From Girardia tigrina (Eukaryota): 58,656 nt of DNA. A model generated the notes under the pieces. The model made no database searches. It had not been told where the DNA came from and saw only the letters and a program-made list of their open reading frames with translations. The translations under genes and the position numbers were made by a program. Below, piece by piece: positions 1 to 58,656 of this stretch; the first letter of the stretch is position 1; each line of letters begins with the position of its first letter. The stretch spans positions 26,824 to 85,479 of the forward strand of contig MQRK01230279.1 in NCBI GenBank assembly GCA_001938485.1. Reading direction: 5' to 3'.

Positions 1-22
1 TATATATATATATATATATATA
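1..22. repeat. (TA)n microsatellite
   Basis: Direct. Confidence 0.9.
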
Positions 23-266
23 TTGAATGTTAATGCTACTTGAAAGGGTTCACTTATTAAGTTATTTCTAAAAATCCAGTACCTGTCTCAAATTTTCTGT
101 TGATATTGCATGTTTTTCAATACGTATAATTACAATTCGAGTGATATAAATATATTGAATTATTTATATTATATAATTATAATATGATTTGTTAATTTGT
201 TAAATAATTATATTTACATTTAATAATATACTTATCTTTTGTTAACATTAAATTTTATATTTTTAG

Positions 267-474
267 GCAAATCTTTTGATGAATTACTTGCAATGGCCAG
301 TTGTGGTGATTACAAGAAGATAGACATGTTGGTAAAAGATATATATGGTGGTCCAAATGAAACGCTAGACTTACCAGGAGATTTGATTGCAAGTTCTCTT
401 GGACAAGCTGCTAAAGCAAGTGACAGTTTTTCGAAAGAAGATGCGATGAATTCTCTACTTTTAACTATTAGCAA
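267..474 (+). CDS. PANK4: PANK4 exon (KSFDELL...LLLTISN)
   Basis: ttttag acceptor, gtgata donor; [10 protein letters not shown]...IASSLGQA PanK motif. Confidence 0.92.
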
Positions 475-3400
475 GTGATAAATAATTATTATAACCATCT
501 TTTATAACTATTGAATTATTAAATTCAAATAAAATAAAAGTTTAAAATAAAATTTAATTATTTAAATTTAGTATTTTAAGCCACAAGTCATTCGTATTAA
601 TTTTCCTGCAAGAAATTGTTTTTTCTCTTAATAGTTCCAAACTTACGAAAAAAGTAATGTATCCGTATTCTTTCAGTTGTTAAATTATTAGATCGGTACG
701 AAATTTTTGCATTTTTTTATGTGTACATTTTTCGTCTCATTTTTCTTAAAAAATATTCATTTAATAATTTGTTTTAATATACTGTTTTAGGACAATTTTT
801 CTGCTCTATGAAGTGACATTGTTTTCTCAAAAACTTAATCTTTTCATATTAGGTTGTTCTAAAAGTTCCCGGTCAAGAATGAAAAATACAATTTTTTGTG
901 CAAAAATTTATTTTAAATAAATAACAATTAATCTTCAAAAATTTTAAAAAGCATATTAACATTAAAATATTTTACCTTTTAAATTAAAAAATAATAAACC
1001 ATTCTGGCGAGATGAAAATTTAAATTAACCCCTCATACAAACATTTTTCTCTTATCTGTGTGTTGCAAATATTCGAATATTATTTACATTATGATTCTTA
1101 TTTAGGGAACTTTGCAAACACTTTACGAAAATTTCTTTCATCATTAATTTATACATATTTTTCATTCTCTTCATCTTTACACTTACAGCACAATGAAAAA
1201 CTATAACATAATGTACAGGTAGTCGTCGACTTACGACCTATGCAACTTACGACCATTCGACTTTACGACCACAATCGCTAGCCGCGGCGTACGACAGTGC
1301 ATACCAGGTTCCGGTAGCACTACCATATATGCGTGTACCGTTTCAACTGGATCTGGTCTGCAGACACTCCAGGCACCTCATGAGTTGTTTACAAGCAAAA
1401 AAAGAATTTATTTATTATAATTATTATAAATTAAATATTAATTACTTAATATTGATACTCATTTTTTCCTATTTTTAATTTAATTGTGAGTGTGAGAAAC
1501 TAATAGTACAAGACGTATTTAAATTGGTTTAATAAATATCTGTCTTAGATATTTTTCATCAAATCCCTCCAAAGATGTCTACCAAGAGGAAGTTGTCTTT
1601 GTCTATGCCTCAGCCTGCCAAGAAGGAAAGAAAGACCATCGATCTCGATACGAAAATGAATGTAATTAAGCAGTACGAAGGAGGAAAGAAAGTGAATGTG
1701 ATCGCACGTGATATGAAGTTATCACACTCGACTGTGTCGACGATTTTGAAAGATAAAGAAAGAATTTGTGAAGCTGTGAAAGATTCTGCACCCATGCGAT
1801 CAACAGTTATAACAAAGAAAAGAAGCGGGCACATCCACGAAATGGAGAAATTGTTATATATTTTGATGGAAGAACAAATTCAAAAACGGACACCATTAAG
1901 TCTTTTTACTGTGCAGATGAAGGCGAGAAGTATATTTCAGACACTGAAGGAGCGTGCTGGAGAAGATTGCAGTCAAGAATTTTTAGCAAGTACTGGCTGG
2001 TTCCAGAGATTCAAGAAAAGATTTCAAATGCATAGTGTTCGAGTGACTGGAGAAGCAGCGAGTGTAGATGAGGAAGGAGCACGTACGTTTGTTGATAGTC
2101 TGGATAAATTAATTACAGATGAGGGATATCTAACAGAACTGATTTTCAATGTTGATGAAACTGGATTATTTTGGAAACGAATGCCAGCACGCACTTATAT
2201 TCACAAAGAGGACAAAAGCATGCCAGGATTTAAAGCATATAAGGATAGGCTAACTCTGCTGCTTGGTGGAAACATCGCAGGGTTTAAGCTGAAGCCGTTC
2301 TTAATTTATCACTCAGAGAACCCGCGTGCGTTCAAAAATGTTAACAAGCACACACTGTCCGTCTACTTTCGTTCTCAACGTAAAGCATGGATGACACAAG
2401 GATTGTTTGAAGACTGGTTTATGAACTGTTTTATTCCTCAANNNNNNNNNNNNNNNNNNNNNNNNNNNNNNNNNNNNNNNNNNNNNNNNNNNNNNNNNNN
2501 NNNNNNNNNNNNNNNNNNNNNNNNNNNNNNNNNNNNNNNNNNNNNNNNNNNNNNNNNNNNNNNNNNNNNNNNNNNNNNNNNNNNNNNNNNNNNNNNNNNN
2601 NNNNNNNNNNNNNNNNNNNNNNNNNNNNNNNNNNNNNNNNNNNNNNNNNNNNNNNNNNNNNNNNNNNNNNNNNNNNNNNNNNNNNNNNNNNNNNNNNNNN
2701 NNNNNNNNNNNNNNNNNNNNNNNNNNNNNNNNNNNNNNNNNNNNNNNNNNNNNNNNNNNNNNNNNNNNNNNNNNNNNNNNNNNNNNNNNNNNNNNNNNNN
2801 NNNNNNNNNNNNNNNNNNNNNNNNNNNNNNNNNNNNNNNNNNNNNNNNNNNNNNNNNNNNNNNNNNNNNNNNNNNNNNNNNNNNNNNNNNNNNNNNNNNN
2901 NNNNNNNNNNNNNNNNNNNNNNNNNNNNNNNNNNNNNNNNNNNNNNNNNNNNNNNNNNNNNNNNNNNNNNNNNNNNNNNNNNNNNNNNNNNNNNNNNNNN
3001 NNNNNNNNNNNNNNNNNNNNNNNNNNNNNNNNNNNNNNNTTCACCACTAAGGGATTATCAGAAGGTTTATCTTTACTGAATAAACTTCTTATACATTTCA
3101 GTGCAATGGACCCAAACATCGAACGATTTGCAAGAATTGAACGGATGGCGCATGATGTATTTCGTCCGTATCGTGAAATTTATGAAGAAAAAAAGAAACA
3201 AACAATTCAGACAAAGCTCACAATGTTTATGAAAAAACCAACTCCGGTAACCCCAACTGCTGCCTCAGATGACGACATCAATGATCCGCAGCCAAGCACC
3301 TGCAGCCAATAAAATGTTTCATACATGTCTATATATTTGTATATGTTATGTTTTGCAATTGGAAAAATGTTTCCTATTGTATTTTTTAAACCTGTATTTT

Positions 3401-6400
3401 GTAATTTTGTATGTTTTGCAAATATTAAACCAGTTGTACCAGTTGCACAGTACTGTACATATAGCCTACTCAACTTACGACCAAATCGTGTTACGACCGG
3501 TCTGTCGGAACCAATCGTGGTCGTAAGTCGACGACTACCTGTAGTTTATGTTGTAATCAGTTTTTGATTTCAAGTTTTGTATAAAATTTATTTTCAGAAA
3601 AAAAGCATTTATAGAAGAAAGAAAATTTATTAATTAAATAAAATTATCAATATCGAACAATAATGTTATTTATTTGTTTTAAAATTCATAATTAATTTAT
3701 CTTTTATATTTTGTTCTCCCTTTACATTTAGAATTCCAATGAATAGAAACCAAAATTTTAATATTATGTAACTAAAATCATTTGGATCAATTCTTCGAAT
3801 GTTTAGTATAGTTTTATGTTTGATATTGAAATAATAAATATGTAATATAAAATATTTTAACATAATTTATTCACGAAAAGTTATAATTTAACATAAGGAG
3901 AAGTTAGTTATATAAAAAGAGCAAACACAATTAATTGAGAAACAAAAGAAAACTCGTCTAATTTATTTAACTTAAAAGTATATTTCCTCAATTATAATTG
4001 AGAAATAATAATTCTTACGAAAATTGATTTGATTATATATTATATTATTTTATATTTATCTTTTCTAAGTTCTTTAAACTGAATTTAAATTAATCGTTAG
4101 TATAAAATATGACCACAAATGAAACCTTAACATTGCATTGAGATAATGCTTACGCCATCTATGAAAATTTTACACAGAAGTCTTTTTTACAATTCAGTTT
4201 AATACATTTAATTGTTTGTTTTAAATTTATTTTTCTAAACTTCTGTTCTACAAAAGTTCTGCTGAAAATCCACTGAAAAAGTGAAACATAATATATTAAT
4301 TTAAATAAATACGTTGTGCGTTCATTAAGTAACCGGCCTGACAAAGAAAACGAATTCCCAAAACGGCATTTTTGTAACACGACAAGCTAACGAAGGTAGG
4401 CATCAGTTTTCAACATAATACTCAGTTGGTACCACACATTTCAGTTAACGAATAATCAACTCAGAAAACGCCGTTTTGAAAAATTCTGGAGGCATGCAAT
4501 GAAGAAATCCTTCACGGCAACCTTCAAAACGTCTTTGAATCGAAACTGTGTGCTTCTATAAGTGTCTGAAGAGAAAAATATTTCGCTGCAAAATCTATAC
4601 TGTACGAAGGAGGATCTACAAGCACTAGTCTAGCACCTTCAATTGTAGCCCGAGAAATACCCACTGTGTGCACTGGCTCATTGTCTTGGAGAAACTAGAA
4701 TGGCGTGTTCTTCTGTTTCCGTCTATTCTTTCTAGTGGTTGCCTTTATCCGCGAAATCTATGAGAATAGCACCTTTATGATCCCGGAAAATGGGAAGCAT
4801 CATCGCTTGTCCACGTTCGCATCTTCAAAGATGGCTTCTTTCCAGGCAATTTTCACTCTACTGACTCACGTTTTATTTCTGGCAAATACATACTTAGTAT
4901 GATTTCATCCTCCGTAATTACATTTGCCTGAAAAGTTCAAGTTGTTCTGACTGCACTTCAAGCGGTTTCTCATCATTTTACCATTCAGGAGCTCAGTTTA
5001 ATGATACCCATGGATTTCAATTTGGCGTGGGCTGTACCAACACTAATATTGATCTTCGTTGACAGCATTCTAATGGTACTTCAACGGGTTACATGACACC
5101 TCAGCACATGACATTTCAGCACATCCAACTCAACTCATGACACTTCATCACATGACTACTTCATCACGTGACATCTCATCACATCATACTTCATCACATT
5201 CACATTACATCGCCGATAAATGTTAAAAAAATTTTGAGGTACATTTAGAAATAATATATTATTAATATATACTTATTTTATTTTAATTGAATTGAAAATT
5301 TAATGAGGAAGTTTCAAAATATTTTAAACACATTTCTTAAATTAAATTTTGAGAATGTTTTGCTCGGAAAAATTTTAAAATAAAGTTTAAACTCATAAAA
5401 ATGGACATCTTATTGTAAAGTAATATTCATGAATTTTAATCAAAACCATTTGCTAATTTAAAATATGTTTTACAATTAAAATAAAATAAGTATATAATAA
5501 TAATATATTATTTCAAAATCTACCTCAAAAAATTTTAACATATCAGCGATGTAATGTGAATATGTTGAAATTAACAATGTGATAAAGTGGGATATGATGA
5601 GATGTTAGGTGATGATGTAGTCGTGTGATGAAGTATCATGTGTTGAAATGTCATGTGATGAGATGTCATGTGTTGATGTGTCATGACACGAATTCGACGT
5701 ACTTCTTTGATCATATTCTCCAATTCTTCATGAACTGTGTCAAAAAGGCTATGATATTTGATGTCTAAAATCATCGCACTAACAAAAATTTTAATGCTTT
5801 TGGTAAAATAGAACAATTACTGAAATTAAAACATATTCATTTATTTATTCACACAAAAAAACTAAAATTTACAATTACATTTTTTACCTTAGATTGGGTA
5901 CATATTGAACGCATCATGTATAGTATATTATTTTTTTAACTTAAGAATTTAAATTAAATGATTTTAATTTTATAAATGACAATTTCGAAATTCAAACATT
6001 TTTCCTGTTTAAATTAACGTAAAAATGAAACCTAATGTTCCTTCCTTAAATATCATTGTACTCGGTATTGTACTTTTGACAATTTAACTCAAGTAGAAAA
6101 TATTAGTTGTTTTCAAGAATTAAGTTTTTTAATTTCGTTTAGGTTATTTTGAATAAAACATTTGGTTCCTTGTTTTTGAATTAATTAATTGCGAGGGATA
6201 AAAGCTATAAATACCGAAAACGGGTTTAGAAATAAAAGTATAATTAAGGAAAATAATGTTATTCAATCACTTTATGGTGCTGGCGTGTCTGACAGATCAG
6301 AGATGTTTTTATCAAAATTCATACAACAGTGATAAAATGATACATGCAGGATTCTGGCCGACAGAGAAATAATTGATTTTTCTGTAATTGGAAAATATAT

Positions 6401-6812
6401 TAAATATGGAATTATAAATATTCTGCTTCTGTAAATCATATATGATCTGTAAATCATATTTTTTACATGTATTGTGTTATTTGATTAATCGATTAAACAG
6501 ATTTTTGATATATATTTTTGAGTTTATATTTTTATTCTATTATAAAGTTGAGCCTATAGTTGAGTCATTTATTTATTTTTTGGTGCGTATAAATCCAATT
6601 TAATTTTTTCTTTATTCAATATCACACTGAAATAGATTACATATAGGAAATTTGATTATGATTTCTTTTTAAAGAAACAAAACGGTCTTTAGGATGAAGT
6701 TGGTGATGAGTCTGACTCGTTAAAATCTTTTTGGCTTAAAAACGAATGAAAAGTCTGACTCTCCAAAAGATGCAAAATTGTTTATCATTGTAGTGACCTC
6801 CAGTTAAAAAAA

Positions 6813-6861
<49 letters not shown>

Positions 6862-9800
6862 GCATATATAATTAAATATTTGTTTGTTGTTTACTAGTCT
6901 CATGTTAGCTGTGATGTATGATTGGTGACTTCAGGGCTTCATACATGTATGCAAGTGTGTCATGTCTTGTTCCTTTTTTGTTTTTATGATTTTAGTCATT
7001 TACTACTTCAAATTAACTCATGATTATAAAGAGAATTTCTTTGAAAATGTCTACTTTCGTCAAGCGATAGAAAACTCCAAAATGTTGCTAAATGAGAATG
7101 TTAGAATATTACATCTCGGAAATGAATTTTAATGTTTAATTCCATTCCACTAACGAAATTTTCTTTGGATTCTCCAAGCAAATAACGAATAGAAAAACTC
7201 GGAAACAAGCTCATGAAAACAATTGTAAAAAGATCATTTTTAAATTGTATCATATTTATTGTCAGAGTTTTTAATAAGTGTTCAGCTCAATCTGATTTCC
7301 TATATAAATATTTTGACATTAAAGGTTTACATGATTTGCCATGTGATTCCAGTACAGAATATCAGGATTCTGTTATAATGAATAATTATGTAATTCAAGA
7401 AGATTTACTTTGAAAATTGTCACTAAACCGTTTAGGAATTATTAAAAAAGATTGTCTCTGACGAAAGTATCAAATAAAAAATTCATCGTCGAATACATAT
7501 GGATATTACTATTAGAAATATCATTTAAAAAAGAAAATCAATAAAAAAATTAATAAAAATAAGAATAATTAATTATGGAATTATGGAATGAATTTGTAAT
7601 GTACAAAAATGTTATCAAAAATTAAAGTTTGTTCTACAACTGTGTTATTTTTTTATTTTTGAATATTATTTTTCTGTGTTATTAGACAACTAGGTTCATC
7701 AAACACTGTTTTATTTGATTAATCTAGTTTGTTCATTGTTAATTATTTTGTTTATAGTAAAAGTAATGGATTTATTACCTATCAGTTAATTCATCGAATT
7801 CATTACTTTTACAATCATGTAATAAGTAATAAAACCACGTGTTTGTATAAAAAGGTATACATCGTATAATAGAATAACTTCAAGAAAATAATTTTAAATA
7901 ACAAATACTAATAAAAAAGGAAAAACGAATGATCGATATGATAATTACTTGACGTTCCATAACTTTAATGACTTACCAAACAAAATATGAACATTTTTCC
8001 ATAAATATTTGTTATAACATCAAGTATTATGACAATGAACGTAAACACATTTAAGAAATAAATCTTACGAAAGTAGTATTCGGGAAATCTCACTCACTCC
8101 AGATTCTCATATTCTTCTTGATTCGTATAGTTGTGTTACATAGCCTTTCTTGGTTGGTTAGGCGATCTTTCTAGTTAATTCCATTAACTAACGAGACTCT
8201 TGCAAGTTAAATCGTACATGTTTGCCAAATTGTATATGCTGACTTCTTAGATGAATAAATTGTTTTGCTAAATGTAATGGAGCAATAACAAGTCTGTGAT
8301 ACCCTTAGATGACCGGGACCACATATACATTACATTTCAAGTACCCAACAAATTTTATTATTAGATATATATATGAGTGGTTAAACTATGGAATCACTGA
8401 CAAAGTTTTGGATCACTTACTATTTTTTTCAATTTCTTTAATGCTTAAAATTATTGTTTTCTATCAAATAAGTATAACATTAATATTTAATTATTTTTCA
8501 CTTTCCAACGGCGGTATCAAGGACAAGAAGTGTATAAGGTAGAAATATACCACTTAGCAATAGAAAAATTTGTTAAAATTACTCTTTTAAATTCAACCTA
8601 CTATGATATAAAAACATCGTCAATGTATTCCGGCCGCTCTACAATGGGATCCTGGTACGGGATCTTCATATAACTAACGATAATTCTGCCTATGAATGTA
8701 ACTGTTTTTCTAATGCTAATGTCCTCTTTTGATGTTTCATATTTTAAAAGTTTATTGGAAAATTTAGCCACTTTCAAATTTGGATATTCAATATTTGAAA
8801 ATCTCGTTTCTTTTTTTAGTTTTAAGTAATATTACTAATTTGTTAATATTCTTACACAAATGACGTTAAATCTCTAGAGGGTATGGAACTTCTACTTGTA
8901 CATATTTTATATATTTTTGTTGTTGATTTGATCAGTTTTTCTAAATTTATATTCACTTTTAATTTATGTCAATAATAAATTTAGCTTTATTTAACGTTGT
9001 TTTCCATTCTGTCGTGTTGGTCAACCTATCTTATTTATTATTCTTTTCTTTACCATTTTAATATAAAAATATTTTTGTTTTTTATTTTAAGTTGTCTTTT
9101 TAGTAATATCGGTCAGTTGTCTTACCTTTACGCTCAATTGTGTCACGTTGAACGGATAATATTTGGGGGCTTCTTTACAAGAGGTCATATTCAGACCATG
9201 AAAGTAAATATTATTATAATATATTATATTATTATATTTTTTTAAAAATTAATATTAAATTGTAATTTGTAAATTGCAAATATGTATATAAAATGACACT
9301 GATAATTTTTTCTGTCCTGTAAGTAGCAGCTTTAGTCGTCGATATACGCTAGTTTCATGTTGCGTAAATAATTATCAAATTCAGTTGGGTGGTCTGTTCC
9401 ATTCCATGATTTTTAAAAGCAAATTTTTTTACTTGTATCTTATTTAATCACCGAAATATAATAAAATTATATTTCTTAAATAGTTTCACAATTTAAAATG
9501 AAAGAACATTGATGTGTTAAAATAGCCCCATTAAAAATTTAGTTTACTATTAGAAATAGCATTGTCCTTAAACACCATTAAAGAACAATTTAAACATTTA
9601 CTTTGTTTTAAGATCCACATACATTATTAAGAACACTAATAGGATTTTTTATACATTTGTATCACAACTTGAATTGCCACTAGGATACTTCTCTATGAAA
9701 CTTTCGTAGCAAGTCATCGTTCTTGATTGATAAATTTAATTCTATTTCTCAACGTCTTATTATTTAAACAAATTTAAATTAGAATTTATTTACAATTCGA

Positions 9801-12800
9801 TTTCAAAATAATTTATAATATAAATTAAAAAAATGATTTTAATTATTTTAAAAAATATTTTGGATATATTAATTTAATTTTAAAATTAGTTATTTAAATT
9901 TTAAAATTGAATAAATAATTCGACGTTGCAAAATATTTAAAATATCAATCTTCCATCTGGGTGGGAGAAACAATCCTAAAACAACATACAATAAGCACCA
10001 TTCAAAATATTTCTCACAGACATGATTCTTCTTTACTAATGTAGAGAAATACCACTAATCGACTCCTATTTTTATAAAATAAGAAATCACAATGGAAATC
10101 TTTTGCAGAGGATCATCACAATTATCTTAAGGTTGTTATTCGTGTTTCATAAATCGATAATTTACTTTTATGATTAATGTAGAAATATAAAAATAGAATA
10201 TGTCTGCGTGGTTAATATTATTCCTCCCTAGCAAATTTCTTTTTAATTATTATTTTTGCATTCTGTCCTAACACCACACAACAAAAGAAACCAGAAAAAG
10301 AAAAGACAGTTTCTTATTTCCAAAATACATTTAACGGATGTTTTGTTTAATTAGGTCATTTTAAAAAATTAACAAAATTAATAAGTTGAAAAACAATTTT
10401 CAATCAACATTTCGAACTGGTCAGGTGCGCTCCATAATTTGTCGATAAATAAATCTTGTAAATGTGATTTCTTTTGTTGATATTATACCGATTGTATGTA
10501 TGTGGTTGGAATGATAAGATTCAACAGGAAATATAAAATATTAAATATTTTAAAACTCCATTAACGATTCGAGAATGAACAGGTGACGTTCAATACCGAA
10601 ACACCGTTTCTTTGGATGTTTTCAGGGTATATAGAAAATACGTCCTACACATTCGACCAGTCCGCTCTATTCTCAGCGGGTATTTAATCACCCGATTACC
10701 AATAGTGTGTAGAGCAAATATCCGACAGATCAGAGGGCCTAAACGGGTGATAACACAGCATCTAAATTCAGAAATAATAATGTTATAGTGGAGGTTGGCC
10801 GTAACCCCATCGGTAATACTGATGGAATTTTTATTATTTTAAGACTTAGTGAGTTTCTGAAAAGTTATGTGAAGATTGTCAGCTTAAAACGGATTGTTAG
10901 TAATATAATTGGTTAAGATTAAAGATTTTCTCGATCTATTATTTTAATTAAGTTCTGACAGGGAATATCGAATGACGATTTTGTTCGCTTCTACTTTTTT
11001 ATGGTAATAATTTTGTTCAAATTTCTATAAAAAAATAATTTTTAACTTTCACTTATCTTTTTTCACTAATCTTCTTCAGTTTTATTTGAAACATTTTAAT
11101 CTTAAATCTATAATATCAAAACAAGTTTTATTTTGTGACCATTTTTTTCTATTTATGTATTTATTTTATATTGTGACACGATTATATTTAAGTTTTTAGA
11201 TTATTAGTTCGTCTGTAAATTATTGGTCAAAAAATAAAATTCGTGCTTTATTTCTTCGCCATGAAGGTTATGTTGGAGCAATTGGTGCTTTTTTAAAGCC
11301 GTTTGGAAAATCTACTTCATCGATGGATTCGCAGACGCAAATTGAGGCGTATAATATTATGAATAGTTCATGGCTAGAAAACTATGCTGGTTCAGCCTCA
11401 TTTTTGAATGTGAAGGAAAGGAACAATAAAATTTCAGATGAAAAGTATTTCAAATTTGATTAGCAATTTTGTTTAATAAATAATGTAAAGGTGTCGAGAA
11501 GATTCCAAAAACATAAAACCAAAGCATAGCTCTCTAATTTCAAAATCGTTAGAAGATATAAGCGTGAGTTCGAAGACATTGATAGGCTTTGAAACTCGAG
11601 AATTAGAGTGTACAGATGATCGATTGGAAGTTTTCAAGTTATTGTACTCTCCTCAAACTTACGTTCCGGATTCTTGGGATTTAACGAGTGATGATGAAGC
11701 TCGATTATACTGGTTAAAATGCTTTAAGGTGTTTATTTTTTTCAAGTAATTCATCAAACTTGTTGAAAGATTTTGTGTGAGACAGTAATTGTATAATTAA
11801 TTGTTTACATATGTGGTGGCAATAAAGTCACTATACAGTTAAAATAATTATATTTAAAATACAATTAACAGTAACAACGACAACTTAACGGTAATAAAGT
11901 CCCTAATTGTTATGTTCGAATTGCAGACCATTTGCTTGAATGCATTCCTCGCAACGTGAAACGACACTTCTACAAATGCTCCGAAAAACATGTTAATATG
12001 GTATTCTAACCGTATAATGACTTTATTGCCATCCTATATATAAGCTTAACAACTATGATCAGAAGTTGCTGATGTAAATTGATATTCCGTTGAAAAATTG
12101 CCATAATAAAATGTTATATAACAAAATGACGTTTTTGAATTTCTAAAAACAATTTGTCATTGTTGTTCAGATTTGTGTCAATTTTTTTATTTTAAAAATG
12201 CAACTGATTAGGGGCTGTTCATTTAATGTGTAACGTAAAAAATCGGAATTTTTGACCCCCCACCCTCAAATGTTACATAACACCAAACTTTCTAGTTCTC
12301 AAACTTTTATTTAATAATCCAAAAAATAAATTATTTCATTTCATTCACTCAGCTAGCTTTCTACCTTATTTGTTCTCCTCTCTAGGGCAAACGAAATGAG
12401 TATCCAAACTTTAAGTAAATCTAGTTCTCTTTTGATTTACTAGTTGACATTAAAATTATTTTACCGTATTCTGAGAATTTCATGAAAGAACGAAATTTTT
12501 ATAATGTATTTTTTTACTTAGAAATTTCTTTTTTTTCTACATTGAATTCACTAAACTTTCACTAATTTAAATATAATCGATACATACCACAAATTTTCGG
12601 TGCGACAAATAACCAAAATTTAATTAATTCTTTTTAAAATGTGTCTCGCTTGCTTCTTTATTCGCTGAAGGTTAACAAAGAAATGAAACTTAATTGTTTC
12701 AGTAGATGAATGTGAAGTGTTAGTATGTGAATTCGAAAATACCTTCGGCAATACCGATATAAATTTTTTGAGCTCACACTATTAATGATAATTTCCTAAT

Positions 12801-15800
12801 GTTAATTTATTTCACAATTTTTATTAGATTGAAAAGAAATTTAAAAAATAATGGCAAGTTTCTATTGAAATCAGTGACGCCATTCAAAAAATTAAATTTT
12901 ATTTTTGCAATATATTTCGGTGGATTTTCCACCATCTTCAGGCTTGATTAACAACAATTTCGTTGTCTTATTGTTGCAAATTGATGATTATGCTAACATC
13001 TTGTGTAATGACTAATTAAATATTTTCAACAAAGTGGAAGAGAGACTTGTTTAGACATTAATGGACGAATTAAGTGATTTAATCAATAATGCCTCACAAG
13101 TAACTCTCTCTCAATAATTTTAAAAATTACTACACAATATTTTAAAATAAGTTGTTTTTATCTCCGATCTAAGAACTTTCATATGTCCAGCAATATTGCT
13201 CCCATTACCCAATCGTCCATGCTCTTGAATCCGTTTATAGAGATGACGAGACGTCTCTCCAATGTATGTGGCATTGTACCTGTTCGATTCGCATGGGGGG
13301 CCCATATCGAGGTGCACCCAAGGAAAAACACAGTGACAGTTTCATCTCATGGCTCATTCCCACCGTCGATTGTCTCATTTGTTTTGGAGAGGATTTGTTG
13401 AAGAGAGGGGATAGTAGCTCGTGTGAAAATGTGATTGATGCATTTTGCAATTATTTTGTTCTCTCCATTTCCGGAAATCTGACGGCTGTTCGTCGAACAC
13501 TTCGGACAATTTTGAATATGAGGAATCATTTGATACAACATGTGGAGTATTGCAGATTGATTGGTTCGTTTTTCTTATGATCGGTAAAATGATTTGTAAT
13601 CGCGTTGAGAGTCTGAATTTCATTCTCATTTGTTGCTTAGATGACTCCACTCCCACAACCGGCATCGGCGAGTCAATTGATGATGATGGCGATCACCTGG
13701 ATAGGGGGAAGCCTTTGATCAGTTAACCTTAGCAGTTGTGATTTTTTTCTCTGACTTGTTTTGTAATGTGATTTGATTGAATATAGAAAGAAAAGAGAGA
13801 AGTAGAAAAAAGATACCAAAATGGCACAGGATTGAATAATAAGGAGAATATACATCATCAGAAAAGGAGTTGTGTGGGGAAGCCGCGTTGTAGTGGCAAT
13901 TATTTTTTGTAGAAAATTGTTGTGAACTTTCGGCCGTTTTGATTGGCCAGTTGTTTTTGACTTTTTTAGAAATCGATTGTTTGAGTCGATCAATCGGGGA
14001 AATTTGGCGCAGTTATAATTTAATTTAAAATTGTAAATATTGCGGCCATTGATTCTGGAAAATATATTTGGCGCATTGTAAATTTAAATAAAAAATATAT
14101 GGCGGCCATTGAATTGATTTGTGTTCCTTTTGATTTCGAAATTTCAATGTAATCGACGATATGTTTCGACAATTGAGCGTCAATGAGAGAGTCTGTTTCA
14201 AATCGGAAATACCGTGGAAGTTCGTTGTGAGATTTGTCATGTATGGAAAAAGTTGGACGTTGTTGAGATGATTTATTAAAATTTTCGTGTGGCATCTTGA
14301 TGTTCGTCAACCGTTTGTGAGATTTAAAGCCATGAAAGCTGTTAGGATTTTGTTGAACGAATTGACCAATGATTTCGGGATTCCGGATAAGTTGTTCGGG
14401 CCAATCCTAGGTGCTTTATTAAAACGATTTTGGGACGTGAAAAGCTTCATAAGGTCGGAAACGGCGAACGCTGCGTCCAGATTACAGTCGCCTACGGACA
14501 TCTGTTGTCCGATCGCAGTCTCGTTGATCCATTTGTGCAAGCCCGATAGTTTTCGGTTGGTTTGAGGGCTGTTCGGATATGTTGAATGATGAGATCTGAG
14601 AGTTGACCAAGGACGAAATGTGGCCGAATCTATTGAAGATGATCTGCGTTCCCTCAAAAGCGAATCAGCAGGCCGAATTTGGTGAGTTCAGATCTTCTCA
14701 CCCCTCTCGTCCCGGAAACACCAAACTCTCAGCCCCGGGACGCCACCACCGCGTTGCACCCGCTTGTGCACCAACAGCACCCATTACACGAAAATTGTTA
14801 AACCATATTGGAACATAAACTCAAAAAAGTATGAGATTTATTACTGAACGTACTTTGAATTTTTATTAGATTGTCTACTTTTTGTACCTAGGTGTTTCGT
14901 AACAAATTCCTGAACCCCCCAACCCCCATGCCACAAATCTTCACAAATTGCCAGACCACCCACACCCCTTTAAGCGTTACATATTTAATGAACAGACCCT
15001 TACCTGGAACAGTTTTACGTCTAAATTACGATATTAGATCATGTAAAACAATCTTTTCTTTTATCATGATGATGACAGTTGATCTGTCGAAATATATTCC
15101 CGTTAAAAAATCTTTTTAAATATATAACTTTTGTTTTTCATAAAGTAAAATATGTTTAATTTTTATTTATTGTTTATAGGGAAATGTTCCTATTGAAACA
15201 GTTTATCAAAGTCAGAAAGATCAGTCAGAAACAGCTCATTCTAGATCTCGGCAATACGAAGAAAATTATACAAAATTTTTGACAGATCTTGAGACTACTC
15301 CGGCCTTGCATGGCATATTAACGGTACGGTGCCTCCTAGATGCTAACCAAAACTTTTTAAGAAAATACGGATTTACTGATCCATATTGGATACAAAAGAA
15401 GGTTAATAATTTTTAAGTATATAGATATAATTTATAAACATTTAAAAAAAGCAATCATTACTGGTACAATTATTCTGTTTTATATGAATCCAAGAGAATG
15501 AATCCTTCATTCTCTTTGGAAAAAAAGTTTATGTAATACTGATTGACCATTTTTCTTTTCGTTGTCTTCATTTATTCAATAATTTAATTGAAGTTTTGAC
15601 TTCGAATTCTTCATTTCCTCAAAAGCCAATTGTTTGATTACATGTCGGTGCCATTTGATTTAGAGGCAAAATTCGTGACATTCATTTTTCGTGCTTAAAG
15701 TGCAGTACTCTCAAAGTTTCACCAAGCACAGTATAATATTTTTTTCAAATCGCCCTTTTTTAACCACCTAGATTGGTGGTTGGTCGAACATCAATCATTG

Positions 15801-18800
15801 ATTATCATTGTCAAGATTACTTTTATTTTTTTAAAAAATCATTTTTAATCTTCAGTCATAATTTGTTTCTAGAATTTGGAATTCGCAGGATTGACAAGGA
15901 ATTGTTGACATGCGCATACGACGCTGAATCTACACAGAAGTCAATTCGTGTAATTTCTCAACAGCGTCTTTTGTGGAACCCGAATTGCTGGAGATTGAAT
16001 AATGCCTAGAATAGGGCCTAGTTTTATTGACAATCTGAGAATATTGATAATTGGCTTGTGACACTTTCATTGAAGCGCTCGAACCATTTTACTGCTGTAG
16101 TCTTATCGTTTTGACCTTTAACTGCAGAAGTTTTCTCGGTTATTGTACTGACTCATTTTATCAAATAGTAAACCAAAAGAACTCGAATTGTAATTGTTTA
16201 GGTTTTATAAAAAGAGGTTTACTTACTTGTCTGGTCAATTCTTGAATTATGGATGCGTAATCGATTCATAAAGGAAAAGCATTGAAAATTTTAGAGGACC
16301 ACAGAATTTATAGAAGACATTTCTTTTAAAGAAGCTCCCAGAAATTTTTCAATGTCCCAATATAAATATCTTAGTTTTTATAGATTGACAAACACTAGAA
16401 TGACCAGTGGTATTTGTTATCCATTGCATTTCCTCAACACTAAGATTTCGTTGATCACCTTTGTTTTCTTGATTTTTGTGTTATCATTTATAAATAATTA
16501 GTGCTTGATTTAGTATTATTAAAATTATTAAAGTCATCGTAAATTGAATTTCATTTAAAAATTTTAAATCCAAAGATGTTGAACCATCAAAAGTTTATTT
16601 GTATGCAAATGTAATGCTAAATTGCTGTATGTATACTAAAGATGTTTACTATCTTTGATTGGCCGAACTTTAATTATTATTATTCTGTGTCTAGAAATGA
16701 ATTTCGAGAAGTTTGTTTTGCCTGTCGAAAATAAAAAAGAATCTCAAGAAGAGAACAAAGTTAATCAAATAAATAATCGTTTTTTTTAATATTTGATAGG
16801 AAAAACTAAGATTTTAAAACGCAACAGTAATATTGCAAAACAGCTGCTTTTTTGTAAATATTCCTTGTTTTTCGGCCATTTATTTTTATATAAAATGCTG
16901 AAGAGTTATAAAATCACTGTTATTTATTATCAAATATTTACCATGACACTATTTATTTCATTCAAACTAGGGTTTATATGTATGAGTTAACTAGTATAAA
17001 TTGTATTTATATCTATTGATGCAGTCACCGTAGTAAATGAGATAAAAAGCGCTACTATCTTACCTAAAAAACGCCTAGGTGTTGTGTTCGAATAGTACAC
17101 ATATTGGGCTCATCATTCGAAATAAACGCTCAGGGCATAATATTTTAGAGAAACTCAAATATTTATCAAAAAAATTTTTTGTAGAGTATTAGGTGTATAA
17201 CTTAGTTTTTTGGATTTTCTAAGAGATGGTGTAACCTTTGCAATAAGCATTATTTTACAGTCGTGCGTACAGATTTTTAAAGTGCTGAAATCGAGGCATT
17301 AAAATTAAGTAGGTCATTGACCTTAAATGCGTCATAAACATATTTTTAATCACGTTTTAGCATGACAACTTTCATACCAACAAAACAGCATTTGCGGGAA
17401 GCACTACTGTTTTGCTTTAATCAAAAGAAAAAAACCGCAGACAGTTTTCGGCTTCTTGAAGAAACTTATGGTCAACATGCACCAACTCAACAAACTTGCG
17501 AGAACTGGTATAAACGTTTCAAAAGTGGAGATTTCGACGTAAGTGACAAAGAGCGTTCCGGCCAACCAAAATCATTCGAAGATGAAGATTTGGAATCATT
17601 ACTGAAGGAAGATTCTACTCACACAGAGAAAGAGTTTGCAAAACAGTTAAATGTTACTCAAGCAGCAATAAGTAAACGTCTACATGCTATGAAAATGATT
17701 CAAAAAGAAGGAAAATGAATAGCCAACATTGAAAGTCGATTACTGATATTCAATTCATTGCTTACAAGACAATGAAGATGGTCGTTTTTGCATAATATTG
17801 TGACTGGATATGAAAAATGGATTTATTATGTTAACTCTAAACGCTATAAATCGTGGGTTCATCCCGCCAAACCGCCCACGTCAACAGCAAAAAGAAACAT
17901 TCATGGAAGCAAGGTTATGTTGTGCATTTGGTGGGATCAGAAAGGTGTACTGTACTATGAGCTGCTGAATTCGAATGAAACTGTTAATGCAGAACATTAC
18001 CAACAACAGTTAATGAAATCGAACGATGCATTAAAGGAAAAACGTCCTATTCCAGCCAACAAACAGCGCACAGTGATTTTGCTCCATGACAATGCTCGGC
18101 CACATGTCGCAAAACAAGTAAAAAACACGTTGGAAACACTTAAATGGGAAATTCTACCGCATGCTGCCTATTCACCAGATTGTGCCCCATCAGATTATCA
18201 TCTGTTCCGATCCATGCAAAGTGCTCTTCGGGACCAGCACTTCAGAAACCAGGAACATATAAAAAATGGCTGGAACAATGGATCGTATCAAAAGACCAAA
18301 ACTTTTTTTCGATGGAATTCATAATTTGCCTGAAAGATGGTCGAAAGTCATAATTAACGATGGAAAATATTTTGATTAGAATAAAACTTATTATGTCATA
18401 TAAATAAACTTGTCTGTTCTGCAAAAAAATCCAAAAAACTAAGTTATACACCTAATAAATCATAAAAAACAATCTTTTTTACAATTAATCAGGCGTTCTA
18501 ATTGAATAGGCGTTTTATTCGAGGAAAATTTCTCCTTTTACGATAATGATTTTTTTGTATATCGCGAATGCAACGCCTAGGTGTTGTTTTGAGGTAATAC
18601 GGTAGGTAAAATAAATATATTTTTAAAATTTCACATAAAATATGTCAGACGCCACACGAGCAGCCGAAGGTTAAACATTAAGCAAAGATACACTAAACGA
18701 AATCAATTCCATTCTCACAAAATAATCATTGGTAGCTATCAATTGCCGTTTGAAAAAAAACGAAATGTTTACTCTATCATCCTGTACTTAATGAGTTAAC

Positions 18801-21709
18801 GGATAAATTATAAAGATGATAACAATTGACAGTCAATTTTAAATTAATATTAGAGCATACATATCATTTTACTTGTATCTAGTAATTTTTCAATGTTAAG
18901 GAAGAGGATGAATATATTCTGATATGAAAAATGTTTTTATCATCAATTAATTTCTACAGTATAAAAACATATCCGGTAATCAAGAAGAAATGTAACTTTA
19001 TTTTGCAAACAAATGCGAGCAATAATTGTCTAACCGACGTAGGCTGAATAAAAATAAAACTTTGTTTTCAAAATAATTATTTAACCATCAAAAATCAACA
19101 TTTCAATATTTAATTACAAAAATCCGTAAATTATATTCTTCAGAAAGAAAATGAGTTTGCGATGAAGATGTTTGAGTCAAAGATGTTACAATTAAGATCA
19201 ATGGCTTGGGATACAAGACAACTCGAAGTTATAATCGGTCTTCTTGCTGGTAATGTCTTTGATTGGGGTTCGAAAGAAGTAGTATTACTAATGTCACAAG
19301 CAAAAGACGGAATTATTGATTTTTCTGAAGCTGTTAATAAACTTCAGGTATAGTAAAATTTTATTTATTATCTTAAAATATAAAATAATATATTATATGG
19401 TTAATATTACAAAATATTTCATAATTTGAATTTGAATGGAAATTAAAATAAATAGTATGTCATGCATAAATAATCAAATGGTCATGAAAATACTTCCATT
19501 AATGAATCTTTAGTAATTATCAAAAATACAAACAAAAAAATATGGAAATAGAATTTTGTTAAAAAGAAATAATATATGGAATCGATATAAAAATATTCTT
19601 AAGTTATCTTTCTAACTAAGCCGAAGTCTTCTCTAAGGATTCAAATCTTCAAAAGTTCCTTTTTTGATGTTTTAATCCTGTAATTATTGTTTTTGAGATT
19701 ATGAAAACAACCACTCACTCGAACGTTATCACCAGGGCCCCCAGATTAGTGACCTAAATCTTAAAAAATTACTTTCATTGATTTTATTGACATTTCAGAT
19801 ATTAAATAAGATAATTACACCAGTTTTATTGACTTAAAAAATGGCCTATAAAATTAAAAAAATTCCTTCTAAAAAGTAATATTGATTTTTTATTCTTTTC
19901 CTTTGTGTTAAGAGAACTCATACATTTGATAGAACAGTTATTACATTCACAATTTTGATCATCTCTATGACAATCAATAGCATTGCTCTCACTTAAATTC
20001 ATCACTCAATGTTTAATACTTCTCATCCCAAATCTTAACTTACTTGAAAAAAATTATTTTATTTAAAATATTTACTTTAAATTTTAAAAACATTAATTTG
20101 ATTTAATTAATTAAAAATTTTAAAAATACAATTAATTTAATTATTTAAAATTTACAATAATAATAAATTAAAAATTTATATATTAAATTTAAATTTGAAT
20201 AAATTAATTTCAGATTATAAGAATTAAAATATTGATCATCCATCTGATTAGGAGAGACACGATCCCAAATCAACACACAACATTTAAACATACAATACAC
20301 AAGACATCAACATTCCAAATATTCCTGACACTCTGATTTTTAAAAAATCATACTAACATCGGTATTGTTGAATTATGAAACCAATCTTTAAACAAATTCA
20401 AACTAGTATATCAAAAATTTTTTCACATCTATGCTTTATGCGGACAGAACTCTACTTGTCTAACAGAATGTTTTTGTTATATTTTATAGAAGGAAAAATT
20501 ACTGTTACATTTTCTAATAAATTTATTAGTAACTATTTAAGTCTTTTGTAGAAGGGAAAATTTCATTAAAAAAATTTTTACAATTCGACCTTATTGGATA
20601 GGGTATTGATGTATCTAAAGGTTTTCTCAAGTTAAAGCATAAAGCATATCCTCAAGTTAAGCATAATTGTAACATCATATGTTATTCATGTTATAAGTAA
20701 ACATGATTCCAGATAATCTAGAAACAAATAAATTTTTTTGAGAGCCATAGTAACACTTAGCATTAATCAATCTTGTTTCGTTGCATTTCAAAATATGAGT
20801 TTGCATAAATTTGAGTTTTTCAACATTAGGTTTACTACTTAGTAATAATTCGTTTTATATATGCCAATCAATTTTATGTTATAAACATTTTGAGTACCGC
20901 GTTTGTTAACCTTCTAAATATTTTTCATAAGTAGATAAAATTCGAGGAAGCGTTTATTTGTACAAATCTCTTTATCAGTATATAATGGATATTACGATTT
21001 TACATCTGAAATTGTTTTAGTAAATGAAAGCATTTAATTTTATTTTCCAATCACGTTTTTGGTTTAGGATGTAGAAAAGATAAATTATTTAGAATATTAA
21101 AAATTTCTAATTCTGCCTTATTATATCAAAAATTATTATTAATATAAATGCATAAAGTTTTATGGTATAGAAATATTTTTAGCCGAGACCCTGGCTCATC
21201 GATTGTTATGATAAATGGTTCGTCAAATTAAAATCGAAACCACCAGATGAACCCGTATACCAGAGTATATTAATATTTTGTGACAACAGCGGATTCGATT
21301 TTATAATCGGTGTTATACCATTTGCCTTAGAATGTTTATCAAGAGGATCCACTGTCACATTGACTGCGAATACCGGTGGGAAAAGATTTAATCTTTGAAT
21401 TATTATTAAAGTAAATTATTAATTTTCTTAGAACCTTCTATTAATGATGTTACATATTCGGAGATTGTAATATTGATAAAGAATTTATCCTCTTTATCAC
21501 CAGAACTAGATTTGGCTGTAAAAACTAAAAAGTTATTATTAGTGCCTAATGGACAAGTTTCACCTTGTCTGGATTTAAGATTTGTCTCTCGAGCATTAAA
21601 CTATGTTACAGAATCGTCTAAGGTTGTTATATTTATAATTACACATTTTGAATTATATATATTAAAACTTAATTTGAATCCATTTTTCCATTCTTTTTAT
21701 TAGCTTACT

Positions 21710-21756
<47 letters not shown>

Positions 21757-24700
21757 GAAACCTATTTTTGAAGGCCTTTTACGAGTAAAAGTACGTCGTT
21801 ATTGAAAATAAAGAATTTCATGGAGCGTTGTATAGAATAAATGTGTTCTGTTTACATGTTTTGTTATCTTGAAAATATGAGTGGAAAAACGAAAAAACTT
21901 TTGAATCATCCTAGACTTCGAATTCTTCATTTCCTAGTAACTCCGTCTGTCCTGATTACACCAAATATGATTTTTTAAATCTACAAACTAATCAAACCGG
22001 CTGCTGGAAAAATAACCACATAAAACAATATGAAATTCAAGTGCTCAAATTTTTATTCGACACTTACTTTGTTTATTATTGATATTTTCTCTTTTCACCA
22101 TCTCTTACTTTTGAACAGCAGTTTCACGCGGAAATTAAAATCAATTTAAAATTTTATACTTTGAATTTTTGTAAAACTAATTCGTATTAATATTATATTT
22201 TAAATAATTTTAAATAGTTTGACATTTTAAAGAAATTGCAGCCACATTGCGGATAATAGTTGGCTCGGCCTATTATAAACTGTAAAACTAATATTAATTT
22301 TATCTAGATGAAATATTTGAAAATTGCGTCCCGTATTTTTATATCTATAAATGAATTATAATTAAGAGATATAATCAATAAGTATGATTTTATATATCAT
22401 CATTTTAACATCCCGGTTCTTTTTTTAAGGAAACGTTTATATTTTATTTTTTTTCATAATTTAAATTTAACGAATGAGTAATTCTTTGATCCATTGACTG
22501 AATGTTAGAGACAATATGTAAAGATTCGTGTCAGAGTTCGATTTTAGAAAAATAAGGCGATGCGTCTAAAGATAGAAAAAAAGGAATAATTTGCTTAGTT
22601 TAAACTATTAGGTTAGTCGAAAAATAATGGCGATTTTTGAGCTTTATACTTTGTTTATCTACTTTGATATGTATATAAGTTTAAATGCATTAGTGTTAGA
22701 TATTATTTGAAATCTTATGCATAACTGTATATTCCTATAGCCATTATTAACATATTGCTGTTATTTTTTAGAATATTTACGGTGCTAAATTAATAATGGA
22801 AAAAATTAAAATTCGAGCAATTTTCTTGTATGAATATAAACTGGGTCGTAAAGCAGCAGAAACGGCTCGCAATATCAATAAAGCGTTTAGCAAGGGAACA
22901 GCTTCTGAGCACACGTTGCAACGATGATTCCGAAAATTTTCTGATGGAGATGAAAACCTTGAAGATGAAGAAGGTCGTGGTCGTCCAGTTGCTGTGAACA
23001 ACGACAATTTGAAGACAATGGTGGAAACAGATCCCCGTACAACAATNNNNNNNNNNNNNNNNNNNNNNNNNNNNNNNNNNNNNNNNNNNNNNNNNNNNNN
23101 NNNNNNNNNNNNNNNNNNNNNNNNNNNNNNNNNNNNNNNNNNNNNNNNNNNNNNNNNNNNNNNNNNNNNNNNNNNNNNNNNNNNNNNNNNNNNNNNNNNN
23201 NNNNNNNNNNNNNNNNNNNNNNNNNNNNNNNNNNNNNNNNNNNNNNNNNNNNNNNNNNNNNNNNNNNNNNNNNNNNNNNNNNNNNNNNNNNNNNNNNNNN
23301 NNNNNNNNNNNNNNNNNNNNNNNNNNNNNNNNNNNNNNNNNNNNNNNNNNNNNNNNNNNNNNNNNNNNNNNNNNNNNNNNNNNNNNNNNNNNNNNNNNNN
23401 NNNNNNNNNNNNNNNNNNNNNNNNNNNNNNNNNNNNNNNNNNNNNNNNNNNNNNNNNNNNNNNNNNNNNNNNNNNNNNNNNNNNNNNNNNNNNNNNNNNN
23501 NNNNNNNNNNTCTTCATGATAACGCTAGACCTCATATTTTAAAAGTGACTCTTCAAAAGCTTAATGAGTTGGGCTATGAAACCCTGCTTCATCCACCATA
23601 TTCACCAGACCTCTCGCCAACGGACTTCTTTTTTTTAGGCATTTGTACAACTTCCTACGTGAAAAAATTTTCAAAAACCAAAATGATGCTCAAGATGCCT
23701 TCCGAGAATTCGTTGCTTCGAGAACCGATGCATTTTATGCTGATGGAATAAAACAACTTGTTTCTCGTTGGCAAAAATTTATTGATGTCAATGGTTCATA
23801 CTTTGATTAATAAACTTTTGTTTCTGTGAATTTGCACGTCTTTGAAGTTTGTGTCCCAAAACCGCCATTATTTTTCGACAAATCTAATATTAATGAAAAT
23901 TTAGAAAAATCAATGATTTTATTATTCTAAGATTATTTGATAGATATTTTTTTCAAAATACCAAAAATCTTTTATAATCCTTCCTTTGAATGTTTACCTT
24001 TGATAGTTTACCGTAACATGTGGTAATTATTGCCTTTTTTAACAGTATACCTTTCATCATAATGTCCTGGTATTGTTTCTTTTGGAAATATGGGCCCGTT
24101 GAGAGTAATTTAACATCGATAGATAACATGTTTTTAAATATAAATAGAAATTTTATGCAACATTTAGTTTGCAATGAGGCCCATTGTACGACCAGCAACA
24201 ATTAGTGGTCTGATTAAGAAGCAACGCACACACAACAAGGGTTTATTCGTGTGTGGTCACGATATTTAATGCTTATGTGATGTCAAAATGTAGAAATTGT
24301 TATGTATATGGTCCAATCACATAACTGAGAGAATAAACAGTTCTAATATCCAAGAGTGAATGATATAAATTTCTATTATTGTACCGGGAGACCACATATA
24401 TTGATTTGGTTCTTCATTAAATTGTTTGCCGTACATTGGGCTTGTAGGTTCACTGGTCATATAATCACTGTGAGACGGTGCTAATCCAGGAGGAGGTGGT
24501 AATCCTTGTTGAGCTTGCTGTTGAGGCGGATAACCTTGTCCGGCATTAGAAAAAGAAGCTGCGATGATAGCTTTATCAAAGAATTGTTGATTGGCACTGC
24601 TCTGTTGTTGAGTCGGTTGTTGTGACATTGACTGTTGGTTTTGTTGTTGATTGTTGCAACCGAAAAGTTGTGATGAAAAATCGGTCATTGATAAATACGG

Positions 24701-26886
24701 AATTAATCGGTTTGTAATAAAACTTGATTTCTTAGAAGAGAAAATTTAAGACATTGTTTATTTAATAATTAAAATACTTTATTTAAACAATTAACAAAAC
24801 CAAGCTCAATAGATAATTAATATTCAAACAAACAACTAATAATAGTAAAATTCACACGTTGTACAATTATTTGACCGGTAAAAATTACAAATTGGTATCT
24901 AAAAATTTCTCTTAGCAAAATCAAAGGCTTTATTTTAATTTATATTATAAAAAATCTAAAGCCCTTTCTTTATAAAATACCTTTAAAAATAAACAATATT
25001 TCTTGTTGAAATAAATAATTAAAAAAAACGAGAATGTGGTGGCACACAACATCTATGTTTAGCAACGTTTCTTTGAATTTAATCAGGTGGCGAGCTTTCA
25101 GTTGCGCAATAATTGTGCCCATTCGACTCGTTGAAGGGTCACTGAACACAGCAGAATATTACTCAATTCAGCACGATAAAGTTCTTCCTAACATAAATAC
25201 ATAATTTTTCAGCAGGACAATGCACCCGCACATAAGTACAGGCTTACATGACAATGGTTTGCTCAACATGGAGTAAATGTCATAGAATGACAAGCTCAAA
25301 ACCCTGACCTCAGCCATATGGAAAAGCTTATCAGTATTAAATGGTCGTTTGGAAAGAAAAGAGAAGATATGCCATTGAAGAATGGCATAATTCATTCAGA
25401 AATATTTTTGATATTTTTTTCTTGGTTTTAACGTGCCACGGTCGAATATGTATCACAGGTCACTAAAAATCATGGTGTTCCTATAGTCTATTTATGTTCT
25501 TTGTTTATTCTATTACTTGATTGGTCAGTTTTATATCATTAACAACACCAATTAAAGTAATTGTTTAGCGTAAAATATTCATTTATGTTTAAAATCATGT
25601 TTTCTATCGGTGTTACGTTTACTCTTTGTCTTCCTTGCATTGTTTATGTTGATTTTTTTGTGTATGTTGATTTGGAAATGTGTCTCTCCTACCGAGATGG
25701 ATGATTAATATTTTAATTCTTATTATCTAAAAATATTTAATGTTTAAATTTATTTTTAATTTCAAATAATTTTAAAATTTTAAATAAGTTTATTATTTTT
25801 TATAATATTTAATAAATAAATCAAATTAATATTTTTTAAATAATTAATTATCATTTTAATTATTATCCAATAAGTTTTGAGTGAATATTTTATTTAAATA
25901 TTTATTTCCTCATTTGCTAAAAAAATAATGAGAATTAATTCACTAATCAACTTCGCTTTGAATGCAAATCTACGAAAGTTTAAACAAAGATTGACTTAAG
26001 GACAATCAAAATTGTTGTTAAAATAAAAATATAAAAAGTTGATTCATTTATTTCTGCTCGAGATTTTATTGAATTTATTAGTGCTCATTGAAGTTGCGGT
26101 TCATTGAAGATCGTCGTTATAAAATTGTCTGACTTGCAAAGACTTGGTAATGAACTGTTTAGCGTAGTCTTTAAATAGGAACAGTTTACAATTAAAAATA
26201 AATTAAAGTTTTTTGCCTGATAGATGGTCCAATTTTGTATTTAAATTTAAATAATCAATTTTTAATAATCCAAGTTAAGAAGAGAAATCGTATTAGAACT
26301 TTGGCAAATGCTCTGTCAGGTCGCTCAGAGGTTGTAAAGAAAAAATATTTATCATTGAGTGAGGCTATTGCAATGGCTGTGCAAGATTACAATTTGAATG
26401 TATCGAATGTTGATAAACTGGAATACTTGCATAGCCCAGCTAATTTTCAATGAATAAAATGTTAAAAATTAACTTTTACTGTGTCGAATGAAAAATATAT
26501 TGAATTAAAAAATTTGTGTCGAATTGTCTGGTTACCAATGGAACACATGGACCTAGATCAATGAATATTTGAGAATAGTTAATTTTTATCGATTATTTAA
26601 TTCATGAAGATTAATAAGTAAATGTTTTTTCAGTGTGGATTTTCTATCATTATTTTATAAAGAGCAAGTTATTTTTTGATAATATTAGGTCGACCTGGTC
26701 GTTATTGAAGGCATGGCTCGCGCCATCCATACGAATCTTTTGGCCGAGTTCAGTTGCGATTCACTGAAGATAGCAGTCATCAAAAATGCCTGGCTGGCCA
26801 ACAGACTCGGTGGCGAACTATTTAGTGTAGTGTTTAAATATGAACAGTTTGCAATGAAAGATAAATTAAAATTTCCTTGTACTTGA
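267..26886 (+). CDS. PANK4: Pantothenate kinase 4 (PanK C-terminal half + DUF89/ARMT1-like phosphatase), 5'-partial, 9 exons
   Basis: Hand-spliced GT-AG exons 267-474, 9104-9203, 11200-11444, 11491-11728, 15180-15401, 19144-19347, 21183-21375, 21432-21622, 26689-26886 with matching phases. Motifs [93 protein letters not shown] match PANK4. Confidence 0.95.
1216..3541 (+). mobile_element. Tigger1-like pogo DNA transposon, full length with internal assembly gap
   Basis: TIR CAGGTAGTCGTCGACTTACGACC at both ends, TA TSD, subterminal ACTTACGACC repeats. Confidence 0.95.
1575..3312 (+). CDS. Tigger/TIGD1-like transposase (HTH_psq, CENP-B HTH, DDE_1), interrupted by N gap
   Basis: [42 protein letters not shown]; C-terminus MDPNIERF...QTKL...QPST after the gap. 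Confidence 0.9.
4400..5800 (-). pseudogene. Degenerate mariner transposase remnant split by a MITE
   Basis: Minus-strand pieces [36 protein letters not shown] with stops and frameshifts. Confidence 0.7.
5087..5690. mobile_element. Mutator/foldback-like MITE with modular long TIRs
   Basis: ~150-180 nt inverted arms built of ~15-nt CATGACA(C/T)TTCA(T/G)CA units; 9-bp degenerate TSD acttcaacg/aattcgacg (7/9). Confidence 0.75.
6816..6852. repeat. (TA)n microsatellite
   Basis: Direct. Confidence 0.9.
8081..8336 (+). pseudogene. 18S rRNA gene fragment (degenerate)
   Basis: Colinear with SSU conserved blocks: gttaattcc..taac.aacgagactct, gacttcttaga, gagcaataaca.gtctgtgat.cccttagatg.ccggg. Confidence 0.85.
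9104..9203 (+). CDS. PANK4: PANK4 exon (NIGQLSYL...[14 protein letters not shown])
   Basis: ttttag/gtaaat; FGGFF motif. Confidence 0.92.
9500..10020 (+). repeat. Dispersed ~500-bp repeat, copy 1 (possible solo LTR)
   Basis: tccatctg..ggaga.aca..cc.aaa.caaca.acaa...caaatatt shared with 20228-20330 and, inverted, 25660-25740. Confidence 0.55.
11200..11444 (+). CDS. PANK4: PANK4 exon ([11 protein letters not shown]...[17 protein letters not shown]...SWLENYAGS)
   Basis: Not in the ORF track; translated by hand; PanK C-terminal HEGY.GA.GA motif. Confidence 0.9.
11491..11728 (+). CDS. PANK4: PANK4 exon (linker...[23 protein letters not shown])
   Basis: Follows a 46-nt GT-AG intron; Y.PD..DLT.D..AR.YWL.CF is the PANK4 DUF89 start. 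Confidence 0.88.
11812..12036. mobile_element. Tc1/mariner-derived MITE
   Basis: TIR tggcaataaagtcactatacagtt / aaccgtataatgactttattgcca, TA flanks. Confidence 0.75.
12880..13290 (-). mobile_element. Penelope-like element 3' end (GIY-YIG endonuclease remnant + pseudo-LTR)
   Basis: [19 protein letters not shown]...SNIAGH...FKIL...EALLIK; downstream hammerhead motif. Confidence 0.85.
12907..12943 (-). ncRNA. Minimal type I hammerhead ribozyme (Penelope)
   Basis: GC-CUGAAGA-U-GGUGGA-AAA-UCCACC-GAAA-UAUAUU-GC: intact core, perfect 6-bp stem II, palindromic stem III. Confidence 0.75.
13762..14788. mobile_element. LTR-like segment (~1.0 kb)
   Basis: Bounded by TGTAATG...CATTACA; GC-richer than flanks; no TSD; adjacent 13300-13760 may be internal sequence. 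Confidence 0.45.
15180..15401 (+). CDS. PANK4: PANK4 exon (GNVPIETV...[11 protein letters not shown]...[10 protein letters not shown])
   Basis: tatag/gttaat; LTVR.LLD and F.DPY motifs. Confidence 0.9.
17052..18604. mobile_element. MITE (TACCGTA-type TIR) hosting the mariner
   Basis: tactatcttacctaaaaaacgcctagg ... cctaggtgttgttttgaggtaatacggta. Confidence 0.5.
17189..18455 (+). mobile_element. Mariner (Mos1/mauritiana-like), full length, inactivated
   Basis: TIR TTAGGTGTATAACTTAGTTTTTTGGATTTT at both ends, TA TSD; ORFs 17362-17718 and 17788-18324 with [33 protein letters not shown]; stops, deletion and frameshift. Confidence 0.95.
19144..19347 (+). CDS. PANK4: PANK4 exon (KENEFAM...[15 protein letters not shown]...KLQ)
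   Basis: ttcag/gtatag; [11 protein letters not shown]89 motif. Confidence 0.93.
19820..20330 (+). repeat. Dispersed repeat, copy 2
   Basis: Similar to 9500-10020; ends ...attcctgaca. Confidence 0.55.
21183..21375 (+). CDS. PANK4: PANK4 exon ([10 protein letters not shown]...IFCDNSGFD...TLTANT)
   Basis: DNSG metal-binding motif of DUF89. Confidence 0.93.
21432..21622 (+). CDS. PANK4: PANK4 exon (EPSINDVT...SPCLDLR...ESSK)
   Basis: After a 56-nt intron; NDVT and SPCLDL motifs. Confidence 0.92.
21712..21752. repeat. (TA)n microsatellite
   Basis: Direct. Confidence 0.9.
22608..23887 (+). mobile_element. Mariner (cecropia/Hsmar1-like), full length with internal gap
   Basis: TIR TTAGGTTAGTCGAAAAATAATGGCG / CGCCATTATTTTTCGACAAATCTAA, TA TSD; [47 protein letters not shown]; stop and frameshift present. 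Confidence 0.93.
25085..25490 (+). pseudogene. Tc1 transposase fragment
   Basis: FQQDNAPAH...[19 protein letters not shown]. Confidence 0.75.
25630..25900 (-). repeat. Dispersed repeat, copy 3 (inverted)
   Basis: gttgatttggaaatgtgtctctcct...gatggatgattaatattttaattctta approximates the reverse complement of 20218-20280. Confidence 0.55.
26090..26537 (+). mobile_element. Mutator-like 3' remnant
   Basis: C-terminal LEYL... and end tgtgtcgaattgtctggttacc. Confidence 0.4.
26689..26886 (+). CDS. PANK4: PANK4 terminal exon ([16 protein letters not shown]...SVVFKYE...stop)
   Basis: attag acceptor; EGM.RA.HTN and KNAWLA.RLGG motifs; TGA at 26884-26886. Confidence 0.93.
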
Positions 26887-26913
26887 TAGATGGTCCTATA
26901 TTTATATTTTTGT

Positions 26914-26919
26914 AATAAA
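26914..26919 (+). promoter_or_regulatory. Putative polyadenylation signal of PANK4
   Basis: AATAAA ~28 nt after the stop codon (common by chance in AT-rich DNA). Confidence 0.5.
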
Positions 26920-27235
26920 CAATGAATTTTTATTAATTGTCTGTTTCAAAAAATCTTTGTGCCATATCATAGGCCTCTTGGCATGACTTCAATATCAAAA
27001 CAAAAGAAATAGTTTACAATTTAGAATACAAAATTATAATGTCAATCGCCAGTTTAACTGGAACTGTTATTAAAACTGTTTATGGGTCAAAATTGATAAG
27101 AAGATTATTATTTAAGGATTAGTAGTAGTGGGAATCTTATTGTGACAATGTAGGATTTGTTGCGAGTTTGGATTCTGGATCGAGGAAGTTGGTTGAATAT
27201 GGAATATTTGATAATTATTTGATTGAATGTTAATA

Positions 27236-28850
27236 TAGAGTGCTTCGATCTTTAAAACTGTTGCAATCATTATTAAACTTCAACAATTAATTTTCAAAAT
27301 ATAAAAGAAATAAAAAATCATTATTCTTCGCGAAGTGGATTTTGCTGTAGTTACTCCTCCGAAAAAAGCTAGGCCATCGATTGGAACCTCTTCATGTGTT
27401 TTTGTTCCAGCTGCAAGAAGCAGAAATATTTCAGTTGTGACCGCAATGAACAAATATGGAATGATATGTAACATAATATTCAATTTTGCTGTAACTGGAT
27501 AAGATTTTAAGTTATGCCTGATTGATATTGTAAAAGGAAACAATCTCAAAAATTCATAATAATTGAAAGTGCTTTCTTTAACAAATATATTGATAATTCA
27601 TAACTATAACGGAAAGATGTAAAAGAAAAGAAATTTTTCTCGATCACAACAACCAGAAACAGGTCGATTGGTTTTTGAAATAAATACACGTTACTTGCTT
27701 TATTTTTCGTTAGAACTAAATTGTTAGGTTATTGCCTTTCTCAGATCGTCTTGATTATTAACGTCTCCAATTACAGATTTGATTTTTTTATTATTGACTG
27801 GTTGTAAATTGAAGGGATTGGTTGAGGAAAGACGGAATAGTTATAGTTTACAATTATTATTTAATTTTCGACTTTGATGGAATAAAACGGAATTGTTTAA
27901 TTATTATCTCTTTCGGATCTCCTGGTTGTTCTTCGGAACTTTCTTTTACTGATTGGAAATTGAGGGAATTAGCTAAGGAAATGGTGAAGTGATGATGGTT
28001 TTTAGGAAACTTCTTATTCTTTTAATTAAAATCCAAATTTGTCGATCAATTTTTTATTGATTTTTATTATTATTTATAGTTCCATCCAAATTTATTTACA
28101 GATATCTAGGCAAAATGTGTGTCTATGGATATTCCTTCCATGTTTCAATAATGGAATATGCCAGCATTCCATCATTATTAAAGATTGAAAAAAACTATAC
28201 AAAATTTAAATATTGATATTGAGTACTTAGTTTCGATAGAAAATGCATTTTAGGTTTGGAAAAACTTAATTCTATGTGCACAAGTTAAATCTGAAGTAGA
28301 ATAAAAGCGAGAAATTATTGACAACTTTGATCAAATAACAGTGCATCATTTTGAATCTTTTTACCGAAAAATGTTACCCTATATTGTTAAGTGTGAACTG
28401 TGACAAGATGTAATGGAATAAATTTTATGTGACAATTATTGTCTTTTATGTTTCATATCGTTACCTTTCATTGTATTTAATATTTACAGTTTATATCATC
28501 TTATGTTTCAATTAAAAAAGACAAATGCGCATTAAAAATACATGCAAGAAATGTGTTTCTAAACTATATCTATAAAAATCAATTGATTATAAATTCTTTA
28601 AAAAATATATACATAGAGTATCAAAATTAAAGTTTCCTTGAAATTTTTATTTGATTTTTTTAATTTTGAGTTTTCACATTTTTATTTAATTTTCTATCAT
28701 CATAAATTATTTATTATCGAGTATTTCGAAAATTAATTGTTGAAGTTTATTAATTATTAAGATATTTTTAAAGATTGCAACAGTTTTATTAATGAATGCT
28801 ACAGTTTTAGTAATGGTTGCAAGACTTTTATCAAAGATCGAAAACCCCTA
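27236..28850 (+). mobile_element. Degenerate Tc1/IS630-like element
   Basis: TIR tagagtgcttcgatctttaa / aaagatcgaaaaccccta with TA; RNISVVTAMNKYG and WKNLI...RKMLPYIVKC remnants. Confidence 0.6.
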
Positions 28851-29893
28851 TAATTCGATGGTGGGGAATAGAATAAGAAAATCTTATTTTAATCAAGACC
28901 TTTGTCAGTAATTTAGATTTTTAGCAAATTTTGTATTAAAAAATTTATCTTTTTGATATTATTACATATCGATATTTTTTTAATTTAACAATTTTTTATT
29001 GTTCATTAATCGTAAAAAATAATTTTTCTGTTCTGATTTTCTTTCTTTCTTCAAATCGTTCATACAGCAATAATGGAAAGAAATATAACCGATCTTTTCA
29101 TAAAATGTCGTTTCAAATTAATTTTCATATCTTCGATTATTTTAAATTAAATATCGGAATAGATAAAATATAAAATTGCTGGAAGAATATATGTGTTCTA
29201 GGTAATCATTGTAGAGATTCATTAATATCATGTATGATAAAAAATCAAAATTATCAATTCATAAACAACAAGTGACTATGCCAAATAAAAATATTCTTTG
29301 CACAAATATGTAAATAACAATAATAATTTTACAGTGTCGTTCCTCTAATATTATTTAAGTTTAATGCCAAAGAATGAACGTAACGGTTAAGAAATAGATA
29401 ATTTGTCAAACTACAAGAGGATTAGTCTTTTGGCTTTGAAAGCATTGATATATGAAAGCTTTGAAAAACCGCAATTTATTTTACTTAATTTTGTCGAGAA
29501 TATTTGTTCAGTTAGATATTTAGGGCCACATAATGTGCGCAATGTTGAAACCATCTCTGATATGAATCAAGTCAACACTCTGGCGTGGAGTGGAAGTTTG
29601 CAGATCGATATACACACATGAACTTCGCAATGGTTCAATTAGATATTTTGCCGAGAATTCCATTACAAAATATAATAAGAACAGTCCAACATATGCTTGT
29701 TATTTCTAAAATAGGAGAAAATTCTAAAACTATTGGACTAGCGGGATACCATAGATCGAATTCTACATCAATGCAACATATCAAAGTTCAACTGAACAAT
29801 AATCGTTTGAAAATATTTATAAGCGGAAATTATTACTAAATGGACAATTCCAGTACTCCAAGATAGACCACAATGGTGGGCCTCCCATATCTT

Positions 29894-30560
29894 TCAATGG
29901 TATTGAGCCGTAGGCTCTTTAGAGGGTCCACCCCAACTAAAAATCACTAGCAGCCCCCCCGATAGGCCTCCTACGAGGTTGTCAGCTTTCCGCTTACGAT
30001 ATCTCTTCGAACCCCCAGTAAAAAACGACCAATCATGTTCGGATGTTTCATGATTTAGCTTTCCTTTGACCGTTCCTGTGGACTTTGAATAGCCAGCGAA
30101 AGGACAGTTGAAATTTACTTTTTCAGATAAATCTGTTAAACGGAAATTTAACACTTCTAAGGAGATCTTTTCCGAGAGATTCGTTGAAACATTCGTATCA
30201 ACGGTACGTACCTGAATACAGCTTGTAATTGTTGGGTTGTCTTCCTTCGCCGATTAATTTTACCCTACCACACAAATCGCCATCATAACAGTCACCTGCT
30301 TTTCTTCTTTGATGCTTCTGATGGATTTGATTAGATTGATTTGCTTCTTCCGTGTGATCTGTTTTATAGTGTCTTGTCAGCCACACCATTGATGCATAGC
30401 TCCTGGAGCAGTACTGACATGGATAAAGTTTCTGCTTGTTCAGTGCCGTTTCATGATCTATTTTAATGTCTATTGAGCTCCTTTTGATCTGCAAAGGCCT
30501 TCTTGCAAAGATCGTAGTGACGTTGGACCATTTTCATTCTCGGTTTGATCAGTTTCTGAA
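29894..30560 (-). mobile_element. 5' fragment of a zinc-finger non-LTR retrotransposon (R2/NeSL-like)
   Basis: C2H2 fingers YPCQYCSRSYASMVWLTRHYKTDH, degenerate CKKAFADQKELNRH and CPFAG..LNH..SEH. Confidence 0.5.
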
Positions 30561-31039
30561 GATCTTTGGTCTTCCTCCCTGTTGTGTACCACAACAATTA
30601 TGTTTATGGAAATCATAAAAAAATATGACAAAAATTTTAATTCGCTATTTATTTGTAAAAGTAATTTTTTGATGAAAAATTTATTAAAAATAATTGTAAA
30701 GATTTGTTTGAATAGATTGTACAAAATAACAAATAAAAATTTTTGCGGAAATTCGATTTTTGATTTGTTCAGACATGATTGAGTTAAATTATCGAATAAA
30801 TGTATTCTTTGCGTCCTTCGCAACGGTTTTGGCAAACCTGGCATTCGTGACAGTTTTTGATTCGTTTTTGATAATGCGTCAGAGTGAGTTCAAAGTCAGT
30901 ATCGATCGATTAATATTCACCGAAACAACGGATTTGTCGATCGTGGATATTTTGTGTGATCTGTTTTTTATAACGACGATATTGCCAGTCGATTTAACTC
31001 GATTTCAGATGCTTGACATCGAACTGCCTTTTACTAAAT

Positions 31040-34000
31040 TATTTCCTGAAGTTTGGAGTGAAATACGGGGAATCGGTCGTTCGAATTCTAATACGATTTT
31101 TCCACTGGCATTTATTTTTGTTCAGACTAATTGGGAGCCAGAAACGTATCTAGTTTGGAAAAAGTTAGTTAGAGTAAGAGTATTAGTGAAGTGCTTTATT
31201 CAGAATTGCCAAAGGAAGGGAGTTTTCACCGAACAAGTTGCGTTTGGCAGAAGAAGAAGTTATCCGAAGTGATCAAAAAGTGATATTTGTCAATGAAATA
31301 GAAGACGTTCGTAAGAAGATATCCCATTCATTGAACATCAAGGACTAAAACAGAATCAGAACTTAGTAGTAAACTTTGAATGGCTACCATAAGAGTCTCG
31401 TTGTCCGAATATATTATTTGGTTGGAGTTGGTTTACTGCGCTCATAGTTAAAAGCCAGTATGACCAACAACGACATTATGGTAGCGATAGTTATCTATTG
31501 GGAGAGCTAATTAAAAAATTCAGGAGAGAGAAGGTTAATCCATAAGATCAAGAAAGAGTTTTTGCAATGTCAAAAACAACGAATGACAGGAACGCAACAA
31601 TTAATGTTCCTAATCCCTCGATTTGAAGTAGCAGAAAAAATGTGAGCCTTCGTCAAGATATGAATCGACTATGCTGCACTGTTTATGACAAAGCAAGAGT
31701 GGTGGATAATAAAAAAAAGATGTATACAGTCGAACCTCTATTTAACGAAGTCTCCAATTAACGAAGCAAATTTTTTCTCCCGAGCAAAAAGGCTGAAATC
31801 CTCATATATTTCTCATATGAGAAATTTTATCGAAACCTATATTGAATAAAGGATTTTTCCTGTACAAACGAAGAATTTTAGCTTTAATTTTATCTCTATA
31901 GCAAAATCAATGCTGCTTAGTCTAAAAAGTAAAGAGTGGGAACACATAAACATAGCTCATTTGATGAACCGTTGATAGATTTCATTTTGTACGTAAAATA
32001 AAAGGATTAGATAATAATAATATAATAATATAAACCTTTGTACATTTATGCTCAGATAAATTTGTTGTGTTTGTGTAGGTGTGAATAAAGAGGATACTCA
32101 TTTTTGTGGATAAAAGTTTGTTAATCGAATTATATTTTCTTGTATCATGTGTGTTTGTTGTCGAGTCTGAGTGTGTTCGTTTGTGTGTGCTTACCAGAGT
32201 ATATATATTACTGGCGTAAACAGTAGTTCACAATTATTCTCTGCTACATATTTATCATCAACGTAAATCCTTTCTAAAGCTTTGTATCTATTCCTACATA
32301 ACGAAACAAAAGCGGAAGATACTCTCTTTGAAAGACAATATCAACATTGTAATTGATGTAGATAATGCTAGTAAGAGAAAAGTTGACATTGCTTCGATAT
32401 ATGGTATAACAACAAGCAGTCTATCGACGATTATATCGCAACGTGAAAAGTTACAGGCGCAGTGGTCCCAAACATCTGGGGACTCAGAGTTAAAGCGTTT
32501 TAAAAGGTAACTAGTGATGACTTGGAACAAGCTCTCCTTTTGTGGTTTACACAGCAGCGTTCCACAAATGTTCCAGTCAATGGACCACTTCTCGCAGTAA
32601 AGACAAAACAATTTGCTGAAAGTCTTGGTATGAAAGAATTCAAAAGAAGTAATGGATACATCTAGAAGCTTCAAAGGAGATACGGGCTAGTTTTCAAAGC
32701 CATGTGTGGAGAATCAACATCAACAGATTCACCGGCTGCTGAAACCTGGGTTAAGAACATCATTCTATCTTATCTACATCGCTATTCGCATTAAGAAGTA
32801 TACAATGCTGATGAAATAAGTCTCTTCTACGAACTACTACGATCCCACACTCTTGCCTTCAAAGGAAAAACATATTCTGGTGGAAAGAAAAGCAAGGTTC
32901 GTATAACAGCGCTAGTCTGTACAAACATGAGTGGAACAGATAAGCGAAAGTTATTGGTGATTTGTAAAAGTCAAAATCCTCGAGGCTTCAAAAATTGGTA
33001 AAAGTCACAGTTACCTGATGACTACAAATTTAACAAACGAGCTTGGATCACTTCGTTAATCTGGACTGAGTGGTTGCACAAGTTTGATCAAAAGATGAAT
33101 ACATCTAACCTCAAAGTTCTTATTATTGTAGACAATTGTAGCAGTCACTGTATACCAATGGGACTTGCATCTGTGGAACTGGTGTATCTTCCACCCAACA
33201 CCACCTCAAAAATCCAACCCTGCGATCAAGGCATTATTCACTCACTGAAAATACATTATCGTCGTCGCCTACTTAATCGCCTTCTGCTATGGATGGATGC
33301 ACAGGAGGATTATCTACAGTTCAAGGTTAGTATCCTTGACGCTATACAATTATGCAGCCGAGTATGAAATGATGTGTCATTAACAACAGTAGTAAACTGC
33401 TTCAGACATGCAGGTTTTGTTTTTCATATCACTAGTGATTCACTTGAAAATTCGGAAATTATTGGTAGCGACAAGGTGCGCAACCTTTTTGACTACTTTC
33501 GTAGTGCATTTCAATCAGTCATTAATGGTGTTTCTAGCGAAGACTACGTCAACGTGGACGAAATGGCTCTCACCGAGGAAATAATTACTGACGAGAACAT
33601 TCTTAAACAAGTAAGTGTTGTAATTCATACATTAACTTTCCATTTACCTTTCACGTGTATTTTTACGATTGCATCAGGCACACTCAATAAAGGAGTTTGT
33701 TAATGAGTCGGACGACGAATGTGTTGATATGATGAATGTCGAATATCCTCCTATTATTCTGGCTTCGGCAATTGACATTATTAATATTCTGCGTTTCTTT
33801 TGCAACCAACACGGGATTGATAGCCTACAAATTGATGAACTTGAACAAATTATTGGTCAAAAACGTGTAACTTTTAAGCATCAGACAAAAATCACAGATT
33901 TTTTCTCATGATGACATCGTATAACATTTAATCTCCCCTTCATTCTGATCAGTACTTGTGCTGCTACTGTTAAATATATAATTCACAAAACCTTCTCTAC

Positions 34001-34900
34001 TGCAATTGCTATAAATGGTTCCGAACATCACGGAAAAGCAATTTTATCACTACGAGAACATGAAATTTAATTAATCTATATTAATCAGCCATCAACCTGG
34101 CCACTGTTATCGCATATAAATAAAGAATTACCTCTATTTAACGATACCTCCATTTAACGAAGTATTTTTTGGTCCCTTCCACTTCGTTATATAGAGGTTC
34201 GACTGTATGTGTACATTTACGGATCTTCAAACCAAAATGGTCTATCTGGATATGGCGTGGACCTTAGATACAGATTCATTCGTTAGAACGCTACAAAGAT
34301 TCATCACTTGCATTGAGATTTACAACGGTTCTAATTGCCTCGGAGCAACAAGAGATCTCACGAATATACAAGTTGACAACTACATTATTAAGAAGGAGCT
34401 CAATGTCGAAAAGATCTCGTGTATCTTCAATCCTTCAGAAACACAGTATTTCGGTGGGATTTTTGAAGGGCTGACCCGGGATGCCAAGAAAGCGTTGATT
34501 AGCATTCTTGGAGAAGCAAAGGTGACAAGTGAGAAGTTGTTATCCACATTTATCGATTTTGAAGTTTTATTCACCGTTAGGCCGTTAACGGTTTTGTAGG
34601 AAGGAGACGAAAGAGAGGAAGTTTTGACACTGAATCACTTTATCAGATCAAGGTTTATAGAAGAGGGATGCACGGAAGAATTTACATCAGGCAGCACTGT
34701 GTTGAGGAGATGATGTAGATGGATACAAGAATTATCGGAACATTGGTAGAAGCATGGGCGAAGCGAAATTATCCCTAACGAGAAGACGGGACCGAGTAAG
34801 GAAAATGGATCTTTGGATGGGTGGTCAAGCTGTTTCCTGGATTGGATGGGAGGTCAAGAATAATGCTGGTGAAGGCTGTTGCTGAGAAATTTTCAAATTT
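31040..34900 (+). mobile_element. BEL/Pao LTR retrotransposon integrase remnant (interrupted by a Tigger); putative 3' LTR starts TGTTG at 34877
   Basis: WKKLVRV, FTDLQTKMVYLD...LDTDSF..LQRFI, FNPS...FGGIFEGL.R..KKAL, RPLT, VLTLNHF; the reading frame continues across the Tigger. Confidence 0.8.
31727..34205 (+). mobile_element. Tigger/pogo (TIGD4/6-like) DNA transposon, inactivated
   Basis: TIR CAGTCGAACCTCTAT(T/A)TAACGAAGT both ends, TA TSD; YNADE, NMSGTDKRKLLVI, VDNCSSH, LPPNTTSKIQPCDQGII, QTKITDFFS; several stops. Confidence 0.93.
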
Positions 34901-37299
34901 TTAAACTTAATGTTTTATCCTTCATATATAATATTTTGATCTTACCTTTAAATATATATGTACCTTTTGGTTTATTTGATTATGCGAAATGAGTTTTGTG
35001 TTAGGGATGTGTTTGGTGTTTTTGTTTTATTTATTTTGTCTGCGTTTGTTTATTTTAATTATTTTCTTGTAAATAAAGACAATTTATTATTTAATATGAT
35101 AAATAAATAATACGACGATGTTATTTATATTCTATTAATAAATATTATAAAATATTTAAATTTATTTTCAAGTTTAAAATATTATTATTTATATCATTAA
35201 GTTAAATATTATTNNNNNNNNNNNNNNNNNNNNNNNNNNNNNNNNNNNNNNNNNNNNNNNNNNNNNNNNNNNNGTTTAAAATATTTATTATATTATAAAG
35301 GTTAGGGCCACTTCTTTTGTGCGCAGGCCACGCACTCTTTCTTTTCTTTTATGCGTTAGCCACGCAGGCTACGCATCCTTAAAAATAATATATAAATAAC
35401 AATAATAAAAACCCTTTTTCATAAGATTTCTTTTAAAAGGTCTTTAGGTAATAATTATTTTTTTAATAAGATTTCTTTTAAAAGGTCTTTAGGTCTTTAG
35501 CCAATTCGCCGACAAGAAGGAGATTGCTGATTTTATTATAGAAGATTTCCAATCATTTTAATTGTTGTTCATTGGAGGAGACTATCGATTACTATCAATT
35601 AGAAGACTTCCGATTATATTATATTGAAGAAGACTGAAGAAAATTTTCAATCATTTTATTGTCGAAAACTATCGATTATATTATCGACTTTAGTAAAGAA
35701 GTTTGAGAAAAATTCTAATTCATCGAAGAAGACTTGTCGATTATAACAAGAAGAATTGCTCAAGGAAGGAATTGAGAAATTGATGGTAATCGAAATTGTC
35801 TATTTGAGGAGATAAATTTTCATACAGGGTGAGGTTCTTGAAAATTAATTATAAGTTTATTTATTAAAATTTAAAATATTTTAAAATCAATAATTTATTA
35901 TTATCTATTATTATTTAAATTCTTAAATTGATAATCCTTATTATTATTAACTCATCTATTCGTGGTCTGCCGTCGATGTACTGTGACCACTTCTAAAAAT
36001 CTCGCATTACATACTAAGGACATCTGAGTTTCATTGTAAAATCCTATTGTAATTATTGTATATTAAATAAACTTATTTGAAAAATATTTTCTTGCGTTGT
36101 CATTTAGTTATTAAATCTTATAATCTAATTTAATCCTTTGTAAATTTTAGTGGACGGTTTAATTTTTCTAAATTATATCTTCCTTTTCTGATATATTTCT
36201 ACGGATGTTGAAAGAATATCAAACCCCCCTCGAGACGTATCATTTGAGTATTCAACGTTTTATTTACATTGAATGAGAAAATATCCGAATTTCAAACATG
36301 AGCTAAGGGTGATTCTGGAGCATGAAATTCTGACTTTTATTATATAACAAAGCATTTAACTGACTTCAACGTCTAACTTTAGAAAATACACAAACTATCT
36401 GTAATTATCAAAGCTTTAAAAAGATAAATGAACTGAGTCTCTTCTTATTTTTAAATAAAAACTGCTTGAATAATATTTAAAATAGAATTTGAGCTAAGAC
36501 TTTCTTAAAAGAATTTTAATTGAAACAAATTGCATGTTCTTTTCTGTGAATCAGAGAAAGCAATCACTTGTTTTAAGTTCGGAATTATTCAACTGCAAAT
36601 TACCGAAGCAAGTGCAATGAAGTTCTGCAAGAATCTGAATTTAAAGTGTACAAAATCCAATTGAACTTGCAATACAATTTTTATCTGTTTATGAATTAGC
36701 ACAAATGGTAAATATTCTTGGTTATGATTATTAATAAAATTAATAAAACAAAAACAATGCTCGCCTTCAAATTGTCTTCTGAATAAAATTAACTGGCTGA
36801 CAACAAATTATGTAAAATATTTTCATTAACCATTAAAAGTTAACTTAGCATATTCACGTTAGTTGCCCTTAGGTCTATGGTCCAACTGATACTAGCTCCA
36901 TACTCAACACAACGTCCTGTGAAATGGTCTTTCAAATGACGTTATTCTTTAAAATGGTCAGATAAAATTCCTAATGAACCAATTGTTCTTGGGTATTTAC
37001 TTCATAAGATCACTCCACATTTATTCTTTCTTCTTATAGTTGTATAGTAGAACACCTTCCACTCACTAATGTAAAATAATAGCAAAAGTTATAAAATATT
37101 TATACAAAATCAAAATAGAAGAACAATTTATTATAAAATAAAGTTTAATAAATCTTTGAAAAAGGAGTTTGAAAAACATCTCGACAATTCAAATATTGCT
37201 GATATATTACTGCATTTGAGGACTTCAGTCGGCCGGTTTTGTTAAATTGAATCGTTTCCTTCGATATATTATTGACAAACACAACAAAAATTAATTTAC

Positions 37300-38450
37300 T
37301 TGATATATATTATTTTTAAATGGCCCTGTCTCAACATTAGAGCTTGGTCTATAATTCCCGATCACCTTCATCTTCGTTAGATTAAATTTATCGTTTTCTA
37401 ATAATAAAAATATTGATTTTAATAATTATTAACAACATCAATATGAGTTTTTAAACATTTATTAACATCACAAGCGCCATCACTATTTCGCATTCGACCT
37501 TTTCAGCAATGATCATATTTGAAAAATTTATATTTTTAAAATCAGAAATATCTCTTTGAAAAAACTGTTCTGAAGCGACGTATTTACATCACTACCTGTG
37601 TTGTAAGCCTATATATTGAGTCTTCTAGTGATGGGATTAGATCTAAATGCAGTTATTCGTTAGGTGTTTGAAAACACTTTCTTTCATTTTCTCAAAAATG
37701 TTATATGCATTAAAAAAGAAGATGTTGTAATTACAATTCATTGAGTATTCGTTAGAAGTCGAATGAATCTTTCCAAAATTAGTTTCTTTGTATTTCGAGA
37801 TTGCTGCATTAAATTGGATCATTTCCTGGAATTTGTATCAATTGATGTTTTTTCACTTCGTAAGAAATATTTAAAAAATTACAAACAAAGATTTACTATA
37901 AAAATATTTTAATAATCCTGATTTCGCTCTTTCAGAAAAATGATTGGATCCTTAAATTTTGTTCCTATTGATGAATTAGATGTCTCTGTGGATGAATTAG
38001 CAGAGTCTATTGATGAAGATTTAATCCAAATCATGAACTAATTTGAAGAAATACATACACAGGCCGTCTTACTCACATATGAAAGTGTCGCCGACACTTT
38101 TCTCACCAGATCTGTGGCTAGTTTACTATTAATTATGCGGAAGCTACTTATAGACATCTGTAATTAGAATTAAGAATACCTATCCAACTTTGTTGAAGCT
38201 AATTAATGAGTTAAATAATATTCAAAAAGGCCGTGATCATCCCAACCTCAAAATAATTAAATGTCTTGAAACTGATGAGAGAATTTTAAGAATTGTTCAA
38301 AACTATGGGGCTCGTAACATTATATAGTATTTACGAGGTTTATCTCAGAACCTTGATGTAAAAATAAAATAATTTGTTTATTTCGTGTACAAATTGTATT
38401 GTGCATATTATACATTGGAGCGAAATTGATTCTAGTGACGGAACATCTTG
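37300..38450 (+). pseudogene. Degenerate MULE transposase remnant
   Basis: FENTFFHF, LNFVPIDE, RILRIVQNY...YLRGLSQNL fragments. Confidence 0.5.
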
Positions 38451-38918
38451 CCAGTTTTTAAATTTTAAAAGAAAAAAAATTCAGTAAATAAATAAAATCA
38501 TAAAATAAAGTTTAAAGTAAAATTAAATAAATTAATTAAATAAAGCAATTAAATTAACGAAAAATAAAATAAAAACTTAATTAAAAATAATAATCATTAA
38601 AATAACTAATGGATAAATGACTAAATGGGCAATTAATCTTTTGAATTTGGTGAATTTTGATCACAAAAAAATTTATTATCGATTTCAAAATCGATTGTGT
38701 AAGAAATTCGGAATTATGTCTGTTTTAATTTTCAGTCTGGTAAATGTAAGTATGTGTGTATCAGTGTTGATCGAATGTGTGTGTCTGTCCAATAAAAGTG
38801 AAAATGGAGAAGGATGTGTTGTGGTTGGTTGTGTGCCTGTGTGTATGTGTTTCCAAAAAAAATGTATTTTTGAAAAATGTTATTATAATTTCATAAAAAC
38901 AAAGTTGTTTAAATGCGT

Positions 38919-38990
38919 AAAAAAATAAGAAATCGAGTTTGTCAATTTCAAAAAAAATAAGAAATCGAGTTTGCCAATTTCAAAAAAAAT
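38919..38990. repeat. Tandem ~31-bp repeat (2+ copies)
   Basis: aaaaaataagaaatcgagtttg(t/c)caatttc x2. Confidence 0.8.
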
Positions 38991-39639
38991 AGATAAATTT
39001 GTCTAAAATGAGTGATATTTGAATTTGGATCATATCAAATTAGTTCTTTCTTTCAATTAATTAATTTTAAAGACCAAAGGGCGATTTCCGATAAATCAAA
39101 CGAACGAAAAAAAAGCAATGTTACTTTCATTTCGCCAATAAATTTCACAATTTGAAAGCTAATGTCATAAATGAAGCGGTCGATAAATTCTATTGTTCTT
39201 ACAATAAAATCGAGGAACACCTTCAAATGTGTTCAGAAATTCAATCATCTGCTAAGAAAAATTCTTGTGATAGCACATCTTTGGGTAAACTATATTCTTT
39301 TGGCTCGTTGAACAGTGATTCTAACGAGTCCAATTCTAACAGTCCTTCTTTACTTAAAACTCCATACAGAAATTCGAGTGAAGATCTTTCTGGTTCTCAG
39401 TTTAAAGTGGAGGCACGGTTTCCGTTCTATATATATTATACATATGTTAGGATTAAAATAATTTTTAATGTGACTTCTTTTTATTTTTATGTATTACTTT
39501 TATTTCCAAAAAAATAATTTATTTATTGCAGGAAACCAACACTAAATAATATCTTTCATTACTTTTTTTAAACTCATCGAATTAAATTCATTTATAAAAA
39601 TACATTTTAATCAATGAAATATCGAAATAAAAACCCTTC

Positions 39640-40676
39640 GTTCATATAAATTGATTTTTAAAAATTTAGCGCTTAAATGGCAACACCCAAATGATGAATT
39701 ACCTCGGCTGCAATTACAGCCTCAACTCGTGTATGTAAGTGATTACAGGTTCGGTACAGTTGATATCGACACATTTAATTAGTTGTCCATAATGACGACT
39801 AGGAACAAATCGATGGTGTTGTACGCACATTTATTGAACTGACACTTTTATTGACACCATAGCAATAATTATCCAACGGATTCAAATCAGAGCTGCTGCG
39901 TGGATCAGAACACATGTAGTTTTCTTTGCACTAGTTCTACACAATTTGTCTTTTGTGTACCGGTGCGCTGTCCTGTTGAAAGGCGTATGGGTAGCTAGCG
40001 ACGATTGTTGACAGTCATAGTTCCACAACATTATGCAAGGTTTCATGGTAAATCCCTAAATGAACCGCCTACCCCTTGCAGACAAAGTGCGCACCATAAT
40101 ATGACCATCCCTGAAAACAACGAGGAGAATATGAACAAAATACCGGATGCTTGGACTTGGCATCGACGGTGATAATTTTTTCATCGCTGAAAAAACAGAG
40201 AAACACAGAAAAAAACGTCTCTTGCTTCATAGCAGCAGGAAGCACTTCGCCAGTCGTCGTTGTTTAGTGGCATCTTTTAGCAGTTGGTGGATTTTCAGAA
40301 CGTATGGATGGAAGCACTAATCATCATGAATGGAGCTGTGGGTGGTCTGGACTCCAATCTGCGCTTCTGACACTTTGATGGGTAGAGTATCTTCCTACTT
40401 GACGTCGCTAAGCCCTCTTCTTTCTCTTCATCCGCCCAAAACTGCTCCGTGATCCGGTAAACGGTCATTTTTGACAGGTTTGAGAAGTTTATTTTGTTAG
40501 CCAGCGTATGCCTGGCGCGATGGCGAACCAAAACGGTTGCGCGATGCAATTGCAAAGTTAACATTGAAAATAATTATAGTATCAGCAAAGTCTATCTAAA
40601 ATGTTACTCCTCCTGCTCAAAAAATCTAACTCTTACCCAAATTCAAAATATATCTAAATTTAAAAGGAATACCCTA
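39640..40676 (-). mobile_element. maT/DD37D-like Tc1-mariner remnant
   Basis: End TAGGGTATTCC+TA; minus-strand HTH ORF 40295-40564; FQQDSAPVH, SSDLNPLD, RVEAVIAAE. Confidence 0.75.
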
Positions 40677-40838
40677 TAATAAATCTAGTGTTTCTATCTT
40701 AGAGACTTTCAATACGATATTTTGAGAACAATCTTTCATTGATCAGATAGAAAAATGCTATTTTAATAAAATTAATAATTTTCTTTCTAATTTTTTACTA
40801 ATACAAATTTTGTAAAAAAAATTCTTGAAACAAATATT

Positions 40839-41061
40839 TTATAAAATTAAGAAGAAATTCTCACTAAGATAATAATTCCAAGAACTGTTGACACATTCAC
40901 TGACCGAGTTCGATAAGTGACTATAATCTTTAAAAATAAAGCTTATATATTTATTTCCGTCACAATCGTTAGTTTGAAGCGATACATTAACATTATTTGC
41001 CTGATCTTGACGATGCTTCTTAGAAATTTCCGTGTATCCTAATTCATCATCACTTAGGTCC
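40839..41061 (-). CDS. FIG4: FIG4 putative terminal exon
   Basis: cacag acceptor after a 49-nt intron; in phase to TAA. Confidence 0.65.
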
Positions 41062-44000
41062 CTGTGAAAGGTTAGATCAAGCAAAATTAAAGACTAAAAA
41101 TATTCAATACGTAACACTATCACTTGATACGGATTTATTATCATTGAACTTCTCATTTCTTAGTGCTTTCATAACCACGCCAGAGGTCAGAGTCCCGACA
41201 GAATCCATTTGGCCTGATTTTTCATTCTCAGACCGATCCCATCTTGCACAGCCATTATAAAATACTGTTGCTTGACTTTTAAACTCTTCAATATCAAAGG
41301 ATTTATTTTCAACATCGTATAAATTCATGCTAAAATCAAATAATCCAATGGAATTTCGATTAAGAGTTATCATATCAATTAGATATGTATAACATTTCTC
41401 GAAATCGGTTCTACACGGTGTTTGTTTATTTGAAGATGCGATATTTAAAGCCCTAAAAGTTAAAAATAAATATAAATTAAACTGGAACAATTTTTCTATA
41501 ATTAATTTATTATTATTATTTTTTATCAAATTATTATTATTATAAAAAAAACAAAACTCATCCATTTTCAAATATATTTATGAAAATTAATAAATTTCGC
41601 TAAAATGGTAAATTACCTTCAACAGAAGATTAAGAATTTCTTACTTCTTTATTATCAAATTTTAACCCATTACCTATCAGTGATGTCATATGAGATCACT
41701 TAAAAATCACAAATTTCGTGACTATCTGTCAGTATTTACACATATCTAACCGTTTTGCTATATCTATTAGATATATTTCTCTGATATTCAAATGAGGTTT
41801 GCTAATTTTTCACTGTAGATGTCTAAGGCTGTTTTATGCTAGAAAACAAAGTTCCAAAAAAAATTTTAGTTTATAGAATTATGGGAAGTAATGGGTTAAG
41901 AAACATATTCATATTTGTGAAAATATTGTAAATAAATGTTTATAGCAAAATGTTTACGATTACATGATTTTCATTTTGGATTTTCGAATTTATCAATTTT
42001 TCAAATATGATTTCAAATAAATTAACTTTGAATATTATGAATATCATTAAGTCATAGAAAGGAAAGGACCAAATGCTTTGCAAATGGTACAGATATTGTG
42101 AAAAGCGAAAACAAAGTCATCTTCATGGAGATGTGTCAATTGAGAGTTTACCGGAAGACTGAGGAAAGAAACTAATTAGACAGTATAGAATATTATTGAT
42201 CACATGCATGCTCCATACAATTCTAAGAACGAATCTGAAAAAGTCAAATCAAATATAATGCATGAACGCTGTAAACAGAGTAACGACGAATACGTACAAA
42301 TATATAAAAAATGCTAACTGTACTAAATTTGATAAAATTTATTATAGCGCATTTGTCTAAAATATTAAATTTATATTTCAATATTATTTTTAGTATTAAC
42401 GAATTAATAATACTAAATCAACATATTTTCAAAAACATTTATTAAATTTATTTTAGTACATTTGTCGGGATACCAAAATGATTTATCTTGCAAAATTAAT
42501 CGACATCTTTCAACAAATTGGTTTAGAGTGCTTAATTGATAATGAGATCTTATTAAAAATGCTTCATATGACACTCTCCAAATAATTTTGAAGTGCTTTT
42601 ACAGAATTTTGAAATTATTTATATTCAATTAACACTTCTAGGTTTTCCTATGCTTTATAATATTTTTTCATCGACACTCAACTAAAACAACATTTTTCAT
42701 TTTATCAATCTCTAACTGAAAGAATGAAATATGCATCAAATATTTCTATTCAAGCAGTTTTTCAAATCATCCCTCAGTTAAACCATAACCAGATAACCAT
42801 ATGACTAAGTCCTGAAAAGATAAGCATAAGCTTCGCGAGCTCATCAAATAGTTGTAAATTCTAAACATGGTACTTACCGCATATACACAAACGTCCTACG
42901 ACACGGTATACTGATGACTAAGCTGGCTGAAAAGGACAGCTAAATTCACGCACCGATTAAAAAGAGATAACGATATGTTTACGACGCGGGCGCTTCTGAG
43001 ACGTGGGTTATCTATCTAGGGTTAATTGGAAATCACGCATTTTATTAAAGACAATTTAAGATAAACTCATCGCATAAATCACCGTTATTGTAGTTCAAAT
43101 AAACACTTTCAAATTTTTTATAAAACATTTCTGTTTGCAACAATTATATTTACCACAACCAATCATTCCATCGAATCAAAAAGTTCATTTCTACCAATCA
43201 ATTTTTAAATAAGTGTGTTAAACAAATTTTAAAAATTCCATTTTCAAACAACTTCACAATAAAATCTTCATTGTTTTTTGTAGATAAGTTTTTTTTAACA
43301 AATAAATTTTATCATAAATATTTTTCAATATAAAGTAGTATTAAAATATAATCCAAATGGGAACGCTTCAGTTCATATCAAAATGGTTTCTCTGGCTACT
43401 AAAAGAGAGTACTGGTATTTTCATTCAAGTTTATCTCATGTTCATATAAATCTGAACAATGTACATCTCACTTCATGCAATTATATTGTAATCATTCTTT
43501 CTAATTTTAGAATTTAACAAAAGAGATTAAAGATTGAACAGTTCAAAATAATTAATAAGGTTTAAGCCAATTTATTTAACGTTAGAATAAGATTTATTTT
43601 AAACGTTTGTAGACAGACACCAGAGATGAGGCAACAGATGCTTTAATTTTAATATTGATAGAATAAGAGACGACACTTATTATTTCTTGAAAATTCAAAT
43701 TTCCATAAAAAGAATAAAGCTTATACTTAGATATTAAGTATAACATTTTTGCAAAAATAAATTCCAATATAAGATGACGAAAAGTATCGCGTCACCATAA
43801 TGTCAACTCCTCAAACAATTCGAATCACTGAAAAACATAGAAAATAAAAAAAAACTTGGTAAGATAAAAGGAAATCAAAGTTTCGAATTCGAAGCTACAA
43901 ACCTTCTTGTCATTTATGAATTACACCATCAATACTCAAAAATCCTTCATAGTCTTAACTATCAAGATTAGGGGTTCCAATCCCGGAGCATATTTAAAAT

Positions 44001-47000
44001 CCCGGGATTTCGGGATTAAATTTCTTCCAATCCCGGGATTCAGATTACACTTTGATAAGTCTATTTTTACAATAAAAAACGAACAAAATAATATAAAAAT
44101 ATTCAATCGAAAAATAATAAATTTATAATTAGATAAAAAATCTAATAAATAACATTTATTTGTGACATAAGAATCATAATCGCGAAAAATTTAAGCGTAG
44201 AAAAGATAATTTTTCAAGAGTGTTATCATACAAATTGGAGCACATCTTATTGTATATATATTTAGCGGAAGAGAAGACTCTTTCCGATTCCACAGACATA
44301 GGAGGAATATTCAGTAAATATTGATATACACTCTCTAAATGTGGCCCTCGTTTGCCTGACAGGACTGCAATATTAATATCATAATTAATCAAACTTGAAT
44401 AGGATACCGGCTATGTTATATGTATTGTAACTGAATTTGAAAAAACAGCCGTAATAACTTTTTGTGGTCGGTACTCCATTATAAGATGGTCATTTGATGG
44501 TGATGACTCATTTCGTTCTTTTAAACTCCGAGGAATGTGAGTATTCTTTTCCAAACTTTGTACTTCATCATATTCTTCTTGTAATGGTTTAAGACGTATC
44601 AGTCTTTTTTGCTAACTGTGTTTGTGGGTTGTGCAGATATTGAAGGACAACTGATGCATCATTGTATGACTGTTCTAAAATTCTCTTGGGAAGAGATTTG
44701 AGAAGTTCTTCGCTAAGAAAATGAAATTGTGCTTGCATGTTCTGTTGAAGAAAATTTATTGTGGCTTCTGCAGTCAAAAGCGTAGTGTCGCTTCTGCAGA
44801 TAGGTATCTAAAATGACTTCAGTGTAGAAACGATTTACTTCATAATTTAAAAATCTTCATCAGTCAAATTGGCGTTCGTATTCAATTGAATGAGAGCTTT
44901 TTGAACAGGTAACTTTACAATTATCAGTCTTTTCAACATGTTAACTAAACTAACCCAACATGTTCTGCAGTCTAGAATCACAGACATATTGCTGGTCATG
45001 GTATTCTGTCGTCGTATGTAATTAAGTAAAATATATAATATTAGGAACGTCATTAGTCGTATAAATGTCTCCTGTTTCTTCCGACATTTAAATAACGAAA
45101 AAAATACAACTGGATTAAAATAATTTATTAATTTATAATTTTTGAATTTTCACACAAAATTTCTGTTTATTTAAACAACTGTTTTTATTTGAGGATATTT
45201 TTAGTATTTCTATTTTTAACCGTTTATTATAAATATAGATATGGATATAAATATAAATATTTAATAATACTAATAATTATTTAAATGTTGAGAACTAAAA
45301 TATCTTATAAATCTTACGCATAAAATATATTATATTCTGCGGCAATCGTTTAAATAATTTTACAACCTCTCGAGCTTTTTTTCATCACTTCTTTTATGAT
45401 CATAAAAAAATATTTGAGATTGTGACTTATAATATTTCTTAAGTGTTTTAGAGATTAAAAAATTGTTTTTGAAAAAATGCTTTTTTATTTTAAAACAAAA
45501 TTTTTTAATAAAAAAATACTAAAAATTTACTTTTAATTCTTACTAAGCTACATGCTTATAACCAGAAAATATTTACTACTCTTTTTGGTTAACCTAGTAA
45601 GAATTAAAAATAATTTTTTAGTATTTTTTAATAAAAAATTATTTTTAAATCTTACTAAGATAGAAAAGTAATTTTTAATAAAAAAAATGAGAAAAAAATG
45701 ACGAAATCAGTAATCCCGGGATATCGGGACACCCATTTTGGTCCGGGATCCCGAGATAGGAACCCCTAATCAAGATACATCGATTCTCTGAGTAATTTTT
45801 CATTCTCAAATCTTATAAAAAAATGAAATTATTATCCAAACGTGGCCCATTTTTGTTCATTGTAAACAATGATATCCTGAAACGTATTTTTTTAAAAATT
45901 CCAAATAAAAATCAAGCAATAAAATAATCAGTATATATAACCGGGTATAAATTTTACTTTGAATCTTAATTTAAAATAGAAACAAGTGTACTCCGAATAA
46001 TTTTTAAAGATTTTATAATTTATTTTAATTGTTATTGTAATTTTAAAATTATCAGTTTTTGTAATTATTTAAACAAAATAATGTAGAAATGCTTCTGATG
46101 TTCACAACATTAATATGATAATTACATTTTTCAAAATTTGTTTAATTATATACCTTTCCTTAACCTTTCTGGATAGACCGATCTCCAAAGCATAATTGTA
46201 TAATTCATTTAAGACTTTCCATTTATCCCACAAAACCAATGGCTTTGGAATAAAAGCAATTATATTTACAGGTAACCAAGTAGAAGAACAAAACTGAGAA
46301 GAGTCCAGGATGGATTGGCAATATCTGTCGTGGAGGAATACATCTGAATCCTTGTGATGCCAAATAGTTTCATTTGCCGACTGCCAAGGTTTAAAAATTC
46401 CAAGAAACAAATTGATAGACATTTGCTTTTCGTGGTCCGAAAATTTATTAGTGTAATACCTAAGATTTATTTATATTATAATTAAACTCAGACAATATTT
46501 TTAAGTCATAAATACAATATATTTGTATTTGAAAAATTTTACATATTGTTTTCATAAAACAAAATTTATTTTATTAATATTATTGTAATTTACTTTCGAT
46601 TTGACGAAACTAAAACACTTTGAGACATTCACAAGACAAAAAATAACAATTGTTGGGATAATTGGTCGCCTCTCTCCATTTGGAGTGTTACAAACTGTCT
46701 TGCTCAATTCTCACATCGATACAAAAAGTATAGAAAAATCATCTACGATTTTTTTATGAAATACAAAAATAAACCTTACAAGATTCCTTTACTGCATCAA
46801 CCTTACATGGACGTGAGTAACCAAACACTTCTCTTGGTCTACTATTCATATTCTAAAGAAAATTTCATGGGCTTGAGTAAGTCTTTTGGAGGATTTAATA
46901 ATGTATGAACAATGAATCCAAATAGTGCTGGCAAACATGATCAGGTGATGATAATAGATCAGGGCTCAGGCGAGCTTTTGTAGCCTTCGCTACTGATACA

Positions 47001-47154
47001 GTTTATTATTATGAAATATTTCACTTTTATTTGTCAGTTCTAAAAACTGTCTGTATCAAAGGCAAGTATTTTGTTTCTCGGAATAAAGTTGAATAACCGA
47101 CCTTAACTCGGGTATGACGAAGGTTGGTGGAAAGTTTAGTTGTATTTATATATT

Positions 47155-47194
<40 letters not shown>

Positions 47195-47244
47195 NNNNNN
47201 NNNNNNNNNNNNNNNNNNNNNNNNNNNNNNNNNNNNNNNNNNNN

Positions 47245-47283
<39 letters not shown>

Positions 47284-50200
47284 TCGTTGCTAATAAGACA
47301 CTATAACCCATTGATTAACATCCAAAATAGGAAAAGTAATGCAGTTTCAATATTAAATATCTTTAAATAAAATAAATGTTTAAAAATAAAAATATTAACC
47401 AATTGAACTTTAATATTTTTCATTAATTCGTTTCCTTATGTATTATAAATAAATTATTAAAAAAATAATAAACAGCAAAACAAATAAAGTTACTGAGAAT
47501 GATCGAAGAAATCCAACGTTGATTTGTTAAAAAAAATGCTTTAACAAATATCTCTTTATAAAAAAATGTTAATTATATAATTTATATTTATTATATATAT
47601 GAATGAATAAAAGATACCTGGATAATGCCTGTAGAAAATCCCGTGACTGAGCTGAAAATTTAGCTGTTTTTCTATACGTTTCAACATTGTGTACCAATGC
47701 ACTGCCTCCGTATTGAAGAGCCAATACATTACCATGGTTTTCGTAGAGAGTCAACAAAAGAAAATTTATTTAAAAGAACACAATAATAAAATAAAATCTA
47801 CCTGTAACATTTTGTCAAGAGATCTCATGCTGGTTATTTTAGTTGTATTTAAAATTCCCAAAGAAAATAACTGATACCCCAAAGCAGCTTGACCAATTAC
47901 GAACTGTGCAGTATTCGTACGATCAAGACAGTCAATACAATTAGTGCGAACTATTCCACATTGAACAGTGTTTGTTAACAGCCTAAAAGATGTTTATACA
48001 TTTATACATATATATTTACATATATACATATACATTTATATATATATATATATATTTGACGAGTCCGTATGGAATTCAAACTCATGATTAAGTGTAGACA
48101 TGATTTCAAAATTTTATTTCAATACAAATTCCTGTTTTTTAAACAAATTTCTGTGGAAAATTATTTTGTATTCGCAAACCTTTATAAATAAATATAAATA
48201 TGAATGCGTTAAAATTTAAATTTTAAAACCTCACCATTTTCAAGTTTACGATTTTTCCGACTTAGAGTTATATATCTCTATATATTTTTGTGTGTGCAAA
48301 ACAGTAGTAAATAAATTTACAAGCTAATACAATATCTAATTAAATTAGTTTAATTAAAGAGAATACGAAGAAATTATGGTTTTATCAATATCAAAAGGAC
48401 AATGGATTGCGGAAAACAGTAATATACTATGACACAGATGAAGGAAAAGTCTCTCCAATGTGATCCTCCCTTCGTATAAAGGTATTAAGCCAGAGGCTTT
48501 TTACGAGGTTCTGAGACGCTTATGGCTTCAAAAGGCACTCCCCCCATGCGGGGATTTACATGTCTAAGCTCCACCGGCGAACCTGCTTCACAAAAACCCT
48601 TACCAAAATTAGAAACCTTGGATCATTGCGATGCAATCAACCAAGGGGGTCACTACTCCATACAGCTATGACACTCAGTTTTGCAGCTGGGCCGTCAAGC
48701 AATTGGTTTGCTAGTCCAATAACAATACATCGGCTGCCGACTGTTCAAACAGCAAATGGCCCAGCTCAGGACGCTTTCACTTATAGAAGAGAACTCTAGT
48801 TTCCCAGGGATTCCACAGGGAGGTACATCCAAACTGGCCTAGCACTCATTGATGTACGAATTTTGGTACCTGTGAGAATTAAATTTATAAACCAGATAAG
48901 CATACAATCCACAAATCATTTTCGATTTATTTGAGAGAAAGCTTTGAAAGCTTTGGATGTCATTGCTACAAATTTTAAACTACATATATTCTTAAAAAAA
49001 TACTTTTTTAAATATATTAAATCCTTTAGAATATAGTATTTTGATTATATGTGTTTGTGCTCTTTAATGTTTTCTTCTATGAATCCTTTTCTAGCCCATG
49101 CTTATTTAAATATTTTTGTCCTAAGTAACCTTGATTTTGTGATCTATGTTTCTTTGTGTACATTTTGTCCCTCGAGCGTCCTCTAAGAATATTTAAACCA
49201 TTATCAGCGATGTCAAAATTTGAAGACAAATTTCAAACTATGCATCTGTTATCCACCTGTTGGATATCTCTCATTCATCTTAGTGATAAAAATGTCAAGA
49301 AAAGTGAGTTCGTTATTTACTTCGATTCTGTTGTGAATTTCATTTTAGGATGAAAACCATTCAAGAATTTTAAGAACGGTTCTATTAGATTTCGATTCCT
49401 TAAATTAAGAAATGTGTTTTTACATATCTCTTGGACAGAACAAGTTTTACCTCATGGAATGTATTAATTTCATCCTTAAAGGATTCCAACGTGGTAGCTA
49501 ATGGGGAACTTATTTCAACTCCATCTTTCTGAATGTACGATTCATCGTTAAAAAGAAATGGGTAATTTTTGACAAAAAATTTAAGACACTCTTTCAGTCC
49601 CTCGTTGTTTATTATCTCATTCACTAAGTCAAAATTATCATCATATAATTTTTCACACAAATCAATAGTTTCATCCATGGACACATTTGTGAATAAGCGG
49701 AGATATCAAATGAGACAACACATTCAGTCACCCTTAGGTCCCTGATTCAAAATGAAATCTTGGAATTCAAAGTTATCCCTGATTTTAAATTCATTATAAA
49801 TCAAGGGACTCAATAATGAATCAAGAACCTTTGCGATCTTGTACTTTACAGTTTCAAATATTAAAAACTAATAACGCTTAAAACTAGCATTAAAACTAAT
49901 AAATAATTTGCAAATTAAATTATGATTGCTGATGATGAAGTATAAAACTTCAAAGCATGTTCAATACTAAATTTCTAAAAAAAAGCTTTAACAATTTCCA
50001 AAAGTAATGGGAGGAAATTATTTTATATGCATATCTGACAAAATAAATGAAAATCCAAAGTTAGTGGTACAACAACATCTGCCAACATAAAGAGAGTGTT
50101 CTGAATGGGATCACATTTACAGTTGTTTTCCCTGCAAGGTTTTGCAATGTTCAAACCACTCTTACGCTGCATGGCATGCTCTTTTGACCATGACCTGTGG

Positions 50201-53200
50201 TATTTCTTTAATGCTGCACTCGATCTTGTCTCAGAGCTCAGCAATGGTAGCATGCCTTATGCGGTACACATGCTCCTTCAGGTAGCCCCAGAGGAAGTAA
50301 TCACACATAGATAAGTCAGGCAAACAAGGGGCCACTCTATTGGACCTTTCTATCGATCCACTGCTGAGGAAACTTTTGGTCGAGCAAGCTGCGTACTTAA
50401 GCTGCTTAATGGACAGAAACCCCGTCATACTGGAAGGTCGAGTGCAAGCCTCTTGTATCTCGCATAAGGCTACACAGCTGTTTGCAGCAGGTGTAGATAG
50501 GAATCAGCATCGACTGGACCATCGAAGAAGTAAGGTCCCAAGACACCCGCCGAAGTTACTACACCATGTCATAATGCCCTAGCGAGTTTAGAATCTGCTC
50601 GAGTGTGTGAATTCTTTGGACCCCACCGAACATTGTTGTGTCGTGACACTGCTCCAGATAGGTGAAACAAAGATTTTTCTGTCTCCATTATATGATCAAT
50701 TAAGTGAGGGTCGGCAAAGAATCTCTCCATAATCGATTTGGAAAACTCTTCTCGCCTATCAAAATCACAATCGCAGAGCATTGGCACATGTTGCAGACGG
50801 TAGGGTTTAAGATCAAGTTTCACAAGCAGGCGGTGGTAGCTCGTGCGTGGCAGGTCAAGAGCGGCTGCCTCACGAGGCACAGACGTTGAGGGATCTGCGG
50901 CGACAAACTTTTGGAGATCTTCAACGCTTCCAGTATGCTGAAATCGCTCGAACTGCCTTGGTTGTCAAAAACTGAGGAGGTGAGGAAGTAAAATGAAAAC
51001 GCCACCGTCTTTGTACCTCTTCATAATTCTAGAATAGTTCGTAGAGGAGTATAATTTTAATTCTCTCCTTAAGATGGTATTGTGTCGAGATTTCAATCAT
51101 CTGTAAATAAATGAGAATAGTCAGTGTTAAAACGTAAACATGAATTTCCGTGAAATAAAATGCCTTTCTGGAGATAGATTAAAACAAACATCCCCCCATT
51201 ACTTTTGAAACACCCTATATGTTTATATATAATTTTAAATATATAAATAATTTAAAAAATCATGTATTAATTTATACTTTCTTCCATATGACAATTGTTT
51301 CAAGAGAGCATCAGAATGAAAAAACCCTGTTTTTTGGATGCAATCTTCAGCGATGGGTAGCATTTTCACTAACACTGTTTTGGATTTGTTTCGTTGAATT
51401 CTTGCCATATCGAAATCGATATGCTTTAAAATATCATTTTCCAAATTAAAGTATTTGAAATAACTTTTTAAATAATCAATGGATTCGACGAACTTTTCCG
51501 ACAGAGGTCTTTCATAAAAATTACTTTTCCTCTGTTTAACTAGGTTTAAAATCAGAATAGGACTACCATAGCGATAGATTAAATTAGCAAAATGTCGCCC
51601 AGGAACATCATAATAAATATTTTCTGTCTGAATAGATATAAAAATTAATATTAGAACCAATTTGTTACAAACGTTTTTTTTTTTGAAAAATTACAAAAAA
51701 ATAAAATTATTAAACATTAAATAAAATGTCTTAATTGTTGTCGTATGTATTACTAGTGGTTATTTAATAGATTATAACATATGAAACATCATTTTTGAGC
51801 ATTTGAATAGCAACTTGTGTAAAAATAACGGAATATTTATTATTCAAAATAAATTTCGATTAATTCATCAATTTCACATCGAGATCGGAGTTTTTATATT
51901 CCTTCCTTATCGAAATTCGGTATTCTAAGTGTGAGAAGTGGTTGCAACATCAATATCAGAATTCATTTTAACTCAAATTATATCTTTATTATAAAACAAT
52001 TTTCAAACAAATTTTTCAACTTTTTCCTTAATTAATAATTAATTCGCCGATCTCAATTTTCAAATAATTTTTAAATTATTTTAAATTGCAATCAAAATAA
52101 TATTTAATTTTTAAAACATATTTATGCAAATTATTTATTTACGTATATTTAGTTTTTAATGGAAATATTTATTTTTTTCTAATTTGTTGTATATTTTAAC
52201 CTTTTATAATGTTTTTAAAACTTTGTTTTCAAATGAAAAAATTATATTATGTTTTTAATTTTGCATTTTTTTATAAAAAAACATGTTTTAATTTATTTTT
52301 AGTATTTTTGAAATTTTAGAAAATACTTTATATTTAATATTAAATTTTTGATGTTTAAAATATTAAATTTTTTAATCATATCCTTAATTGATTTTAAAAT
52401 TCTTAATAAATTAATATTTTTGAAAATACTGTTTTATCTGTTATCTCTTTTACTCCATTCATTTTTTTACTAAAATAATATTTTAAATAAAATAAATTTA
52501 TAAAGAATATTTTGAAATTCAAAGTTAAAACATTTAATTATTATTCTACTTAATTTTTAAAATTTTCAGTTTGATTTCAATTCAAAATAATTTTTAAAAC
52601 CATTTAAATTTTGATCAGACTACTAAATTAATTACCTCCTCATACTAAGATAGAAATTGGATTCTTGAATTTCTGCTTATTTTCTAGTATCAAAAAATAG
52701 GAAAAATTTTCGGTCGATTTAAAAATTAGTTTAAGATGTTAATATAATATTTCTAAAGATTTTAGTAATTTTCGACTTTGTTCTATTTTTTACTTCAAAT
52801 TCTTAAAACCTCAAACAAAACTGTTCTCACGTTCAGGATACTTAGTGTTTTTGATTGCATACGAAGAATTATTTCTCAGTTTTTACGAACTTCGGAACTT
52901 TCGAATTTCTTCCATTTAATTTCCATTTAAGGATTAATAATCTATTATAATTAAGATTTAGCAAGAATTCTTAAGCAAGTTCTACGAGGTCAAAATTTCA
53001 CTACACCCATTCTCATTTATTTATGCCACAAAGGCATTTATATATGACAAAAATATATATTAATTATCGATATCGAATTAAATCTGTGATTATATAAATT
53101 TAAAATATGGCAAAAGAATGAAGCAACAGTGTTCTCGATTGCTCTATCTGCATAATGCGTATATGCGAACTGGGACGCTCTTGCAAATACAATTTAGATT

Positions 53201-54976
53201 CTGATATTTCCGATGTTTACGACAAAAACATTCATCAAAAACATTGGCTACATAAAGAAGTTAGGCAGTGTCAACTCGGATTTAGCTGCATCAAAACCGC
53301 TCCTCATTAATCACTACAGAATCATGTCGGAATTTCCTCGCGGAATCCACTTTGACTCGCTACAGAGGCTTTGGAGTTTGGTGTTGGGGCTGCCAGATAT
53401 TGGCGAGTCGCGTTTAGATTTTAAAATACCAATGAATTTGGTAAAGGAAAAGATCACGTTTTGAAGTTTTTTGTTCAAAGAAACACATCTATGTTATTAT
53501 TAAATAAAATTTAAGGAATATTTTTATTGTCTGATTTTGTTTATTTTGTATAAGATAGATCTTAATATCAACTCGGATTTAGCTGCATAGAAACTGCATC
53601 CTCATTAATCACTACAGAATCATGTTGAAATTTATATACGGAATATACTTTGACTCATAAGAGGGACCTAGGAGTTTTGTGTTGTGAGTGCCCGATATCG
53701 GCAAGTCGCGCTTATATTTATGCCGTTCAATTTGGTAAAGGAAAAGATCACGTATTGTTGATTTGTTCAGACTAGTAGATCTTATTCAATGATCTTGGAA
53801 AAACAATAAGGAGTATTTCTTGACCATCAGAATTGATTTACGGAAATTATGTGTGATTTACTGTCTACTGATCCTATGGATCTTGAAACACTTGACGATA
53901 AATCAAAAAGTAGGGGATGAGTATTGCATTCTAAAGAATATTTTTATGCTTATGAAACCGATGTAATGAAGCATTTTCAGATAAATTTCCATTTCGTCTT
54001 ATCATTCGTGCACATCAAGTCCTAGTGACAGATGGACACTAGCTTATGGATCATATTTCCCACATCCATTTGTGATGCAGTAATCTTTAAGCTACTCGAA
54101 TCTGGCTATTTTGCGTTATTTTTTTAAAATTTACTTATTCTAGTTATTTTTTAAAATGTGGGAGCTGTCATAAGCAAATGCTTATGAATATATTTTAATG
54201 CTCCAAAATTATGTTTGTATGCTGGTGTGTATGAAGTTTTGACAATGCATTGTAGGTATGCATTTTTTGTTTGTGTGCAATATATTTTTATATTATTTGG
54301 ACATTTACAAATAATGTATTATCTATATAAATGCATACAAGGTCGATTCTAATTGGTAACTTTATTTTTTTTTAATTTTAAATATATTTTTATATATAGG
54401 AATATATCTAAATGCCTACACGGCATATTTAAACGAGAACAGGTGTACAAACTAAGATTTGAAAGGTAAAATATGAAATATTTTGTCCAAAAGCGCCGGA
54501 ATTCTTCAAAAAAGCCTTTCAGATTCTTGTTGTTGATTGAAACAAATGTGTTTACATAAATAAAAATTTCTTGGAGAAATTGACACCATTATATCTCAGT
54601 TTCTATGTAAAATAAATGTCATTTGAATAGGATTGTTTTTATGGTAGACGCACTACTTATTGGAAACATCACATAACATTGGAAAAAAATCTTTCAAAAA
54701 AATGTTTTGTCAAAGCGAAGAAATTGTCTATTTAATTTTAAACCTTGTATTTCCTATTCCATTATATAAACATTAAAGATATAGGATTTGCATCGCTGCT
54801 ATTAAGTAAAACATATAAAATCATACTGTCATTTTAATTGGAGGTTTACCGATTGCCTTCATAACTTCTTGATTCCATTGTAAAGGAATGGATCCTCGTA
54901 ATTGAACTAGACTTGTAACTTTACTTTTTTCAAATTCGAAACCCTCATTTTCCATCACAATTTGTTCTGTTTCAAC
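40839..54976 (-). CDS. FIG4: Polyphosphoinositide phosphatase FIG4/SAC3, 5'-partial, 7 exons
   Basis: Exons 54976-54827, 51627-51278, 47982-47802, 47751-47618, 46459-46154, 41452-41111, 41061-40839 in phase. Motifs [47 protein letters not shown] (CX5R), [37 protein letters not shown]. Confidence 0.93.
41111..41452 (-). CDS. FIG4: FIG4 divergent C-terminal exon
   Basis: Open frame, ttttag/gtattg, phase-2 match to both neighbours; no strong motif. Confidence 0.7.
41666..41895. mobile_element. piggyBac-like MITE
   Basis: TTAA-CCCATTAC ... GTAATGGG-TTAA. Confidence 0.7.
42830..43021 (-). mobile_element. piggyBac terminus (single end)
   Basis: Reverse complement TTAA-CCCTAGATAGATAA resembles the canonical piggyBac TIR CCCTAGAAAGATA. 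Confidence 0.55.
43969..45768 (-). mobile_element. hAT DNA transposon, internally deleted/degenerate
   Basis: TIR TAGGGGTTCC/GGAACCCCTA, perfect 8-bp TSD ATCAAGAT, ATCCCGGGAT subterminal repeats; [10 protein letters not shown] and [13 protein letters not shown] motifs. Confidence 0.93.
46154..46459 (-). CDS. FIG4: FIG4 exon ([20 protein letters not shown]...)
   Basis: RYY.N.FSD..Q.SINLFLG motif; cttag/gtatat. Confidence 0.92.
47157..47276. repeat. (TA)n microsatellite spanning a gap
   Basis: Direct. Confidence 0.9.
47618..47751 (-). CDS. FIG4: FIG4 exon ([21 protein letters not shown]...LSR)
   Basis: Conserved [10 protein letters not shown]; the acceptor reads TG rather than AG (see findings). 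Confidence 0.88.
47802..47982 (-). CDS. FIG4: FIG4 catalytic exon ([21 protein letters not shown])
   Basis: CX5RT Sac active site; ttttag/gtagat. Confidence 0.95.
49000..49970 (-). mobile_element. Penelope-like reverse transcriptase fragment with inverted pLTR piece
   Basis: [37 protein letters not shown](DD), HPKMKFTTE. Confidence 0.85.
49925..49965 (+). ncRNA. Degenerate minimal hammerhead ribozyme
   Basis: AUUG-CUGAUGA-U-GAAGU-AUAAA-ACUUC-AAAG-CAUGUU-CAAU; GAAA core mutated. Confidence 0.55.
49990..51217 (-). mobile_element. rosa/DD41D-like Tc1-mariner element, degenerate
   Basis: TIR ccaaaagtaatggg / cccattacttttgaaacacccta; [47 protein letters not shown]. Confidence 0.85.
51278..51627 (-). 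CDS. FIG4: FIG4 exon (TENIYYD...[12 protein letters not shown]...HIDFDMA...KTGFF)
   Basis: ORF 51235..51660; ttcag/gtataa. Confidence 0.92.
53271..53752 (+). repeat. Direct duplication of ~190 bp (53271-53459 and 53568-53752)
   Basis: tcaactcggatttagctgcat...ctcattaatcactacagaatcatg...aatttggtaaaggaaaagatcacgt in both. Confidence 0.85.
54827..54976 (-). CDS. FIG4: FIG4 exon (VETEQIV...[14 protein letters not shown]...KPPIKMT)
   Basis: Hand translation; Sac-domain VETEQ and RGS.PL.W motifs; gaag acceptor, gtatga donor. Confidence 0.92.
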
Positions 54977-55677
54977 CTTCGAAAATAATTATTTAAACAA
55001 TTAATTAGAATAATAAATTGTTAATATTTAAAAAAATCTTAAAACTTAAAAAGGAAATTTTTGAAACAATTAGAACAAAAAATCATATGCAATTAAAAAG
55101 AACAATTATAAATGTTAGCGAAAAAAAGACAGAAATTAAATTTTTTAGATGAAAAAATAATAGGAGTTAATATTCTTTTAATGTGGACAATAAATAGGCA
55201 ATATGCCCCAGGCTTTATTTTATAAACAATTGGGATACTTACATCCTTTTTGCGTACAAGGCATCCCCATCAATAACATTCACAATTCCAACTGTTTCTT
55301 TAACAATTTTAAAAACTAAAAAGAATTATTAGTGCAAAATTTAACAGTTAAAATTATGTTTTAAATATTTATAAAATAAAACACAGTTTTATAATTAAAT
55401 TTCGTATGTTTATTTATTAATGCAAATTGTTAAAATACTTGTATTATTCATTAGCTTTGTTAGGTTACTGAAATTGGATATTCAGGTGACACAAGTAAAA
55501 TTGGTTTATAAATATTTTAAGTAATCTACAAATATGTAAATAAATGTTAAAAATAAGATTTTCAAAGGAAATATTATATCAAGTTCAAATTAAGCTTCCC
55601 CGATGAAAATAAATATATAAGATTTAAATAAACATATCAGAATATTTAGTCAATAAACTACAACAGAAAATTAAGTA

Positions 55678-56890
55678 CGCTCAAACCTCATTTTCCCGCC
55701 AGTAAATCACGCTGTAATAGTAAAAGTGTATGAATTCCCGCCACCCTTGATTTCCGCAATCCGCTACCGTTCACACAATTTAATGAGTCACCCAAACCTC
55801 ACTTTTCCGCCAATTAATAGTACAGTACAGTCAAACCTCTAGAATCGTCAATGAACATAAAGCTGATTTGTAGAAAATTCCTGCTTGTAAATTGGTAATA
55901 AGAATGATACTTTGTATATTTTTTTATCATTTGTGTAGGTGTAATGTCAGAGGCGCCATCGCTCACAAACATGCACACAACATTCTCGAGCTGACATTTG
56001 CAGTATCTCAGATTATTGTACAGTACTGTAGTCATTTTTTCTGATAGCAATGAGTGAGGAACAGCTTGGTGTGAAGCGCAAGCGATTGTGCTTAACTGCT
56101 ACAGAGAAGCGAGAAATATGTGTGTACGCAAATGAACATTCAAGTCACTCTGCGCTGCAAATAGCGAATCATTCCCAGAAACCTCGGAAGACAATATCTG
56201 ATATTCTTTCTGAGAAGACCAAATGGATCAATGTTTCTAGCGATGAATTGAAGAACAAGTATGAAAGAGATGGAATGATTCCCAATACTACTACTCTTTC
56301 AGTGGTTTGTGGACATGAGAAGAAGAAGGGTGGTGGTCACAGATGAAATATTGAAGAAGAAAGCAGCTGATTTCAATGCTCAGGTTGGTACAGTAATGGC
56401 CATGGGTGGAATGCTGTAAATCTCATTACAGATGTAAATTGTCCTTTTTTGCAGATCACCGAGTCCAATGGTCTCAAGTTTTCAAATGACTGTGTGGCTT
56501 GCTTCAAGCAGAGACGAAACATTCACTGGGACAAGCTACGCAGTGAATCAGCTAGCGTTGACGAAGCAACAGTGACGAACGAACTTCTTCAAGTTCAAGA
56601 AGGATGGAAGCATTTCCGCAAAGAGGATGCCTACAACATGGACGAAACGGGATTATTCTTTCGCATGCTCCCTGATCGATCATTTGTGCACATGTCTGAA
56701 GAAAAGAAAGGAGTAAAAAAAAGCGAAAGAACGAGTGGCCGTCGCTCTATGTGCAAATGCATCTGGAAGCCACAAGCTGAAACCACTTGTGATTGGTCAT
56801 TTGAAGAAGCCCAGTTAATTACAGAACTTCAACCAAAATTTCTACGCTGACTACGACTTCAACAAGAAAGCATGGATGACGAGGGCTCTC
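55678..56890 (+). mobile_element. Tigger/pogo 5' part, truncated, intron-containing
   Basis: cagtcaaacctc TIR-like ends; KRKRLCLTATEKREIC, LKFSND, YNMDETGLFFRMLPDRS, NASGSHKLKPLVIG, NKKAWMT. Confidence 0.85.
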
Positions 56891-57015
56891 CGATGGTGCA
56901 ACGGGAAAGACGTTAATTAATTTCTCCGGTATCTAATAGTTTTTCAAATTTACTTTATCTGTCAATGTTAAAAAGCATTACAAAAATATAAAGTAAAAAT
57001 CTTTATGCAAATATA

Positions 57016-57212
57016 TATACAAGAAATAAAAAGACGACGCGTTTCGAGATACAAATTCCATTATTAGGTCAATCCACACCATGTATTAAACTAACACATT
57101 ATACTGGACTTTACAATAATTAAATAATGTGTTAGTTTAATACATGATGCGGATTGACCTGATGATGGGATTGTAATGTTGAAATGCGTCGTCTTTTTTT
57201 ATCCCTTGTATA
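57016..57212. repeat. ~85-bp-arm inverted repeat of Penelope pLTR sequence, each arm hammerhead-derived
   Basis: aaaaagacgacgcgtttc...taaactaacacatta / taatgtgttagttta...gaaatgcgtcgtcttttt. Confidence 0.85.
57156..57193 (+). ncRNA. Minimal hammerhead ribozyme (Penelope type)
   Basis: GAC-CUGAUGA-UGGGAUUGUAAUGUU-GAAA-UGCGUC|GUC; core and GUC triplet intact, stem II weakened. Confidence 0.6.
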
Positions 57213-57229
57213 AAATACAGTCAACCCTA

Positions 57230-57455
57230 AAGATCTAATTATTTTACTTTTTGGAACAAACATGTTAGGAGAAAGATTAAAACCTTTAGTGATAGACAGG
57301 TGGAAGAAACCTCGGTTTAAAAATTCAATATAGAACAATTGCCTATTTATTATCGTTCGAATACAAAATCTTGGATGACATTGACAATTCAAGATTTGTT
57401 AAAAGATTTAAATAGTATAATGAAAGTAGAGGATCGGATAATTTTATTATTGTTA
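57230..57455 (+). pseudogene. Tigger transposase fragment
   Basis: GTNMLGERLKPLVID..KKPR, LPIYYRSNTKSWMT, EDRIILLLL. Confidence 0.7.
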
Positions 57456-58544
57456 TTTTTGTGAATTCATCGGGACGACAGGCTCGTGTAGCGGCTTCTC
57501 GAAACAAGGAAGGTGAAATCGTCGACCGAAGAGCTTTGTTCGAGCCAAACGCATCGGTGACACTACTGTTCAATTCATGGAGATTATTGATCGACTCGGC
57601 GTCATCTACATTGTTGTCGACTGCATTGACAGCGTTCAACCCGATACTGCCAGGAAAATCGTTGTTAATATTATTCGGTAAATCAGATTCTGATATCGAT
57701 TTTTGAGCATTAAATTCAATTGCGGGTTTGTTAAGGAGAACCCGGGAAATATTATCAGAATTAATTACGTTTAAATATTCATCTGTGATCAGCATTATCG
57801 AAAGAAATATAACAGCGAAGAAAATTCTTTATTTGTTGCTTTTAACTAAATAGCTTATTAAAACAATTACAAAGCTGATATTTAATTTTTTAATTCACTT
57901 AAACGCATGCAATATATTTTTTTCTTTTCAATGATTTTCACGTAAAGGATTTTTATCTTATTTATATTAATTTTCACTGAGTAAAATTCACACAAAAAAT
58001 CACAAAATGTGAAAAATTTCAAATCATTGTAATTTCCAAAAATAATTCATTCTAAGTCAAAATAGTTTTACATAAAATTGAATTCGTTCTCGAAACCAAA
58101 AAAACCGAGAATGTGGAGGCACACAACAGTTAGATAAAACACATATTCATCCAAAAGTCTTTGAAATGAGTAATGTGAGATATAATTAATAACTTAATAA
58201 TAATTTGTAAATAAACTAAATTAAATTAAAAATAATAATGGCTCAAGAATACTTTTAATAAAACTCTCTATTTAGAATTTAGAATTTAAATAAATTAAAA
58301 TATGTCATGAAATATGACATATTTTAAGGTTGTTTAAATAATCAAAATTATTAGGCGAGAATTTAATTTTTGATTAAATAAATTTTAAGAAGAATATTTT
58401 CGTTATTCCTATCAAGTAATATAGAATTATTTTTTTAATACAACATCTTAACCAATGTATTAAAAAAGTTTTAGACTATTATAAGAAATTTTTGAGTCTG
58501 TAAATGAATTTTAATTTATATAATAAAGTTTCGCAGGAGATATA

Positions 58545-58656
58545 CGAGGGTGGGTCAATAAGTCCGTGACTTTTTGAATTTCTGACCTCGTTACTGAAAA
58601 GCAACACTGCTCCTGTCAACAGGCATGAGTCAGTTGACTCCTCTCAAAAATTTTAA
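58545..58656. mobile_element. Mariner left terminus running off the window
   Basis: TA-CGAGGGTGGGTCAATAAGT, irritans-type TIR start. Confidence 0.6.

Follow-up and report, generated by a model that had tools for sequence, protein, structure and literature searches.

The seventh intron of a FIG4 gene on the minus strand of the window, by which we mean the whole stretch of 58,656 nucleotides analysed here, is 50 nt long and ends in TG in place of AG. We regard it as roughly an even bet that this intron is removed by the ordinary U2 spliceosome with the TG as its only acceptor, in an intact and single-copy gene; the weights given to this and to the competing readings are matters of judgement and were not computed. 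The gene lies in a draft animal assembly of 1.43 Gb in 255,254 contigs, with 22-37% GC; the animal is probably a flatworm, a placement in keeping with its short AT-rich introns. Four of 24 listed sequencing runs (X1, X2, X3 and X6) were compared at the locus, and the others, among them the small-share runs X17-X20, carry no weight here. None of the 24 is on record as RNA. X1 and X2 are DNA; X3 (study P2, organism A) and X6 (study P4, organism B) are treated as RNA, on the guess that small runs which join three exon pairs are of that type. One contig from each of X3 and X6 skips exactly positions 47752-47801, a cut that reads 'CA..AC' on the plus strand and GT..TG on the minus strand.

The gene model, built with neighbouring stretches of the contig, has 11 exons in an 856-aa open frame, separated by nine GT-AG introns and the one GT-TG intron. 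It shows 37-42% identity to three full-length homologues, and the best solved-structure match of three of its exons is FIG4 (7k1w_F), ahead of SAC1. The CIDCLDRT stretch of exon 7, which we take to be the catalytic motif of FIG4 (CxDCLDRT), aligns to PDB 7k1w. This catalytic exon occurs once across the assembly, with no second copy of the DNA. Exons 10 and 11 were placed by frame and length, their homology not being strong. The features of the gene and of the intron are as follows:

Upstream of the window, FIG4 exons 1-4, modelled from neighbouring contig stretches
54827..54976, minus strand, exon 5, from the gene model
51278..51627, minus strand, exon 6, matching Pfam Syja_N and PDB 7k1w; loose ends of the X3 and X6 contigs match its end
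47802..47982, minus strand, exon 7 with CIDCLDRT (PDB 7k1w, E 1.4e-15), covered by X3 and X6
47796..47804, minus strand, 5' splice site CAG/GTAGAT, U2-type and fairly strong, outscoring 121 of 149 canonical donors of the genome
47752..47801, minus strand, intron 7, 50 nt, GT..TG, from the sequence and skipped exactly by the X3 and X6 contigs
47769..47771, minus strand, candidate branch adenosines in TTTTAAAT at -20 to -18, suggested by a motif scan
47756..47764, minus strand, U-rich tract TTTTCTTTT, from the sequence
47755..47757, minus strand, second in-frame TG, 3 nt upstream, which would add a Leu; absent from the joints in X3 and X6
47752..47754, minus strand, TTG acceptor at which the RNA-like contigs join; the base in dispute is 47753, known from the assembly alone
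47708..47797, minus strand, stretch without AG that surrounds the acceptor; the AG that follows it ends at 47706 and is out of frame
47618..47751, minus strand, exon 8 (TLYENHG...LQYGGS...; PDB 7k1w, E 2.4e-11), from the RNA-like contigs and the gene model
46154..46459, minus strand, exon 9, from the gene model; loose ends of X3 and X6 match its start
41111..41452, minus strand, exon 10, modelled from the fit of frame and GT-AG, with weak homology
40839..41061, minus strand, exon 11 to the stop codon, modelled from frame and total length

On the minus strand (47801-47752) the region reads ...ATG TTA CAG/GTAGAT...TTTTCTTTTGTTG/ACT CTC TAC GAA, with the intron itself running GTAGAT...TTTTGTTG. 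A minus-strand FIG4 intron with a GT..TG boundary at this place had been proposed in a preliminary description of the DNA, and both the sequence and the joints of the RNA-like contigs confirm it. The same description held that the intron cannot be retained and that the downstream AGs are out of phase and would cost conserved residues, and this too is borne out: retention introduces an in-frame TAA, the AGs past the acceptor at +46, +50, +80, +88 and +100 are every one out of frame, and the first in-frame AG, at +105, would remove 35 residues including LQYGGS. Within the intron there is one AG, at bases 3-4. The further assertion that homology alone fixes the junction has to be given up. The spacer from CxDCLDRT to LQYGGS is 49 residues after the 50-nt cut, a length shared by 77 of the 87 homologues that carry both motifs (151 examined), but a 50-residue spacer, which the in-frame TG 3 nt upstream would yield, occurs in 7 of the 87. 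The junction is instead fixed exactly because the X3 and X6 contigs both join 47751 to 47802; the joint is ambiguous by a single letter, and the alternative reading, GG..TT, is worse. Both contigs also run on into exons 6 and 9 and thereby join the flanking GT-AG introns. Thus, a FIG4 mRNA with the predicted 50-nt intron removed exists among the RNA-like contigs, which, as contigs drop minor forms, say nothing on the efficiency of splicing or on retention. Use of another junction by transcripts, which the preliminary description had named as counter-evidence, was not seen in the RNA-like runs X3 and X6, and the four runs compared list no other joint.

A reading to which we give next to no credence is that the gene is dead or that the junction arose without the spliceosome, through template switching, a processed copy or IRE1-type cleavage. 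Non-canonical junctions are often artefacts according to the available part of one survey (PMC1557818), and it is a guess that X3 and X6 are RNA; against this, the frame is intact and the two contigs carry the flanking GT-AG joints as well. Template switching is rejected as the one shared letter at the joint amounts to no direct repeat, and a processed copy as none was found in the genome. Introns of the HAC1/XBP1 type have stem-loops at both cut sites; a non-spliceosomal intron of this kind is likewise rejected, the 50 nt having no stable fold and folding no better than shuffled sequences (z -0.54). The loss-of-function allele offered in the preliminary description, understood as a dead gene, finds no support either: the gene is single-copy, the X6 contig of 2789 nt corresponds to the modelled coding sequence, with the predicted junction, plus 5' and 3' flanks of 90 and 128 nt, and the claim that all other exons are intact holds for the entire model, including the four exons upstream of the window. 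A null FIG4 gene is therefore unlikely, given a single copy with an intact 856-aa frame.

Among the marks of a U2-type intron, intron 7 has a GT donor that fits the profile of the genome, a U-rich tract and a typical length, and it lacks the terminal AG. Its 50 nt fall at the modal size of short introns (48-52 nt in 35/101), and its acceptor context, scored without the last two bases, surpasses that of 89 of 149 canonical GT introns. TTTAA at -20 is among the commonest 5-mers, and the short introns of the genome show no sharp positional peak for the branch point. As for the AG-free surroundings, a next AG at least 46 nt downstream is seen in 4/149 canonical introns, and absence of any other AG within 46 nt on either side in 1/149 (within 28 nt, in 20/149). 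Such an AG-poor context favours a site working without a competitor, and nothing would steer a random error to an intron of this kind. The argument is nevertheless post hoc: in three other FIG4 introns the gap to the AG measures 32, 34 and 42 nt, and resampling of synonymous codons gives a gap of at least 46 in 25% of draws, and hence there is no sign of active purging of AGs.

Close full-length relatives comprised one rotifer protein among 130 candidates, the closest of the 150 representatives listed is 47% identical, and a metagenome scan, from which 80 of 442 loci were kept, returned no close relative (best identity 79%). Of these 80 loci, 19 are contiguous, 20 are interrupted at other positions and 41 are without the downstream motif; as none has an intron at the site of intron 7, nothing here points to an intron that is ancient or derived from the U12 type.

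To see whether the organism tolerates such ends in general, we carried out a census of myosin, kinesin and dynein genes in 136 stretches (950,569 bases), calling junctions with paralogues spanning them. In its first form the method picked up the FIG4 GT..TG junction, which served as a positive control; the refined version was run without that control. The refined census gave 187 distinct introns, 172 of them best fitting a canonical pair and 15 flagged. Inspected by eye, two of the flagged cases are deletions in the reference and twelve come from slips of the alignment (at micro-exons, at missed exons or by overshooting into the intron). One is a real non-canonical site, namely an AT donor in a cytoplasmic-dynein-like copy (L137:1851-1895, contig C254390) where three sister copies have GT. 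That copy also has frameshifts and stops and is a decaying duplicate. There are at least four such cytoplasmic-dynein-like copies, differing at 4-18% of the compared sites. None of these 187 introns ends in TG, which counts against a working TG acceptor and gives a 95% upper bound of about 1.6%, slightly optimistic in that some of the introns are from sister copies; therefore there is no genome-wide tolerance of TG at the percent level, and a tolerance like that of Rozella is rejected.

Base 47753 itself is known from the assembly alone, and here two further readings enter. It is possible, if doubtful, that alleles differ here between AG and TG, with the assembly keeping a TG allele of the sequenced animal (heterozygous or mosaic, and poorly or not spliced) and the transcripts deriving from AG alleles; the RNA may stem from animals with an AG allele. 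This has to be added as a fourth to the three readings of the preliminary description (a genuine sole TG acceptor, a loss-of-function allele or a consensus error), which thus stand in part, without the second. The locus does vary, as seen from position 47934 in X6 and the 26 of 33 sampled words in X2 (see below), clonal planarians carry many coding variants as reported in the accessible text of one study (PMC4654569), and SNPs that mask an AG are described as a source of false TG introns in the available portions of two surveys (PMC2374985, PMC4176328). The census moreover found one broken splice site among 187 introns of this assembly, but it sits in the decayed dynein duplicate with its frameshifts and stops, unlike FIG4. 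An allelic origin also sits poorly with the lack of a second FIG4 haplotype contig, though many genes here occur in 2-4 copies, and a random null allele does not predict the AG-free context (1-4/149). In the case of the motor genes, many are found on 2-4 identical or near-identical contigs each, and FIG4 on one.

The second of these readings, which we hold to be improbable, is that the true end is AG and that one base was miscalled or dropped in the consensus. The assembly is a fragmented draft, with four runs of N in the window, and a single change would give a normal acceptor: restoring the A yields an ordinary end, GTAG being found in 7/149 introns and TTAG, the commonest end in the genome, in 45/149, which also tells against a working TG. 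On the other hand, over the 319 flanking exon bases compared with the assembly, X3 has no difference and X6 has one (A>G at 47934, relative to both the assembly and X3), from which the local base quality is judged good, and an error does not account for the unusual AG-free context. The two DNA runs bear on the base through 33 words sampled at the locus, 31 of which are present in X1 and 26 in X2, where a holder of the exons only would have 25; the single difference of X6 costs 2 of the sampled words, and runs of related organisms contain 58% and 18% of them. Eight of the words are non-exonic, and about 2.5 of them are expected to overlap 47753. An AG allele would cost X1 at least 3 words about 47% of the time, whereas 31/33 allows at most 2 lost. 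Under assumed input values the word share of X1 favours TG over AG by 1.8-5.3 to 1 (a fit about 2-5 times better), evidence that is weak and not independent, as X1 may be the source sample. Beyond this, X1 and X2 yielded short matches, all of them unrelated, and no contig covering the FIG4 exons, a gap which proves nothing, and a search for gene calls on genomic DNA reading through the acceptor, where a TTG start exists only in the TG allele, gave no candidate.

We then considered the splicing machinery encoded by the genome. Three matches to U12 snRNA over the cut-off indicate that the minor spliceosome is present, and the branch motif of U12-type introns is TCCTTAAC. However, when compared with fly U12 donors the donor of intron 7 is GTAGATTT and not GTATCCTT, and on reading the 50 nt the U12 branch motif is absent; accordingly a U12-type intron is rejected. 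A changed catalytic core is rejected as well, as the ACAGAGA region of U6 and the Prp8 segment look ordinary on our reading, and a Prp18 gene is present. The sole Prp8 match (L042, contig C22731) lies within an uninterrupted frame of 1226 codons. In U2AF35, by contrast with almost all of its homologues, the arginine of zinc finger 2 is missing from all four genes found (ACCRQ being changed to ACCTQ, ACCAQ, ACCAQ and ACCMQ), one of which has introns and three of which are intronless over the part read. These genes are located at:

L050:1420-1932 together with L051, and L047, L048 and L049 (contigs C225704, C245923, C237948 and C193437), the four U2AF35 genes

The arginine is kept in 118 of 119 scorable homologues (120 listed), including those of a fluke and of Macrostomum, and the lone other homologue without it is an 89%-identical relative. 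In the yeast structure, according to the accessible part of its report (PMC7505975), this residue (S. pombe Arg150) is stacked against exon base +1 and also contacts +2. It takes no part in reading the AG, which is reported to fall to Phe20, Cys27, Arg28, Cys149, Arg159, Cys163, Asn164 and Phe165. All of these reported AG-reading residues are kept in the U2AF35 copies read, and G is still found at exon +1 in 74 of 152 introns of the genome, with no effect of the loss of Arg150 visible. A link between this loss and the TG acceptor is speculation. It is a long shot that a lineage with an Arg150-less U2AF35 constitutively splices a small class of short introns at a partnerless TG, with FIG4 intron 7 as a fixed member; the 0/187 of the census limits any such class to rare introns, and hundreds across the genome would still be compatible with it.

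TG acceptors as such are known. In humans they are used by 36 genes, and each such site has an AG no more than 28 nt away (Szafranski et al. 2007, PMC2374985), and the available sections of that survey describe them as 'never the sole 3' splice site' and conclude that a TG needs a nearby AG for the first splicing step and cannot be constitutive; of 39 human RefSeq GT..TG introns, 30 failed its quality checks, AG-masking SNPs being one named reason. The human sites cited there, in GNAS, RYK, ARS2 and PCBP2, resemble the FIG4 site in having a GT donor, a pyrimidine at -3, a TG end and a purine at +1, and the TG/ACTCTC context of intron 7 is the one given for PCBP2 and BAT3. They are, however, alternative sites with an AG at most 28 nt away, whereas the nearest AG past the FIG4 acceptor is at 46 nt and out of frame, such that its TG would be constitutive. 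Of the properties of the tandem class, a TG end in transcripts is present in the two RNA-like contigs and an AG partner within 28 nt is lacking. Intron 7 thus acts like a U2-type TG acceptor and yet is outside the TG-AG tandem class, because no AG lies within 28 nt. In Drosophila, GT-TG is the commonest non-canonical class (23/79 among 60,223 introns; PMC4528330), with several examples in short introns as in FIG4. All 13 of the coding ones have an AG alternative in supplement file 8 of that paper, and those without a GT-AG alternative are confined, in the material available, to 5' UTRs (CG15186 and CG1239), unlike the coding case of FIG4.

Other departures from AG come from mutant or minor events. 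Yeast lacking Prp18 has UUG among its most used non-AG acceptors, helped by an upstream poly(U) and by a contact with the first intron base (PMC10711555), and in C. elegans a TTTCAA acceptor still splices (cited in PMC4484395). In the part of the yeast work available, a U-rich tract and a retained terminal G suffice at such BG sites, UUG being one of those preferred, much as in FIG4, but for FIG4 this would be the normal route, in a genome that has a Prp18 gene. U12-type introns with lax 3' ends include one GT-TG case in the accessible text of Sheth et al. 2006 (PMC1557818), from which intron 7 differs by its donor and the missing branch motif noted above, although the genome has a U12 snRNA. 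In the available part of Parada et al. (PMC4176328), constitutive sites are reported to make up 24% of the non-canonical ones in humans, all types taken together. A literature search that covered few subscription papers brought up no planarian case and no constitutive TG acceptor, though the supplements of Parada 2014, Frey and Pucker 2020 and Szafranski additional file 1 may list some. It is mainly the poor base rates in the human and fly surveys that call for caution over a TG working alone here. For it speak the exact skipping of these 50 bases in RNA-like contigs of two studies, the common 49-residue spacer, the single copy and open frame, the strong donor, the AG-free context and the word share of X1.

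If the TG does serve as the acceptor, the short intron might be recognised across its length, with U1 bound to the good donor, and U2AF65 and U2 to the U-rich tract and to a branch A lying some 19 nt before the acceptor, and the first splicing step could proceed without need of an AG. For the second step, the spliceosome would dock whichever site fits best at the customary distance, and here that would be UUG: its -3 pyrimidine is intact, as is the final G, which makes contact with intron base 1, and the one thing missing is the A at -2. A TG end would thereby forgo the contact that this A makes with the branch A. The lack of an AG for 46 nt downstream would leave no competitor. Such an end probably arose from AG, through the change or loss of a single base that was then tolerated, and there is no hint of a regulatory role.

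Were a TG confirmed as the only acceptor of an intron in a conserved, single-copy gene of an animal, this would mean that short introns can be spliced without any AG, and it would run counter to the published rule by which a TG acceptor cannot function on its own, to which the fly list, as far as the available file goes, has no coding exception. It would also provide a natural and easily tested 50-nt substrate for asking when U2AF35 and the AG are needed, one tractable by RNAi if the animal is a planarian. Gene predictors confined to GT-AG introns would cut FIG4 short directly after the catalytic motif. Should an allele difference or an assembly error lie behind the TG, the case reduces to a note for curation.

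Several other elements were noted in the course of the analysis. SAC-domain exons on four contigs (L014-L017), with identical scores and 55% to the FIG4 exon, may represent a SAC1-like gene, either as its haplotypes or as multiplied copies. Tandem CCCH zinc fingers belong to a large repeat family (L027-L041 and about 100 further places), many of them in long open frames. Within the window the FIG4 introns house broken transposase-like frames (44177-45149, 50234-50964 and 56032-56847), which by resemblance we take to be hAT-, Tc1- and Tigger-like. On the plus strand, exon-like frames at 227-26883, spread over 27 kb, resemble what is presumably a PANK4-type gene, and frames inside this span (14272-15413) resemble what we take to be condensin CAP-G.
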